A program made the position numbers and the translations under genes. From Sumerlaeia bacterium (GTDB lineage Bacteria > Sumerlaeota > Sumerlaeia > SLMS01 > JAHLLQ01), in NCBI GenBank assembly GCA_040219255.1, contig JAVJSW010000037.1, positions 160,001 through 224,000 of the forward strand: a stretch of 64,000 nt of DNA, in the 5' to 3' direction. A model generated the notes under the pieces. It was not told the DNA's origin and did not search any database. It saw only the letters and a program-made list of their open reading frames with translations. Shown piece by piece: positions 1-64,000 of this stretch (position 1 is its first letter; each line of letters opens with the position of its first letter).

Positions 1-89
1 CGGCGCTGGCCGAGGGGGTTTCCCCTTGGCCTCAATCAACAACCCGGCGCCATGGTGCTTTTCGAACGGACAAAGGAAACGACGACGCG

Positions 90-2477
90 ATGACTTCCCC
101 CCAATTGACTCCGGTGTTTGCTGGAACCGCTTTTACAAACGATGGCGCGAGCCGTGAAGTGGCTCTCGATCTGGCCACGCCGAGCTGCCTGCGGCTGCGT
201 GTGTCGCGCGGAGCCAGTCTCGGGACCGATGTGTCTTATGCCATCGCGAAAGCCGAGTTCCCCAAGGTGGATGCCCAGGTCACGGAGGAAGACGGCCTGA
301 CCACGATCAAGACTGGCGCCCTGACCGTTACGCTGCGCGACGAGTCGTTCTCGCTCCAGGTCAAGGACCAGTACGGTTTCGTGCGCTACGAGACGGCGGA
401 GAAGGCGCTTTTCCACACGGAGGGCGAACCGCGCAAGGCGAACGAGGACCCGGACCATCTCGGCGGCCTGGGCCTGCGGCGCCTGATGCCGGCGGCGGAA
501 CGGGTCTATGGCCTGGCGGAAACGGGCGAGTCGCTCGATAAGGCCGGCCGGCGCTACGCGCTTTGGAACACCGACGACCCGGTGCACCGCCCCGATCAGC
601 ACTTCTATTGCCAGATCCCGTTTTCGATCCACCTGACCCCCGACGCCAACCCGCCCCACGCGGCGTTTCTGGACAACCCGGGATTCACGGTGCTGGATTT
701 CGGCTATGAGAAGGAAGGCGAAGCCATCTGGCGCGCGGGCACTGGCGATCTGGTGCTGTGGCTGCTGTTCGAAGACTCGCCCAAGGAACTGCTGCGCGCC
801 TGGACGGACCTGACAGGCCGCATCAACCGCCCGCCGATGTGGGCGCTGGGCTATCATCAGTGCCGCTGGTCCTACAATCCGGACGAGCGTTTCCGCGAAC
901 TGGCCCGCGAATTCCGCACGCGCAAGATCCCCTGCGACTGCCTCTACTTCGACATCGATTACATGTATGGCTTCCGGGTGTTCACCTGGGACCCGGTGCA
1001 GTTCAGCCAGCCCTACAAGCTCCTCGCCGAGTTGAAAGACCAGGGTTTCCACACCGTGGCCATCGTCGATCCGGGCGTGAAAATCGACCCGGATTATCAG
1101 GTCTACAAGGACTTCCTCGAACGTGATGGCTTCTTCCTGACCCGCACCGGCGAGACCGAGCCCTACGTCGGCGAAGTCTGGCCCGGCGAGGTTCACTTTC
1201 CCGACTTCACCAACCCGGAGGTCCGCCGGCGCTGGGGCGCGTATCAGGGCACCACGCTCCTGGACCCGGGTGTCGATGGCATCTGGAATGACATGAACGA
1301 GCCCTCGTGCTGGAACGACCCGCGCAAAACGCTGCCGCTCGATGCCACGCACCACGATTTCGGCGTTGGCCGCAGCCACGAAGAAATCCACCAGATCTAC
1401 GGCATGGCCATGGCCCAGGCCTCCTGCGAAGGCATCGAGGCGGAGCGGCCCGACGCGCGGCCCTTCGTCATCACCCGGTCGGGCTGGGCGGGTGTGCAGC
1501 GCTACGCCATGCTCTGGACCGGCGACAACGTTTCGCAGTGGTATTCGATGCCCCTGGACGTGATGACGAACCTGAGCATGGGCATGACGGGGATTCCCTT
1601 TACCGGCTGCGACATCGGCGGTTTCGGCAACGACGCGGACCGCGAGATGTTCGCTCGCTGGATGGAGTGGGGCGTGTTCCAGCCGTTCTGCCGCGCCCAC
1701 AGCGCCATGGGGACGCGCGATCAGGAGCCCTGGGCGTTCGGTCCGGGGGTCGAGCGCATCGCCCGCAAGATGATCGAAATCCGCATGCGGCTCCTGCCCG
1801 CCATCTATACCGCCTTCGTCGAGGCCAGCGAAACCGGCGCGCCCATCAACCGGCCCCTGGTTTACGAGTTCCCCGAAGACGCCACCCTTCACCGGATCGG
1901 CGATCAGTGGATGCTGGGGAGCGACCTTCTCGTGGCGCCGGTGCTGACGCCGGGGGCCGAGCGCCGGCCGGTGTATCTGCCCGCGGGCGAGTGGGTCGAT
2001 TTCTGGAATGGCGAACGGCACCACGGCGCCCGCTGGATCCTGGCCGAGGCCGCCATCGGCCACGTGCCCGTTTATGTCCGCGCCGGAGCCGTGGTCCCCA
2101 TGGCCCCGGTGCGCCAGCACACCGGCGAACCCTGTCCGGAAACGTACCTGGACATCTATCCGGGGGCGAAGCTGTCGGGCCGGCTGGTCGAGGACGACGG
2201 CGCCACCCGCGCCTACGAGCGCGGAGAGGAAGCCCGGTACGCCTTCACAGGCGAGGAAACTGCGGAAGCCCTCCGCCTGACCATCCCCGCACCGCAGGGA
2301 CCCTATCGGTCCGGGCGCGAGCTTTGGGTGTTCCGCCTCCATCGCCAGGACCGCCCGGTGGCCGGCGTCACCGCCAACGGAGAAAACGTTGCGTTTTCCG
2401 CCGAAGGCCCCAGCATCCGTTGGACCGTGCCGGACACGCGGGAAGTTCTCGCCATCGAAGTCCGCTACGGCGCCTAA
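90..2477 (+). CDS. Glycoside hydrolase family 31 (alpha-glucosidase-like)
   Basis: GH31 motifs: WALGYHQCRWSY, DIDYM, GIWNDMNEP (nucleophile), WTGDN, GCDIGGF. Confidence 0.93.
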   Translation: MTSPQLTPVFAGTAFTNDGASREVALDLATPSCLRLRVSRGASLGTDVSYAIAKAEFPKVDAQVTEEDGLTTIKTGALTVTLRDESFSLQVKDQYGFVRYETAEKALFHTEGEPRKANEDPDHLGGLGLRRLMPAAERVYGLAETGESLDKAGRRYALWNTDDPVHRPDQHFYCQIPFSIHLTPDANPPHAAFLDNPGFTVLDFGYEKEGEAIWRAGTGDLVLWLLFEDSPKELLRAWTDLTGRINRPPMWALGYHQCRWSYNPDERFRELAREFRTRKIPCDCLYFDIDYMYGFRVFTWDPVQFSQPYKLLAELKDQGFHTVAIVDPGVKIDPDYQVYKDFLERDGFFLTRTGETEPYVGEVWPGEVHFPDFTNPEVRRRWGAYQGTTLLDPGVDGIWNDMNEPSCWNDPRKTLPLDATHHDFGVGRSHEEIHQIYGMAMAQASCEGIEAERPDARPFVITRSGWAGVQRYAMLWTGDNVSQWYSMPLDVMTNLSMGMTGIPFTGCDIGGFGNDADREMFARWMEWGVFQPFCRAHSAMGTRDQEPWAFGPGVERIARKMIEIRMRLLPAIYTAFVEASETGAPINRPLVYEFPEDATLHRIGDQWMLGSDLLVAPVLTPGAERRPVYLPAGEWVDFWNGERHHGARWILAEAAIGHVPVYVRAGAVVPMAPVRQHTGEPCPETYLDIYPGAKLSGRLVEDDGATRAYERGEEARYAFTGEETAEALRLTIPAPQGPYRSGRELWVFRLHRQDRPVAGVTANGENVAFSAEGPSIRWTVPDTREVLAIEVRYGA

Positions 2478-2522
2478 GCCCCTTTTCGGGGGCGAAATCG
2501 TCCTCGGAAAGACCGCTTGCCC

Positions 2523-3752
2523 ATGAAACCCAGCGACCTGCGCCTGCTACTCGGCGTTTCCAGTTCCATCGCGGCCTACCGGGCGCTCGACCTGGCAAGC
2601 TTGATTGTCAAGGAAGGCGGCCAGGTGCGGGTCGTCCTGACGCCGAACACGGTGAATCTGGTCAGCGCCGCCGCGTTCGAAGCCATCACCGGCCGTCCCG
2701 CCATCGTGTCGTTGTGGGGCAGCGGCCACGAGGGGCAGATGGATCACCTGGGGGCGACGAAGTGGGCGAACGCCTTCGCCGTCGCTCCGGCCACGGCGGC
2801 CACCATCGGGCGGCTGGCGCACGGGCTGGCGGATGACGCTCTGTCCACCTTCGCGGTGGCGTGGCCGGGGGCGCTGGTGATCGCCCCGGCGATGAACCCG
2901 GCGATGTACGGCAACCCGGCGGTGCAGGAGAACCTGCGAACGCTCAGCGACCGCGGCCACGTCCTGATCGAACCGGGGGAGGGGCGGCTGGCCTGCGGAG
3001 ACATCGGCCCCGGGCGGCTCGCGCCGGTCGAGTCGATTCTCGAAACCATCTTGAATCAGGCCAGCCCCACGTCGTCGCCGCTGGCGGGGCGCCGGATCCT
3101 GATTACAAGCGGCCCGACCCGCGAATTCGCCGACCCGGCGCGTTGTATCACAAATCCCTCCACGGGCAAGATGGGCGTGGCGCTGGCGCGGGAGGCGCAC
3201 AGGCTGAAGGCCCGCGTCACCCTTGTCTCCGGACCCTCCGATTTGCCCCTGCCCGACGGCCTGCGCAAAGTGGTCCGCGTCACCACCGCCGAGGAAATGC
3301 GCGATGCCGTCCTGGCGAACATGGAAGAGGCGGAGATTCTGATCTTCGCGGCGGCGGTGTGCGACTGGAAGCCGGCCACTTCGTCCATGACGAAAGCCAA
3401 GAAGGAGGGCGCGGAACCGGAGATGGCGCTGCGCCTGGTGCGCACGCCGGATGTGGCCATGGCGGCCAACGAAGCGCGCCGCCCCGGCCAGTACTTCGTC
3501 GGCTTCGCCGCCGAGAGCCATGACCTGGTGAAGCACGCCCGGGAGAAAATGGAACGCAAGGGCTTCGACTTTGTCGTCGCCAACCCGATCAACGAGGAAG
3601 GCTCCGGTTTCGGTTCGGAGACGAACCGGGCGGTACTGGTCGACGCGCGCAACGAGGAAGACGTGCCGATGACTACCAAGGGCGAATTGGCGGCGGTGAT
3701 TTTGCGCCGGGTCGCCGCCGCCCTCTCCGTCGCCGCAACCGGGCAAGGTTGA
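2523..3752 (+). CDS. coaBC: Bifunctional phosphopantothenoylcysteine decarboxylase/ligase
   Basis: GVSSSIAAY, APATAATI, APAMNPAMY, LACGDIGPGR, ITSGPTRE, NPSTGKMG, VGFAAES; ATG at 2523. Confidence 0.95.
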   Translation: MKPSDLRLLLGVSSSIAAYRALDLASLIVKEGGQVRVVLTPNTVNLVSAAAFEAITGRPAIVSLWGSGHEGQMDHLGATKWANAFAVAPATAATIGRLAHGLADDALSTFAVAWPGALVIAPAMNPAMYGNPAVQENLRTLSDRGHVLIEPGEGRLACGDIGPGRLAPVESILETILNQASPTSSPLAGRRILITSGPTREFADPARCITNPSTGKMGVALAREAHRLKARVTLVSGPSDLPLPDGLRKVVRVTTAEEMRDAVLANMEEAEILIFAAAVCDWKPATSSMTKAKKEGAEPEMALRLVRTPDVAMAANEARRPGQYFVGFAAESHDLVKHAREKMERKGFDFVVANPINEEGSGFGSETNRAVLVDARNEEDVPMTTKGELAAVILRRVAAALSVAATGQG

Positions 3753-3823
3753 CACCTCCCTCCGCAGTTCGGGTAAGAGTAAGCCACTAACTATCCTTAC
3801 GTCTCAAGAGGACAACCCGGCCC

Positions 3824-4204
3824 ATGAAAATCAAAGGTATCAGTGTCGTTTTCTTCTACGTCCGCGATCCCGACCGCTCGAAAGCCTTCTACTCCGACGC
3901 CCTCGGCCTCGGAAAGCCCTTCCTCGATGCGGGCGGTTGGGTGGAGTGGGAACTCAAGGGCGCCAACTTCGCGGTCTTCAAGGGCGGCAGCATCCAGACG
4001 GAAGGCTCCTCGCCGGAGCGCTCCACAACGCGGTTTTCCTTTGAGGTGGATGACATCCAGGCCACCTACGAGGAACTGTTCAAGAAAGGGTTGCACGTCC
4101 TCTCCGAGCCCCAAGAGGGCGAAGGGTTTCACTACGTGGATTTGCGTGACCCCGATAACAACCTCGTGCGCTTTATCCAGTTGACCACAAAAAAAGGCGC
4201 CTAA
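3824..4204 (+). CDS. VOC/glyoxalase family protein
   Basis: VRDPDRSKAFYSDALG ... FEVDDI ... DPDNN pattern; GAGG RBS upstream. Confidence 0.85.
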   Translation: MKIKGISVVFFYVRDPDRSKAFYSDALGLGKPFLDAGGWVEWELKGANFAVFKGGSIQTEGSSPERSTTRFSFEVDDIQATYEELFKKGLHVLSEPQEGEGFHYVDLRDPDNNLVRFIQLTTKKGA

Positions 4205-4276
4205 ACATAGCCATTCGCGCCCGCCGCCTTTTGGTGGCGTGGGCGGAAAATTCCGGGTCTTTTCCACCTCCCTCGC

Positions 4277-5332
4277 ATGAGTTCTCGCTGGAACATCTAC
4301 CACGGTGTGGTTCACGTCCACACAGAAGCCAGCGGGGGAGAGCCCCTAGAGGCGATCATCGAGCACGCCAAAGACGCGGGCCTCGATTTCGTCGTCATCA
4401 CCGATCATAATACCCGCCACTGCGACGCCCCCGTCGATGCCTGGCACGATGGCGTGCTGATCCTCTGCGGCGAGGAAGTGATCTGTCACGACGGCCATAT
4501 GCTGGCTTTCGAAACCCGCGAAGATATCGGCCAGCAGCCCAGCGCCGAAATCGCCATCGAGGAAATCCGCCGCCAGGTCGGCGTCGTCGCCGGCTGCCAT
4601 TATCAGCTCGACATCCCCCACAGGCCCCACCGCATTCCCCGCCCCCTCTCGATGAGCGACGTGGACATCGTGGAAATCTGGTCATTCACCGACGAGTTCC
4701 TGACCCGCGTCCACCCCAGCAAGGTGTTGCAGTATCAGGCCCGCCCCGACCGCGTCATCGTCGGGCCGCCGCGGCCTGTGGTGAAGCGATGGGATATCGA
4801 ACTGGAAAAGCGCCCGGTCTCCGCGATCGGGTCCCTCAACGCCCATAATCGCAAGGAGCCACTGCTCGATTGGAAGGAATTCGTGCCCTTCGAATATTCC
4901 TTCCATACGATTCGCACGGCGGTCATCACGCCGCGGCTGCCGAAATCCTTCCCCCGCGCCCGCGACCTCGTCTGGCAGGCGCTTCGCCGTGGCAACGCCT
5001 TCATCTACAATCGCGCGATCAGCCCCGTCCCCAGCTTTTCCTTCCGCTTCGAAGGTCCGGAAAACGAAGGGTGCCAAATGGGCGAAACCTCCCAATTCGT
5101 CGCCAACGGACGCATGCACATCAGCATCCCTCAACCCGCCGAGATTGTGCTGCGCCACAACTCCCTGCCCGCTTTCTGGACCACCGCTCAGGATCTTTCC
5201 TTTCCCGCTCTCGGCCCCGGCGTGTACCGGGTCGAGGTCTGGCTCGAAGGACGCCTTTGGATTCTCTCGAACGCCATTCGACTGATGGCGACCGAGGAAG
5301 TGCGCCAACCCACCGTTTCCGATTTCACCTGA
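4277..5332 (+). CDS. PHP-domain metal-dependent hydrolase
   Basis: HVHT, AGLDFVVITDHN, GEE, GH motifs; C-terminal GVYRVEV...WILSN. Confidence 0.8.
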   Translation: MSSRWNIYHGVVHVHTEASGGEPLEAIIEHAKDAGLDFVVITDHNTRHCDAPVDAWHDGVLILCGEEVICHDGHMLAFETREDIGQQPSAEIAIEEIRRQVGVVAGCHYQLDIPHRPHRIPRPLSMSDVDIVEIWSFTDEFLTRVHPSKVLQYQARPDRVIVGPPRPVVKRWDIELEKRPVSAIGSLNAHNRKEPLLDWKEFVPFEYSFHTIRTAVITPRLPKSFPRARDLVWQALRRGNAFIYNRAISPVPSFSFRFEGPENEGCQMGETSQFVANGRMHISIPQPAEIVLRHNSLPAFWTTAQDLSFPALGPGVYRVEVWLEGRLWILSNAIRLMATEEVRQPTVSDFT

Positions 5333-5486
5333 ATTCCCGTCGCCCCTCACCAATACGCGGTATCAGGCGCGCAGGTGCTTTCCGCTTGCGGCGCGGGCGA
5401 CGGAGCACCCACGTTTTCGCGGCAGCGCGCCGCGCCCCCAAAGCCGGGGGCCGCGCCACACATTGATTTCGACGAGGTAGTGCTTC

Positions 5487-5987
5487 ATGCCGGCAACGAC
5501 GACCCTTAAGGGCAACCCCTTCAAGCTGGAAGGTACGGAAGTCAAGGCGGGCGATACCGCCCCCAATTTCTCCGCCCATGTCAGCCTGGTGGAGAAGAAA
5601 AGCCTGAGCGATTTCGCCGGCAAGACCACCGTCATTCTGGCCGTTCCCAGCCTCGACACCCCCGTCTGCGATCTGATGGCCAAGCGCTTCAGCGAAGAAG
5701 CCGGCAAGCTGGGCGGCAGCATCAACGTCATCACCATCTCCTGCGACCTGCCCACCGCCCAGAAGCGCTGGTGTGGCGCCGCGTCCATCGACAATCTGGT
5801 CTGCATGTCCGATTACAAGGACCACGAATTCGGCGCCGCCTACGGGACCTTCATCCCCGACCTGGCGGTTCTTTCGCGCGCCGTCTTCGTCGTCGATGGG
5901 GCGGGCAAGCTGATCCACGTCGAGTACGTGCCGGAAATCGCCGATCATCCGAACTACGACGCCGCCCTGGCCGCCGCCAAGGCTTGA
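5487..5987 (+). CDS. tpx: Thiol peroxidase (atypical 2-Cys peroxiredoxin)
   Basis: VPSLDTPVC, ISCDLPTAQKRWCG, EYVPEIADHPNY. Confidence 0.95.
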   Translation: MPATTTLKGNPFKLEGTEVKAGDTAPNFSAHVSLVEKKSLSDFAGKTTVILAVPSLDTPVCDLMAKRFSEEAGKLGGSINVITISCDLPTAQKRWCGAASIDNLVCMSDYKDHEFGAAYGTFIPDLAVLSRAVFVVDGAGKLIHVEYVPEIADHPNYDAALAAAKA

Positions 5988-6059
5988 CCCGGGGCCCCTC
6001 AGGGGGCACTCTCGCCGCCTTTCCCATCTTCGAATCCTTGGAGTTCCAACGCGTTGACC

Positions 6060-6851
6060 ATGACCACCGATGCCCCCGCCGAGACGAAACAAACCGCTGA
6101 AGCGAAAGCCGCCGCGCCCAAGGGCCGCCTCGCTGGCAAAGTCTGCCTCATCACCGGATCGAGCCGCGGACTCGGCCGCGCCATCGCCCACGCCTACGCC
6201 GCGGAAGGGGCCAAGGTGGCGATCTGTGGCCGCGACCGCGAGAGCCTGATGGGCGTGGTGAAGGAAGTCCAAAGCCTGGGCGCCGACTGCCTCGCCGTAA
6301 AGCTCGACCTGGCCGACCGCGAAGACGCCGTCAAACTGGTCGATCAGGTGCAGCGCGCCTTCGGCCGCATCGACGTCCTGGTCAACAACGCCGGCATCCT
6401 CGGCCCCCGCAAGACCATCGCCGATTTCCCGGACGCGGACTGGAACAAGGTCATCGAGACGAACCTGAACAGCGTGTTCTGGGTCACCAAGGAAGCGCTC
6501 GGCAAGATGATCCCCCAGAACTCCGGGTCGATCATCAACGTCAGCAGCGGCGTCGGCCGCACCGCCCGCGCCAAGTGGGGCGCCTACGCCGTCAGCAAGT
6601 TCGCCGTCGAGGGCCTGACCCAGGTGCTCGCCGACGAAGTCAAAGACTACAAGGTGCGCGTCAACAGCGTGAACCCGGGCAAGCTCCGCACCAAGATGCG
6701 CGCGGAAGCCTATCCCGGCGAAGACCCCGCCACCCTGCCCAGCCCCGCCGACGCCACGAACGTCTTTGTGTACCTGGCCAGCGACGCCAGCAAGGGTGTC
6801 TCCGGCGATCAGTTCGAGGCCAAAGACTGGATGGGCCGCGCGGACTTCTAA
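6060..6851 (+). CDS. SDR family oxidoreductase (YciK-like)
   Basis: TGSSRGLG, NNAG, YAVSK, RTKMRAEAYPGEDP. Confidence 0.9.
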   Translation: MTTDAPAETKQTAEAKAAAPKGRLAGKVCLITGSSRGLGRAIAHAYAAEGAKVAICGRDRESLMGVVKEVQSLGADCLAVKLDLADREDAVKLVDQVQRAFGRIDVLVNNAGILGPRKTIADFPDADWNKVIETNLNSVFWVTKEALGKMIPQNSGSIINVSSGVGRTARAKWGAYAVSKFAVEGLTQVLADEVKDYKVRVNSVNPGKLRTKMRAEAYPGEDPATLPSPADATNVFVYLASDASKGVSGDQFEAKDWMGRADF

Positions 6852-6880
6852 GTCCTCTGCCCTCAGTGCGCAACTCAATG

Positions 6881-6915
6881 AAAAGGGCGCTGGCGATTTG
6901 GCCAGCGCCCTTTTT
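6881..6915 (+). terminator. Intrinsic (possibly bidirectional) terminator after the SDR gene
   Basis: AAAAGGGCGCTGGC-loop-GCCAGCGCCCTTTTT. Confidence 0.85.
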
Positions 6916-7001
6916 CGATGCGTTGGCGGGTTGGCCTTTGGGTTGCATTGGAGAGGGGAAAATCGACCTCGAACCATGCAGGCTGTAAGGGAACGACACA
7001 C

Positions 7002-8891
7002 ATGACCACCGAGACGCAGCAGACCGAAACACATGAGTTTCAGGCGGAAATCCGCCAACTTCTCGACATCGTCATCCACTCGCTTTACACGAACCGCGAG
7101 ATCTTCGTGCGCGAGCTCATCTCCAACTCCGCCGACGCGCTGGAGAAGGTGCGCTATCAGCAGCTCACCCATCCGGATATGCCGGACAAGGACGCGCCCC
7201 TCGAGATCAAAATCGCTCTCGATCAGGACGCTCGCACCTTTACGATCACCGACACCGGCGTCGGCATGACGCGCGAGGAGCTGGGCGAGAACCTGGGCAC
7301 CATCGCGCGCTCCGGCACCAAGGCCTTCATGTCGCAGCTCGCCGAAGCCGCGAAGAAGGATGTGAACCTGATCGGCCAATTCGGCGTCGGGTTCTACAGC
7401 TCCTTCATGGCCGCCGACAAAGTCACCGTCCGCACCCGCAGCTTCCACCCCGACGCCACCGGCTGGCGCTGGGAGAGCGAGGGCAAGGGCAGCTATGTGG
7501 TGGCGGAGGACGCCGAGGCACCGCGCGGAACCTCGATCACGCTGCACCTGCGCGAGGACGCCGCCGAATTCGCCGAAGCGGACACGGTGAAAGACGTCAT
7601 CCGCCGCTTCAGCGCCTTCGTGCCCTTCCCGGTTCTCGTTGGCGACGAGCGCGTGAACACCGTCCAGGCCATCTGGAAACGGTCGAAGGGCGAGCTGAGC
7701 GAGGACGACTACAAAGAATTCTATCAGTTCCACGCCAACACCGGCGAGGACCCGTACTATACGCTGCACTTCACCGCCGACGTGCCGTTGGAAATCAACG
7801 CGCTGCTCTATGTGCCGCAGGACACGCTCGAGCGCATGGGCTTTGGACAGACCAAGCCGGGCGTCGATTTGTACTGCCGCAACGTGATGATTATGAAGAG
7901 CCCGGAGGACCTGCTGCCCGAGTGGATGCGGTTCGTGAAGGGCGTCATCGAGAGCGAGGACCTGCCGCTCAACATCAGCCGCGAAACCCTCCAGGACAAC
8001 GGCTTGGTCAAGCGCCTGCGCAAGGTGATCGTCGGCAAATTCCTCCGCTTCCTGGGCGAGCAGGCGGACAACGACGCCGAGAAGTACAAGACTTTCTATG
8101 ACAAGTTCGGCATGTTCCTGCACGAAGGCGTCCGGGGCGATTTCGCCCACCGCGACGACCTGGCGAAGCTGCTTCGCTTCGAATCCAGCAAGTCCGAACC
8201 GGGCGTCCGCACGAGTCTGACGGAGTACCTGAGCCGCATGAAGGACGGACAGGAGCGCATCTATTTCCTGACCGGTCCTTCGCGCGAGGCGATCGAGAAC
8301 GGCCCCTATTTCGAGGCCTTCCGCGAACGCGACGTCGAGGTGCTCTACACCCGCGACGCTTACGAAGACTACACCCTGTCGCAACTGGCGGCCTTCGAAG
8401 AGAAGCCACTGATCAGCGGCGACAGCGACGACCTTCAACTGCCCGGCGACGCCCCGGAACGTGGCGGTGAGGCCCTGAGCGACGAGCAGGCGGGCGAGCT
8501 GTGCGGCTGGATCAAGGAACTGCTCGGCGAGCAAGTGCGCGACGTGAAGGTTTCCAAGCGCCTCGTCGAAAGCCCCGCCGCCGCCACCAGCGCTGGCTTT
8601 GGCATGACCAACGCCATGCAGAAGCTGATGGCGACGCTCAACCGCGACAAGGCCATGGGCGGCATGCCAATGATGGTGCACCTGGAAATCAACCCGCGGC
8701 ACAGCCTGGTGCGGCGCATCGCGTCGCTGAAGGGCGAGAACGAGGGGCTGGCGAAGGATCTGGCCCACGCGCTCTACGATACGGCGATGCTGGCCGCGGG
8801 ACTGGTCAGCGAACCGCAAGAGATGGTCAAGCGGCTCAACGGCCTTCTGGAAAAGGCGGCCGGGGTCGAGAAGAGCCGCATCATTATGTAA
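7002..8891 (+). CDS. htpG: Chaperone HtpG (Hsp90)
   Basis: ELISNSADA, DTGVGM, IGQFGVGFYS, DLPLNISRE, LEINPRH; likely start is the ATG at 7002. Confidence 0.97.
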   Translation: MTTETQQTETHEFQAEIRQLLDIVIHSLYTNREIFVRELISNSADALEKVRYQQLTHPDMPDKDAPLEIKIALDQDARTFTITDTGVGMTREELGENLGTIARSGTKAFMSQLAEAAKKDVNLIGQFGVGFYSSFMAADKVTVRTRSFHPDATGWRWESEGKGSYVVAEDAEAPRGTSITLHLREDAAEFAEADTVKDVIRRFSAFVPFPVLVGDERVNTVQAIWKRSKGELSEDDYKEFYQFHANTGEDPYYTLHFTADVPLEINALLYVPQDTLERMGFGQTKPGVDLYCRNVMIMKSPEDLLPEWMRFVKGVIESEDLPLNISRETLQDNGLVKRLRKVIVGKFLRFLGEQADNDAEKYKTFYDKFGMFLHEGVRGDFAHRDDLAKLLRFESSKSEPGVRTSLTEYLSRMKDGQERIYFLTGPSREAIENGPYFEAFRERDVEVLYTRDAYEDYTLSQLAAFEEKPLISGDSDDLQLPGDAPERGGEALSDEQAGELCGWIKELLGEQVRDVKVSKRLVESPAAATSAGFGMTNAMQKLMATLNRDKAMGGMPMMVHLEINPRHSLVRRIASLKGENEGLAKDLAHALYDTAMLAAGLVSEPQEMVKRLNGLLEKAAGVEKSRIIM

Positions 8892-8963
8892 ACATTTGGG
8901 TTGCGCGCCGGGGGCGAAGGGCGGTGCAAGGGCGGACTTCCTCGCGCCCGCCGTTCCGGACTC

Positions 8964-10652
8964 ATGCATTCCTGGTTTCACAGCGAACCCGCCAAAATCA
9001 TCCGCACGACCCTGATATTGGGGGCGGCTTATCTTCTGTTTGGAATCAGGTCCCAAACGGAAGACGCCAATTCCTATTTGGTGGCCATCGAAACAGGTAA
9101 ACTCCTCTGGAACCCGCATCACATTCTCTATAACCCGTTGATGCGAGCGTTCTGGTTGGCCGCCACGTTTTTTTTGGAAAGCGTCCGGTCTTACCATGTG
9201 GTTTACGTGGTGAACGCTTTCATCAGCGGATTGGCGGTCACGGGATTCCTGTATTGCTGCAACGCGCTGCGTGGGAATCGCGTTACGAGCTTCATCGTGA
9301 CACTCTTATTCGCCTTTTCTCCCGCCTGGGTTCGTTATGTCACGGTGGCGGAGGTTTATCACGCGGCGATCTGCTGCGTAATCTGGGGAATATACTTTTG
9401 GATTCGGGCGCGCGATGATTTTGCCTCGGTCCGAATGTGGTTTCTAAGCGGTGCCTTGATCGGTTTGGGAGGTCTCTTTCACCAAACCGTCGTGCTGGCG
9501 GGTCTGGGGCTGATGGTGGCAACGCTCCTGACTTGGCGTCGGGACAGCTACGATTGGCGTATGGTGGTCGCCTTCGCCGCCGGAGGGATTGTGGTCGCGG
9601 GCGGGGGCAGCATCCTGGGCGCCATCGCTTCCGGGCATTATCCTCCCGTCTCGATTTGGGAGTGGCTGACGGCCATGGGCCGGTCGAATGCCGCGTGGGG
9701 GCGGATCGAGCACTTCTCCGGCGATTGGCCTTCGATTTTCCTCGGCACGGTTTATCAGACGATCTGGGCTTTTCCTTTCAAGAACAGCCTCCTTCGGTTC
9801 CTCTTTCTCGTGCCTTTCGCCGTATTGATTGCAATTGGCATTTGGAAGGATCGCGAGAATCGGACGCTGCATATCGGCTTGAGTGTTTGGTGCCTGATGG
9901 CGTTGGTTTTCGCCTGGTGGTGGGTGCCGTGGAATCGGGAATTCGTGCTGCTGCCGATGGTTGCGATTCTCTTGTCGGCGGGCGCGTCGCTTGGGTTGCT
10001 GGAACAGCAAATCGAGATAACATCCATCCGGTGGATCGTTGCCGTTTCATTGGGATTGTTGGTACTCCTGGCGTTTCCATTCCTGATCTGGAAAGAGTGG
10101 CGCCCAAACACCGAATGGACCACCAAAGGTCTGACGCACTTGGGTACGACTCTGGCCGCCACGGAGGGCGAAGAAGACCACTTCCTGATCGCCGACTACG
10201 CCGCCTACGATGTGCTTTATCTTTATTATCCAGACGACGTTCCAGAGATGGAATGGAGTACCATCCTGACCGAAGAAGGTGCCGCCCGTGTCACCGACGC
10301 CATCCGCCAAGGTCGCATCGTCATCGTCGATGCGTACGCCCTCGGTGCTCCATTCAACGCCCTCCGGGACCCTAAGCACATTGGCGGCATGGACCCGCAA
10401 GTCCGCGCCACGCGGCGATTGCTCGCGGCCTTGTCCGCGGGCCGCGATCTTCCCACCGGCCAACATCCGGTTGCGGAACCCGTCGAGGTCATGGAGAAAT
10501 TACGGGCCTATCGCTTTGCACCGGGCGGCCCATCGGCCCCCGCGCCACAGGTTTACGAACGCCTCCACGGCGACCTGTCCGCGTTGCCGCAGACGGCTGC
10601 CCACGCCGATTATCTGTTGGATCTGGCACAAGAATCAAGGACCACCGAATGA
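8964..10652 (+). CDS. Polytopic membrane protein, GT-C/DUF2723-like putative glycosyltransferase
   Basis: Many hydrophobic segments; PHHILY, FAFSP..W.Y...AEVY and LFHQT resemble GT-C fold proteins; visibly less GC-rich codon usage. Confidence 0.55.
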   Translation: MHSWFHSEPAKIIRTTLILGAAYLLFGIRSQTEDANSYLVAIETGKLLWNPHHILYNPLMRAFWLAATFFLESVRSYHVVYVVNAFISGLAVTGFLYCCNALRGNRVTSFIVTLLFAFSPAWVRYVTVAEVYHAAICCVIWGIYFWIRARDDFASVRMWFLSGALIGLGGLFHQTVVLAGLGLMVATLLTWRRDSYDWRMVVAFAAGGIVVAGGGSILGAIASGHYPPVSIWEWLTAMGRSNAAWGRIEHFSGDWPSIFLGTVYQTIWAFPFKNSLLRFLFLVPFAVLIAIGIWKDRENRTLHIGLSVWCLMALVFAWWWVPWNREFVLLPMVAILLSAGASLGLLEQQIEITSIRWIVAVSLGLLVLLAFPFLIWKEWRPNTEWTTKGLTHLGTTLAATEGEEDHFLIADYAAYDVLYLYYPDDVPEMEWSTILTEEGAARVTDAIRQGRIVIVDAYALGAPFNALRDPKHIGGMDPQVRATRRLLAALSAGRDLPTGQHPVAEPVEVMEKLRAYRFAPGGPSAPAPQVYERLHGDLSALPQTAAHADYLLDLAQESRTTE

Positions 10653-11890
10653 GACGTCACCGAATGAAGTTCCAGAGCTCAGTCCTCGCCAACGTGTGCA
10701 ATGGGTTGATGTGTATGATTTGCTTGGCTGTGCTCGTGCCTGTCGGTTCCGCCGCCCCGGCCGAGCCGATCCTGGCCGACGACACTGCCGCCACGATGAC
10801 CGCTCCACTCGCCCCGCGCGGCGCCGGTATCCTGATGTATCACGGTCTGGATGAAGAGTTCAACTTCGTCGCCGAGAGCTTTCGCGTCCAGATGCAGTAC
10901 TTGGCCGACAATGGCTTCGAAACGATCACCTTCGCCCACCTCCAGTCCTGGATCGAGACCGGCTCGCCCGCGCTGCCGAAGAAGCCGATCATCCTGACCT
11001 ACGACGACAATTACATCACGATCTGGGACTTGGCCTATCCGGAAATGAAGAAGCACGGCTTCTTCGGCTATAACTTCGCCCACACCATGTACGTGGGCGT
11101 CGTCACAAGCTATGACCACGCCGATTGGGCCGAGTGCATGATTATGGAGAACGACGGCGTTGTCTTCACCGAGAGCCACACCATCAGCCACGTTCACCTG
11201 ACGCTTCTCTCGGACATGGCCAAGACGAACGAAATCCTGAACAGCAAGCGCGCCATCGCCGAGAACATGCAGGGCAAAGTTTCGACGACGCTGTCCTATC
11301 CCTACGGCGCATACGACCAGCGAACCATCGAGATCACGCGCGACTCGGGCTATGACAACGCCGTCTCCACCGTTCCCGGCATAACCACACGCGACTCCGG
11401 CGTCTTCGAATTGCCGCGTTTCGCGGTGAACCCGAACTGGGTCGGCGAAGGCACCGCGCTGAACAACGGCTTTCTGCGGGCGGTGAACGAGGTGGAGCGC
11501 CAGAGTGTGCGCTGGATCAACGTCGAGGATGAGGCCGCGGTGGGCGGTGCCTACCAGGTCGCCGACCCCGGCGAAGCGCCCCTCAACGCGTTGTGGACCG
11601 TGGATTTGCCAGAGGCGACAACGTACACCCTGGAAATGCACTGGCCCGCCGGAGCCGCCACCGCCACCGACGCGCCGGTCGGCGTGTTCCTGGATGGCGA
11701 ATGGCTGACCACCCCGGTGGATCAGTCCACCAGCGGTGGCGCCTGGATCGCGGTCGGGACCTACGATTTTCCGACGACGCGAGCGATGATCAACCTGAGC
11801 AACGCGGCGAACGGCTCAGTGGCCGCTGACGCGATTCGGCTCCAGGTGGCGGTTGACCCCGAACCGTATGGCGGGTGGATTGTGCACTGA
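10649..11890 (+). CDS. Secreted polysaccharide deacetylase (CE4) with C-terminal CBM/golvesin-like domain
   Basis: Signal peptide; ILMYH, LTYDD, ESHTISH, SYPYG, LPRF; C-terminal VDQ..GG.W...GTY.F ... ADAIRL; start codon uncertain. Confidence 0.85.
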   Translation: MRRHRMKFQSSVLANVCNGLMCMICLAVLVPVGSAAPAEPILADDTAATMTAPLAPRGAGILMYHGLDEEFNFVAESFRVQMQYLADNGFETITFAHLQSWIETGSPALPKKPIILTYDDNYITIWDLAYPEMKKHGFFGYNFAHTMYVGVVTSYDHADWAECMIMENDGVVFTESHTISHVHLTLLSDMAKTNEILNSKRAIAENMQGKVSTTLSYPYGAYDQRTIEITRDSGYDNAVSTVPGITTRDSGVFELPRFAVNPNWVGEGTALNNGFLRAVNEVERQSVRWINVEDEAAVGGAYQVADPGEAPLNALWTVDLPEATTYTLEMHWPAGAATATDAPVGVFLDGEWLTTPVDQSTSGGAWIAVGTYDFPTTRAMINLSNAANGSVAADAIRLQVAVDPEPYGGWIVH

Positions 11891-11929
11891 TCGCGGAATC
11901 GCCGCCGAGAAGGACATCGTCAATCGATC

Positions 11930-12175
11930 ATGAAGTTTCACGTACTCGTTCATCTGAAGCCCGACGTCTTGGACGTGCAAGGTCAAGCCATCCGGGAAGC
12001 AGTCGTCGGCGCCGGCCACGGCGGGATTTCCGCCGTGCGCGTGGGCAAATCGTTTTACCTGGACGTGGCCGCCGATTCGGATGCGGAAGGTCGCGCCGAG
12101 GTGGCTCGCCTGTGCCAGGAAACGCTCTCGAACCCGCTGCTGGAGACCTTTGAAATCGAGCAGGTGACGGCATGA
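11930..12175 (+). CDS. purS: FGAM synthase subunit PurS
   Basis: LKPDVLDVQG, VRVGK, LSNPLLETF; overlaps purQ. Confidence 0.93.
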   Translation: MKFHVLVHLKPDVLDVQGQAIREAVVGAGHGGISAVRVGKSFYLDVAADSDAEGRAEVARLCQETLSNPLLETFEIEQVTA

Positions 12176-12897
12176 GCGCGGTCGCGACGGATCGGGTGAA
12201 GTTCGCCGTGGTGGTGTTTCCCGGGTCGAATTGCGACCGGGATTGTCTGAACGCGGTCAAGGGCCCGCTGGGCCAGCATGTCCAGGCGGTCTGGCACCGC
12301 GACGCCGTGCCGGACGATGTGGACTGTATCATCGTGCCGGGCGGGTTTTCCTATGGCGACGCGCTGCGGGCGGGGGCGCTGGCGGCTTTGTCTCCGGTGA
12401 TGGAAAGCGTGCGCCGCGCCGCCGATGACGGGAAGCTGGTCCTGGGCGTTTGCAATGGCTTTCAGGTGCTGCTCGAGAGCGGGCTGCTGCCGGGCGCGCT
12501 GATGAAAAACACAGGCCTGCGCTTCGTCTGCCGGGACGTCTTCCTGCGCGTGGACAACTGGATGTCGCCGTTCACGCTGGACTACGGGCCGAACCAGGTC
12601 ATCCGCGTCCCCGTGGCCCATGGCTACGGCAATTACTACGCGCCCCAGGCGGACCTGGACGCGTTGGAGGAGCGCGGCGGGGTCGTGTTCCGCTATTGCG
12701 ACGAGCACGGCAACCTCGACTCCGGCGCCAACCCGAACGGTTCGCTGAACGCCATCGCCGGCATCACGAACGAACGCGGCAACGTACTCGGCATGATGCC
12801 CCACCCGGAACGGGCCTGCGAAGGCATTCTCGGGAGCCGCGACGGCCTCAAGCTGTTCGAGAGCATGGTGAAGCGGGTTGTAGCCCTGAGGGGTTAG
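12172..12897 (+). CDS. purQ: FGAM synthase subunit PurQ (glutaminase)
   Basis: FPGSNCD, PGGFSYGD, GVCNGFQ, NPNGS, GMMPHPER. Confidence 0.96.
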   Translation: MSAVATDRVKFAVVVFPGSNCDRDCLNAVKGPLGQHVQAVWHRDAVPDDVDCIIVPGGFSYGDALRAGALAALSPVMESVRRAADDGKLVLGVCNGFQVLLESGLLPGALMKNTGLRFVCRDVFLRVDNWMSPFTLDYGPNQVIRVPVAHGYGNYYAPQADLDALEERGGVVFRYCDEHGNLDSGANPNGSLNAIAGITNERGNVLGMMPHPERACEGILGSRDGLKLFESMVKRVVALRG

Positions 12898-12910
12898 AGC
12901 GGCTGGCCCC

Positions 12911-14020
12911 ATGCCCCACATCGTCCACGTTTACAAAGATTACTGGCCGCCGATTCTCGGCGGGATCGAGCGCACCGTGCATTGGATGGCGACGGGTCTG
13001 GTGCGGCGTGGGTACGAGGTGACGGTGCTGGTGAATTCGCGCGAACGGGCGGCGCGCGAGCGTGAGCTGGACGGCGTTCGGATCGTCGAGGTGGGGGAGT
13101 GGCGGCGGTTCGCTTCGGCGCCGTTGTCGCCCGGATTCCCGGCGGCGATGCGGCGGCTGAAGGCGGATGTGTGGCATTTCCACGTGCCGAATCCGACGGG
13201 GGATGTGTCGTATTTGCTGACGCAGCCGGCGGGGCGGGTCGTGGCGACCTATCACAGCGACATTGTGCGTCAGAAGTGGGCACTGTGGGCCTATGGGCCG
13301 GTGCTGCGGCGGTTCCTGGCGCGGTGCGACGTGGTGATGCCAACATCGCCGCGGCTGATCGACAGCTCGCCGTTCCTGCGGGCGGTGCGCGAGAAGTGCG
13401 AAGTCGTGCCGTTGGCAATGCCGCTGGACAAGTACGAGCGCACCGGCGCGAGCGGCCTCCGCGCCCGAGAGGTCAAGGCCCGCTACAAGGGCTTCCCGCT
13501 CCTGGTGTTCCTGGGGAAGTTACGCTATTACAAAGGTCTGCAATTCCTCGTGAGCGCCATGCGGAGCGTCCCCCACGCCCACGCGCTCATTATCGGCGAG
13601 GGACCGGAGGGGCCGAACCTGGAGGTCCTGGCGCGGGAGCTGGGCGTGGCGGACCGGGTGCATTTCCTGGGCGAGTTGGACGACGACGACGTGGTGGCGC
13701 ATTTGCAGGCGGCGGACGTGTTCGTACTGCCGAGTCATTTGAACTCCGAGGCTTATGGGCTTTCTCAGATTGAGGCGATGGCTTGCGGGTTGCCGGTGGT
13801 GAGTTGCGATTTGCCGACCGGTGTGCCCTTCGTGAATCGGCACGGAGAGACCGGTCTGGTGGTTCCTCCCGGGGACGACGGGGCGCTGGCGGAGGCGATT
13901 TCGAGGCTGCTGTCTGACGAGCGACTGCGTTTTGCCATGGGCGAGGCGGCCTATCGGCGGGCCCGGGAAGTGTTCTCGGTGGAGGCCATGATGGAAAATT
14001 TGGTGAGGATTTACGTTTGA
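12911..14020 (+). CDS. Glycosyltransferase family 4
   Basis: GGIE, YHSDIV, YYKGL, EAYGLSQIEAMACG (Ex7E). Confidence 0.9.
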   Translation: MPHIVHVYKDYWPPILGGIERTVHWMATGLVRRGYEVTVLVNSRERAARERELDGVRIVEVGEWRRFASAPLSPGFPAAMRRLKADVWHFHVPNPTGDVSYLLTQPAGRVVATYHSDIVRQKWALWAYGPVLRRFLARCDVVMPTSPRLIDSSPFLRAVREKCEVVPLAMPLDKYERTGASGLRAREVKARYKGFPLLVFLGKLRYYKGLQFLVSAMRSVPHAHALIIGEGPEGPNLEVLARELGVADRVHFLGELDDDDVVAHLQAADVFVLPSHLNSEAYGLSQIEAMACGLPVVSCDLPTGVPFVNRHGETGLVVPPGDDGALAEAISRLLSDERLRFAMGEAAYRRAREVFSVEAMMENLVRIYV

Positions 14021-14064
14021 AAACATTAATCGTCTCAAATTGCGACAATTTGCCTCGTATTTTT

Positions 14065-14271
14065 TCAACTTAAGTTTTCGTGGTAGAAATCGATCATTTT
14101 TTGAATGTCCTCGTGACAGGCTGTGCAGCTCAGCCCGGCTGTCGTTCGAAGGCCAATGTCCTCCACCGTGGGTTCTTGATTTTGAGCGACTTGACTCTGG
14201 ATGCAGCGCAGCACGACCTCCCGTGGGATGCCGTGACACACACAAATTAATTCACAAGTTTTAGATTGCAT
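14065..14271 (-). CDS. Bfd-like [2Fe-2S]-binding small protein (68 aa)
   Basis: ICVCHGI ... TTAGLSCTACHEDI (CxC...CxxC); AGGA RBS before MQSKT. Confidence 0.75.
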   Translation of the reverse strand: MQSKTCELICVCHGIPREVVLRCIQSQVAQNQEPTVEDIGLRTTAGLSCTACHEDIQKMIDFYHENLS

Positions 14272-14348
14272 CGAACAATTCCTGATGGTTGTTGCGGACA
14301 AAGAAGCTTGGATTGACGTCAGAGGCGCCGACCCGAGAGGATTTTGCT

Positions 14349-15563
14349 ATGGAGGCCAGAATACTGACCTTGCGAGACAAGCCGGACGTTCTTGATCCCA
14401 GTTGCGGGGAGCCGGAGATGACAGGCCATTCCCATTTGGTTCTCGTGGTGGACGACGACGGTCCCTTTCTCGGGCTGATGTGCCGGTTCCTCGAACGCCT
14501 CGATTATGAAGTCCTCCAGGCCGCGACGCTTGAGGAGGCGGTGGAGATCGCGAAAGAATTCGCCCCCGAGATCGCCTTCGTCAACGGTCACCTTCCGGAT
14601 GGGGAGGGAATTCATCTGATTCGTCCGCTGCAGGAGGCGGACCCGGACGTGGTCGTGCTGATGACGTCGGCCAATCGGAGCCTGCAATTCGTTCTGGCGG
14701 CGATGCGCGAAGGGGCCTCGGATTTCCTGTCGAAACCCCTGGAGTTCGATACGCTCGAAGAGAAGCTGAAGGAACACCTCGCAAAGCGCAAGGCCCGCAT
14801 CGAAAGCCGCAACTATCAGAAGCTGCTGGAGGAGGCGGTGGCCACGCGGACGATGGAACTGGGCGAGGCGCTCGACAAACTCTCCCGCGTGAACGACCAG
14901 ATGTCGGCCTCCTATGCGGAAGCGCTGGAATTGCTGCATCGCGCGGCGGCCTATCGCGACGACGACACCGGCCACCATGTGAGCCGCATTCGGCTCTTCA
15001 CGCGGGAATTGGCGTTGGCGCACGGGCTCGGCGCGGAGCAGGCCGAACTGATCGCCCAGGCCAGCGCGATGCACGATATCGGCAAGATTGGCATTCCGGA
15101 CCAGATTCTTCTCAAGCCCGGCAAGCTGACCCCCGACGAATGGGAGGTCATGAAAGCCCACACGACCATCGGCGCGAACATCATCGGCGGCAAGAAGACG
15201 CCGTTGCTGGACATGTGCCGCGAGATCGCCCTGACGCATCACGAGAAATGGAACGGCGGCGGTTATCCGGCGGGCCTGGCGGGCGAGGCGATTCCGCTGG
15301 CGGGGCGGCTGGTGGCGATCGTCGATGTGTTCGACGCGCTGACCCACGCCCGGGTTTACAAACCCGCTTTTTCGACGGAGAAAGCGATTCAGATCATCGA
15401 GGAGTCGCGAGGCAGCCATTTCGACCCGCGGATCGTGGAGTGCTTTTTGCCACTGATCCCCCGGCTGAAAGAAATGGAAGCCTCCTTCGACGAGGAAATC
15501 TCCGCCGAGGTGCTGTCGCTCCACGCCCGGCGGCAGAAGCACGCCGCCGGGGAAGGCATCTGA
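14349..15563 (+). CDS. RpfG-like response regulator: REC + HD-GYP c-di-GMP phosphodiesterase
   Basis: VVDDD receiver; TGHH, HDIGKIGIP, HHEKWNGGGYP, HFDP; GAGAGG RBS before ATG 14349. Confidence 0.92.
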   Translation: MEARILTLRDKPDVLDPSCGEPEMTGHSHLVLVVDDDGPFLGLMCRFLERLDYEVLQAATLEEAVEIAKEFAPEIAFVNGHLPDGEGIHLIRPLQEADPDVVVLMTSANRSLQFVLAAMREGASDFLSKPLEFDTLEEKLKEHLAKRKARIESRNYQKLLEEAVATRTMELGEALDKLSRVNDQMSASYAEALELLHRAAAYRDDDTGHHVSRIRLFTRELALAHGLGAEQAELIAQASAMHDIGKIGIPDQILLKPGKLTPDEWEVMKAHTTIGANIIGGKKTPLLDMCREIALTHHEKWNGGGYPAGLAGEAIPLAGRLVAIVDVFDALTHARVYKPAFSTEKAIQIIEESRGSHFDPRIVECFLPLIPRLKEMEASFDEEISAEVLSLHARRQKHAAGEGI

Positions 15564-15567
15564 CAGC

Positions 15568-15595
15568 TTGACCTTACCCCGGGAATGCTGAGGAT
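15568..15595 (+). promoter_or_regulatory. Putative sigma70-type promoter for the structured RNA and slipin gene
   Basis: TTGACC at 15568 and weak -10 GAGGAT at 15590; predicted start near the 5' end of the closing stem. Confidence 0.4.
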
Positions 15596-15598
15596 CGG

Positions 15599-15870
15599 GC
15601 CGGTCGTTTGTCTTCCGCCCGGGGTTCCGTACGCCCCGGAGGCATGCCCCGGCTCTGCCGGTTCTGGATGTTCCAGGAATTCAGACGCTCACACGCGGGT
15701 TCGAATCCCGCACAAGGCTCAGGTCCTTGCCTACCGGCTCCATCGGCTGGTTGCGGGGGACCGGCTTTTCCTGGCGCGGCGAGGCGCCGTCGATCCTTCG
15801 GGATGGACGGTCCTTGGCCGGCCGCTCGCGGGCGCGGCGCCCGGGGGCCGAAGGGCTACGGACGATCGGT
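15599..15870 (+). ncRNA. Putative structured tRNA-mimic ncRNA or leader upstream of the slipin gene
   Basis: 13-bp closing helix 15599-15611/15858-15870; 9-bp helix 15657-15665/15757-15765; T-arm GCGGG-TTCGAAT-CCCGC; CAAGG-CTCAGGT-CCTTG hairpin; cUUCGg hairpin 15787-15810. Confidence 0.7.
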
Positions 15871-16017
15871 TGGCAGCCAACGGGGCCACGCGCCCCCGAA
15901 GCCCCCCGCCGCATCCTCCCGCCGCTTCCGCCTTCGAGGCGAACGTCACGGGTTTTGGAAGGGACCGGTTCTCCGCAACCGCCACCGGACCGATTCCGCG
16001 TCAGGAAGCGCGACACG

Positions 16018-17169
16018 ATGCTGTCTTTCATCAAGGCTCCGGAAGGTTATCAGACCGTCCTTTACCGCAACGGATCGCCGGTGCGGCTCCTCGTCGCGCG
16101 GCCTAAGCCCTACTTGGTCTGGGGAACCGGGTTCACCCGCGTCTGCTGCCCGCTGACGGATCCGGTGATCAACGCGTCGCAGCCGACGGTTTCGCCCTTG
16201 ATGGACAAGGATTGGGTGCGCGGCCATCTGGACGACATTTTGGTCGAACCGGGCGAGCGCGTTCTTGTCTGGCTTGAAGGCCGTCTGGTGCGGGTTCTGA
16301 CGGCGGGCCGCTGGGGTATCTGGAAGACGCCATCGCCGATTCGGCTCGACCGCCTGACGCTCGACGATCCGCAGTACGCCCCCGGCGACGCCAAGGCGGT
16401 CGCCGCTCTTCGCTCGTGGCCGGCGGCCTCCAACGTGCTGGAATTCGTGAACCTGGGCGTGGGCCAGCAGGGGCTCGTCTACGTGGGCGGGGAATTGCTG
16501 CGGACGCTCGGCCCCGGGATTCACGCCTTCTGGCGGCAAGGCATCGATTACGACGTCCTGATCGAGGACCTGCGGCTGAAGACGCTGACGCTGACGGGCC
16601 AGGAACTGATGACGCAGGACCGCGTGACGCTGCGGATGAACTTCGATGTGGCCTATCGCGTCACCGATCCCCAGAGGGCTGTCCTCGAAGCGGAAGCCCC
16701 CGCCAAATTGCTCTATACCCGCGCGCAATTGCTGCTGCGGGAAGGCGTTGGGGGGCGGACGCTGGACCAATTGCTCGAGGAGCGCGACTCCCTCGCCAAG
16801 GAAGTCGAGGCGGGCCTTCAACCCTTCGCCGAAAAGTTCGGCATGGGGGTGGAATTCGCCGGTCTACGGGATGTGATCCTGCCCGGCGACATGCGCGAAA
16901 TCCTCAACCAGGTCGTCCGCGCCCGCAAGGAAGCGGAAGCCAATGTGATCCGGCGCCGCGAGGAAACCGCCTCGACCCGCAGTCTTCTGAACACCGCCAA
17001 AGTCATCGACGAGAACCCGACGATGTTGCGGCTCAAAGAGTTGGAGGCCTTGCAGGAAATCGTCGGCAAGATCGAGACGCTCAACGTGTACGATGGATTG
17101 CAGGGCTTGCTGGGCGGCGTTCGCCTGCGGGATTTGCCGCCGGGGGAGAAGGCGAAGTCGGGCGAGTAG
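16018..17169 (+). CDS. Slipin family SPFH/Band 7 protein
   Basis: GQELMTQDRVTLRMN, RDVILPGDMREILNQV, RREETASTRSLLNTAK, LRLKELEAL; ATG 16018 after AGGA. Confidence 0.9.
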   Translation: MLSFIKAPEGYQTVLYRNGSPVRLLVARPKPYLVWGTGFTRVCCPLTDPVINASQPTVSPLMDKDWVRGHLDDILVEPGERVLVWLEGRLVRVLTAGRWGIWKTPSPIRLDRLTLDDPQYAPGDAKAVAALRSWPAASNVLEFVNLGVGQQGLVYVGGELLRTLGPGIHAFWRQGIDYDVLIEDLRLKTLTLTGQELMTQDRVTLRMNFDVAYRVTDPQRAVLEAEAPAKLLYTRAQLLLREGVGGRTLDQLLEERDSLAKEVEAGLQPFAEKFGMGVEFAGLRDVILPGDMREILNQVVRARKEAEANVIRRREETASTRSLLNTAKVIDENPTMLRLKELEALQEIVGKIETLNVYDGLQGLLGGVRLRDLPPGEKAKSGE

Positions 17170-17181
17170 CCGCCCCCATCG

Positions 17182-18504
17182 CTACTCCTCCCTTGGAATC
17201 ACCTTCTCGTGGGGGTCGATGGCGGGGGAGCCGGTGGCTTTGTCCAGCGCCTCCAGCATCTGCGCGTCGGTGATGTGCTCCAGACGCTCGGCGGTGCCGT
17301 GGACGTGGTCGGGGCGGATGCCCGCTTCCTGGACGAGGTAGCCCTCCCAGAGGCGGTGGCGGCGGATCATCCGGGCGGCGTAGTGTTCGCCGCGCTCGGT
17401 CAGGCTGATCATGCCGCTCTGGCGATGGATGCGGCGTTTGTGGCGCATTTTGCGAAGCGCCAGCGCGAACGCCACCCGCCCCAACAGGCCCGTCGCCAGG
17501 ACACCGCGGATTTGTGCTTCTTCCACTTCGGCGCGATGATGGTCGGCCTTTTCGCCGGCGCGCCAGAGCAGGCCCAGGATATCTTCGCGAGTCACCGTGA
17601 CGGCGAGGCTGAGGCGCCGCCAGGCCTGCGGGATGAGGCCCCGCTGCGGCGCCAGGAGCACGGTGGCCCCGAACAGCAAGCCCGCCATGGTGGCCATGGA
17701 ACCGGCCGTGTTGGCTTCGTCCGCCAACCCGAACCACCCGGGCACGATCAGCGCCGCCCCATGACCCAGGACCGCGCAGAGCGCCGCCACCACGAGGCTG
17801 AGCGCGATCATGACGCTGAGCCGATTCGTCAGCAGGCGGGCGCACGCCCCCGGCACCACCAGCATGGCGATCACCAGGATCGACCCGACGCTGTTGAACG
17901 CCGCCACCGTCGTCGCGGCCACGATCATCATCAGCAGATAGTGCATCAGGGTGGCGTTGATGCCTTGCGTGTTGGCCATTTCGGGATCGAAGGCGCTGAT
18001 GGTCAGTTCCTTGAACAGCGCCACGACGAAGATCAGGTTCACCAGCAGCATCACGGCCCCGGCCACGGCGGCGCGGGGGATGACCGTTTCGCCGATCTGG
18101 TAGCTGTCCAGGTAGGTCAACTCGAGCGCTCCGTAGAGGACGCAGTCGGGGTCCAGGTCCGTGTCGTGGGCCGCTACGCGGATCAGGATCAGGCCGATGG
18201 CGAAGAGCGCGGTGAAGGTCACGCCCATGGCGGCGTCGGCCTCCACCCCACCCCAGCGCTCGATGGCGGAAATCAGGAACGTCGTCACCAGACCGACGAG
18301 CACCGCGCCCAGAAGCATCGCCAGCGATGTCCGGGTTCCGGTCAGCAGGAAGGCCACCGCCAGACCGGGGAGAACGGCGTGGCTGAGGGCGTCGCCCATC
18401 ATGGACATCTTGCGCAAAATCAACCAGTTACCAGCCAGCGCGCAGGCCATCGCGGCGATTCCGCCAGTGATGACGATCCAGGTGTCGAAAATCGTCCAGG
18501 TCAT
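17182..18504 (-). CDS. Mn/Zn/Fe ABC permease (TroD/MntD-like) with C-terminal DtxR-type domain
   Basis: MMGDALSHAVLPG permease motif; C-terminal RRHRLWEGYL...VHGTAERLEH...DPH. Confidence 0.9.
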   Translation of the reverse strand: MTWTIFDTWIVITGGIAAMACALAGNWLILRKMSMMGDALSHAVLPGLAVAFLLTGTRTSLAMLLGAVLVGLVTTFLISAIERWGGVEADAAMGVTFTALFAIGLILIRVAAHDTDLDPDCVLYGALELTYLDSYQIGETVIPRAAVAGAVMLLVNLIFVVALFKELTISAFDPEMANTQGINATLMHYLLMMIVAATTVAAFNSVGSILVIAMLVVPGACARLLTNRLSVMIALSLVVAALCAVLGHGAALIVPGWFGLADEANTAGSMATMAGLLFGATVLLAPQRGLIPQAWRRLSLAVTVTREDILGLLWRAGEKADHHRAEVEEAQIRGVLATGLLGRVAFALALRKMRHKRRIHRQSGMISLTERGEHYAARMIRRHRLWEGYLVQEAGIRPDHVHGTAERLEHITDAQMLEALDKATGSPAIDPHEKVIPREE

Positions 18505-19928
18505 GTCTGCACCATTCCCTTGAGCGGGTGCGGGCTGGGCGGAACGACGCTGCCGCGGTCCGCCAGCATCGTCTCCAGCCGCGCGATCAAGTCCGGTTCG
18601 AGCACATGCTCGATCGTGTCCGCGCCGGTGTCCACGTGGCTGGGCGCTACGTCGGCGTGGGCGATCAGGTACATCTCCCACAGGCGGTGGGTGCGCACGG
18701 CGTGAACGGCGGTGTAATAACCCAGGCGCGTCAGGGCGTAGCCGCCGCCCTTGTGGCGGATCAGGCCCTGGCGGATGTGGCGGGCCAGGGCGCGCTGCAG
18801 TTCGGCGCGGGTCCAGGAGCGTTCGGCCAGCAGGTCCTCGAAAGAGGCGGCCGTTTCCTTAGGGTCGTGGTGCTCGCGCTCGGCGAGTTCGTAGAGACCC
18901 CGCAGCAGGTGCTGGCTCGTGACTTTTCGCCGCAGCATGAGGCCCGCTCGCGAGCGATGCACGACGCCCCGGCGCGTGCCGAGCAGGAGGCTCAGGACGA
19001 ACAGCAGCGTCGCCACCAGAACGATGATCGCTCCGGCGGGAAAGGCGCCCATGAGGGCGCTCGCCGCCGAGCCGAAGAGACCGCTCAGGGCGCCGATGGT
19101 GCTCGAAATCGCCGCCATCCATCGCAAATCGTCGGTCCAGAATCGCGCCGCCGACGGAGGAATCACCAGCAGCGCGACCATCATGATGAGGCCCACGGCC
19201 TGGAGCCCGATCACCGTCACTAGCACCACCAGGGCCATCAGCGTGGCGTCCAGCAGGCCCGTCGGCCAGCCCTGTGTCCGGCCGAATTCCGCGTCGAAGC
19301 AGAGCAGGCCGAACTCCTTGAAGAGCGCGGCGCAGATGGCCGCCGCCACCGCCGCGAAAATCGCGATCAGCAGCGCGTCGCTCAACAGCATTGAGGCCGT
19401 CTTGCCGTAGATGAAGGACTTGAGGCCCGCCGCTTCGCCCGCGCCGAGGCGCTGGGCCACGCCAAGCAGGACGATGCCGAAGCCGAAGAACGTGCTGAGT
19501 ACGATAGCCAGGGCGACATCTTCTTTCAGCCGCGCGGTCTTGCGGATCAGTGTCACGGCGGCGGTGCCGAGGATGCCGCTGATGGCCGCGCCCAGCAGCA
19601 GACCGCCCAGATGCTTGCCCGATCCGCCCGCCAGCGCCATGACCACGAAGGCCGCGCAAATCCCCGGCAGCATGGCGTGGCTGATCGCGTCGGAAAGCAG
19701 GGCGCGCTTGCGCAGCAGCAGGAACGTCCCCACCAGGCCGGACGCGAGCCCCAGCAGCATCGTGCCGATGACCACGACGCGCGTGTTGTAATCCTGGAAC
19801 GTCAAGACCCGCACGAAATCGCTGGCGAAGGTGGACTCGGCCATCGCCGCCACCGGGACGAGCGGCAGCAGCGCCAGCGCCAACCACGACAGTTCCCGCC
19901 TTCCGCCGCTAGTTCGACGAAATCGCAT
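18501..19928 (-). CDS. Mn/Zn/Fe ABC permease (TroC/MntC-like) with C-terminal DtxR-type domain
   Basis: LLSDAISHAMLPG; C-terminal RTHRLWEMYL...ADTIEH...SPH. Confidence 0.9.
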   Translation of the reverse strand: MRFRRTSGGRRELSWLALALLPLVPVAAMAESTFASDFVRVLTFQDYNTRVVVIGTMLLGLASGLVGTFLLLRKRALLSDAISHAMLPGICAAFVVMALAGGSGKHLGGLLLGAAISGILGTAAVTLIRKTARLKEDVALAIVLSTFFGFGIVLLGVAQRLGAGEAAGLKSFIYGKTASMLLSDALLIAIFAAVAAAICAALFKEFGLLCFDAEFGRTQGWPTGLLDATLMALVVLVTVIGLQAVGLIMMVALLVIPPSAARFWTDDLRWMAAISSTIGALSGLFGSAASALMGAFPAGAIIVLVATLLFVLSLLLGTRRGVVHRSRAGLMLRRKVTSQHLLRGLYELAEREHHDPKETAASFEDLLAERSWTRAELQRALARHIRQGLIRHKGGGYALTRLGYYTAVHAVRTHRLWEMYLIAHADVAPSHVDTGADTIEHVLEPDLIARLETMLADRGSVVPPSPHPLKGMVQT

Positions 19929-20715
19929 GGGACGCCTCGCTCAGCAGGGTCAACCGGCCGCCATAGGTTTTCTTCAGGTTTTCTTCGGTGAAGACGTGCT
20001 TCGTGGGGCCATGCGCCACCACGCGCATGTTCAGCAGAATCACCGAGTCGAAGTACTGGCGCACCGTCTGGAGGTCGTGGTGGACGACGATCACGGTGCG
20101 GCCATTGGCCTTCAATTCCTTGAGAAGTTGGATGATGGCCTTCTCCGTCGCGGCGTCCACGCCGGCGAACGGTTCGTCCATGAAATACAATTCGGCGTCC
20201 TGGGCCAGGGCCCGGGCCAGGAAGACGCGCTGCTGCTGGCCACCGGAGAGCTGGCTGATCTGGCGGTCGGCGAAATCGCCCATGCCGACCTTTTCCAGGG
20301 CTTCACGGGCGCGGTCCTTGAACTTTCGCCCCACGGGCCGGAACCAACCCACCTCGCGGTACAACCCCATGCAAACCACATCCAGCGCCGACACGGGAAA
20401 GTCCCAGTCCACCGACTCGCGCTGGGGCACATAGCCGACCATCTGGCGATTCTTTTCGTAGGGCTTGCCAAAGACGTGGACGGTGCCGCTGGCCCGCGGG
20501 ACGAGGCCCATGGCCGCTTTCAGCAGCGTGGACTTACCCGCGCCGTTGGGCCCGATCAGGCCTACCAACTGTCCCTTGTGAATGTCCAGGTCCACATCCC
20601 ACAGCACCGGCTTGCGATGGTAGGCGACCGTCATGTCGTGAATGGACAGCGGGGCGTCGGGCGAGTGCTCGGTGCCGAAATCCGCTTTGTTCGCTATGGG
20701 TTTGTCGAGAAACAC
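19909..20715 (-). CDS. Metal ABC transporter ATP-binding protein (TroB/MntB-like)
   Basis: GPNGAGKST, YVPQRESVDWDFP, LSGGQQQR, MDEPF, VHHDL. Confidence 0.93.
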   Translation of the reverse strand: MFLDKPIANKADFGTEHSPDAPLSIHDMTVAYHRKPVLWDVDLDIHKGQLVGLIGPNGAGKSTLLKAAMGLVPRASGTVHVFGKPYEKNRQMVGYVPQRESVDWDFPVSALDVVCMGLYREVGWFRPVGRKFKDRAREALEKVGMGDFADRQISQLSGGQQQRVFLARALAQDAELYFMDEPFAGVDAATEKAIIQLLKELKANGRTVIVVHHDLQTVRQYFDSVILLNMRVVAHGPTKHVFTEENLKKTYGGRLTLLSEASHAISSN

Positions 20716-20727
20716 GGTGCGGTTTTC

Positions 20728-21756
20728 CTATTCGGGTCCGTTCTGGCTCAGTTGTCCCTGCATGCCCCGTACCGGAGCTTCTCCGCCCAGCGCCCGCGCG
20801 ATCAGGGTCGCATTGTTGTCGATCATGCCGACGTAGGTGCCTTCGTAGGTGCCTTCCTTGCCCATGGCGTCGCTGAAGAGCGAACCGCCGATGCGCACGT
20901 CGTGGCCTTTGGCGCGGGCGCCTTCGATCAGGGCGCGGACGTTCTTGTCGGCGATGGTGCTCTCCACGAACACGGCCGGGATTTGCCGCTCGACCAGCAG
21001 GTCCACCAGCCGGTTGATGTCTTGCAGGCTCGCCTCGCTTTCCGTCGAAAGGCCCTGGATGCCCATGACCTCCAGGTCGTAGGCGCGCCCCATGTAGTTG
21101 AAGGCGTCGTGGGCCGTGACCAGGACGCGCTGGCCTTGCGGGATGCTGGCGATGGCGGTGCGGGTGTAGTCGTCCAGGGCCTGGAGGGTTTCGCGGTAGG
21201 TCTGCGCGTTGGCCGCATAGGTCTCGGCGCCCGCCGGGTCGAACTCGCTGAGAGCTTTTTCCACCGCGCCGGTCGCCAGCAGCCAGCCCTGCACGTCCAT
21301 CCAGACGTGAGGGTCGGGATGGGCGTCATCGCCCTCGCCGAGGCCGATCACATAGTCCTCGTCGAGCATTTCGGTTACCGCATAGACCGGCTTCTGGCGC
21401 CCCGTGCGCATCAGCGCGTCGGTCAGGCGCCCTTCAAGAAGCAGGCCATTGTAGAAAATGATGTCGGCATCGAGGAGCTTGGCCAGGTCGCCGCGGGTCG
21501 GCGTGTAGAGGTGCGGGTCCGACCCGGCGCCGATCAGCACGGACACGTTGGCGCGGTCTCCTGCGATGTTCTTCACGATGTCGCCGATCATTCCGACGGT
21601 GGCGACGGCGCGGTAGGGCACGGCGAGCTCGCCGTCCGGGGCGGTGCTTTGTTGGCTGCCGGGAGGTGATTCGGACGAACCGCACCCGGCCCCGAAAGCG
21701 GCCAGGACGAGACAAATCCACAAGAAGGGCAAGGGTTGGGGGAGGCTTCGAAGCAT
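20728..21756 (-). CDS. Metal ABC substrate-binding lipoprotein (TroA-like)
   Basis: Lipobox GAGC; DPHLY, DPHVWMD, TAHDAF, SDAMG. Confidence 0.93.
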   Translation of the reverse strand: MLRSLPQPLPFLWICLVLAAFGAGCGSSESPPGSQQSTAPDGELAVPYRAVATVGMIGDIVKNIAGDRANVSVLIGAGSDPHLYTPTRGDLAKLLDADIIFYNGLLLEGRLTDALMRTGRQKPVYAVTEMLDEDYVIGLGEGDDAHPDPHVWMDVQGWLLATGAVEKALSEFDPAGAETYAANAQTYRETLQALDDYTRTAIASIPQGQRVLVTAHDAFNYMGRAYDLEVMGIQGLSTESEASLQDINRLVDLLVERQIPAVFVESTIADKNVRALIEGARAKGHDVRIGGSLFSDAMGKEGTYEGTYVGMIDNNATLIARALGGEAPVRGMQGQLSQNGPE

Positions 21757-21816
21757 CCGGAGTTCTCCAACGGAAAAGATGGGCGGGTGGTTGGAACCGT
21801 CCGCCAGACAGCGCGA

Positions 21817-21847
21817 TTTGTAACCTAAGCTAAAGCTGTTAGGTCAA
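21817..21847 (-). promoter_or_regulatory. Putative DtxR/MntR-type operator overlapping the tro operon promoter
   Basis: Minus strand TTGACC-TAACAGCTTTAGCTTAGGTTACAAA; contains TTAGGTTA, a DtxR half-site. Confidence 0.5.
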
Positions 21848-21880
21848 GGTGATTTTTGTAGCTAAGGCTTTCAAGCCGGA

Positions 21881-23212
21881 TCAGGCGGGTAGGATTTTGG
21901 CCACCGCCACCAGCAGTCCGACCGAGACCAAGCCCCCTCCCGCAGCCATCAGGAAGCGTCGCGAGAGCGATGCCGGAATCCACAGCGCGCAGGCCGCCGC
22001 GAATGTGGACAGTATCGGAAACAGCGAGCCGGCGATGATGTTTGGGTTTGATTCGGGCCAACTTGCCATGCCCGTAAGCGACGATGAGGTGAACACCGAA
22101 ACAATGATCACCATTGGCAACGCGTAAGTGAAGGCAGACCTTGGGACGTCGCGAGACAGAAGGAACGCCAGCCCCCAGGCGGCGGATGTACCAAGCATCA
22201 TAAAGGAAATCCATCCTTCACGGGTGCCGAGAAGACTGGCGATCAACTGGCCAACTTTCGTCAAAATGACAAGGATCGACAAGAAACCCACCATGCGCCA
22301 AAGGCTCGCCCGCAAGAGGAGTTGACGCTCCAACTTGCCTGCGGTCGGTGTCTCTTCCTTCAGCAGACCCTCTGCCTCCCGGGGCAGGTATGACTCGAGT
22401 AGAACCGGCATCCTCACCGAGAACCACATTCCCAGACCCGTCTTCACTGCCAGAAAGGCCCAAAAGAAAGGAACCGCGTTCTCGAAGTCATCGAACGTGT
22501 GAAAGTTCATTTCCAGGAGCAAAGTGATCGGGAAGCCGCTCGTCAGCACCGTAAGCAAGACCATCGGAGGGGCTGCCCGGGAAAAGGACCTTGTGATGAG
22601 CAACGCGGCCATCCAAAGCGTGACGTTGTAATAGAGGTGAATACCGCCTTCTGCGCCGAGGATGAGGGGAATGGAGAGAATTTCTTCCGTGAATCTGGAA
22701 CTCGGTCTCTCTACCAGGAGCAGTGTAGATGTCGCGACGACCGGCAAAGTCAGCGCGAGCATCGTTAGAACCGACTGGCCGATCCGCCATCGCGCTCGGA
22801 AATAGGGCCAAGCCCCCGCTGTGGTCGGTGCGAGATCGGCCAAGGTCCGCTGAAACGAGGAACTGAACCAGATTAGCCCTGCGGCAAATGCGGCAAGAAC
22901 GGGTGGAGCGAAGACATAGGCGAACCAGGAGAGCCGGAACAGCCATGTAGATCGCCTCGAAGGGAGCCATCCGCCTGGCAATAGAAGCACCAACAGCATG
23001 GCCGTGATCAGGAACAGCCCCAGCCCTCCCGCCAGCCACTGCACCCCGCGCCCCCAGTGGCGTGGCCGGGCGAGGCGGCGCCATTCGCGGGCGGCGAACT
23101 CGTCCGGGGCGAGCCATGTGGCGAATCGGCGCCGCGGCGTCAAAGCTGTGTCGTTTCGCCCCGGTTGTGCCGGTTCGTCGCGCTCTGGGGTGGGTGCATT
23201 GGCGGCGGTCAT
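21881..23212 (-). CDS. Hypothetical polytopic membrane protein
   Basis: Long ORF with about ten hydrophobic segments; no family recognised. Confidence 0.65.
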   Translation of the reverse strand: MTAANAPTPERDEPAQPGRNDTALTPRRRFATWLAPDEFAAREWRRLARPRHWGRGVQWLAGGLGLFLITAMLLVLLLPGGWLPSRRSTWLFRLSWFAYVFAPPVLAAFAAGLIWFSSSFQRTLADLAPTTAGAWPYFRARWRIGQSVLTMLALTLPVVATSTLLLVERPSSRFTEEILSIPLILGAEGGIHLYYNVTLWMAALLITRSFSRAAPPMVLLTVLTSGFPITLLLEMNFHTFDDFENAVPFFWAFLAVKTGLGMWFSVRMPVLLESYLPREAEGLLKEETPTAGKLERQLLLRASLWRMVGFLSILVILTKVGQLIASLLGTREGWISFMMLGTSAAWGLAFLLSRDVPRSAFTYALPMVIIVSVFTSSSLTGMASWPESNPNIIAGSLFPILSTFAAACALWIPASLSRRFLMAAGGGLVSVGLLVAVAKILPA

Positions 23213-23345
23213 CGCGGCGGGGGGGCTTTGCGTGGTGGTTTCGTCGAAGTCTCGCCTTTGGATTAAGGCTTGCTGAGGACGTGGGGTGATTGTCAGTTAG
23301 GGCATCCTGCGATGCCGGACAGGTGAAAAGGAAAAAATTGTGTCG

Positions 23346-24578
23346 ATGAATCAACCGCCGAATCCCCATGGCCAAAATCCCGGGCCCCCGAATCCTTCCT
23401 ATCCTCCGCAGGGAGCGCAGGGGCCGACGCCTCCGCCCCAGGGCCCGCAACGGCCTCCGGCGCCCTATGGCCCGATGCCTGGCGGTCCGCCGCCGCAGCA
23501 GCGCCCCGGCGGTTTCGCCCCGCCCCCATACGCCCAGCCGGGCGGCCGGCCTCCCTATCCGCCTCAGGCGCCGGGCGGGCGCAAACTCAAGCGTTCGCCC
23601 GTTCCCCTCATCATCGGCCTCGTGGTCCTGATGGTCTTCGTCGTGGGATCGCTCGTGGCGTTTGTGGGCGCGCTCTCCGCCACCGGCGGCGGTGCGGGCG
23701 GCGGCTTTTCCTTTGGCGACAAGATCGCCGTTCTCGATGTGGAAGGCCCCATCGGCGAAGGTCCCGCCTATTTCGCCGACAGCAAGACCCTGAAAAACCA
23801 GGTTCTGCGCTGGGCGGAAAACGATAGCGTCAAGGGTCTCGTGGTCCGTCTCAACACCCCCGGCGGAGCCGTGGCCCCGACGGAAGAAGTCTACGACGCC
23901 ATCGTGGAGTTCGGCAAAACCGGCAAACCGGTCTACGCCAGCATGGGCAGCGTCGCCGCCAGCGGGGGCTATTACCTCGCCATGGCGGCGGACCCCGGCC
24001 AGGTACACACCAACGGCGGCACCATCACGGGGTCGGTGGGCGTGATCCTGAACCTGATGGGTTATCAGGCTTTGATGGATAAGATCGGTTTGGAATCGCG
24101 CGTCATCAAGAGCGGCGAATTCAAGGACATCGGCAACGGCGCCCGCGACCTGACGGAAGCCGAGCGCGAGCTTCTCGATACCATGGTGGACGACGTGTAC
24201 GAGCAGTTCCTCGAGGTCGTCATGGAAGACCGTTACCAGGCGGTCCACGATCTGCTGACCAAGGCCGCCGGCCCCGGCGGCGACCCGGTGGAGGAAGCGG
24301 ACGTGGAAGCCTACCTGCGCACGTACTGCGACGGCCGCATCTTCAGCGGACGTCAGGCGGTGGAACTCGGCATGGCCGACAGCGTTTCGACGTTCGACGA
24401 AGCTCTCGACGCGATGCGCAAGCAACTGGGCATGGACAAGAACTCGCCCATCGTCCGCGCGCCGGTGCGGCCCCAGGGCCTCTTCGGTTCGATCAAGCAG
24501 CAGGTCAACACGATGCAGCAGGAACTGCCCGGCGGCGCGCCGCTCGGCCTCGAATACCGCATGGTGCTGGTCAAGTAA
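23346..24578 (+). CDS. sppA: Signal peptide peptidase SppA (36K type) with Pro-rich N-terminus
   Basis: NTPGG, KPVYASMGSVAASGGYY, TGSVGV, KSGEFKD, DGRIFSGRQA. Confidence 0.93.
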   Translation: MNQPPNPHGQNPGPPNPSYPPQGAQGPTPPPQGPQRPPAPYGPMPGGPPPQQRPGGFAPPPYAQPGGRPPYPPQAPGGRKLKRSPVPLIIGLVVLMVFVVGSLVAFVGALSATGGGAGGGFSFGDKIAVLDVEGPIGEGPAYFADSKTLKNQVLRWAENDSVKGLVVRLNTPGGAVAPTEEVYDAIVEFGKTGKPVYASMGSVAASGGYYLAMAADPGQVHTNGGTITGSVGVILNLMGYQALMDKIGLESRVIKSGEFKDIGNGARDLTEAERELLDTMVDDVYEQFLEVVMEDRYQAVHDLLTKAAGPGGDPVEEADVEAYLRTYCDGRIFSGRQAVELGMADSVSTFDEALDAMRKQLGMDKNSPIVRAPVRPQGLFGSIKQQVNTMQQELPGGAPLGLEYRMVLVK

Positions 24579-24624
24579 GAACCCTCCGGGCCCACGTCCC
24601 GGCAAGAAAGTCTGGAACACAGCC

Positions 24625-25020
24625 ATGGCCTTATCCCATCGCGCGCGGCGCGTGGAAGAACTCATCAAGGACACCGTGTCCGAAATCATCCAGCGCGACC
24701 TCAAGGATCCGCGCCTGCCCATGATTTTCTCCGTTACCCGGGTGCGCGTCACGCCGGACTTGCAGCAGGCCCGCGTGCTCTTCAGCCAGCTTCCCGATGA
24801 CGATGAAGCGGTCGAAGAAACCTACGAGCTGCTTGAGAGCGCCCGCGGATACATCCGGCGGGAGTTGGGCCACCGCATCACGTTGCGTTACGTTCCGGAA
24901 CTCGAATTCTCCTTCGATCCTTCGGTGCGCGAAACGCAACGCATCAGCCAATTGATCTCCGAGTCGGAAAAGAACGTTCCGGACTCGGGAGACGAGCCGA
25001 ACCCTTCGCGTCTCGACTAG
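24625..25020 (+). CDS. rbfA: 30S ribosome-binding factor A
   Basis: RARRVEE, LKDPR, VTPDL, LRYVPELEF. Confidence 0.93.
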   Translation: MALSHRARRVEELIKDTVSEIIQRDLKDPRLPMIFSVTRVRVTPDLQQARVLFSQLPDDDEAVEETYELLESARGYIRRELGHRITLRYVPELEFSFDPSVRETQRISQLISESEKNVPDSGDEPNPSRLD

Positions 25021-25285
25021 GCACGCCGCCGCGTTCTCGGCAGGCCCCCTAAGAAAAAGTCCAACTTCGCGGCGCACGGTCCAGTCAGGATCGTGCGCTT
25101 TTCTCTTTAAGTGCTGAAAAAACGAATGTTAGGTTCTTGGATCAGCTCCTTCTTCGCTTCTGGCATAACGTTTGAGTCTTCTTCCCGTCGGAAGTGGCGA
25201 AGCGCCATCCGGCATTTCGCCCCCTACCTTTCTCGAACACGCTAACAATCGAGATACAAATACCTTTTCCTAACTCAGAAGGAGT

Positions 25286-27403
25286 ATGGATATGAATCAC
25301 AAGAAATACATCGCCACCCTGTCCGCCTTTACGTTCCTCGTCAGCGCCTCCGCGATGCCGGCCATCGCCCAGGACACCCGCCCCGGTTCCTCCCAGTCCA
25401 TCCAGGAACGCAGCGAAGTGTCCCCCGGCTGGGAACGCGACCTCGGTCAGGCGAACCAGCAGTCCAATGCGAAGCGTGTCGAAACCTACGATCAACTTGA
25501 CCGCCGCCTGACCAAACTGCGCAGCGACGCCATCGAACTTCTGCGCCAAGCCCGCACCGAGGAAGACAACGACGACCTCGAAGACCGCATCGAAAAGGTG
25601 CGCGAGGAATTCGAAGACATCAAGGAATTGGTTCGCGAGATGGATGGCATCCAGGCCACCGGCATCCGTGACGCCCGCGCCCAGAACGGCCAGACCCGCT
25701 ATGGCATCCGCACCAAGGCCGATGGCTCCTCGGAAATCGTGGAAGAAGGCTCCTACGATTACGATGGCGGCTATGGCGAGACCGTGCAGCCGAACAGTGC
25801 CAAGACACGCGATGACTTGACGGTCGGCGGCGAGCGCCGCGAGGGCAACCAGGACGGCGCCGGCGTGACGAGCGACCGCCGCGTCAGCGACACCGCCGTC
25901 GCCAATCCCGGCGATTCCCAGACCTCAGGCCAGCGCGGTACCCAGGCCAGCCAGCGCGGCGGCCAGGGCCAGCAAGAGGCGCTCTACCTCTACGTCGTGG
26001 ATTTGGGCGAAAGTTTCGACCGGGCACTTGAGCGGAACCGAAACCAAGACGGCTCGCAAGCCACCGGTCGGCAGGGCCAAGCCGATCGCAACCGCGATCA
26101 GGCCCGCAACGCCCAGAACCGCGATTACGAGACCTCAGAGCGAGAGTTCACTCAGCAATTCGACCGCTTCCAGAGCCGGTTGCGTCAGGACCGCACGATG
26201 GCCCAGAACAACCAGGGCGATTGGAATCAGGGCCGCACCACTCAGCGCGACCAGCAGGACCGCTCGCAGTGGAACCGCAGCCAGGCCTCCGCTCAGCAGG
26301 GTGATGTCCAGCAGGTCTACAACGAAACCACCGAAATCCTGAAAGAAATCCGCCAGTCGGTGATGGAGATCGCCAGCACGACCGGTCTGGCCGAAGGGAC
26401 CAACCCGGTCGGGCAGTACGGGGGCGACGTCAATCGCGGTTCCACTCCGGGTGTCCAGACGGATGGCATGAATCAGCGGGAGCCCGGCATGCGGGACCGC
26501 AACAATCCCGGCACCATGGATCGCAACCTGCGCACCCAGCCCGGCTCCCCGGCGGACCGTGGCATGGGTAACACGCCAATGGGTGATCGCACCCTGGGCA
26601 CGGAAGATCGGAACGACCAGGGCATCTGGCAGCGCGACGATCAGACCCGCAGCGGCCAGCGCGAACAGGACCAGCGAGATTTGGGTCAGCGTGACCAGGG
26701 CCAGTGGAACCCGGACCAGAACGATCAGGCTTCCGTCGACAAGAGCCAGAAGCTCCAGCAGAAGTTCGACAAGCTGGATCAGAGCATCCGCGAACTGGAA
26801 AACGCTGTCATCAGCGGGTTGCGCGATGACGTTCGCGCTGGCGCCGCGCAGAACAACGAGAAGAGCGACGCCGTGCAGCAGATCAGCACCGACTTCATCC
26901 AGGCCCGGGAAATCAGCGGCATCATCGAAGCCACCGTCGTCAGCATGGCCCAGGCCAAGGGGACGATGAAGGACATCCGCAGTGGCGTGAACCAGATGGA
27001 GAACGATCTGAATTCGCTGAATCGCGACCAGCAGGGCCTCGATCCGGTCGTTCGGGCCTCTGACCCGCAGCAGCGCAACCGCGACATCCTCGTGAACGAG
27101 GACAACGAAATGGTTGCCTACGGCGAGCCCACCGGCCAGACCGGTCGTCAGGACAACGGGAATCGTCAGGGCCAGATGAACCGCACCGGTGAAAACACCG
27201 GTCAGACGGATCGGCGCGCCGGTGAGACCGGCCAGGACAGTTCAAGTCTCGACCGCCAGTTCAACCGCCTCGCCCGCCTGATTTACGGCGCGACCAGCGA
27301 CTACTACGCGGCCATTGGCGAGCAGAACCCCATCGAGCGTCCCCGCTTCGTCAGCATGGGCGGCGGTACTGCGGGCGAGCGCACGCTCCGCACGGTGCAG
27401 TAA
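25286..27403 (+). CDS. Secreted Gln/Arg/Asp/Gly-rich low-complexity hypothetical protein
   Basis: AAGGAG RBS, signal peptide ending AIA-QD, biased composition, coiled-coil-like segments. Confidence 0.8.
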   Translation: MDMNHKKYIATLSAFTFLVSASAMPAIAQDTRPGSSQSIQERSEVSPGWERDLGQANQQSNAKRVETYDQLDRRLTKLRSDAIELLRQARTEEDNDDLEDRIEKVREEFEDIKELVREMDGIQATGIRDARAQNGQTRYGIRTKADGSSEIVEEGSYDYDGGYGETVQPNSAKTRDDLTVGGERREGNQDGAGVTSDRRVSDTAVANPGDSQTSGQRGTQASQRGGQGQQEALYLYVVDLGESFDRALERNRNQDGSQATGRQGQADRNRDQARNAQNRDYETSEREFTQQFDRFQSRLRQDRTMAQNNQGDWNQGRTTQRDQQDRSQWNRSQASAQQGDVQQVYNETTEILKEIRQSVMEIASTTGLAEGTNPVGQYGGDVNRGSTPGVQTDGMNQREPGMRDRNNPGTMDRNLRTQPGSPADRGMGNTPMGDRTLGTEDRNDQGIWQRDDQTRSGQREQDQRDLGQRDQGQWNPDQNDQASVDKSQKLQQKFDKLDQSIRELENAVISGLRDDVRAGAAQNNEKSDAVQQISTDFIQAREISGIIEATVVSMAQAKGTMKDIRSGVNQMENDLNSLNRDQQGLDPVVRASDPQQRNRDILVNEDNEMVAYGEPTGQTGRQDNGNRQGQMNRTGENTGQTDRRAGETGQDSSSLDRQFNRLARLIYGATSDYYAAIGEQNPIERPRFVSMGGGTAGERTLRTVQ

Positions 27404-27458
27404 GACCCCTGGCGCTGATGCGCTGAGGCGCTAGCCAGAGAAAGCCACAGACGCCGAA

Positions 27459-27502
27459 GGGGCGCCCGCGGAGCAGATGCGCCGCGGGCGCTTTCTTCGT
27501 TT
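27459..27502 (+). terminator. Hairpin terminator between convergent genes
   Basis: GCGCCCGCGG-agcagatgcg-CCGCGGGCGC followed by TTTCTTCGTTT. Confidence 0.7.
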
Positions 27503-28665
27503 CAGGGCTGATACGGATTGGCGGGGGAGTAGAAGGGATTGGCGGTGCCATCGATCGTCAGGCGCACCGGCGTCTTGGGGCTCGTCATGGTGTTGAAATC
27601 GAAGGTATCGCCCGGCACCAGCTTCGTGCGCAGCACGTTGCGATAGATCAACGGCTGATTGGGCTGCACTTGAGTGGCGGTCGTCTGGTCGTCCTCGATC
27701 AGAACATAGGCTGCCCGGCCGGCGGAACTGTCTTGGGCGTCCACGTGGCCGATACCCTGGCTGTCGATGAAGATGGAGGTTTGCTCGTTCACGCCGACGC
27801 CGGCGATGCGGCCGGTGCGGCCGTCCTGGCGAAGCTGGGCCATGAAACCCATCAGGCGCCCGAGCCGATCGCGTTGCTCGAAATGGGTGTCGGTAATGAC
27901 GCTGTCAAGAATCGGCGCGTCGAGGAAGCGGCCCGAGATGGCCATCGTCTCGTCGTAGGGATTGGCGGCGGCGATTTCCGCCGTGGCGCTGTCCACGTTG
28001 TCGGGGTCGTAGATGAACTCGCCGAGGATTGCCAGACCGGCCGAGGTGCCGCCGATCACGGCGCCGCGCTCGAAGGCTTCCTGCATGGCGGATTGAAGCT
28101 TGGTGCCTTCCCAGGCGTTCAGGTAGGTGCTCTGATCGCCGCCGGCGAACCAGATCAGTTCGGCGCTGCGAACGACCCATTGCACGTAATCGCTGTTGGC
28201 TTCGGCCGGCTCGCGGATGCGAAGGGTTTCGACGGAATTGGGCTTCAATTCATCGCTGCGCATCTCGAAGAGGTAGTCGTTGTAGCCATCGGTGCCGCTG
28301 GTGCGCAACACGACCACGTCGCCGCCGTTGGCGACTTTGAGGGCGCGGTCGCGGAAGGCCTGCTCCACTTCCGTGCTGCCGCCCATCAGCAGCAATGCGG
28401 GACCGTCCTGAGGCACCACGCGGGCATCCGAGGGATCGCCGGTCAGCCAGATGCGGAAATCGCGATCCGTGGGCGGAGTCTCGGGCCGCGGACCGAAGTC
28501 CGGCGGTTCGCTCTCCAGGGGGGCACCGTAAACCATGAAGCCGGTGAACGAGGCGCCAAACGTGGCGGGCCCGCCCATGAAGGCGGCGATCAGCAGCGTC
28601 AGGCTGAGTTGAGAAAGTACCAGCGTTCGATTGAAAGTCACGGTTCGGAAATCCTTTGGAAGCAT
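27502..28665 (-). CDS. Secreted cyanophycinase-like peptidase (S51)
   Basis: LMGG, FAGGDQ, IGGTSAG (catalytic Ser), ITDTHFEQRDRLGRL; signal-like N-terminus. Confidence 0.85.
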   Translation of the reverse strand: MLPKDFRTVTFNRTLVLSQLSLTLLIAAFMGGPATFGASFTGFMVYGAPLESEPPDFGPRPETPPTDRDFRIWLTGDPSDARVVPQDGPALLLMGGSTEVEQAFRDRALKVANGGDVVVLRTSGTDGYNDYLFEMRSDELKPNSVETLRIREPAEANSDYVQWVVRSAELIWFAGGDQSTYLNAWEGTKLQSAMQEAFERGAVIGGTSAGLAILGEFIYDPDNVDSATAEIAAANPYDETMAISGRFLDAPILDSVITDTHFEQRDRLGRLMGFMAQLRQDGRTGRIAGVGVNEQTSIFIDSQGIGHVDAQDSSAGRAAYVLIEDDQTTATQVQPNQPLIYRNVLRTKLVPGDTFDFNTMTSPKTPVRLTIDGTANPFYSPANPYQP

Positions 28666-28757
28666 CGAAGATCTTCTGTCGATGCGCTCTCGCGCACCCA
28701 GAGTCGCTTCCGGGAGTACGGCCCGCGAAGGGATTATTCAAGTGATAAAGTGAATGG

Positions 28758-29867
28758 CTAAAGGGATTTTTGCGGCCCTCTGGAAATCGCTTCCCGCGCC
28801 GCCTCGGTCACTTGGAGCGGCTCGAGCGTCCGCAGGCAACGCAGGTTCTCCTCCGCCGCCAGGGGGCAAACCGTCTTCCAGCACGGGACGCAGGGAAGGT
28901 GCTCTTGCTGGATTATGGGCCCCGCCGCCACCGGCCAGGGCCGGTTGCGATGGCCGTCCGACGCGCCGAAGATCGAAACCACCGGCACCCCTAGCAACCC
29001 CGCCAGGTGGGTCGGCCCGGTGTCGCCGCCGAGGAACAGCCCGCAGATGGAAATCAGCACCGCCAGCTCGCGGACGCTTGTGCGGGGCGCCACGATGGGC
29101 GCGATCTCCAGCGCCCTCAAGCGCTCCGCCACAGCGTCTCGCAAGGCTTCCTCGCCCGGGCCCCACAGAATCACCGGAGCGAACGCGCCGCCCTCGCAGA
29201 TCGGCGCGGCGGCCTCGGCGAAGTTCTCCGGTGGCCAGCGCTTGCTCGACCACCCGGCTCCCGGATTCAGCGCCAGCAGCGGCGTCGCGCCGTCCCAGCC
29301 CTCGGCTTTCAGCTTCTCGCCGATGGCGCGCCGCTCTTCATCCAGAATGCCGAGCCGTCCCGCCGCCGCCATGTCGGGTTCGATGCCCAGCCCGCGCAGC
29401 AGCGACAGGTTGCGCTCGACCACATGGCGGGCCGATGCGGGCGGGGAGACTTTTCGATTCGTGAAGAGTTTGTTGATTTCGCGGCCGTCCTTGTCGCCAT
29501 AGCCGACGCGGACGCGGGCGCCGCTGGCCCAGGCCACCAGCCCGGACTTCGACAGGCCCTGCAAATCCACCGCCGCGTCCCAGCCGTCGGCCTTCACGGT
29601 GCGGAAGTAGGGCTGGATTTCGGATCGGAAGAGTCTGCGGAAGTCCTTCTTCCAACGCTTCTTTGGGATCACGTAAACCTTGTCCAGGTCCGGGTGGTGC
29701 TGGAGCAGGGGGGCGCTCAGTTCTTCCACGATCCAGCCAAGTCGCGCCTCAGGCAGGGCTTTCCGCAGCGCGGCGAGCACCGGCAGCGCATGGATCACAT
29801 CGCCGATGGCCGAGAGACGGACAATCAGGACAGAGCGCAGGGTCTTGGGATCGATGGGTTTGGGCAC
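28758..29867 (-). CDS. waaC: GT9 LPS heptosyltransferase (WaaC-like)
   Basis: RLSAIGDV, DLQGLSKS, HVVERNL, KRWP, GGDTGPTHLA. Confidence 0.8.
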   Translation of the reverse strand: MPKPIDPKTLRSVLIVRLSAIGDVIHALPVLAALRKALPEARLGWIVEELSAPLLQHHPDLDKVYVIPKKRWKKDFRRLFRSEIQPYFRTVKADGWDAAVDLQGLSKSGLVAWASGARVRVGYGDKDGREINKLFTNRKVSPPASARHVVERNLSLLRGLGIEPDMAAAGRLGILDEERRAIGEKLKAEGWDGATPLLALNPGAGWSSKRWPPENFAEAAAPICEGGAFAPVILWGPGEEALRDAVAERLRALEIAPIVAPRTSVRELAVLISICGLFLGGDTGPTHLAGLLGVPVVSIFGASDGHRNRPWPVAAGPIIQQEHLPCVPCWKTVCPLAAEENLRCLRTLEPLQVTEAAREAISRGPQKSL

Positions 29868-29879
29868 GGACAGGGCCTT

Positions 29880-30752
29880 CTAGGGAGCGAGAAATTGAGC
29901 CCGCGAGAGGCAAGAGTAGAGATCGAAGGCGGCGGCTTCCGATTCGACCCAGACGCGCTTTTCCGCGAGACGGGGCGAGCCGAGCGGACTCCGCGATGCG
30001 ACCTCCAACGACTCGCGCAGGAGCGCGCGAGAATCCGTCAGCGGCTGGCTCGCCTGTCCGAAGCGATCGTAAACGCTCAAGTGAGGATAGAGCCGGCGGA
30101 TCAGCCGAAGCAAGCGCCCAAAATCCTTCGGTCCGTCTTCTTCGACTTGCAGCGGGATGTGGCTCAGATCGCAGGAATCGCCCCGCAACCGGAACACGAC
30201 CCGCTCGCCCAGGAGGGAGAAATCCATCAGCCACTCGGTAGTCGCCGCCTGCGTTTCGCGCGTGACGTGCATGCCGCCGCCGAGGCTCTCTGGAGTCCGG
30301 CGTTCGGCCACTTCCCGAGCCGAGACGGCTCCAGCCACGAGGCAGAGAAACCCATCCGCCTCGATGCGCACTGGCTGGCGGTCCTTGGCTTTGAGCACCA
30401 ACGTGTTGTGATGCAACTCCAGGGAATCCAGCGGATGGGGCGAGAATCCGAGCAACTCCTCCGCCTCGATCAGGAACAGCGGCGCGGATACCAACCGGCC
30501 CCAGGCCACCCAGCGCTGGGCTTCGCGGCGGTCGCCGAACCGGAAGAGCAGCCGGGGCGCCGGAGCCATGAGGCGCTGCCGGGCTTCGAAGGGATCGAGG
30601 GCGAAGCCTTTGGCGTAGGCGGCGACGTGCTCTTCCCTCGGCGGATGGAGCAGAACGCCCTGCGCCACGAACCACTCGCGGTCGCTCCGGCCGGTGGCGG
30701 GAACGGTTACGGGCCGGAGTGCCCGGGCGGCGTCATCGAGGGGATCGGTCAT
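29880..30752 (-). CDS. Hypothetical protein
   Basis: ORF fills the gap in a co-directional run; no motif recognised. Confidence 0.6.
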   Translation of the reverse strand: MTDPLDDAARALRPVTVPATGRSDREWFVAQGVLLHPPREEHVAAYAKGFALDPFEARQRLMAPAPRLLFRFGDRREAQRWVAWGRLVSAPLFLIEAEELLGFSPHPLDSLELHHNTLVLKAKDRQPVRIEADGFLCLVAGAVSAREVAERRTPESLGGGMHVTRETQAATTEWLMDFSLLGERVVFRLRGDSCDLSHIPLQVEEDGPKDFGRLLRLIRRLYPHLSVYDRFGQASQPLTDSRALLRESLEVASRSPLGSPRLAEKRVWVESEAAAFDLYSCLSRAQFLAP

Positions 30753-30776
30753 GCGGGGCGGGCGGCGCGTTGGCGC

Positions 30777-31691
30777 TCACTTCTGCGGCAGCGTCATCAC
30801 GTGCATCGTCTCGAACTGGCCGCCGATGCTACAGTTATTCACCAGCGTTCCCGTCAAATCGTAACCCGCCTTGTGGAAAATGCGCATGATGCCGACCTGG
30901 GTGGCGCGGGCGATGGTGTAGTAGCAGCGCGTGCCGAACTTCTCGGCGGCATCGCGCTCCAACGTCCGCAGCAGCCAATAGGCCAGGCCCTTGCCGCGTT
31001 CGCTGGGCAGCACGGCGAAATCTGTCATTTCGCTGTTATGAAGCTCCGGCGACGTTTCCGCCGACGCCGCGCCGACCAGCTTGCCGTCGCCGTTGCGGAT
31101 CAGGCGGTAGATGATGTGGCTCTTGGCGGTTTCCCTAAGGTATTCCGGATCGTCGATGGGAAAGGGGTAGGTGGCGAAGACGGTGCCGTAGAGGACGGCG
31201 AGGTCTTCCGCGTCGGCATCGGTGAAGAGGCTGGTCGTGTAGTCGGCGGGCAGGGGCTTCGGTTCGCCGCCGCGTCCGCCGGTGCGGGCCGTGTCGAGGA
31301 GGGCGCGCTGCTCCGCCTCGTGTTGCCATTGGCAGCGGAAATCGGTGAGGAATTGGGCCAGGATGTGCGCGTCTTCCTCGCCATGGAAGAACCCGGGGAT
31401 GGTGGCTTCCTTGACGAAGCCGTTGGCGAGGAACGGTTCGGCCTCGCTGGCGCGGGCTTTGACCCAGATCTTGCCGTACTCGTTGCGCGCAGCCACCTGC
31501 TTGAGGGCGGCAAGCAACGCCGCAACGTCTGGTCCGGCGTAATCGAGCAGCTGGATGCGCCGGTTGATAGGGCTCAGGATCATCTCGGCGCGAAAGGCAC
31601 CGGGCCGTTCCAGGGGGACTGTCACACCGTAGACGCTGGCGGCGGAGTCGGTGGTCCCGTCGGGCAGGACGACAGAAGCGGTCTGGGTCAT
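30777..31691 (-). CDS. Putative beta-lysine N-acetyltransferase (AblB/YodP family GNAT)
   Basis: YGKIWVK, EATIPGFF, VFATYPFPI, NSEMTDFA, YTIARA, GTLVNN..IGGQFETM. Confidence 0.8.
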   Translation of the reverse strand: MTQTASVVLPDGTTDSAASVYGVTVPLERPGAFRAEMILSPINRRIQLLDYAGPDVAALLAALKQVAARNEYGKIWVKARASEAEPFLANGFVKEATIPGFFHGEEDAHILAQFLTDFRCQWQHEAEQRALLDTARTGGRGGEPKPLPADYTTSLFTDADAEDLAVLYGTVFATYPFPIDDPEYLRETAKSHIIYRLIRNGDGKLVGAASAETSPELHNSEMTDFAVLPSERGKGLAYWLLRTLERDAAEKFGTRCYYTIARATQVGIMRIFHKAGYDLTGTLVNNCSIGGQFETMHVMTLPQK

Positions 31692-31816
31692 TGGGGGCGG
31701 GGCCTTTCGAAAGGGTTCTGGCGGGTCCGTGTTTTCCTTGATCCGATGGCGGACCCGGGGTGAGATTGCTACCGGAAGCCAGCAGGACCATCCCCCTCCA
31801 TCGAATCGAGCGAACT

Positions 31817-32944
31817 ATGTGGCGAATACTGATCGTGGACGATGAAGACGACGTTCGGATGATTATCCGCACGACGCTTCAAGGCGAGTACGAATGCCTG
31901 GAAGCCCACGATGGCCTCGATGCGCTCGAGAAGCTCGCGCGCTATGAGCCCGATTTCGTGCTGATGGACGTGATGATGCCCCTGTTGGACGGCTTCGAGG
32001 CTTGTCACGCCATCCGCAAAAATCCCAAGTACACCCACCTGCCGGTGATGTTCCTCACCGCGCTCGGCAGCCGCGACGACATGAAGAAGGGCTATGGCGC
32101 CGGAGCCAACCTTTATCTGACCAAACCGTTCGAGCCTTCGCGCCTGAAGAAAAACATCGACGTCTTTTTTCAGACCACCCCGCCCCAGAAGCGCCTCAAG
32201 CGCTACACCCTGAAGCAAATCCAGGAATTCGAGAAAAACAAGACGGCCGGCGAAGCCCCCGGCGCCGAGGCCTTCGAGGAACAGCGCGATTCCCCCGTAC
32301 CGCGCGCCGCCGCGCCCGAATCGCCCGCCCCGCCGGCCCGGGCCCTGCCCCGCGCCATGGTGGTGGACGATGACCCGGATATCCTGGAACTGATCGGGCA
32401 CTGCCTGGCCGGCGTGGCCGAAGTCGTCACCGCCAGCGATGGTCTGCAGGCCATCGAAAATCTGGTGAAGTACCAGCCCGACCTTCTGATCATCGACATC
32501 ATGCTGCCGAAAATGAGCGGCTTCCAGCTCTGCCAGTCCCTGAGGCAGAACCGCAGTTTCGCCCGCCTGCCGATCATCATTTGCTCGGCCAAGAGCGCCG
32601 AACGCGACATGCGCATGGCCCAGCGCATGGGGGCCAACGCCTACCTCGCCAAGCCCTTCGCCCCGGAGGAACTGACCCGCAAAGTTCGCGCGGTTCAGGA
32701 GCTTCCCGATTTCCGCATCCGTCCCAAGACCTATACCATCGAACGCATCAACCAGATGGAGGGCAAAGACCAGGACGCCTTTGCCATGGATGACGAGGTC
32801 AAATCGATCGATCAGAGCAAGCGCGAGATCGATCAGTTCCTGAAGAAGGAAGGCAGCAAGAAGGGCACCGAGCGCGACGAACCCGAATCGCCGCCGGATG
32901 AGCCGAGCCGCAAGCGGCGCCTCTTCGGTTTCGGCAAGAAGTGA
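31817..32944 (+). CDS. Response regulator with two receiver domains and no output domain
   Basis: Two REC units (VDDE..MDVMMP..TKPF; VDDD..IDIMLP..AKPF). Confidence 0.88.
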   Translation: MWRILIVDDEDDVRMIIRTTLQGEYECLEAHDGLDALEKLARYEPDFVLMDVMMPLLDGFEACHAIRKNPKYTHLPVMFLTALGSRDDMKKGYGAGANLYLTKPFEPSRLKKNIDVFFQTTPPQKRLKRYTLKQIQEFEKNKTAGEAPGAEAFEEQRDSPVPRAAAPESPAPPARALPRAMVVDDDPDILELIGHCLAGVAEVVTASDGLQAIENLVKYQPDLLIIDIMLPKMSGFQLCQSLRQNRSFARLPIIICSAKSAERDMRMAQRMGANAYLAKPFAPEELTRKVRAVQELPDFRIRPKTYTIERINQMEGKDQDAFAMDDEVKSIDQSKREIDQFLKKEGSKKGTERDEPESPPDEPSRKRRLFGFGKK

Positions 32945-33774
32945 CCGCGGCTCCGCGCCCGCCGCTCGCCACGCGCCTGGGCGATGGCGGCCGCGCGGTG
33001 CTCGATTGGTTTTTTCCGCCCGTCTGCGCGTGCTGCCATTTTCCGGTTCGCGCGCCCGATGGCCCGGGCCTGACGGACATTCTCTGCCGAGCCTGCCGCC
33101 GCGATATCCGCGTTGTCGAGGCTCCCCCCTGCGGCCAGTGCCAGCTCGGCGCCGATGCCTCCCTGCCGGAATGCGAGCGCTGCAAAGCCCTGCCCGCCAG
33201 CTTCGACAGCGCCACCAGCGCTTTTCCCTACGCCGGGGTCGTGGGCCAGATCATCCGCAACATGAAGTACCGACACGGCCCGCATCTCGCTTCGCCGCTG
33301 GCGCGGCTGACGGTCGCGGCGAACGGATCGGCGATCCAAAGGCTCCTCGGCGAGGAACGGGCCGAAGCCATCGTCCCCGTTCCCATGGCGCCCCTCCGGC
33401 GGCTGCGGCGCGGTTTCAATCAGGCGGAAGTCCTCGCCGCGGAATTGGGCGCGATCCTGCATTTGCCAGTGCTGGCCGACGCCATGACGCGCCAGCGCAC
33501 ACCGCCCCAGGCCCGCAAGTCCGGCCCGGAAGCCCGCCTCGCCAACGTCTCGGGCGCCTTTCGCGTGATCGATCCGATGGCGGTGGCGGAAAAACGGCTG
33601 ATCCTTCTGGATGACGTGATGACTACGGGAGCGACGGCCGCGTGCTGCGCCGGGGCGTTGAAGGACGCAGGCGCCGAAGCCGTCCACATCCTGACCGTCA
33701 CCCGCGCCGGAGCGGGCGCCCTCACCCGGCTGCCGGACCCGCAGATGACGTTGCGGGATGAGCGCATGTCCTGA
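32941..33774 (+). CDS. comF: ComF family protein (double zinc ribbon + PRTase)
   Basis: CxxC repeats, VPVP, RRGFNQAE, LLDDVMTTGAT. Confidence 0.88.
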   Translation: MTAAPRPPLATRLGDGGRAVLDWFFPPVCACCHFPVRAPDGPGLTDILCRACRRDIRVVEAPPCGQCQLGADASLPECERCKALPASFDSATSAFPYAGVVGQIIRNMKYRHGPHLASPLARLTVAANGSAIQRLLGEERAEAIVPVPMAPLRRLRRGFNQAEVLAAELGAILHLPVLADAMTRQRTPPQARKSGPEARLANVSGAFRVIDPMAVAEKRLILLDDVMTTGATAACCAGALKDAGAEAVHILTVTRAGAGALTRLPDPQMTLRDERMS

Positions 33775-33804
33775 TATCCTGTGGCTGCTTGAGTAGAATG
33801 AAAT

Positions 33805-33984
33805 ATCACCACCGAGCCACAGAGGACACAGAGCTCTATCTTTCCGGAACTTCTCGATCAGCCACGGAAATGTTTGCTATGATTTGATTCGTTGCCCATA
33901 CTATTCAGTGGCTCAAGCCTCAGAACAAGAGAAGGACGCCCCCCAATACTCTACCCTCGGTGTCCTCTGTGGCTCGGTGGTGAT
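33805..33984. repeat. 29-bp inverted repeat pair enclosing about 120 bp (REP/MITE-like)
   Basis: ATCACCACCGAGCCACAGAGGACACAGAG (33805-33833) matches the reverse complement of 33956-33984 with one mismatch. Confidence 0.85.
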
Positions 33985-34008
33985 TTTAATAAGTCATCTG
34001 TACTTGCT

Positions 34009-35499
34009 CTATTCTTCGACCGTTGGCCGCACCACCGCCTTCGTCGCCTCGTACAACTCCTCGTATTTGCTGACCGTGCCGCGCCAGGAGAAGTCCTGGC
34101 GCATGGCGTTTTCGCGCAGTTTGAGCCAGGTTTTTTCCGGGCCGCGATAGCGCTGCAGCGCTTCGTCGCAGGCGAGGGCGAGGGCTTGCTCGTGATAGCG
34201 CTCGAACAGAAAGCCAGTGCCCGAGCCATCGGCGATGGTTTCGTCGTCGGCGTGGACGACCGAGTCCGCCAGGCCGCCCGTGGCGCGCACGATGGGAATC
34301 GTGCCGTAGCGCATGGCGTAGAGTTGCGTCAGGCCACTGGGCTCGTAGCGCGAGGGGACCATGAAAAAGTCCGATCCTGCCTGGATCAGATGGGCCAGCT
34401 CTTCGTTGTAGGTGATCTTTGCACTGAAACGGTCCGGATATTTCTCCTGGGCCTTGCGGAAGAAGTCTTCGATTTCTGCGTCGCCGGTGCCTAGCAGCAC
34501 CACGCGGAAGCCCATCGTCATCAGCGCCGGGAGGGCCTTCGCCACGATGTCGAAGCCCTTGGCCGTGACCAGCCGCGAAACCATGCCGATGATCGGTTTG
34601 CCGTCGTCTTCCATGTTGAAGGCTTCCAGGAGCGCCTGGCGGCTTTCTTCTTTGCCCTGAATGTCCTCGGCGGTATAGGGAACTGGCAAGAGCGGGTCGG
34701 TGGCCGGATTCCAGACCGTGTCGTCGATGCCGTTGAGGATGCCGTGCAGGTCGGCGGCGCGCTCCTGCAAGACGCCTTGCATGCCGGAGCCGTACTCTTC
34801 GGTCTGGATTTCCTTGGCGTAAGTGGGCGAGACGGTGCTGATTTTATCGGCGAAGACGAGCCCGCATTTGAGCGTGCTGACTTTGCCGTAGTATTCCGCC
34901 CCGTGGTCGCTGAACAGGGTTCCGGGCAACCCGGTCTTGAACAGGACGTCGGGCGTGAAGAGGCCCTGGTAGGCGAGGTTGTGAATGGTGAACAGGGTTC
35001 GGATGGATTGATAAAATTCCATCTGGGCCATCAACGGATGATGCTTGATCAGGGGCGCGATGAGGCCCGACTGCCAGTCGTTCAAGTGAATGACGTCCGG
35101 CTTCCAATCCAGGCCCTTTAGGGTCCAAAGACTGGCGACACAGAAGAAAGCGAAGCGCTCGCCGTTGTCCGGATAGTCGCGGTTGTTCTCGCCGTAGAGG
35201 CCCGGGCGGTCGAAGAACTCGTCCTGGTGGACGAAATAGACGGGGACTTCGACGTCGCAGGGATAGCTGCATCGCATCACCGAGCCGATAAAGCGGCGCC
35301 CGCCGTACTCGACCACCATTTCGGGCAGCAGGGGCAAGAGGCGCCACCTCCACTGATCGATGGATTGGTAGAGGGGGATGATGAGGCGGACGTCATGGCC
35401 CGCTTCGGCCAGGGCCTGGGGCAGCGCGCCCGCCACATCGGCCAGACCGCCGGTCTTGGCGAAGGGGCTGGCTTCGGAGGCGACAAAGAGAATACGCAC
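34009..35499 (-). CDS. glgA: Glycogen synthase
   Basis: KTGGLADV, HLNDWQ, TIHNLAYQG, PSRYEPSGLTQL. Confidence 0.96.
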   Translation of the reverse strand: MRILFVASEASPFAKTGGLADVAGALPQALAEAGHDVRLIIPLYQSIDQWRWRLLPLLPEMVVEYGGRRFIGSVMRCSYPCDVEVPVYFVHQDEFFDRPGLYGENNRDYPDNGERFAFFCVASLWTLKGLDWKPDVIHLNDWQSGLIAPLIKHHPLMAQMEFYQSIRTLFTIHNLAYQGLFTPDVLFKTGLPGTLFSDHGAEYYGKVSTLKCGLVFADKISTVSPTYAKEIQTEEYGSGMQGVLQERAADLHGILNGIDDTVWNPATDPLLPVPYTAEDIQGKEESRQALLEAFNMEDDGKPIIGMVSRLVTAKGFDIVAKALPALMTMGFRVVLLGTGDAEIEDFFRKAQEKYPDRFSAKITYNEELAHLIQAGSDFFMVPSRYEPSGLTQLYAMRYGTIPIVRATGGLADSVVHADDETIADGSGTGFLFERYHEQALALACDEALQRYRGPEKTWLKLRENAMRQDFSWRGTVSKYEELYEATKAVVRPTVEE

Positions 35500-35514
35500 G
35501 AGTTTAGGGAATCC

Positions 35515-36276
35515 TTAGCAAGAGCAGTCGGGGCGGGAGCCCAGGTGAACCATCGCAAAAGCCATGGCGGCCATCGCCGCCGTCTCCGCCCTCAGAATCG
35601 CCGGCCCCAAATTCACGGCCAGCGCCTCCTCCTCCAGCAGTCGCGCTTCGTCGTCTGTCCAGCCGCCTTCCGGTCCCACAAAGAAGATACAGGAACGGCC
35701 CGCCAGCGAATCCGGCAATCGCTCCATGGATAGCGTCTGCGCCGAACGCTCCAAGAGGGCAACCGGGATCAGTCCCAGCCGCTTGCAATTTTCCAACATT
35801 GTCTTGACGGGCGCGGGGGGCACGATTTCGGGCAGCCAGAGCCGCTCGCATTGCTTCAGGCTCTCGCGCGCCAGGCCCTGCCAGCGCCCCAGCCGCGCCG
35901 GGAGCTTCTTCTCCGGAATCGAAACAACGCTCCGCTCCGCTTCCACCGGCCAGAAGTACGAGGCGCCCAGCTCGATCGAGCGCGGGATCAGTTCCTCGAA
36001 CACCCCCATCGGCAGCAGCGACGGTGCGAGTCCGAAGCGAACGGCCGGCGGGGCTTCCGTCACGCCGTTGCCGGGCAGTTCCACCACTGCCTCTCTCTTC
36101 TCCACGCGGGCGAGAACTCCTTTGCGCAGCGCGCCCCGCCCGTTGACGACCGCGACCGGTTGGCCTTCGGCGGCGCGGCGCACACGGGTCAGGTGATGGC
36201 TTTCTTCCTCATTGAGAGTGATCGTCGCGGCGCCGTCCGGCAGCGGGCCGTCGTAAAAAACGCGGTAGGTGCGCAT
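35515..36276 (-). CDS. rsmE: 16S rRNA m3U1498 methyltransferase
   Basis: HHLTRVRR, ELGA, KQCER, VGPEGGW, LGPAILRAETA; start MRTYR at 36276. Confidence 0.92.
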   Translation of the reverse strand: MRTYRVFYDGPLPDGAATITLNEEESHHLTRVRRAAEGQPVAVVNGRGALRKGVLARVEKREAVVELPGNGVTEAPPAVRFGLAPSLLPMGVFEELIPRSIELGASYFWPVEAERSVVSIPEKKLPARLGRWQGLARESLKQCERLWLPEIVPPAPVKTMLENCKRLGLIPVALLERSAQTLSMERLPDSLAGRSCIFFVGPEGGWTDDEARLLEEEALAVNLGPAILRAETAAMAAMAFAMVHLGSRPDCSC

Positions 36277-36281
36277 AGGGC

Positions 36282-37205
36282 TCAGGTCAATTCGAGGTCG
36301 TACCAGGCGGTGATTTTCCGTCCCCACTTGGCGGAGGCGGCCTCGGCGGCGGCGAGGCCGGTCCCGGCTTCGCGCCCCAAAAACAAGGCGCACAGGTTCG
36401 AGGGCCAGGTGGAGAGGCTTTGGCGCAGGCACACATCACCGACGCCCGCGCACCGGGCCAGGGCGGCGGCGGCCTTCGGCGCGTCCTCGGCGGTCAGGGT
36501 CCAGCAGGCCAACCCCGTCCCCCGCCAGCCCAGCCGCGCCAGCACCGGCCGCAGAGCCAGGCGCCGGGCGCGCTTCGCCACGATGTTTTCCATCACGCCC
36601 CGGCGCGCGCGGTCCGGCGACAGGTCCGTTCGCGCCGCCACCGCCGCCCACGGGTCCTCGCCCGCAGGCAGCGCCAAAGGGGCTGCCAGCTCCTTCCAGA
36701 TCGCTTGGTGGTCTTCGGTGAAATCGGGATCTTCCGGCGGCTGGCCCTCGACGCTCATCGAGCGATCCTGGGCCGCCGCCAGCAGATTCTCCCCCTCAGG
36801 CAGCGTCAGGTCCGGCAGGAAGCCCGCCTTGAACCATTGCACCGACCGGACTTCGGTGCCGTCGAAGCCTTGCGCCTCTTCCGGTTCCGAGAGCCACAGG
36901 CGCGATGCCAAGTGCCTGCCGCCGCTCGCTCCCCGCCATCGCAGCGCCCCGTCGGGAGGTGGGGGAGCGGCGGAAGCTGCCAGACGTTCCAGACAAAACG
37001 GATAAACCGGATTGGGTTCGAGCCAAAGCCCATCGATCAGGCCTTCGTCGAGGAGCACCGAGTAGGCCGCTTCCAGTTCGCCCCGCGACAGACCGAGCCC
37101 CTCGGCCAAATCGTCCCATGGCGAATCGGTTACCGGAAACGCCACCTGGGCCGACCGCAAAAGCCTGAGGCAATGGGGGTTGTCTGTCAGCAGGGGGTGG
37201 ATCAT
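36282..37205 (-). CDS. Degenerate Lrp/AsnC-like protein of the AhbAB/NirDL siroheme decarboxylase type
   Basis: Q..FPV...PW..LAE.LG helix-turn-helix, second DPWAAVA repeat, WP.NL; start MIHP. Confidence 0.55.
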   Translation of the reverse strand: MIHPLLTDNPHCLRLLRSAQVAFPVTDSPWDDLAEGLGLSRGELEAAYSVLLDEGLIDGLWLEPNPVYPFCLERLAASAAPPPPDGALRWRGASGGRHLASRLWLSEPEEAQGFDGTEVRSVQWFKAGFLPDLTLPEGENLLAAAQDRSMSVEGQPPEDPDFTEDHQAIWKELAAPLALPAGEDPWAAVAARTDLSPDRARRGVMENIVAKRARRLALRPVLARLGWRGTGLACWTLTAEDAPKAAAALARCAGVGDVCLRQSLSTWPSNLCALFLGREAGTGLAAAEAASAKWGRKITAWYDLELT

Positions 37206-37714
37206 CAGAGCTTGGTGCCTTCCGCATATCCCTTGGCGAGACCATGGCCGAAGTAGCAATACAATTCCCCTCGCCCGGGCACTGGGTCGTCGGTGGGGAA
37301 ACGGATGCCCAGGCAGGCGGCTTTGTGGACTTTCAGGTCCGAGGCGTCGCCGGTCAGGGCCTCCATGGCCATCTGGCCCAGGAGGGGCTGATGGCCGACA
37401 GCGATGACGACCGGGTCTTCGACTTTGACGCGGCGGTTGCGGATTTCGCTGAGCAGCGCCCGCAGCGAGCCATCGAAATCGAGCGCGTCGGTGATGGCGA
37501 TTTCGGCCCGCTGGTTCAGAAGATCGGGGATGATTTCGGCGGTTTGCAGGGCCCGCTTGCGGGGGCTGGAGAAGAGCAGGTGGGGCGCCAACTGAAAGCG
37601 CGACAGCAGGCGCACGATGCTGCTGGCGCGGTCGCGTCCGTCCTGAGTCAAGGCGCGGTCCGCATCCGGTTCGCCGTCCTCAGCGATTCCGTGGCGCATC
37701 AGAATTAAGATCAT
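37205..37714 (-). CDS. sixA: Phosphohistidine phosphatase SixA
   Basis: LMRHG, R.LT..G, SSP..RA.QTA, VGHQP; start MILIL. Confidence 0.88.
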   Translation of the reverse strand: MILILMRHGIAEDGEPDADRALTQDGRDRASSIVRLLSRFQLAPHLLFSSPRKRALQTAEIIPDLLNQRAEIAITDALDFDGSLRALLSEIRNRRVKVEDPVVIAVGHQPLLGQMAMEALTGDASDLKVHKAACLGIRFPTDDPVPGRGELYCYFGHGLAKGYAEGTKL

Positions 37715-37782
37715 AGCGGGGATTTCCTTTCGAGATCGGTTGTTGCCATGTGAAACACCGACCATGCCAGGAGGGTCGGAAA

Positions 37783-37820
37783 CAAGAAAAGCCCCCCTCG
37801 TCTCGGGAGACGAGGGGGGC
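37783..37820 (-). terminator. Intrinsic terminator of ppdK
   Basis: GCCCCCCTCGTCTC/GAGACGAGGGGGGC stem followed by a T-tract on the minus strand. Confidence 0.88.
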
Positions 37821-37849
37821 ACTGTTACGGGGTCTGCCGGAGCCGGAGC

Positions 37850-40675
<2,826 letters not shown>

Positions 40676-41126
40676 TCGTTCCTCCTGGTCGAATACTGTG
40701 CCGGAACCCGGCAGAGATGATGGAATCGGCCCGCTTCATCACACTTTTTCACAAGTGAAGCGGACCGCTGTGTGCCAAAATTTGATGACTGCGCAAAAGG
40801 AATGCACCGCTTTGCGAGCGCATTCAAGGCCCATGCGCAAAGCGCTAGACTGTGCAACGGCGGGCCCGCGCGACGTCAACCCTTCTTGGAAGGGATGACA
40901 CTTCTCTAACGGATTTGGAGCGGAAAGAATTTTATCGCCCTTCCGCCTCCGCGCTCGCAAGTCCTCTTTGGCGCGCCCTTTCCGATTGCGGAGCATCGCC
41001 GACCCGCGCGAAGTGGAACACTGGCTGGCACAGGACTTTCTTTCACCCTGGGCATGTCCCCGGGGGAGAGGCTTTCCGATTCCCGAACACCCGGCCGAAA
41101 CGGTAACTCGATAAGGTTCCTCATTC

Positions 41127-42140
41127 GTGAAATCAAACGATGCCCCAGTCGCGCCGCCGGAGCTTGCCGGCTACTCGATCGTCCGGCTCGCCGGAACGGG
41201 AGGAATGGGCTACGTCTACGAAGCCCGTCAGGAATCCCTCGACCGCCGCGTCGCGATCAAAATGATTCGCTGCGACCGGCTGGGGAAAAACCGCCTCGCT
41301 TTGGAGGCTTTGCTCTCCGAGGCGAAAGCCCTCGCCCGCGCCAGCGCCCACCCCAACGTCGCCCAGATTCACGACATCGTCCGCGACGCCCACGGCCGCT
41401 CCTGCATCGTCATGGAGTATCTGGAGGGATTGACGGTGGACGTGATGATGCGCCACCGGCACGAATTCACCCTCAAGGAAAGCGTGCGCATCGCGCGCGA
41501 CGTGGCCCGCGCCGTGGCGTACACGCACGCCAAAGGCATCGTCCATCGCGATATCAAGCCGGCCAATGTCATGCTCCGGAGCGACGGCCTGGTGAAGCTG
41601 CTCGATTTTGGCGTCGCGAGGCCGGTGGATCAACTTCGCGATTCGGAGGAGATCGCCGGCACGTTGCTCTTCATGGCGCCGGAGATGGCTAGGGGCGAGA
41701 CCTCGGGCGATTTCGCCAGCGATATTTTCTCCCTTAGCGTGCTGCTTTTCGCCATGGCTACCAAGCGCCTGCCTTTTGTGAAGCCCATGGATTACGACCT
41801 GGTGGGGCCGCCGCGGGCGCTCAATACGGAAATCCCGGAAAGGCTCGAAAGCACGCTTCTGCGCGGATTGGACCCCGAGCCTCGGCGCCGCATCGCCACC
41901 GCGGAAAAGCTGGCGGACGAACTCGACCTCTTCCTGGATCAATACAACTCGGCGGACACGCTGCTGCTCTGCGTCGAGGACAGCGCCGAGGAGGCTTGTC
42001 TTCCCAATTTCGCCGGCATCGAGCGGGTCAAGCTGTCCGAAGCGCTTGGGATCTCCGTGGACCCGGCGATGTTCGCGCAAGTGGGTGAAACGGAATATCA
42101 ACCGCTCGGTGGCCCTCGCGCCGCCCATCCTTCGCTTTAG
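41127..42140 (+). CDS. Cytoplasmic Hanks-type Ser/Thr protein kinase
   Basis: GTGGMGYVY, VAIK, HRDIKPAN, DFG, APE; no transmembrane segment. Confidence 0.9.
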   Translation: MKSNDAPVAPPELAGYSIVRLAGTGGMGYVYEARQESLDRRVAIKMIRCDRLGKNRLALEALLSEAKALARASAHPNVAQIHDIVRDAHGRSCIVMEYLEGLTVDVMMRHRHEFTLKESVRIARDVARAVAYTHAKGIVHRDIKPANVMLRSDGLVKLLDFGVARPVDQLRDSEEIAGTLLFMAPEMARGETSGDFASDIFSLSVLLFAMATKRLPFVKPMDYDLVGPPRALNTEIPERLESTLLRGLDPEPRRRIATAEKLADELDLFLDQYNSADTLLLCVEDSAEEACLPNFAGIERVKLSEALGISVDPAMFAQVGETEYQPLGGPRAAHPSL

Positions 42141-42229
42141 GACTCTGATCCTCCATGAAGTGGCCTTGACCCCATGGGGGGGGTGGTCTGCTTGAATCCC
42201 GCACGGATTCTTGCCGGAAGGACGGATTC

Positions 42230-43315
42230 ATGGCGGGACCCTACCGCGCGCTGGCACTTCTCGACCGCGACGGCACCCTGATCGAAGAACGGCATTACCT
42301 GAGCGACCCTACCGAGGTGGTCCTGCTGCCCCGGGCGGCGCGGGCGATTCGCTTGCTCCACGAGCAAGGCATCGCGGCCGTCGTTTGCACAAACCAGTCG
42401 GGCGTCGCCCGAGGCTATTTCAGTGAAGCCGACGTCGAAGCGGTTCATCGCCGGATGGAAGAACTCCTGGCGGGCGAAGGGGCGCGGCTGGACGCGATTC
42501 TTACCTGCCCGGCCCATGAAGATGCCGTGGAAGCCCGCTTCCGGGAAGGGCTCGACCGGCGCAAGCCGGCTCCCGGAATGGCGCGCGAGGCCCAGGCGTT
42601 GCTTGGCCTGGAGGACGCCCCCGTCTTTGCCATCGGCGACAAGCTCATCGACGGGGAATTCGGCCGCGCGGCGGGGGGTGAGGGCCTGCTTGTCCGCACC
42701 GGCCACGGCGCCCGCCTCACCGCCTCTGAGATCGGCGGCTGGCCGGTCTTTGCCGACGTGTACGATGCCGTGAGCGCGGTCGTGAACGCCCTCATCTTGA
42801 AGACCTTTCCCGAGGATGCCGTCCTGGCGCGCAAGCTCAGGACGCCGGGCCAGCTCAGGGGAGTCGCCGAGGGCCTGCGGAGCGCGGGCAAGACCTCGGT
42901 TCTCGCCAACGGCTGCTTCGATATCCTCCACGGCGGTCACATCAGCTTTCTGGAAAGCGCGAAGGATCAAGCCGATGCGCTGATTCTGGCGGTGAACTCG
43001 AACGCTTCGATCGGACGGCTCAAGGGGGAGGGCCGGCCACTGCTTGCGGAACCGGAGCGGCTCCAACTGCTCGCGGCGCTCGAAGCGGTCGATTACCTGA
43101 CCGTGTTCCATCCCGATTCGGCGGACGAAGCGTTGGAAGAAATCCTCCCTGATTTTCACGCCAAAGGAACGGATTATCGCAGCGATAACGTTCCCGAACT
43201 CAGGACTTCGCGGCGATTGGGCATCGGCACCATCATCGCGGGGGCGCCCAAGGAGAACAGTACCCGCGACGTCATTGAAGTCGTGGCCGAGCGAAGCCGG
43301 GCCGGCGTCCTCTAG
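42230..43315 (+). CDS. Fusion of heptose 1,7-bisphosphate phosphatase (GmhB) and heptose-1-P adenylyltransferase (HldC/RfaE2)
   Basis: DRDGTL, TNQSGVARG, RKPAPGM, IGDK; then NGCFDILHGGH, RLKGEGRP, KGTDY. Confidence 0.88.
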   Translation: MAGPYRALALLDRDGTLIEERHYLSDPTEVVLLPRAARAIRLLHEQGIAAVVCTNQSGVARGYFSEADVEAVHRRMEELLAGEGARLDAILTCPAHEDAVEARFREGLDRRKPAPGMAREAQALLGLEDAPVFAIGDKLIDGEFGRAAGGEGLLVRTGHGARLTASEIGGWPVFADVYDAVSAVVNALILKTFPEDAVLARKLRTPGQLRGVAEGLRSAGKTSVLANGCFDILHGGHISFLESAKDQADALILAVNSNASIGRLKGEGRPLLAEPERLQLLAALEAVDYLTVFHPDSADEALEEILPDFHAKGTDYRSDNVPELRTSRRLGIGTIIAGAPKENSTRDVIEVVAERSRAGVL

Positions 43316-43354
43316 GACAAGGGCCGCACCATTGCATATTCGACTGGATCTTTC

Positions 43355-44839
43355 ATGCCTACAGTAGATCAACCGACCGCCTGGACCAGAAAGCCCTGCA
43401 CGAAGGTCGTGGCCACCGTCGGACCCGCCTGCTCCAGCGCCCAGATGCTGGCCCGCCTTGTCCTGGCCGGGGCCAGCGTGTTCCGCCTCAACTTCTCGCA
43501 TGGCGACCACGAAGACAAAGCGGAGGTCATTGCACGCATTCGCCAGGTGGCGAAAGACATCGGCCGCCCCTTGGGCATCCTGGCGGACCTCTCCGGTCCG
43601 AAATTGCGCATGGGCCTGATTCCGGGCGGCGAGGTCGTCCTCCAGCCCGAGCAAGTCATCTGTCTCTCCTCTGAAGCCAAAGACAACGAGGCCGAACCCT
43701 ACCGGGTGAACGTGGAAAATTTCCACGCGTTGATGCACGAAGGCATGCAGGTGCTCCTGGATGACGGCATGGTGAAGCTGGAGATCGAGCGGATCGAGGG
43801 AGCGAACGTTTACTGCAAGGTCCTCAACCACACGGAGTGTGTGCTCAAGTCGCGCAAGGGCGTGAACCTGCCGGGCGCTTACCTGCCTATTCCCGCTCTG
43901 ACCGAGAAGGACCGGGCGGACTTGAAGTTCGCCCTCGAGCAGAACGTCGACATGATCGCCCTCAGCTTCGTCCGCAATCCCAAGGACCTGGACGACGCCC
44001 GCGAGGCGATGCGGGGTTTCGGCAAGATGCTGCCCCTGATCGCCAAGATCGAAAAATCGGAAGCAGTCGATGAACTCGAGGCCATCATCGACCGTTGCGA
44101 CGGCGCCATGGTGGCGCGCGGAGACCTCGGCGTGGAAATTCCCATCCACATGGTCCCCAAGATCCAGCGCCGCATCATCGCCATGTGCAACAAGGTCGCC
44201 AAGCCGGTCATCACAGCGACCCAGATGCTCAACAGCATGATCGAGAACCCGGTGCCGACGCGGGCCGAGGTGACCGACATCTACAACGCCATCCTCGACG
44301 GAACGGACGCGGTGATGCTCTCGGGCGAGACCGCGACGGGCAGCTATCCGCTGCAATGCGTGGAAGTGATGCACGCGGTGGCGCGTCAGGCCGAGGAGGA
44401 CCTGCTCGCCAATCGCGACCGCGCCGTGGCCGCGACCGAGCACTCGACCAACATCCCCATCGCCGACGCGGTCAGCCTGGCGGCGGTCAATATCGCCCGC
44501 ACGATCAAGGCCGACGTTATCATCTGTCCGACGTTCTCTGGCACGACGGCGCGGCGCATTTCGAGCTTCCGCCCCCCCTGCCGGGTCATCGCGACCTCGA
44601 CCGAGGAACCGACCGTCGACTTCCTGAGCCTGTCCTGGGGCGTCCACCCGCGCATCATGGATCAGTTGTGGGGCACCGTGATGGAACTGGGCGAGAGCGA
44701 CGCCATTCTCCACGCCTCGGTCCGGTGCGCCAAGCGCGCCGGTCTGGTGCGTCCCGGGATGCTGGCGGTGATCGTGGCCGGATTGCCGCTCCAGGTGGCG
44801 GGCAAGACCAACTTCCTGCGCGTCATGGAAATCGATTGA
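43355..44839 (+). CDS. pyk: Pyruvate kinase
   Basis: TKVVATVGPA, RLNFSHG, IAKIE, MVARGDLGVE, ATQML, MLSGETA. Confidence 0.97.
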   Translation: MPTVDQPTAWTRKPCTKVVATVGPACSSAQMLARLVLAGASVFRLNFSHGDHEDKAEVIARIRQVAKDIGRPLGILADLSGPKLRMGLIPGGEVVLQPEQVICLSSEAKDNEAEPYRVNVENFHALMHEGMQVLLDDGMVKLEIERIEGANVYCKVLNHTECVLKSRKGVNLPGAYLPIPALTEKDRADLKFALEQNVDMIALSFVRNPKDLDDAREAMRGFGKMLPLIAKIEKSEAVDELEAIIDRCDGAMVARGDLGVEIPIHMVPKIQRRIIAMCNKVAKPVITATQMLNSMIENPVPTRAEVTDIYNAILDGTDAVMLSGETATGSYPLQCVEVMHAVARQAEEDLLANRDRAVAATEHSTNIPIADAVSLAAVNIARTIKADVIICPTFSGTTARRISSFRPPCRVIATSTEEPTVDFLSLSWGVHPRIMDQLWGTVMELGESDAILHASVRCAKRAGLVRPGMLAVIVAGLPLQVAGKTNFLRVMEID

Positions 44840-45477
44840 GCCGCCAAGGCGCGCCCGTCGCCGCGGCCATTCTGGCGGCGGGGGAGTCCCGGCGCATGGG
44901 CCGGCCGAAGCCGTTCCTGCCGCTGGGCGACAGTTCGTTTCTGGAGACGATCCTCTCGCGCCTCGGCGAGGCGGGCCTCGATCACTGTATCGTCATCGCA
45001 AATCCTGAACAGGCAGAGCTGTACGCGAACCGGGAACTGGCTGGCGCCCGGGTGATCTACAACCCGGCGGTGCAGCTCGGACAGTTCGAGTCCATGCGCC
45101 TCGCGGTGCGCCACGCGCCCCCCCATTGCCAGTGGCTGCTCCTGACGCCGGTGGACATTCCGGCGATTTCCGCCGCGAGTTACCGCGTCGTCGCCGAGGC
45201 GTGCCAGTCCGCCCCGGCGGATGCCATCGCGGTTGCCGCGTTCCGGGGAGAGTGGGGCCATCCCTTGGCCCTGCCGCGCGGTCTTTTTCGGACATTCCTC
45301 GATTGGGACGGCCCCATGGGGGCGCGCGGTTTTCTGGAGCGCCACGCCTCGCGGGTGTCGCCGGTCGAGACGGGGGACCGGGCGATCCTGCGGGACGCGG
45401 ACACGCCGGAGGAATATGACCGGCTCGTGAGGAATTTTCCGACTCCTTGCTTGCCGCCAGAAACGGACTTGTCCTAG
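44836..45477 (+). CDS. MocA/MobA-like nucleotidyltransferase
   Basis: ILAAGESRRMGRPK, GHP, DADTPEEY; TTG start overlaps the pyk stop. Confidence 0.85.
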   Translation: MSRQGAPVAAAILAAGESRRMGRPKPFLPLGDSSFLETILSRLGEAGLDHCIVIANPEQAELYANRELAGARVIYNPAVQLGQFESMRLAVRHAPPHCQWLLLTPVDIPAISAASYRVVAEACQSAPADAIAVAAFRGEWGHPLALPRGLFRTFLDWDGPMGARGFLERHASRVSPVETGDRAILRDADTPEEYDRLVRNFPTPCLPPETDLS

Positions 45478-45563
45478 AGGATATCTCCGTTGGCAGGCGG
45501 TTGACCCCGCCGAGCGGGACGCGCCCGCACCACGTTACGCTTCGAGAAAGGTTTGGACCGCTC

Positions 45564-45722
45564 ATGCAGACTCCGGAAGAACTGCTGAAACAGCTCGCCG
45601 ACCTCATTCAAGAGAAGGATGAGGTGATCGAGGAGCAGATGCGCCAGATCCTGGACCTTGAAGACCGGGCGGCGGTGATGGAAGAAGAACTCAAGCGGCT
45701 GCGCCAGCAGGCCGGCAAATGA
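45564..45722 (+). CDS. Small coiled-coil protein (52 aa)
   Basis: MQTPEELLKQLADLIQEKDEVIEEQMRQILDLE...; heptad pattern, AAAGG upstream. Confidence 0.6.
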   Translation: MQTPEELLKQLADLIQEKDEVIEEQMRQILDLEDRAAVMEEELKRLRQQAGK

Positions 45723-45766
45723 GTGGATTGACAGGTTGGCGTCGATTGGTTCGCCGGAAGGATAGC

Positions 45767-46339
45767 ATGAGCGGGAATCGGTTTTTCACGGGTGGCCTTC
45801 TGTTGGCCGCTCTCATCGCGTTTTTAGGGGCCGGTTGCGGCAAGAAGAAGCTGGAACCGGACATCGATTTTTCCATCAATGTGATGCCCGTGCCGCAATG
45901 GTGGCCGCGGGAGGACAAGGACTGGCCGGAAATCCCCGCCGCCCGCGAAGCCCAGCAGCAAGTCTGGGCCGAACGCGGCACCCCCGATTACTTCCGCATC
46001 GTCTACACCGCCGACCGGCGCATCGTGCGCCAGCCCGAGCTGGGCACCGGCCGCATGGCCGGCAAGAAGGATCAGGTCGAGCTGGAGTGGATTTACTTCG
46101 AGGACGGCGAAGTCATCTCCTTCGCCGGACCGAAGGTCAAGGAGCGCGACATCGACGACCAGCTCCGCACCGTCTGCAAGTACGGCGACCCCAGCGAAAT
46201 CAAGACATGGCCCGAAGTTGGCGTCGAACGCAGCAGCTTCACCTACTACGACCACGGAAAGACCTTCTATTTCGTGGACGGCGCGCTGACGGACACTTAC
46301 GAGTTCAAGCCGATGGCGGGCTTTGGCCCCGAGTTCTAA
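45767..46339 (+). CDS. Hypothetical lipoprotein
   Basis: Lipobox LGAGC; AAGGA RBS. Confidence 0.75.
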   Translation: MSGNRFFTGGLLLAALIAFLGAGCGKKKLEPDIDFSINVMPVPQWWPREDKDWPEIPAAREAQQQVWAERGTPDYFRIVYTADRRIVRQPELGTGRMAGKKDQVELEWIYFEDGEVISFAGPKVKERDIDDQLRTVCKYGDPSEIKTWPEVGVERSSFTYYDHGKTFYFVDGALTDTYEFKPMAGFGPEF

Positions 46340-46415
46340 AGTTCGCCGGCCCTGGCTGCCCCCCTCAACTCTCCCCCTCACCTCCCGATTTTCTCTCAAA
46401 GATTGGATTCGCCCC

Positions 46416-46991
46416 ATGACCGAATCGACCACCGGCACGTTGACAAACCCATTGCATGCAAATTTGTGCGATATTCTTTTCACGGAAGAGGAAATCGCGC
46501 GGCGCACCTCGGAATTGGGGCTCCAGATTTCCAAGGACTATGAGGGCAAGAACCTGGTGCTCGTGGGCATTTTGCGCGGCGCCTTGATTTTTCTGTCCGA
46601 TCTGTCCCGTTCCATCACCGTGCCTCATTCCTGGGACATGGTGGGGGCTTCCTCGTACCACGGCGGCACCGGGTCTTCGGGCCGGGTGCAGATCACCAAG
46701 GATGTGGAAGTGGATCTGCGCGACAAGCACGTCCTGGTGGTGGAGGACATTTACGATTCGGGGCGGACGCTGTCGGCGATCTGCGATTTGCTGATGGTGC
46801 ACCGGCCGCTGTCGGTCAAGGTTTGCACGCTGCTTTACAAGGAGAAGCCGGAACGGGCGGCGAAGACGCCGATCGATTACTTCGGCTTCCGGATCAAGGA
46901 CAAGTTCGTGGTGGGCTACGGCCTGGATTACGAGGAAATGTACCGAAATCTGAGGATGATCGGCGTTCTGGACCCGAGCATCTACAGCTAA
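46416..46991 (+). CDS. hpt: Hypoxanthine phosphoribosyltransferase
   Basis: GILRGA, SSY, VLVVEDIYDSGRTL, FVVGYGLDY. Confidence 0.95.
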   Translation: MTESTTGTLTNPLHANLCDILFTEEEIARRTSELGLQISKDYEGKNLVLVGILRGALIFLSDLSRSITVPHSWDMVGASSYHGGTGSSGRVQITKDVEVDLRDKHVLVVEDIYDSGRTLSAICDLLMVHRPLSVKVCTLLYKEKPERAAKTPIDYFGFRIKDKFVVGYGLDYEEMYRNLRMIGVLDPSIYS

Positions 46992-47159
46992 TCGAACTTT
47001 TCCCGAACATCGGGCACTTTTCCGTTGATCTGGGCGGAGGTGTTTGGCTTAGTTCGGCGCCCTTCGCGCGTGGTAAGTTGTGGGCACGCGCAGGAAAGTG
47101 GCAGGCCCGACGACCTGGTCCAGCTTTCCCTTCTCTGGTTTTTTCTAAGGAGTCGTCCA

Positions 47160-47642
47160 ATGAATCCCGTTATTCAGGAAGTTGAAGCTTCCCAGCTTAA
47201 GCAAGATATTCCGTTCTTTCGCCCCGGTGACACGGTCCGCGTGATGGTTCGGATTGTGGAAGGCAACAAGGAGCGCGTGCAGCCCTTCGAGGGTGTCGTG
47301 ATCCGCCGCAAAGGCAGTGGCATCCGCGAGACCTTCACGGTCCGCCGCGTGTCTTTCAACGTCGGCATGGAGCGCATTTTCCCGCTCCACAGTCCGCGCA
47401 TCGAATCGATCAAGGTTCTCACCCGCAGCAAGGTGCGCCGCGCCAAGCTGTATTACCTGCGCAGCCGCCGCGGCAAGAGCGCCCGTCTTGAAGAGCGCCG
47501 TATCGGAGCCGACAAGCTGGCCCGCGAAGCCTCGGTCAAGCAGACCAAGATCGAAAACCAGATCGCGCTGGCCAAGGCCAGCGAGTCCGCCACCGCTTCC
47601 CAAGCCCCCTCGGAAGAACCCTCCTCCCAAGGCGCTGAGTAG
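47160..47642 (+). CDS. rplS: 50S ribosomal protein L19
   Basis: [41 protein letters not shown]; AAGGAG RBS. Confidence 0.97.
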
Positions 47643-47691
47643 TTCCTGGCGAAGAGGGATCGGGTCCGCCCGGTTCCTCTTTCCTCTCTTT

Positions 47692-47721
47692 GCCCCGGAG
47701 CCCGCGCTTCGGGGCTTTTTT
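47692..47721 (+). terminator. Intrinsic terminator of rplS
   Basis: GCCCCGGAGC-ccgc-GCTTCGGGGC-TTTTTT. Confidence 0.85.
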
Positions 47722-47759
47722 CGCTTTTTATCCCATACCTTCTTTGGAAAGTGCAACCC

Positions 47760-48785
47760 ATGCGCCACACCATCCGTCCCCTCGATCTGAAGCTGCGCCA
47801 TCCCTTCGGCATCTCCCGCGGAACCTCCACCGAAGTTCCCGTCTTCCTGCTTGAACTGGAGGGCGGTGGCCTGGGCGAAGGCTCGGCGGTGCGTTACAAA
47901 GGCGAGAATATCGAGGAGTCGCGAGCCAAGGCGTCTCAACTGGCGGAAAGCCTGAGCGAGCAGGAACTCTTCGACCTTCAGCATGTGATGCGGCGAGCGA
48001 AGGACATGACGCCAAAGAACAGCGCGGCCCGTACCGCCTTCGATCTGGCCATCCACGACCGCATCGGCAAGCAACTCGGCATCCCGCTCTACAAGCTGTT
48101 CGGCCTGCCGCCCGCCCGTGGCGCGGCCTCCTCGATCACCATCGGTCTGGACACGGACGAGAAGATGGCGGAGAAGGCGCGTGAGCAGGCGCACGTGCCG
48201 ATCCTGAAGGTGAAGCTGGGGCGTGACGACGCGGACCGCGACATCGCGACGCTCAAGGCCGTTCGCGAGGCGGCGCCGAACGTGAAGAATCTGTCGGTGG
48301 ACGCCAACGCCGGCTGGTCGCTGGACACGGCGATCCAGTGCGCCAAGGCCTTCGCCGACATGGGCGTGAGCTTCCTTGAGCAGCCCCTCGCCATCGGCAA
48401 CCTAGAGGAACTCGGCAAGTTGAAGCGGCAGAGCCCGCTGCCGATCATCGCCGACGAAGACGCGCAGGATTCGGCGTCGCTGCCGGCGCTGCTGGGCAAA
48501 GTCGACGGTATCAACATTAAGCTGATGAAGTGCGGCGGGCTCTGGGACGCGCGGAAAATGATCGCCTTCGCCGAAGCGGTGGGCTGGCGGATCATGCTGG
48601 GCTGCATGATCGAAACGGGCGTGGGGATCGCGGCGGCGTCGCACCTGGCCGGGGCGGCGGAGGTTTATGACCTGGACTCGGAGCTGTTGATCGCAAACAA
48701 TCCGATCGCTCCGAGCGTCTTGAATAGCGACGGTCTGCTGACCACGCCGGATGGCCCGGGCCTGGGGGTTGGCATCGCGGGATAG
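47760..48785 (+). CDS. L-Ala-D/L-Glu dipeptide epimerase (enolase superfamily)
   Basis: FGISRG, KVK, DANAGW, EQP, ADE, NIKLMKCGG, GCMIE, DLD. Confidence 0.9.
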   Translation: MRHTIRPLDLKLRHPFGISRGTSTEVPVFLLELEGGGLGEGSAVRYKGENIEESRAKASQLAESLSEQELFDLQHVMRRAKDMTPKNSAARTAFDLAIHDRIGKQLGIPLYKLFGLPPARGAASSITIGLDTDEKMAEKAREQAHVPILKVKLGRDDADRDIATLKAVREAAPNVKNLSVDANAGWSLDTAIQCAKAFADMGVSFLEQPLAIGNLEELGKLKRQSPLPIIADEDAQDSASLPALLGKVDGINIKLMKCGGLWDARKMIAFAEAVGWRIMLGCMIETGVGIAAASHLAGAAEVYDLDSELLIANNPIAPSVLNSDGLLTTPDGPGLGVGIAG

Positions 48786-48804
48786 GGGCGTCGCGGCGTT
48801 TCCG

Positions 48805-48834
48805 TTGACACGCCCGGCGCGGCGTTCCTAGCGT
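48805..48834 (+). promoter_or_regulatory. sigma70-type promoter of yajC-HD-secDF
   Basis: TTGACA-N18-TAGCGT. Confidence 0.55.
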
Positions 48835-48874
48835 TCCCCGCTCTAAGTCGGCCAAGGTTTTTTCGGCCTCGGCC

Positions 48875-49369
48875 ATGGGTAGTGGCCGCGTGCCCCGCTC
48901 ATCTCAAGCTAACACGTTGGATTTCAAGACTTTGGATTTTTCTTTCATTCTCGCACAAGCCGCTGCCGCTCCTTCCGGAGCGGGTGGGGGCGATTTCGCA
49001 CAGATGCTCTTCTTCCTCGCCATGATGGGTGTGCTGGGCTATTTTATGCTCTACCGCCCGATGCAGAAGGAAAAAAAGCAGCGCCAGGAACTGATCGAGA
49101 GCCTTGGCAAAGGCGACAAGGTGGTGACGGCGGGTGGCATTCACGGCGTGATTGTGGAAACCGGCAAGAAAGACACGGCGGTGGTCGAGATCGCGAAGAA
49201 CACGCGCATCACGATCAACAAGGGGTCCCTGTCGGTGGTAAATCCGAAGGGCGCTGGCGGCTCGAAGCCGGATGCCAAGGATAAGGACAGCTCGAAGGAT
49301 CACACCAAGGAGCCTGCCGAGGACTCCAAACCGGCGTCCGGCGCCAAGAAGAAAGCAGCGGCGAGCTAA
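48875..49369 (+). CDS. yajC: Preprotein translocase subunit YajC
   Basis: YFMLYRPMQK, KGDKVVTAGGIHG; true start may be a downstream TTG. Confidence 0.92.
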   Translation: MGSGRVPRSSQANTLDFKTLDFSFILAQAAAAPSGAGGGDFAQMLFFLAMMGVLGYFMLYRPMQKEKKQRQELIESLGKGDKVVTAGGIHGVIVETGKKDTAVVEIAKNTRITINKGSLSVVNPKGAGGSKPDAKDKDSSKDHTKEPAEDSKPASGAKKKAAAS

Positions 49370-49384
49370 CGCCGCCCGGAGCCC

Positions 49385-50161
49385 ATGACGGAGATGCCTT
49401 CCCCCAAACCGCACCGCGCTTCATCCCGCCGCAGCCGCGCCACTTCCGGTCGCGGCGCGAGCACGGGCGCGCGGCCTGGCGGGGAGCCGGCCTATCGCAA
49501 ACTCAGTTTTCAGGACATCAAGAGCGACGGGGAGGTCCTGGCCCTGATCGAAGGGGCGGATCGCTCGTTGGCCGCCATGGGATTCACCGATCACGGCCTG
49601 CGGCACATCGCGCGGGTCGCCACCCGGGCGATGAAAATCGGCAAGGACTTGGACCTGACGCCGGACGAGCTGCGCCTGACAGGGATTTCCGCTTATCTGC
49701 ATGACATCGGCAACGCGGTGCATCGCGTCGGCCACGCGCAATCGAGTGCCATCATGGCGTTTACGCTGTTGCGCGAGCGAGGCATGGACCCGGCTGACAT
49801 CGCAATCGTCATGGGGGCCATCGGCAACCACGACGAAGGCGTCGGCGAACCGGTGAACAACCCCGGCGCGGCGCTTATTCTAGCGGATAAGAGCGATGTG
49901 CTGCGCAGCCGGGTTCGCAGCGAACGGCCGCTGGTGACGCGCGACATCCACGACCGGGTGAACTTCGCGGCGACGGACTCGCGCATCGACGTCAACAGCG
50001 AGGACCGGCTCATCACGCTTCGGCTCGAGATCGATACGAACGTGTCGCCGGTGATGGATTATTTCGAGATTTTCCTGGGCCGCATGTCGATGTGCCGGCG
50101 GGCCGCGAACTTTCTCAACTGCGATTTCCGTCTCGTGATCAACGGGACCACACTTTTGTAA
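49385..50161 (+). CDS. HD-domain phosphohydrolase
   Basis: GFTDHGLRH, YLHDIGN, NHDE, LADKSDV, DIHDRVN. Confidence 0.88.
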   Translation: MTEMPSPKPHRASSRRSRATSGRGASTGARPGGEPAYRKLSFQDIKSDGEVLALIEGADRSLAAMGFTDHGLRHIARVATRAMKIGKDLDLTPDELRLTGISAYLHDIGNAVHRVGHAQSSAIMAFTLLRERGMDPADIAIVMGAIGNHDEGVGEPVNNPGAALILADKSDVLRSRVRSERPLVTRDIHDRVNFAATDSRIDVNSEDRLITLRLEIDTNVSPVMDYFEIFLGRMSMCRRAANFLNCDFRLVINGTTLL

Positions 50162-50221
50162 AAAGACCACGATGGCTGGAACGATGCCATTGGCTTTCAC
50201 CATGGAACAAAGGGACGAACG

Positions 50222-52966
50222 ATGAACAAGGTTCTCAACGGGCGATTGATTTTTGTCCTGATCGTCACGGCACTGTCGCTCTGGATGGTGTACCCGACAT
50301 TCAATTACTTCATGTTTGTCCGGGGCATGAGCGAGACGCCGACGGACGCGGAGCTGGAGCAGCAGCGCGAGTTGCTCGATGGCGCCCGCACCATCAACCT
50401 CGGTCTGGACTTGCGCGGCGGCGTCGACTTCCTCATCGCCGTCGATACGGACGCGCTGATGGAGGAGAACCTTCAGAACGCGGCCGATCTGCTTCGCAAC
50501 GATCTGGCTTCGGATGAAGTGGACGCCTCTCTCTCGGTGGACCGGGAAGCCCGCACGATCACCATCGAGTTGGCCGATGCGACCCGCGACCGTAACTTCG
50601 CCATGGGGATTCTGGAGGAGCGCGAAGGCACCTTCAACGTCGTCGAGAATTTCGGCGAAACCGGCCGGGCGGTCGTTCGCCTGGCGGAGGAGCGTTCCCA
50701 ATCGGACCTGAACGACGCGGTGGACGCCTCGCTGGAGACGATCAAGCGGCGCGTGGACGAGTACGGCCTGACCCAGCCGGAAGTGGTGAAGCAAGGCCGC
50801 GACCGCATTCGTGTCAAGATCCCCGGTGAAACCGATCCGGAACGCATTCGCGAAAACCTTCTCAAAGAAGCGCAGCTCGAGTTCCGTCTGCTGCACCCCC
50901 AGCACGATCAACTGATCAGTGAGTTCGTCGATCCCGATGGCACGGTGAGGGATGAGTACCTGACCCAGGTGGAAGTCGAGGGCATCGGCGGCAACACGAT
51001 GAAGACCACGCTGGTGGACTTTGTGCCGGGTGTGCCCCCGGGCTATGAGCTGTTCCTCGGCAAAGACACCCGGACGGACTCGCAGTCGGGTGAAAAGATC
51101 GTGACGGAGAACCTGGGCTATCTGCTCAAGGCCCGGCCCGAACTGACCGGCAAGAACCTTCGTCAAGCCTCCGCCATTACGGACCCCAACGATCTTCAGG
51201 ATCCGATCAAAGTCTCGATCGCCTTCGACGCGGAAGGCGCGGACAAGTTTTTCGAGACGACGCAGGATCATCAGGGCGAGCGCTTCGCCATCGTTCTCGA
51301 CGATTTGGTGTTCAGCGCCCCGCGGATCAACGAGCCGATCCCGAACGGCCGGGCGGAAATCAGTGGCGGCTTCAGCCAGCAGGACGCGCGCGACCTCGCG
51401 CTGGTGCTGAAAGCGGGCGCCCTGCCGGCCCCGCTCAAGGTCATCAACCAGCAGGCGGTCGGCGCCAGCCTGGGCGCGGATTCGGTACGCGATTCGGGCC
51501 GGGCGCTGCTGATCGGCGCGGTGGCCCTTGTATTCTTATTGATCGCGATTTATCGCGTGGCCGGTGTCATGGCCGTTCTCGCCATGCTGCTGAACGTGCT
51601 GCTGATTCTGGCCATTTTGTCGATGGCCGATGCCACGCTGACCCTGTCCGGGATCGGCGGTATCCTGCTGACGATGGGCATGGCGGTGGACGCGAACGTT
51701 CTGATTTACGAGCGTCTGCGCGAGGAACTGGAGGATGGCAAACCGATGCGGGCCGCCATCAACGCGGCCTTCGGCAAAGCCTTCTCGGTGATCCTCGACT
51801 CGAATATCACCACGCTGCTTCCCGCTCTCGTGCTGATCCTCTTCGAAGTCGTCGAAGGCTCGGTGAAGGGATTCTGGACGGCGCTGGCGATCGGTCTGAT
51901 CGTGAACCTTTACACTGGCCTTACGGTGACCCGCGCGCTGGTGGACGGCTATGTCGCCAAGACGAAGAAGTTCAATGTGGGCCGGTGGCGTCCCTTCGCG
52001 AAGGCGAACTACGATTTCATGGGCTGGCGTAAACTCGGCTATCCGATTTCCGGCGCTCTGCTCCTGATTTCGGTGATTTACGTCGGTCTACATGGAAACA
52101 GCATTCTGGGCGTCGATTTCACCGGCGGCGTGGTGGCGACGGTCCGATACACCAGTGAAGAGGTCACTCGCGGTGGCTTGGAGGAAAGCCTCGATCAGGA
52201 ATTCGACGACGTGCGCGTGGTGCGTGTCTTGAACGAGAACCTCTATCAAGTGACGGTGCCGATAACTGACAATCCAGACACGGGCGAACTGTACGCCACG
52301 GAAGAGATTGCTTCGATCATCGGTGCGCAGCTGAGCGACACGTACGGAGACTCGGTTTCCATCGCGTCCACGGAAGAGGTAGAGGCGCTGCTGGGCAGCG
52401 AATTCACCATGACTGCGATTTTCACGATCCTGGTGGCATCGCTGGTGATTCTCGGCTACATCGCGTTCCGCTTCCGCCCGATCTTCGGCCTGGGTGCCGT
52501 GGCGGCCCTGCTGCACGACTTGATCATCACGCTGGGTCTATTCATCGTGTTTTCGGACCTGGGCTTCGCCGGCAGCATCACTTTGGATATCGTCAGCGCG
52601 TTGCTGATCATCCTGGGTTACTCAGTGAACGACACGATCGTGGTCTTCGACCGCATTCGTGAGACCATGGGCGAGACCTATGGCAAGCGTATGGGTGAGA
52701 TCATCAACATCGCGATCAACGCCACGCTCTCGCGCACCGTGTTCACCTCGGGCACGACGTTGCTGACAGTGCTGGCGATGCTGATCTTCGGCGGCGTCGG
52801 GTTGAAGGACTTCTCGCTGGTGCTGCTGATCGGCATCCTGGCTGGTACCTACTCCTCGATCTTCGTGGCTTCGGCCTTGGTGTACACTTACATCACGAAG
52901 AAGGAAAAGAAAGAGGGTCTGGTGAAGGCCCATGGTACGACAAAGACCGTGAAGGTCGGCGCGTAA
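50222..52966 (+). CDS. secDF: Fused protein translocase SecDF
   Basis: LGLDLRGG, GMAVDANVLIYER, GVDFTGG, GYSVNDTIVVFDRIRE. Confidence 0.96.
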   Translation: MNKVLNGRLIFVLIVTALSLWMVYPTFNYFMFVRGMSETPTDAELEQQRELLDGARTINLGLDLRGGVDFLIAVDTDALMEENLQNAADLLRNDLASDEVDASLSVDREARTITIELADATRDRNFAMGILEEREGTFNVVENFGETGRAVVRLAEERSQSDLNDAVDASLETIKRRVDEYGLTQPEVVKQGRDRIRVKIPGETDPERIRENLLKEAQLEFRLLHPQHDQLISEFVDPDGTVRDEYLTQVEVEGIGGNTMKTTLVDFVPGVPPGYELFLGKDTRTDSQSGEKIVTENLGYLLKARPELTGKNLRQASAITDPNDLQDPIKVSIAFDAEGADKFFETTQDHQGERFAIVLDDLVFSAPRINEPIPNGRAEISGGFSQQDARDLALVLKAGALPAPLKVINQQAVGASLGADSVRDSGRALLIGAVALVFLLIAIYRVAGVMAVLAMLLNVLLILAILSMADATLTLSGIGGILLTMGMAVDANVLIYERLREELEDGKPMRAAINAAFGKAFSVILDSNITTLLPALVLILFEVVEGSVKGFWTALAIGLIVNLYTGLTVTRALVDGYVAKTKKFNVGRWRPFAKANYDFMGWRKLGYPISGALLLISVIYVGLHGNSILGVDFTGGVVATVRYTSEEVTRGGLEESLDQEFDDVRVVRVLNENLYQVTVPITDNPDTGELYATEEIASIIGAQLSDTYGDSVSIASTEEVEALLGSEFTMTAIFTILVASLVILGYIAFRFRPIFGLGAVAALLHDLIITLGLFIVFSDLGFAGSITLDIVSALLIILGYSVNDTIVVFDRIRETMGETYGKRMGEIINIAINATLSRTVFTSGTTLLTVLAMLIFGGVGLKDFSLVLLIGILAGTYSSIFVASALVYTYITKKEKKEGLVKAHGTTKTVKVGA

Positions 52967-53081
52967 AGAGCCCGCCGCCTTTCGATTCAGTCCAAATCGC
53001 GCCTTGCCCCCGCTTTGGTGGCGGGCGCTTGTTTTTTCTCGCTTCGCGCGAATGCAGCTTACCGTATAGGAACGGAATATC

Positions 53082-54092
53082 ATGTCTGACATGAAAATGT
53101 ACTACGAGAAGGACGCAGACATGAGCGTCCTGCAGGGCAAGACCATCGCCGTCATCGGCTATGGCAGCCAGGGCCACGCGCAGAGCCAAAACATGCGCGA
53201 CCATGGTCTGAAGGTCATCATCGGCCAGCGCCCCGGCAAGACCTTCGATAAGGCCAAGGCCGACGGTTTCGAGGTCTATTCCGCCGCGGAAGCCGCCGCC
53301 AAGGCCGACATCATCCAGATCACCCTGCCCGACCACACGCAGGGCGACGTGTATAAGGCCGACATCGAACCGAATCTTTCCGCAGGCAAGGCCCTGGTGT
53401 TCAGTCACGGCTTCAACATCCACTTCGACGCCATCAAGCCCCCGGCCAACGTGGACGTGTATATGGTCGCGCCGAAGGGCCCGGGCCACCTGGTCCGCAG
53501 TGTGTACACGGAAGGCGGCGGCGTGCCCTGCCTGATCGCCATTCACCAGGACGCCACCGGCGAGGCCCGCGCCCGCGCGCTGGCCCACGCCTGCGGCGTC
53601 GGCGGTGGCCGCGCCGGCATTATCGAAACGACGTTCAAGGAAGAGACCGAGACGGACCTTTTCGGAGAGCAGACGATCCTGTGCGGCGGCACGAGCGAAA
53701 TGATCAAGGCCGCTTTCGACACCCTCGTCGAGGCTGGCTACGCGCCGGAAATGGCGTACTTCGAGTGCCTTCATGAGCTGAAGCTGATCGTGGACCTGAT
53801 CTACAAGCACGGCATCACGGGCATGCGCTACTCGATCAGCGACACGGCGGAATACGGCGACTACACGCGGGGCCCGCGCCTGGTGACGGCGGAAACGCGC
53901 AAGGAACTGAAGAAGATCCTGAGCGAAATCCAGAGCGGCGAATTCGCCCGCGAATGGCTCGCCGAAAACAAGAACGGCCGCGGCAATTTCGAGCGTATGC
54001 GCAAGGAAAACGCCGAGCACCTCAGCGAAGACGTGGGCAAGAAACTGCGCGGCATGATGGGCTGGCTGAACACCGGCGGTCCGAAACTCTAG
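53082..54092 (+). CDS. ilvC: Ketol-acid reductoisomerase
   Basis: [35 protein letters not shown]. Confidence 0.97.
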
Positions 54093-54098
54093 GCCACG

Positions 54099-54623
54099 CT
54101 AGCCGTACAACTTCTCAATCTCGACCCGCACAGCCTCGACCGCATCGAAGGGCGCTTCTCCACCGCGTGAGAAGCGCCCTTCGATTTGGTAAGCCATCGC
54201 TTCCAGCGGGCAGCCGAAGTAGCCACCCTGCATCACGCCGACGCCGTAGGCGTGGAAGAAGGGGGTCAGGCCCATGATTTCGTACTGAACGACATGGATC
54301 AGTTCGTGAAAATGCAGACCCTCATCGCGCTCGCGGTGGGGACGGATGAAGTATGTCTCGCCAAAGGTGATGGCGCTGAACTGGTCCGGAAAGCGGCGGA
54401 TGACGGGCGTGTTGCGGGGAAAAGGCAGGACTGGCAAGTCATCGGTGATGACGGCGTAGGAGCGCTCCAGGAGGTCCTGCGGAAAGTAGCGATCAAGCCT
54501 TGGGAATTCAAAGGAGGCGACACTGCGGGCTTCGGACTTATGCTTGGCGACGCTGCGCGCCGCCCAACCGGCCACGATGGGTACGAGTGGGCGCAGGGCC
54601 CATGGCATGAGAGGTGGATTCAA
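54099..54623 (-). CDS. HExxH zincin-like protein (DUF4157-like)
   Basis: AITFG, HELIHVVQY, PLEAMAY; overlaps the alaS stop. Confidence 0.7.
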   Translation of the reverse strand: MNPPLMPWALRPLVPIVAGWAARSVAKHKSEARSVASFEFPRLDRYFPQDLLERSYAVITDDLPVLPFPRNTPVIRRFPDQFSAITFGETYFIRPHRERDEGLHFHELIHVVQYEIMGLTPFFHAYGVGVMQGGYFGCPLEAMAYQIEGRFSRGGEAPFDAVEAVRVEIEKLYG

Positions 54624-57385
54624 AGCGCCGCGATCAGTTCCGGCGCGTTCTTTTGGACTTCATCGAGTTTCTCCACATCCTTTGCGCCGCCCTGGGCGAA
54701 GTCCGGCTTGCCGCCACCCTTGCCACCGAGAGGTTGGAGGATGGCATTGATGGCTTTCCCGGCGGGGTATTTCCGCTGGGCATCTTTCCCAACGGCGATG
54801 GCGACGCCGATCTTACCATCGGTCTCCGCCAGGATCACCGCGATGCCGTCGGCACCGATTTTCTCTTGCAGGTTCGATGCCAAGGTGCGGATTTCGTTGC
54901 CCGCCATGCCGTCCATGCGAGCCACCGCCACTCGGGCGCCGTCGATGGATTTGGCCTGCTCGGCCACGGATCCCAGGTTCGACGCCGCCCCCTTTTGGCG
55001 CTCTTTGGCCAGGTCTTTCTGCAACTGTTTCACCTGAGCGGAGAGCGTTTCGACGCGCTCGACCAGGCCCGATCCCTTGGCCGCGAGACTCGATTGCAGC
55101 GGCTGGACAATGTCGTACTGATCGGCGATTTCCTGCTGCACGGCGGCTTCGCCGGTTACCGCTTCGATACGGCGCACGCCCGAGGCCACGCTGCCTTCGC
55201 TGACGATGCGGAACCGGCCGGCGCGGGCGGTGCTGGGCAGATGGGTGCCACCACAGAACTCGATGCTGGGATTGGCTTCGCCGTTACCCATGGTGACGAC
55301 GCGGACACTGGGGCCGTACTTCTCGCCGAAGACGGCGATGGCGCCCTTCTTCTTCGCTTCCTCCAGTGGAAGTACCTCGGTGCTGACGCGCAAGTCCTCA
55401 AGGATCAGGCGGTTGACTTCCGCCTGGACCTTGCGCAGGACGTCGGACGGGATGGCTTCCGGCTGGGTGAAATCGAAGCGCAGGTAGTCGGGCCCACAGT
55501 AGGAACCGGCCTGCGTCACATGGTCGCCGACGAACTTCTTCAGCGCCGCCTGCAGCAAGTGGGTCGTCGAGTGATTCCGCGCCACGGACAGGCGCCGCAG
55601 GCGATCGACCTTCGCCATGATGGCATCACCGGCCGAAATCGTGCCGCTTTCCATGCGGCCAAAGTGGGCAAAGACGCCCTCCGATTTCTGCGTGTCGGAC
55701 ACGTCGAAAACGCTGCCCTGGGCCGTTTCGATCACGCCGGTGTCGCCCACCTGGCCGCCGGATTCAGCGTAGAATGGCGTACGGTCCAGGACGATCAAGC
55801 CTTCCTGGCCTTCCGCGAGCGACGGTACCGGCTTGCCGTCGGCGATGAGGGTGATCACTTTGGCCTGCTCGGGCTCGAGGTCGTGGGCGTAGCCGACGAA
55901 TTCCGTGGGGCCCTTCTCGCGGGCGAGTTTCTGCACTGCTTCCATGGAGACGTTCAGTTCGGCGCCGCGCCAGGACTTCTTGCCGCGTTCCTTCTGCTCT
56001 TGCAGGGCGCGCTTGTAGCCCTCGCGGTCCACCGAGATGCCGGCGTCGCCGGCGATTTCCACCGTCAGATCGACGGGGAAGCCGAAGGTGTCGTAGAGTT
56101 CAAAGGCTTCGGCGCCCTCGATGGTCTTGCTGGGGCGCTTGCGCGCTTCGTCCAGAACCTTGTCGAGGAGCTTCATGCCGCGGTTGCGCACGCGCAGGAA
56201 GGCTTCTTCCTCGCGGGTCAGGGTTCGCCGAATGAAGTCGGCCTGGGCTTTCAGCTCGGGGTAAACATCGCCGAAGGTCTCGATCACAGGATCGACCAGC
56301 CCACCCATAAAGGCCGCGTCCTGGCCCAGCAGCGACGCGAAGCGCAGGGCCCGGCGTTGAATGCGCCGCAAAACGTAGCCGCGGCCTTCGTTGCTCGGAA
56401 TCATCTTTTCGGCGTAGCAGAAGCACAGCGCGCGGACGTGGTCGGCGATGGCGTTCACGCCGAGGCGGGTGCGGACGACGTCTTCCGACGGGTTCGGTTC
56501 GTCGATCAGTTTGACGTAGTTTGCGCCGATGGCCTGGCTGGTGGCGGTGACAATGGGCCAGAGCAGGTCTGTCTCGTAGGGTGTCGCCGCCTGGCCGCGG
56601 AGCCACATCATGGCGGTGGTCATGCGTTCGAGGCCGGCGCCCGTGTCGATGCCGCGGTTTTTCAGGATGGGGCGGCTGCCGTCGCGCTGCTGGTCAAACT
56701 GAGGGAAGACCATGTTCCAGATTTCCAGGAACAGATCGCCTTCCTCGTCGATGCGGCGGGCGAGGGTTGCGTAGTAGTCGTCGCTTTTGGCGAGGGCGTC
56801 CTGGATTTCCTTCAGTTCGGCTTCGCTGCCCATGAAGAAGCAGAGTTCCGAGCAGGGACCGCAGGCGCCGGTGTCGCCCGCCGGACCCCAGAAGTTCTGC
56901 TTCGCATCGAGCCGCACCGGCGTATAGCAGCAGTCCGTTTCTTCCTTCCAAAGGCCTTCCGCTTCATCGTCGTCCTCGAAGATGGTCGGGAAGAGGCGTT
57001 CCTTGGGCAGGCCCATGCGATCGGTGACAAAGGTCCAGGCCCAGCGGATGGCTTCGCGCTTGAAATAATCGCCGAAGCTGAAGTTGCCGAGCATTTCGAA
57101 GAACGTGTGGTGGCGGAGCGTCTTGCCGACGTTTTCCAGGTCCGAGCCTTTGCCGCCGGCGCGCAGGCATTTTTGCACGGTCGTGGCGCGGGTGTAGGGC
57201 AGGGGGTCGATCTGGCCGTCGTAGAAGCGCTTGAACTGGACCATGCCTGCGCTGGTGAAGAGCATCGTCGGGTCGTCGGGCGGGATCAGGGGCGACGACG
57301 ACACTATGGTGTGCGGATGGGTGGGGATGCTCTTGAAGTAGTCCAGGTAGGCTTGGCGTAGTTCGTTGCCGGAGGAAAAGCTCAT
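54620..57385 (-). CDS. alaS: Alanine--tRNA ligase
   Basis: FTSAGMVQFK, HHTFFEMLGNFSFGDYFK, DTGAGLER, EFCGGTH, GGKGGG; start MSFSS. Confidence 0.98.
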   Translation of the reverse strand: MSFSSGNELRQAYLDYFKSIPTHPHTIVSSSPLIPPDDPTMLFTSAGMVQFKRFYDGQIDPLPYTRATTVQKCLRAGGKGSDLENVGKTLRHHTFFEMLGNFSFGDYFKREAIRWAWTFVTDRMGLPKERLFPTIFEDDDEAEGLWKEETDCCYTPVRLDAKQNFWGPAGDTGACGPCSELCFFMGSEAELKEIQDALAKSDDYYATLARRIDEEGDLFLEIWNMVFPQFDQQRDGSRPILKNRGIDTGAGLERMTTAMMWLRGQAATPYETDLLWPIVTATSQAIGANYVKLIDEPNPSEDVVRTRLGVNAIADHVRALCFCYAEKMIPSNEGRGYVLRRIQRRALRFASLLGQDAAFMGGLVDPVIETFGDVYPELKAQADFIRRTLTREEEAFLRVRNRGMKLLDKVLDEARKRPSKTIEGAEAFELYDTFGFPVDLTVEIAGDAGISVDREGYKRALQEQKERGKKSWRGAELNVSMEAVQKLAREKGPTEFVGYAHDLEPEQAKVITLIADGKPVPSLAEGQEGLIVLDRTPFYAESGGQVGDTGVIETAQGSVFDVSDTQKSEGVFAHFGRMESGTISAGDAIMAKVDRLRRLSVARNHSTTHLLQAALKKFVGDHVTQAGSYCGPDYLRFDFTQPEAIPSDVLRKVQAEVNRLILEDLRVSTEVLPLEEAKKKGAIAVFGEKYGPSVRVVTMGNGEANPSIEFCGGTHLPSTARAGRFRIVSEGSVASGVRRIEAVTGEAAVQQEIADQYDIVQPLQSSLAAKGSGLVERVETLSAQVKQLQKDLAKERQKGAASNLGSVAEQAKSIDGARVAVARMDGMAGNEIRTLASNLQEKIGADGIAVILAETDGKIGVAIAVGKDAQRKYPAGKAINAILQPLGGKGGGKPDFAQGGAKDVEKLDEVQKNAPELIAAL

Positions 57386-57655
57386 GGCGCGCGTCTCAGA
57401 CGTTTCGGGTTGGAAATCGAGGCCGGGAGCGTTCCCGGCGGGGGAGGGGTTTGTCGCCTTGGCGGGGGCGGCATCGCAAGAGCAAAGGAGGCGGGGGGCA
57501 ATCGGATGGCGGCTATCCACTTAACTGACACACATCGGACCGGTCCAAAAAATTTTACGACTTGCCGTTTTGCTCGTCTTTTCAGAATTAGACCGGTAAA
57601 AGCTGGACGCTCACGATCAGCCTGATCCCAAAGACTCCCGAAAGGTTTTCCAATC

Positions 57656-58975
57656 ATGTCTTTTCCCAACAAAGACTTCCTGACGCGGCGCGTGGCGCCG
57701 TTGGCGTTGCTGATGACGCCGCTGCTGGCGATGCCGGCTTTTGCCCAGGACGAGGTCCCAACGCTCGACACCGGTGACACGGCCTGGATGCTGATTTCCT
57801 GCGCCCTGGTGCTACTGATGGTGCCCGGCCTGGCGCTGTTCTACGGCGGCATGGTGCGCCGCAAGAACGTGCTGAGCAGCATGATGCACAGCTTTGTGTC
57901 GCTCGGCGTCTCCACGATCCACTGGGTCGTCGTCGGGTACTCACTGGCCTTCGGGTCGAGCATCGGCGGTCTGTTCGGCAATCCGATGGACAAGTTCCTC
58001 CTGATCGGTATCACGCCGGACACGCTGGCGGGCAGCTATCCCGAACTCGTTTTCGTCATGTTCCAGGGCATGTTCGCCATCATCACCCCAGCGCTGATCA
58101 GCGGTGCCCTGGCGGAACGCGTGAAGCTGCGCAGCTACATCGTGTTCATTCTGCTGTGGAACACGTTTGTGTATTGCCCGCTGGCCCACTGGGTCTGGGG
58201 TGGCGGTTGGCTCACGGGCGACGCGCTGGATTTCGCCGGTGGCACGGTCGTTCACCTGTCGTCGGGTATCTCGGCATTGATGCTGGCGTTGCTGCTGGGC
58301 AAGCGCCTGACCTATCCCTCGCGCGAGTTCATCCCGCATAACCTGACGATGACGCTGCTGGGCGCGGGTCTGCTGTGGTTTGGCTGGTTCGGCTTCAACG
58401 CGGGCAGCGCGTTGGCGGCCAGCTCGAGCGCCGGTCTGGCCTTGGCGACGACCCATGTGGCGGCGGCGGCGGGCATTATCGGCTGGCTTTTTGCCGAGCG
58501 TCTCCACGCAGGCCACGCGTCCGCCCTAGGCGCGGCCTCCGGCCTGGTTGCGGGCTTGGTGGGAGTGACCCCGGCGGCGGGCTTTGTCGAGCCCTGGGCC
58601 GCCATGATTATCGGCGTCACCACCGGCGCGTTCTGCTACGGCGGCGTGCTGCTCAAGGGCAAGCTGGGCTACGACGACTCGCTGGATGCCTTCGGTGTCC
58701 ACGGCATCGGCGGCGCCTGGGGCGCCATCGCCACAGGCATTTTCGCCACCGTCGGCGCCAGCAGCCTGATCCACACGCAAGAAGGCGGCATCAGCGGCGT
58801 GGCCCAATTCACGCACCAGATCGTTGGCGTGGCGGCGGCGGGTGCCTTCGCGGCGGTCGTCACGGTGATCCTCTACTTCGCCATCAAAGCCGTGATGGGC
58901 TTCCGGGTGGACGAAAACGCCGAAATGGCCGGCCTGGACCAAAGCGAACACGGCGAAGTGGGTTATACGCTGTAA
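57656..58975 (+). CDS. amtB: Ammonium transporter
   Basis: PGLALFYGG, DFAGGTVVH, WFGWFGFNAGS, DDSLDAFGVHG. Confidence 0.96.
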   Translation: MSFPNKDFLTRRVAPLALLMTPLLAMPAFAQDEVPTLDTGDTAWMLISCALVLLMVPGLALFYGGMVRRKNVLSSMMHSFVSLGVSTIHWVVVGYSLAFGSSIGGLFGNPMDKFLLIGITPDTLAGSYPELVFVMFQGMFAIITPALISGALAERVKLRSYIVFILLWNTFVYCPLAHWVWGGGWLTGDALDFAGGTVVHLSSGISALMLALLLGKRLTYPSREFIPHNLTMTLLGAGLLWFGWFGFNAGSALAASSSAGLALATTHVAAAAGIIGWLFAERLHAGHASALGAASGLVAGLVGVTPAAGFVEPWAAMIIGVTTGAFCYGGVLLKGKLGYDDSLDAFGVHGIGGAWGAIATGIFATVGASSLIHTQEGGISGVAQFTHQIVGVAAAGAFAAVVTVILYFAIKAVMGFRVDENAEMAGLDQSEHGEVGYTL

Positions 58976-59005
58976 AGCCTGCGGAACCAGGATTCCACAA
59001 GAACG

Positions 59006-59045
59006 AAAGGCCGCGCGGAGCAGATGTTCCGCGCGGCCTTTTTTC
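59006..59045 (+). terminator. Intrinsic terminator of amtB
   Basis: AAAGGCCGCGCGGAGC-agat-GTTCCGCGCGGCCTTTTTT. Confidence 0.88.
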
Positions 59046-59048
59046 TGT

Positions 59049-59193
59049 GTAGCACGGCGCGTCCCGCCCGTGCCCCGCGGCGATTTGTGATGAGATGTGG
59101 CTGGATGTCTTCGGCCTTTGAGAGCCGCGCTCCAATAGTGGAAAACCGGCGCGGGAGGAGGCTGGCCAGTCACGGGCGGGACGCCCGTGGTAC
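59049..59193. repeat. REP doublet (REPIN-like, GTAG-type)
   Basis: GTAGCACGGCGCGTCCCGCCCGTG (59049-59072) inverted with CACGGGCGGGACGCCCGTGGTAC (59171-59193). Confidence 0.75.
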
Positions 59194-59197
59194 CTTC

Positions 59198-60448
59198 TTA
59201 CTGGAAGCTCTTCACCACTTCCTTCGCGAAGCCCGAGCAGGACACCAGGGTGGCGCCTTCCATTTGGCGTTCGAGGTCATAGGTGACGTGCTTGTTGCCG
59301 ATGGCGGATTCGATGCCGCTGATGACCAGGTTCGCGGCGTCGTCCCAGCCCAGGTGCTCGAGCATCATGACGGCGCTCAGCGTCAGCGAGCAGGGGTTGA
59401 CCATGTCCTTGCCGGCGTATTTCGGCGCGGTGCCGTGGGTGGCTTCGAATACGGCGTAGGGCGCGCCGATGTTGGCGCCGGGGGCGAGGCCGAGGCCGCC
59501 GACCTGGGCCGCGCAGGCGTCGCTGAGGTAGTCGCCGTTCAGGTTCATGGTCGCGATGACGCTGTATTCCGACGGGCGAAGGAGAAGCTGTTGGAACATG
59601 GCGTCGCAGATGCGGTCGTTGACGACGATTTTGCCTTCCGGAGCCTTGCCGCCGTGGTCGTTCCAGACTTCGTCCTCGGTGACGATGGAGTCGCGGAACT
59701 CTTCCTTGGCGACTTCGTAGCCCCATTCCTTGAAGGCGCCTTCCGTGAACTTCATGATGTTGCCCTTATGGACCAGGGTCACCATCGGCTTTTTCTTGTC
59801 GATGGCGTACTGGATCGCCATGCGGACCAGGCGCTTGCTGCCTTGGATGGAGATCGGTTTGATGCCGATGCCGCTGTCGTGGTTCACTTCCTTGCCGAAC
59901 TCGTCCTTGAGGAAAGCGATCATTTTCTTGGCGTCATCGGTGCCTTCCTTGAACTCAATGCCTTTGTAGATGTCTTCCGTGTTTTCGCGGAAGATGACGA
60001 CGTCGAGGTCCTGGGGCGCCTTGACGGGGGCGGGGACGCCCTGGAACCAGCGCACCGGCCGCACGCAGGCGTAGAGGTCGAGGATCTGGCGCAGGGCGAC
60101 GTTCAGGCTGCGGATGCCGCCGCCGACGGGGGTGGTCAGGGGGCCCTTGATGGCGACAATGTAGTCCTTGATGGCCTTCAGCGTGTCTTGCGGCAGGTAT
60201 TCGCCGTACTTCTCGAGGGCCGAATCGCCCGCGTAGATGTCGAACCAGACGATCTTTTTCTTGCCGCCAAAGGCTTTCTCGACCGCGCCGTCGATCATGA
60301 TCTGGGTGGCGTTCGTGATGTCCGGACCAATGCCGTCGCCAACGATGCGGGGGATGATCGGATGATCGGGAACGTTCAGGCTGCCATCGCTGTTGACGGT
60401 GATGGCGGTGCCTTCCGTGGGCGGAGTGAGTTTGTCGTATTGTGCCAT
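59198..60448 (-). CDS. icd: NADP-dependent isocitrate dehydrogenase
   Basis: [53 protein letters not shown]; start MAQYD. Confidence 0.97.
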
Positions 60449-60569
60449 GGTGAGAGCCTCGTGTATAGGAAAGCGCGGTTTGAAGGCGCGAAGGATTTCG
60501 ATCGTCCTTAAGGGCAGGTAAGCTCGGCAGTCTGGCCCCCACGGGTCAAGGCGGAAGGAAGACGCAGCC

Positions 60570-61034
60570 ATGGCGCGAACGTTCAAGAGGCGGATGATTA
60601 AGGCGGTGAAGGTAATCCTGGGCCTGCTGATCCTGGCTGTGGTGGAGCTTGGAATCCTGTGGGGCATCATCGACCCCAGGGAAATCCGCGACGCGGCGCA
60701 CAACAAAGTGGCGGGAGCCACGGGCAGCGTGAAGTCGGCCCTGGCGGTGGATTCGAGCGTCAGTCCCGCGGCGGCCCAGCGGGCGGCGCTGTGCCGCGAG
60801 AACCTGAAACGGATCGAATCGGCCAAGCGCGCCATCCACAGCCGCGGCGGCTTCGCCACGGGGGCCGTTTCCTGGACCGAGGTGGAGGCGCATTTCGGCG
60901 GAGCATTGCAGGTGCCGCGCTGTCCCGGCGGGGGAGAGTATTACCTCGGCACCATGGAGCAAATGGCCCGGTGCTCCATCGGCGGCAACGGCACGCCAGA
61001 TCGTGGGGACGATCACCTGGTGATTGGTTTCTAA
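60570..61034 (+). CDS. Membrane-anchored pilin/pseudopilin-like small protein
   Basis: N-terminal TM; [12 protein letters not shown] ... CPGGGEY ... CSIGG..DH resembles pilin globular heads. Confidence 0.55.
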
Positions 61035-61146
61035 GAGCAAAGAATTGAAAATAATGAAGTTATGACGTATGGCATGAGCCTTGTGACTTTGTCTCCAGAC
61101 GATTGAACGCACCGCCCTCCTTAACCCAGGGCGGGGGAGACATGAC

Positions 61147-62934
61147 ATGAATACGAAAAATGGAATCAAACCGATTGGCATCCTGGCGCTGGCGGCCCTT
61201 TTCGCCACGCCACTGGCGGGACAGGATTTTCCCGGGACGGAGCGACAGGGCGATTACTCGGTCACCGGCGAGCACGACCGCACGAACTTGACCGGCATGG
61301 AGAATGTGGGGACGGGCCGGGATGTCGGCGATCCCGACCCGGCGGGCGAGTACGCCGCGCCCGGCGACCTGACGGTGACGGCCCCCGGATCGGGCCAGTC
61401 AGCCCGCATTCGGAACTTCTACTTCACGGAAGTCGATATTCCGCCGTCCGGCGATTTGACGGATGCGCGGGCGGAGCTGATGATCGACTTGCGGTCTCTT
61501 GTGGGGAAAAACGAAGCGGCCACGCGAGCTTTCTTCCGGCCGGATTTTTTCGACACGCGGGCGGTTCCCCTCGTTAAGGCGACCGTCGAGAATCCCGTTG
61601 CTGTGGACAATGAAGAAAACACTTATGAAGCCACCGCCGAAGTCGATCTCTTCGGGCGGCGAACGGATGTTCCGGTGCGCTTCGAAGTTCTCGATCGCGA
61701 CCCGCTTCGCGTGCGGGCAAACGTTCGAATGCGACGGACGGATTTCAACGCGGCGGGGGCGATGCCGGCTCGCGAATCGGCGGATGAAGAAGGCCGAGAT
61801 CGTGCGTCGGAAGAAACCCAGAGCCAACGAGCGGAGCCTTCCCAAATCTTGGCTTATGGGGTCTCTGGCACGACGCGCCCGGGTGCCGAGGAATCGGCTG
61901 GCGACATGACCACACCGGCCCCGCGCCAAGACCCTGCGCCGCCTCAGCCTTCGGAAGGCGTGCCGGACTATAATCTCCCGGGAGCTGTCGTCTATGAAGA
62001 CGCGGATGAGAATCTTGGGACCTACGCATCGCCCAAGACCTATAAGAAAAACCTGCAAGACGACCGGGGGAAGTTTGGGGTGCGAAGGACATTGGCAAAG
62101 CGGGAAAAAGTGAACGACAATCCGTTGAACGATGTCGATTCACAACTACAAGAATTGAACGAAACGGATGATCTGCCGCTGGCCTCTGCCGGAAACAAGA
62201 GCATTTCGACAAGCCATAATATCAACACGTCCGAAGGATCGATGAGCGCCGACACGATGCTCTTCAAAGAGACTTCGAATACATATTCGAACGCGCTGGC
62301 GGAATCGCGGGAAGTGGACAATGTGCAGCGGCGGGAAGATCCGCTGACGAGCGATCGCGAAGGCTTCCCGCGCGGGTCCTCGGATAACTTCACCAGCCTC
62401 GAAGACTACTACGCTTCGATTCGCTCCAGCGACGAGCCGGTGGATTTGACGATGGAGGCGGCCGTGGTGGAGGAAGACAAGCTCGTGAATTATTACGAGG
62501 ACCTCTATTATCAGCGGCTCCGGAATTTCGAGGCGATCCCCGAAAGTCAGGAAACGCCTCACGGTCCCGACGTTCACGAGCCGGATCCCTACGACTATGT
62601 CTATCCGATCGGCACGTACCCGAATTACGGCGGATACTATTCCGGCTATCCGAGTTACGTCGGAACTCAAGCCTACTATGGAGGCGGCTACTACGCGAGT
62701 CCCACCTACGGATATTACTCGCCGGGGTACTATGGCAACTACGGTTATGCGTACAGGAATCCCTACGGAATCCGGACCACGGGGCGCTACGCCGATAACT
62801 ACTATTACCATGGCGCCTATGGGGAGGGGCGAGTGGACCTCAACCCGGGGCCGGTGGAGCCGAGCAGCCGGGGTGAAATGGAGGCGGCCGGCGCGGAGTA
62901 CAATCCAGGCGGTGAAATCGAACTGTATCCGTAG
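61147..62934 (+). CDS. Secreted protein with YceI-like N-terminal region and Tyr/Gly-rich tail
   Basis: Signal peptide LAG-QD; IDLRSL...DFFD....P...LFG...RRTDF YceI-like pattern; YGGYY/YYG-rich tail. Confidence 0.7.
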   Translation: MNTKNGIKPIGILALAALFATPLAGQDFPGTERQGDYSVTGEHDRTNLTGMENVGTGRDVGDPDPAGEYAAPGDLTVTAPGSGQSARIRNFYFTEVDIPPSGDLTDARAELMIDLRSLVGKNEAATRAFFRPDFFDTRAVPLVKATVENPVAVDNEENTYEATAEVDLFGRRTDVPVRFEVLDRDPLRVRANVRMRRTDFNAAGAMPARESADEEGRDRASEETQSQRAEPSQILAYGVSGTTRPGAEESAGDMTTPAPRQDPAPPQPSEGVPDYNLPGAVVYEDADENLGTYASPKTYKKNLQDDRGKFGVRRTLAKREKVNDNPLNDVDSQLQELNETDDLPLASAGNKSISTSHNINTSEGSMSADTMLFKETSNTYSNALAESREVDNVQRREDPLTSDREGFPRGSSDNFTSLEDYYASIRSSDEPVDLTMEAAVVEEDKLVNYYEDLYYQRLRNFEAIPESQETPHGPDVHEPDPYDYVYPIGTYPNYGGYYSGYPSYVGTQAYYGGGYYASPTYGYYSPGYYGNYGYAYRNPYGIRTTGRYADNYYYHGAYGEGRVDLNPGPVEPSSRGEMEAAGAEYNPGGEIELYP

Positions 62935-62946
62935 GCTCTGCCTGCG

Positions 62947-63099
62947 TCAAGCCGGCGTCGGCTTACGGGCTGCGCGCCGGCATCGGTCGCTACAATAGCG
63001 GACCTTTTCCCAATCGCGCGCCCATTTCTTACGCCAGGCGAAGGGCCGCCCGCAATGGACGCAGATTTTCTCCGGCATATTGAGTTTCTTGTGAGCCAT
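62947..63099 (-). CDS. DUF2256 family small protein
   Basis: [36 protein letters not shown]; AAGG RBS. Confidence 0.85.
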
Positions 63100-63329
63100 G
63101 GTGCCTTTCCGCCGTTCGAGGTCTCGCTCGGCGATAGAGATCAAGTTCGGCGCCAACGGTTCGGCGGAACCTCCACTCTGCCGAGGGCTGGACGCCGAGA
63201 ATTCGGCGCGAAACGCGGGCCGGACACCAGCTTCTCCCGGCGGGAAGCCGTTGCTGCCGCATCCGCCTGGCCGGAACGGCATCTGCGTAGGGCATCCCGC
63301 CATCTGGCAGGAAACGCCCCGGAGGACTC

Positions 63330-64000
63330 GTGTCGCAGATTTTCCATCCCAAGCATGACGGCATGCTGCGCGCCGTGTTCCTCGCCGTTCCCGTGGGGCT
63401 GGCGGGTGTGGCGGCGCTCTTGTATTTCTGGAACCAGCCGGACCACATCCGCGAAGTCGGAAAGGCCCACGTGCAGCCCGTGCCCTTCAGCCATCAGCAC
63501 CATGTCTCGGGTCTTGGGATCGATTGCCGGTATTGCCATACCTCGGTCGAGGAGTCGCCTTTCGCCGGCATTCCGCCGACGCACACTTGCATGAGCTGCC
63601 ACTCGCAGATTTGGGCCGACAGCGAGATGCTCGAGCCGGTGCGGGCCAGCTATTTCGAGAACCGCCCCATTGCCTGGAAACGCGTCCACGACCTGCCGGA
63701 CTTCGTTCAGTTCAAGCACAACGTCCACGTCAACGCGGGCGTCAGTTGCATCGAATGCCACGGCGAGGTCTCGGAAATGCCCCTCGTCTGGCAGGAAGAG
63801 CGGCTGTCCATGGGCTGGTGCCTGGATTGCCACAGGGAGCCCGGTGGCCGCGTCGGGCCCGAGCGCTATGTGGTGCCGAAGAATCTGACGGTTCGCCTGG
63901 AGGAAGGCCCGGACGCCGAGCGCGAGACCTGGAAATCCATCGGCGATTACCCCGTCGCGACGGTCGCCGCGGAATTCGAGAACTACGAACTCATCAACCG
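63330..64000 (+). CDS. actA: Multiheme cytochrome c, alternative complex III ActA-like (truncated by window end; absent from the ORF track)
   Basis: GGAGGA RBS and GTG start; [40 protein letters not shown]. Confidence 0.85.

Follow-up and report, generated by a model that had tools for sequence, protein, structure and literature searches.

Burroughs and Aravind are said to have placed b7a-tRNA together with Band-7/SPFH proteins in predicted RNA-repair systems in 2016 (NAR 44:8525), the proteins and their cognate tRNA-like RNA being predicted to provide the scaffold. In a passage of a preprint (10.1101/312249), b7a-tRNA is explained as band 7-associated tRNA, predicted with Band-7 proteins in 2016, and is said to 'strongly resemble[s] an authentic tRNA'; the same passage adds that YrlA sometimes adjoins Band-7 genes and that, as of 2018, Band-7/tRNA-like RNA systems were experimentally unvalidated. 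It also gives the order of the tRNA-like parts of YrlA as TSL (33-49), AS (50-64) and DSL (67-81). In an Anabaena trcR mutant a slipin and rtcB are reported to be derepressed together, TrcR is reported to repress the tRNA operon as well, and PaFlo8 of P. aeruginosa lies within the rtc locus. Here we describe a slipin gene of a Sumerlaeia bacterium, the upstream spacer of which had been interpreted as an undescribed tRNA-mimic RNA. The label 'undescribed' is not supported, given that both Band-7-associated tRNA-like RNA and YrlA beside Band-7 genes were predicted in 2016, according to the same passage of the preprint (10.1101/312249).

The slipin gene and its leader

The window analysed here is a stretch of 64,000 nt (assembly GCA_040219255.1, contig JAVJSW010000037.1, positions 160,001 to 224,000 of the forward strand), and all coordinates are counted from its first letter. 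Its relevant features are listed below; P denotes probability in the full-leader ensemble and R1 is a b7a-tRNA model introduced in the next section.

15564-16017, + strand: non-coding leader, the 454-nt spacer between an RR-HD-GYP gene and the slipin gene
15599-15870, + strand: closed structure proposed in the preliminary description; real complementarity, terminal helix at +20.9 kcal/mol and P 0.000 in the full leader
15619-15639, 15649-15661 and 15662-15678, + strand: three small 5' hairpins (P 0.94, 0.89 and 0.69, respectively), without comparative support
15695-15711, + strand: perfect tRNA-type T-arm GCGGG-TTCGAAT-CCCGC (R1 match of 17.3 bits, E 4.3e-5; P 1.00)
15713-15729, + strand: hairpin CAAGG-CTCAGGT-CCTTG with 5 bp and a 7-nt loop, 1 nt past the T-arm (P 0.50)
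15745-15983, + strand: Y-shaped GC-rich rod of ~240 nt, with a basal helix (15745-15771 / 15957-15983) and two arms (15773-15823, with a UUCG tip, and 15824-15953)
16003-16009, + strand: Shine-Dalgarno-like AGGAAG region, read from the sequence
16018-17169, + strand: slipin-family gene, 383 aa (Band_7/SPFH PF01145, 102.7 bits, E 3.2e-29)

The start codon at 16018 is backed by an alignment to L030, a homologue from the same phylum, that begins at residue 2. The N-terminal ~145 aa of the protein have no Pfam match, and the Band_7/SPFH domain comes after them. Its relatives number over 4,600; where the source gives a name, it is slipin family protein or HflC-type regulator (stomatin/prohibitin superfamily), and the best relatives are just 36-48% identical. 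Our protein search for related loci retrieved one in genome contigs and seven in metagenome contigs, all 33-41% identical and none a close orthologue. No synteny was shared between the neighbours in the window and other slipin loci.

The leader has a GC content of 0.698, compared with a median of 0.606 over 392 crude intergenic gaps, 1.5% of which reach this value. A coding reading of the spacer was rejected: 15564-16017 is devoid of codon periodicity, and the open reading frames 15585-16106, 15608-16156 and 15681-16034 (minus strand) had no Pfam match. Folding of the full leader (15564-16030, 467 nt) gave z -2.04, with 5 of 100 shuffles at least as stable. Within 15200-16200 no sigma-70-like promoter was found, and three terminator-like sites were not above shuffle expectation. 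Among public runs the stretch is present in one DNA run only, at ≥99% identity, and no RNA run containing it is listed. DNA searches with the spacer against its own genome and 40 relatives' genomes yielded just short chance or tRNA T-arm matches, so there is no covariation for the window itself. Likewise, nothing meaningful was retrieved in the window by nhmmer when the Myxococcota-type leader served as the profile.

The T-arm and the homologous slipin loci

Upstream sequence of 450 nt or more was available for 45 homologous slipin loci. A same-strand upstream match to R1, a model for which 24 of the scored elements had themselves served as input, is present in 37 of these loci, 11 of the 45 being one near-identical group and kin loci not being independent; the score is at least 44 bits in 27 loci, and the opposite strand gave no match. 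In 29 of the 45, the R1 match nearest to the gene lies 200-350 nt before the estimated start, which is the modal spacing. Many of these elements were independently found by ARAGORN and the Rfam tRNA model. As a background, 53 tRNA genes in the 5.35-Mb genome correspond, by our own arithmetic, to ~0.5% per kb per strand. The link between a tRNA-like element and slipin, which the preliminary description had drawn for this locus, is real and general.

The T-arm in the window is well beyond chance. It is found exactly where it had been reported, with five Watson-Crick pairs and a canonical loop, and 306 nt separate its end from the slipin ATG. Outside the tRNAs called by ARAGORN, the perfect motif NNNGG-TTCGAAT-CCNNN occurs only twice in the genome, and the other occurrence belongs to a tRNA-Ser truncated where its contig stops; the T-arm is thus the sole orphan in 5.35 Mb. 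Nineteen nucleotides are identical to the T-arm of the genome's own tRNA-Glu(UUC). Together with the GC-rich surroundings, in which many helices are possible, this identity could point to chance hairpins or to an att site, where an integrating element has deposited the 3' part of a tRNA. However, the identity stops at the T-stem, neither an acceptor strand nor CCA follows, the orphan sits at the spacing seen in 29 of 45 slipin loci, and no mobile-element gene was found among the scanned neighbours, which makes such an origin extremely improbable.

A normal tRNA is excluded, as had been claimed. Although its T-arm has the sequence and loop of canonical tRNA and tmRNA, the window RNA lacks their acceptor stem, D-arm, CCA and ordered cloverleaf. 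ARAGORN found no tRNA in the window, RF00005 gave no match at the gathering threshold or at E≤10, and Rfam as a whole gave none at gathering; in 15450-16150 neither a tRNA nor a YrlA (RF02553) match was obtained at E≤10. These were among the checks proposed beforehand, and they revealed no tRNA, YrlA or other family. The genome's tmRNA is encoded on a separate contig, C4.

The order of the elements also differs from that of a normal tRNA, in agreement with the preliminary description: R1 produces two permuted local matches in the window, one covering model positions 48-65 (T-arm) and, separately, one covering positions 26-43. The hairpin at 15713-15729, whose sequence was confirmed, is aligned by R1 to the anticodon arm with 4.8 bits and a non-significant E of 0.28. 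It also sits where YrlA and the permuted elements of loci L042, L044 and L048 have a closed acceptor hairpin. In these three loci the T-arm is followed by a closed 7-bp hairpin, compared with 5 bp in the window, and then by a D-arm or D-like hairpin, with an anticodon arm coming next in L042 and L044. The Rfam YrlA model aligns L042 with 23.1 bits, below its gathering threshold of 69. Past the closed hairpin, the window has neither a D-arm consensus nor a D-loop with GG, and MAFFT of the window with the three permuted elements gave no structure-aware alignment. The hairpin can thus be read in two ways, as the counterpart of a closed acceptor stem or as one resembling an anticodon arm.

The resemblance to YrlA (RF02553; Chen et al. 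2014; Wang et al. 2018) consists in a T stem-loop followed immediately by a closed stem-loop, that is, permuted-tRNA order, in a consensus T-arm that is almost the window's sequence, and in long helices flanking the tRNA-like part. In contrast to YrlA, the window has no match to RF02553 at E≤10 and no D stem-loop consensus, its rod lies 3' of the element instead of enclosing it, and the gene for the partner protein Rsr/Ro60 (TROVE) was not found in its genome. As for the b7a-tRNA module, the window has a tRNA-derived element that directly precedes a Band-7/SPFH gene in the same orientation, with a spacing of 306 nt that is within the relatives' range and the same protein family. It differs in that RtcB is not adjacent, in that a ~240-nt rod lies 3' of the element, and in that only the T-arm is tRNA-like, unlike the resemblance to an authentic tRNA that the preprint gives for b7a-tRNA.

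Reduced variants recur beside slipin frames of 441-505 aa. In L046, L058, L066 and L072, R1 matches only the T-arm (~14 bits), as it does in L048 (18.3 bits), where the element lies 299 nt before slipin; all five retain the T-loop TTCGAAT. In L072 the flanks are still conserved, but the D and anticodon arms present in close relatives are missing. Judged by its sequence, the window therefore looks like a reduced variant of the known, predicted Band-7 tRNA-like RNA kind, its T-arm occupying the slot where relatives carry a whole tRNA-like element. The succession from T-arm to closed hairpin corresponds to the order of circularly permuted tRNA mimics, the D and anticodon arms presumably having been lost or remodelled beyond recognition.

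Could the T-arm instead have survived by accident in a decayed ancestral b7a-tRNA, the spacer being merely a 5' UTR? Only 17 of ~75 tRNA positions are recognisable, members of the same phylum (L029, L030 and L032-L034) have intact tRNA-like genes, neither RtcB nor Rsr is encoded beside the gene, and the window is without covariation data. Against this, the T-arm is flawless, the T-arm-only forms beside intact slipin frames have left the T-loop unchanged, and the fold signal described below is strand-specific; decay should, moreover, have moved the spacer toward the AT-richer intergenic norm, yet its GC is well above the median. We regard a relic as rather unlikely. Our preferred reading, to which we assign a probability of roughly 0.58, is that the spacer supplies, in reduced form, the RNA component of a module that pairs Band-7/slipin with a tRNA-like RNA, in which the leader would be transcribed and bound by slipin in a repair-scaffold or sensor particle.

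The rod and competing folds

The segment 15730-15990 folds with -153.9 kcal/mol (z -3.65; 0 of 200 shuffles), its minimum free energy structure making up 9.6% of the ensemble, compared with z -1.56 on the minus strand; thus, the fold signal is specific to the sense strand. Helices of the rod have probabilities of mostly 0.86-1.00 in the full-leader ensemble, and its 3' end lies ~35 nt ahead of the slipin start codon. Relatives have analogous rods of 190-215 nt 3' of the tRNA-like element, and these show covariation: double changes were counted in 20 of 80 pairs, a number matched by none of 500 shuffles, and slid controls gave 2-5. The tRNA-like element is accordingly part of a much longer structured leader.

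The position of the rod so close to the ATG also suits a purely cis-acting leader, that is, an attenuator or a device masking the Shine-Dalgarno sequence of slipin, with the T-arm as a docking motif. Relatives have a terminator-like U-tract past the rod, at a distance of 40-90 nt from the start codon, and 15768-15779 of the window has complementarity to 15996-16007, AGGAA included. However, pairing of the Shine-Dalgarno region is only weakly predicted (helix P 0.31, the bases being mostly ~0.6 unpaired), no U-tract follows the window rod, and a cis-acting leader leaves unexplained why relatives conserve a tRNA-like element with a freely varying anticodon. We consider this explanation quite unlikely.

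The preliminary description had proposed a different architecture, a closed ~270-nt structure with a terminal rod and a four-arm junction, in which D-like, T, anticodon and fourth arms, in this order, would mimic tRNA-Leu(CAG) and serve, for example, as an anticodon-nuclease decoy or sensor. All of the strings it quoted are present at their positions. GCCGGTCGTTTGT (15599-15611) and ACGGACGATCGGT (15858-15870) are complementary over 13 pairs, of which we count 4 as G-U, and the 9-bp inner complementarity (15657-15665 / 15757-15765) was confirmed. Folded on its own, the 272-nt piece forms the terminal helix and gives z -2.9 (1 of 200 shuffles) on the plus strand and -0.5 on the minus strand. 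A UUUU stretch directly follows the inner helix (15766-15769), co-transcriptional folding could produce this helix before the 3' strand of the rod is made, CTCAGGT fits an anticodon-loop pattern, and anticodons in related leaders are hypervariable. Nevertheless, the minimum free energy structure of the isolated piece accounts for just 0.14% of its ensemble and does not contain the inner helix, and that of the full leader (15564-16030) contains neither helix. Forcing the proposed helices in the full leader costs +17 to +29 kcal/mol (+17.2 for the inner helix), with a mean pair probability of 0.000, and the proposed structure competes with rod helices of P ~1.0. The closed four-arm fold is thus thermodynamically disfavoured in the full leader. 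The 'D-arm-like' hairpin was matched by no model, the tRNA-Leu reading likewise, and the anticodon-arm match is the non-significant one given above. The proposed fourth hairpin (15733-15751) exists as a string and has P 0.00 in the full leader; the cUUCGg hairpin (about 15786-15811) forms with P 0.99-1.0 as part of the rod. Taken together, the earlier observation is partly confirmed and its interpretation partly supported, the Leu-specific closed mimic itself being very improbable.

The slipin protein and a possible particle

The predicted model of the slipin (pLDDT 83.4) has long helices at 290-351, so that the Band_7 domain is followed by a predicted C-terminal coiled-coil helix. In a structure search, the stomatin SPFH domain scored Z 17, and stomatin and prohibitin scored Z 15-17 over the SPFH part. 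Chains of the major vault protein (MVP) aligned to residues 4-341 of the whole-protein monomer model with Z 11.6-12.8 and 12-13% identity; for rabbit MVP (9z4w), Z was 12.8 and the rmsd 4.8 over 233 residues, with residues 5-341 of the model facing MVP 324-699. The predicted layout of beta-repeats, SPFH domain and long helix may therefore be similar to the C-terminal half of MVP, the aligned parts being MVP repeats 7-9, shoulder and cap helix. By analogy, both proteins might be SPFH-type cage formers with a small structured RNA. The vault differs in that identity is 12%, stomatin and prohibitin outscore MVP over the SPFH part, the slipin is a monomer prediction, and no TEP1/TROVE partner is present. 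A search for literature joining MVP, SPFH and tRNA found nothing relevant.

The sole RtcB gene of the genome resides on contig C60 and not beside slipin. RtcB occurs within the 1.5-kb flanks in 3 of 46 relatives' loci, which shows that an RtcB neighbourhood is not universal. The genome, which is 92% complete, gave no match to TROVE/Rsr (PF05731) in a search that did detect its positive controls. For the reduced Band-7 module preferred here, we envisage that transcription of the leader accompanies or immediately precedes that of slipin, and that a slipin oligomer binds the T-loop elbow and the rod. The resulting Ro/Y-RNA-like or vault-like particle could serve tRNA-cleaving or tRNA-repairing enzymes, for example the RtcB encoded elsewhere in the genome, as a scaffold or sensor. 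A more specific scenario, which we find unlikely, is that the slipin forms a soluble vault-like cage with its own leader as RNA partner, pared down in this lineage to T-loop elbow and rod; the varying anticodon of the full tRNA-like form in relatives would then reflect an arms race with anticodon nucleases, and the particle, as a bacterial equivalent of vault or Ro RNPs, would sense or buffer attacks on tRNA. If this pared-down version were true, the elbow, and not the whole tRNA shape, would be what the particle requires.

As a natural minimal version in which T-arm and rod alone remain, the window, along with the T-arm-only and permuted forms elsewhere, points to the RNA features that the system needs. 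The structured-leader context bears on the design of tests for a possible bacterial vault-like or Ro-like particle. It matters for annotation too, since these elements are annotated by ARAGORN as tRNAs with odd anticodons, 'Stop' included. PADLOC defence models matched the slipin with no family, and the phage collection contained no slipin match; the plasmid collection yielded one full-length relative, that of L048.

A tRNA-like element upstream of slipin genes

The leader lies between two genes of the same strand:
14289-15563 (+), response-regulator/HD-GYP gene, 5′ neighbour of the gap
15564-16017 (+), gap, or leader, between the HD-GYP and slipin genes
start 16018 (+), Band_7/SPFH (slipin) gene (PF01145, E 3.2e-29), 3′ neighbour of the gap

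Two features place the slipin start at ATG 16018: the alignment with a homologue begins at residue 2, and AGGAAG is found 9-15 nt upstream. The gap 15564-16017 has no codon periodicity. Its GC content is 0.698, whereas intergenic gaps of 300-900 nt in the same genome (392, crudely defined) have a median of 0.606 and only 1.5% of them reach 0.698; the nearby gap 14020-14289 has 44-52% GC. In the same window, adjacent ABC-3 metal-transporter permease genes at 17182-18681 (-) and 18501-19928 (-) each carry a C-terminal iron-dependent repressor dimerisation domain (Fe_dep_repr_C), an unusual fusion, and a ZnuA-type binding protein gene is found in this region at 20728-21756 (-).

SPFH/Band-7 modules with "a novel tRNA-like molecule" were reportedly put forward by Burroughs and Aravind in 2016 as potential RNA-repair scaffolding cofactors. 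[quoted passage not shown] In the literature searched, this preprint was the only source retrieved with "b7a-tRNA", and likewise with "tRNA-like", "Band 7" and "RNA repair" combined.

Slipin homologues were gathered from four sources, namely, the phylum of the window (75 species genomes in the searched collection), 401 genomes of a second phylum that is Myxococcota-like in genome size (~10 Mb each), metagenome and genome contigs, and one plasmid-collection record. They are 33-49% identical to the query, and no close relatives of the window were found among them. According to ARAGORN and the Rfam tRNA model, many of the homologous loci have tRNA-like genes ahead of slipin and on its strand. Twenty-four of these elements served to build a covariance model, R1, with which 51 loci were scanned; 50 of them have a slipin tblastn match, and in 45 of these the upstream DNA is 450 nt or longer. 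A same-strand upstream match was present in 37/45 loci and reached at least 44 bits in 27, and in 29 the nearest match lay 200-350 nt ahead of the estimated slipin start, counts that include R1's own 24 training elements, scored by construction, and non-independent kin (one near-identical group comprises 11 loci). None of the 45 loci has an opposite-strand match, and the background amounts to 53 tRNA genes in the window's 5.35-Mb genome, or by our own arithmetic ~0.5% per kb per strand. The link of the tRNA-like element to slipin, proposed in the preliminary description, is general. Eight loci have no match (L035, L036, L037, L049, L053, L054, L055 and L073), the first four of which have short frames of 228-336 aa matching the SPFH part alone. 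In one metagenome contig (L041:82-665), six tRNA-like genes, each with an encoded CCA, form an array directly upstream of a slipin homologue.

An orphan T-arm and its permuted counterparts

A normal tRNA is ruled out, as had been stated from the sequence: ARAGORN found no tRNA genes in the window, Rfam gave no match there at gathering thresholds, its tRNA and YrlA (Y RNA-like tRNA mimic) models gave none at E≤10 in 15450-16150, and R1 with filters off had no full-length match in the window. What R1 did match was the T-arm at 15694-15711, aligned to model positions 48-65 (17.3 bits, E 4.3e-5), and, weakly, 15712-15729 right after it, aligned to the anticodon arm at model positions 26-43 (4.8 bits, E 0.28). 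The distance from the end of the T-arm to the slipin ATG is 306 nt, which falls within the modal spacing slot of slipin loci. Its 19 nt equal the T-arm of tRNA-Glu(UUC) of the same genome, the identity ending at the stem. Outside ARAGORN tRNA and tmRNA genes, perfect NNNGG-TTCGAAT-CCNNN motifs occur just twice in the 5.35-Mb genome, and since one of these belongs to a tRNA-Ser of which a contig end has left only the 3′ end, the window's T-arm is the sole orphan. It is not there by chance, and a chance or att fragment is an extremely improbable account of the leader.

Reduced elements occur at other slipin loci as well. R1 covers the T-arm alone in L046, L058, L066 and L072 (~14 bits) and in the proximal element of L048 (18.3 bits), and reveals degraded forms in L062, L059 and L060 (18.9, 24.6 and 34.3 bits, respectively). 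The T-loop TTCGAAT is common to the window, L046, L048, L058, L066 and L072. In an alignment of L060, L059, L062 and L072, the last lacks ~35 nt of the D and anticodon arms, with both flanks conserved; this lineage lost the two arms by a ~35-nt deletion and kept the T-arm and ~500 nt of flanking leader. The slipin frames beside all these degraded or T-arm-only elements are still open. That the window's leader is a non-functional relic appears unlikely.

Three loci have circularly permuted tRNA-like elements ahead of slipin:
L042:262-342, continuing to an anticodon arm
L044:1959-2045, continuing to an anticodon arm
L048:2657-2735

Their order is T-arm, closed 7-bp acceptor hairpin, two bases, and D-arm or D-like hairpin, the same as in Salmonella YrlA (TSL 33-49, AS 50-64, DSL 67-81); the preprint describes most YrlAs as circularly permuted tRNAs whose acceptor stems are closed (10.1101/312249). 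The Rfam YrlA model aligns with the T, closed-acceptor and D parts of L042 with 23.1 bits (E 0.014), short of the gathering score, which is 69. In the window, 1 nt separates the T-arm from a closed 5-bp hairpin on its 3′ side, an order that fits the permuted class; as no D-arm consensus was found 3′ of this hairpin, the element falls outside YrlA and b7a-tRNA. Most likely, with a probability of about 0.6, the leader has been kept as a structured RNA and is a permuted-type relative, in reduced form, of these slipin-linked RNAs.

Folding of the leader

In the Myxococcota-like loci, conservation extends ~150 nt upstream and ~280 nt downstream of the element. An unbranched rod of ~190-215 nt (75-80 bp) directly follows the element, and a U-tract lies after the rod, 40-90 nt ahead of the slipin ATG. 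Rod-bearing leaders of the L063-L080 group include:
L063:839-1178
L061:2607-2944

The rod shows strong covariation. For 14 sequences, RNAalifold predicted 80 pairs, 20 of them with changes on both sides, versus 2-5 in slid controls; 96.5% of the cells of the rod alignment are paired, and 0/500 shuffles reach any of five measures. No Rfam families were found on the element flanks. The tRNA-like element is part of a longer structured leader. That the window's leader is purely cis-regulatory is quite unlikely.

Eleven leaders (~540 nt; L063, L064, L065, L067, L068, L069, L074, L076, L077, L079 and L080) are near-identical. Their most variable spot is the anticodon triplet, with six different anticodons (CAA, GTC, CTT, CCA, CTC and GAA), and ARAGORN therefore names the elements as different tRNAs. 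The elements of L030 and L071 are called "Stop".

The full-leader fold of the window has a Y-shaped rod, most helices of which have P 0.86-1.00:
15745-15983 (+), whole rod
15745-15771 with 15957-15983 (+), basal helix
15773-15823 (+), arm with a cUUCGg tip
15824-15953 (+), long arm

In length and place it about equals the Myxococcota-like rods, but it is branched and has no U-tract. Folded alone, 15730-15990 reaches -153.9 kcal/mol (z -3.65, 0/200 shuffles as low), with the MFE structure identical to the centroid and making up 9.6% of the ensemble; the signal is strand-specific (antisense z -1.56) because of many G-U pairs.

A different fold had been proposed, a closed ~270-nt RNA with four arms. 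All strings quoted for it are in place. Its terminal helix (15599-15611/15858-15870) does form, with 13 bp, in the isolated 272-nt segment (z -2.9 sense, -0.5 antisense; MFE only 0.14% of the ensemble), but has P 0.000 in the full leader (15564-16030), where forcing it costs +20.9 kcal/mol. The inner helix (15657-15665/15757-15765) is absent even from the isolated-segment MFE, and in the full leader has P 0.000 and costs +17.2 kcal/mol, or +29.1 together with the terminal one. The supposed fourth arm, 15733-15751, has P 0.00. The T-arm (15695-15711) stands at P 1.00, and hairpin 15713-15729, correctly located, at just 0.50. With both helices at P 0.000, the compact four-arm mimic is very unlikely, even though co-transcriptional folding could form its inner domain first, UUUU following directly at 15766-15769.

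A contig from one DNA run, probably of the source sample, carries 15776 G>T, 15777 C>G and 15870 T>C, which at depth 3.9 may be error; these changes lower the fold energy of both the rod and the 272-nt segments (the rod from -153.9 to -158.9 kcal/mol), 15870 T>C turning G-U into G-C in both.

The slipin protein and RNA repair

Slipin has more than 4,600 relatives at E≤1e-10, and the ones with a source name are called slipin family proteins or HflC-type regulators (stomatin/prohibitin superfamily); relatives of ~520 aa appear to have extra N-terminal repeats. The first ~145 residues have no Pfam match. An AlphaFold model (pLDDT 83.4, 14-row alignment) consists of N-terminal beta modules, the SPFH domain and long helices. 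With the whole model as query, structure search retrieved stomatin, HflK/C and prohibitin over residues 133-359 (Z 15-17) and major vault protein (MVP) chains over residues 4-341 (Z 11.6-12.8), MVP alone among the match groups spanning the N-terminal part. Rabbit MVP 9z4w (Z 12.8, rmsd 4.8, 233 residues) is matched over its residues 324-699; almost the entire predicted slipin fold aligns with the C-terminal half of MVP. We regard this likeness, which comes from a predicted model, as a lead.

A slipin ring or cage might bind the T-loop elbow and rod of the leader, and the two would then form a Ro/Y-RNA-like or vault-like particle, which could serve tRNA damage sensing or repair. Two papers offer independent hints consistent with a link between slipin and RNA repair: in an Anabaena trcR mutant, slipin gene alr0740 is derepressed 42-fold alongside rtcB, TrcR repressing the tRNA operon too (PMC10272220), and the P. 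aeruginosa rtc locus contains the SPFH gene PaFlo8 (PMC13086221). In the window's genome (63.6% GC, 83 contigs, estimated ~92% complete), RtcB is encoded on another contig, not beside slipin, and no TROVE/Rsr gene was found. Contig C68 of this genome (G000:C68:280711-283118, L086:212-2619) carries a gene for the RNA-repair nucleotidyltransferase RlaP (PF10127), followed by two odd tRNA-like genes, a 77-nt "tRNA-Leu(CAG)" without the long variable arm and another whose anticodon is TTA. The genome may thus have a second locus of RNA-repair type here.
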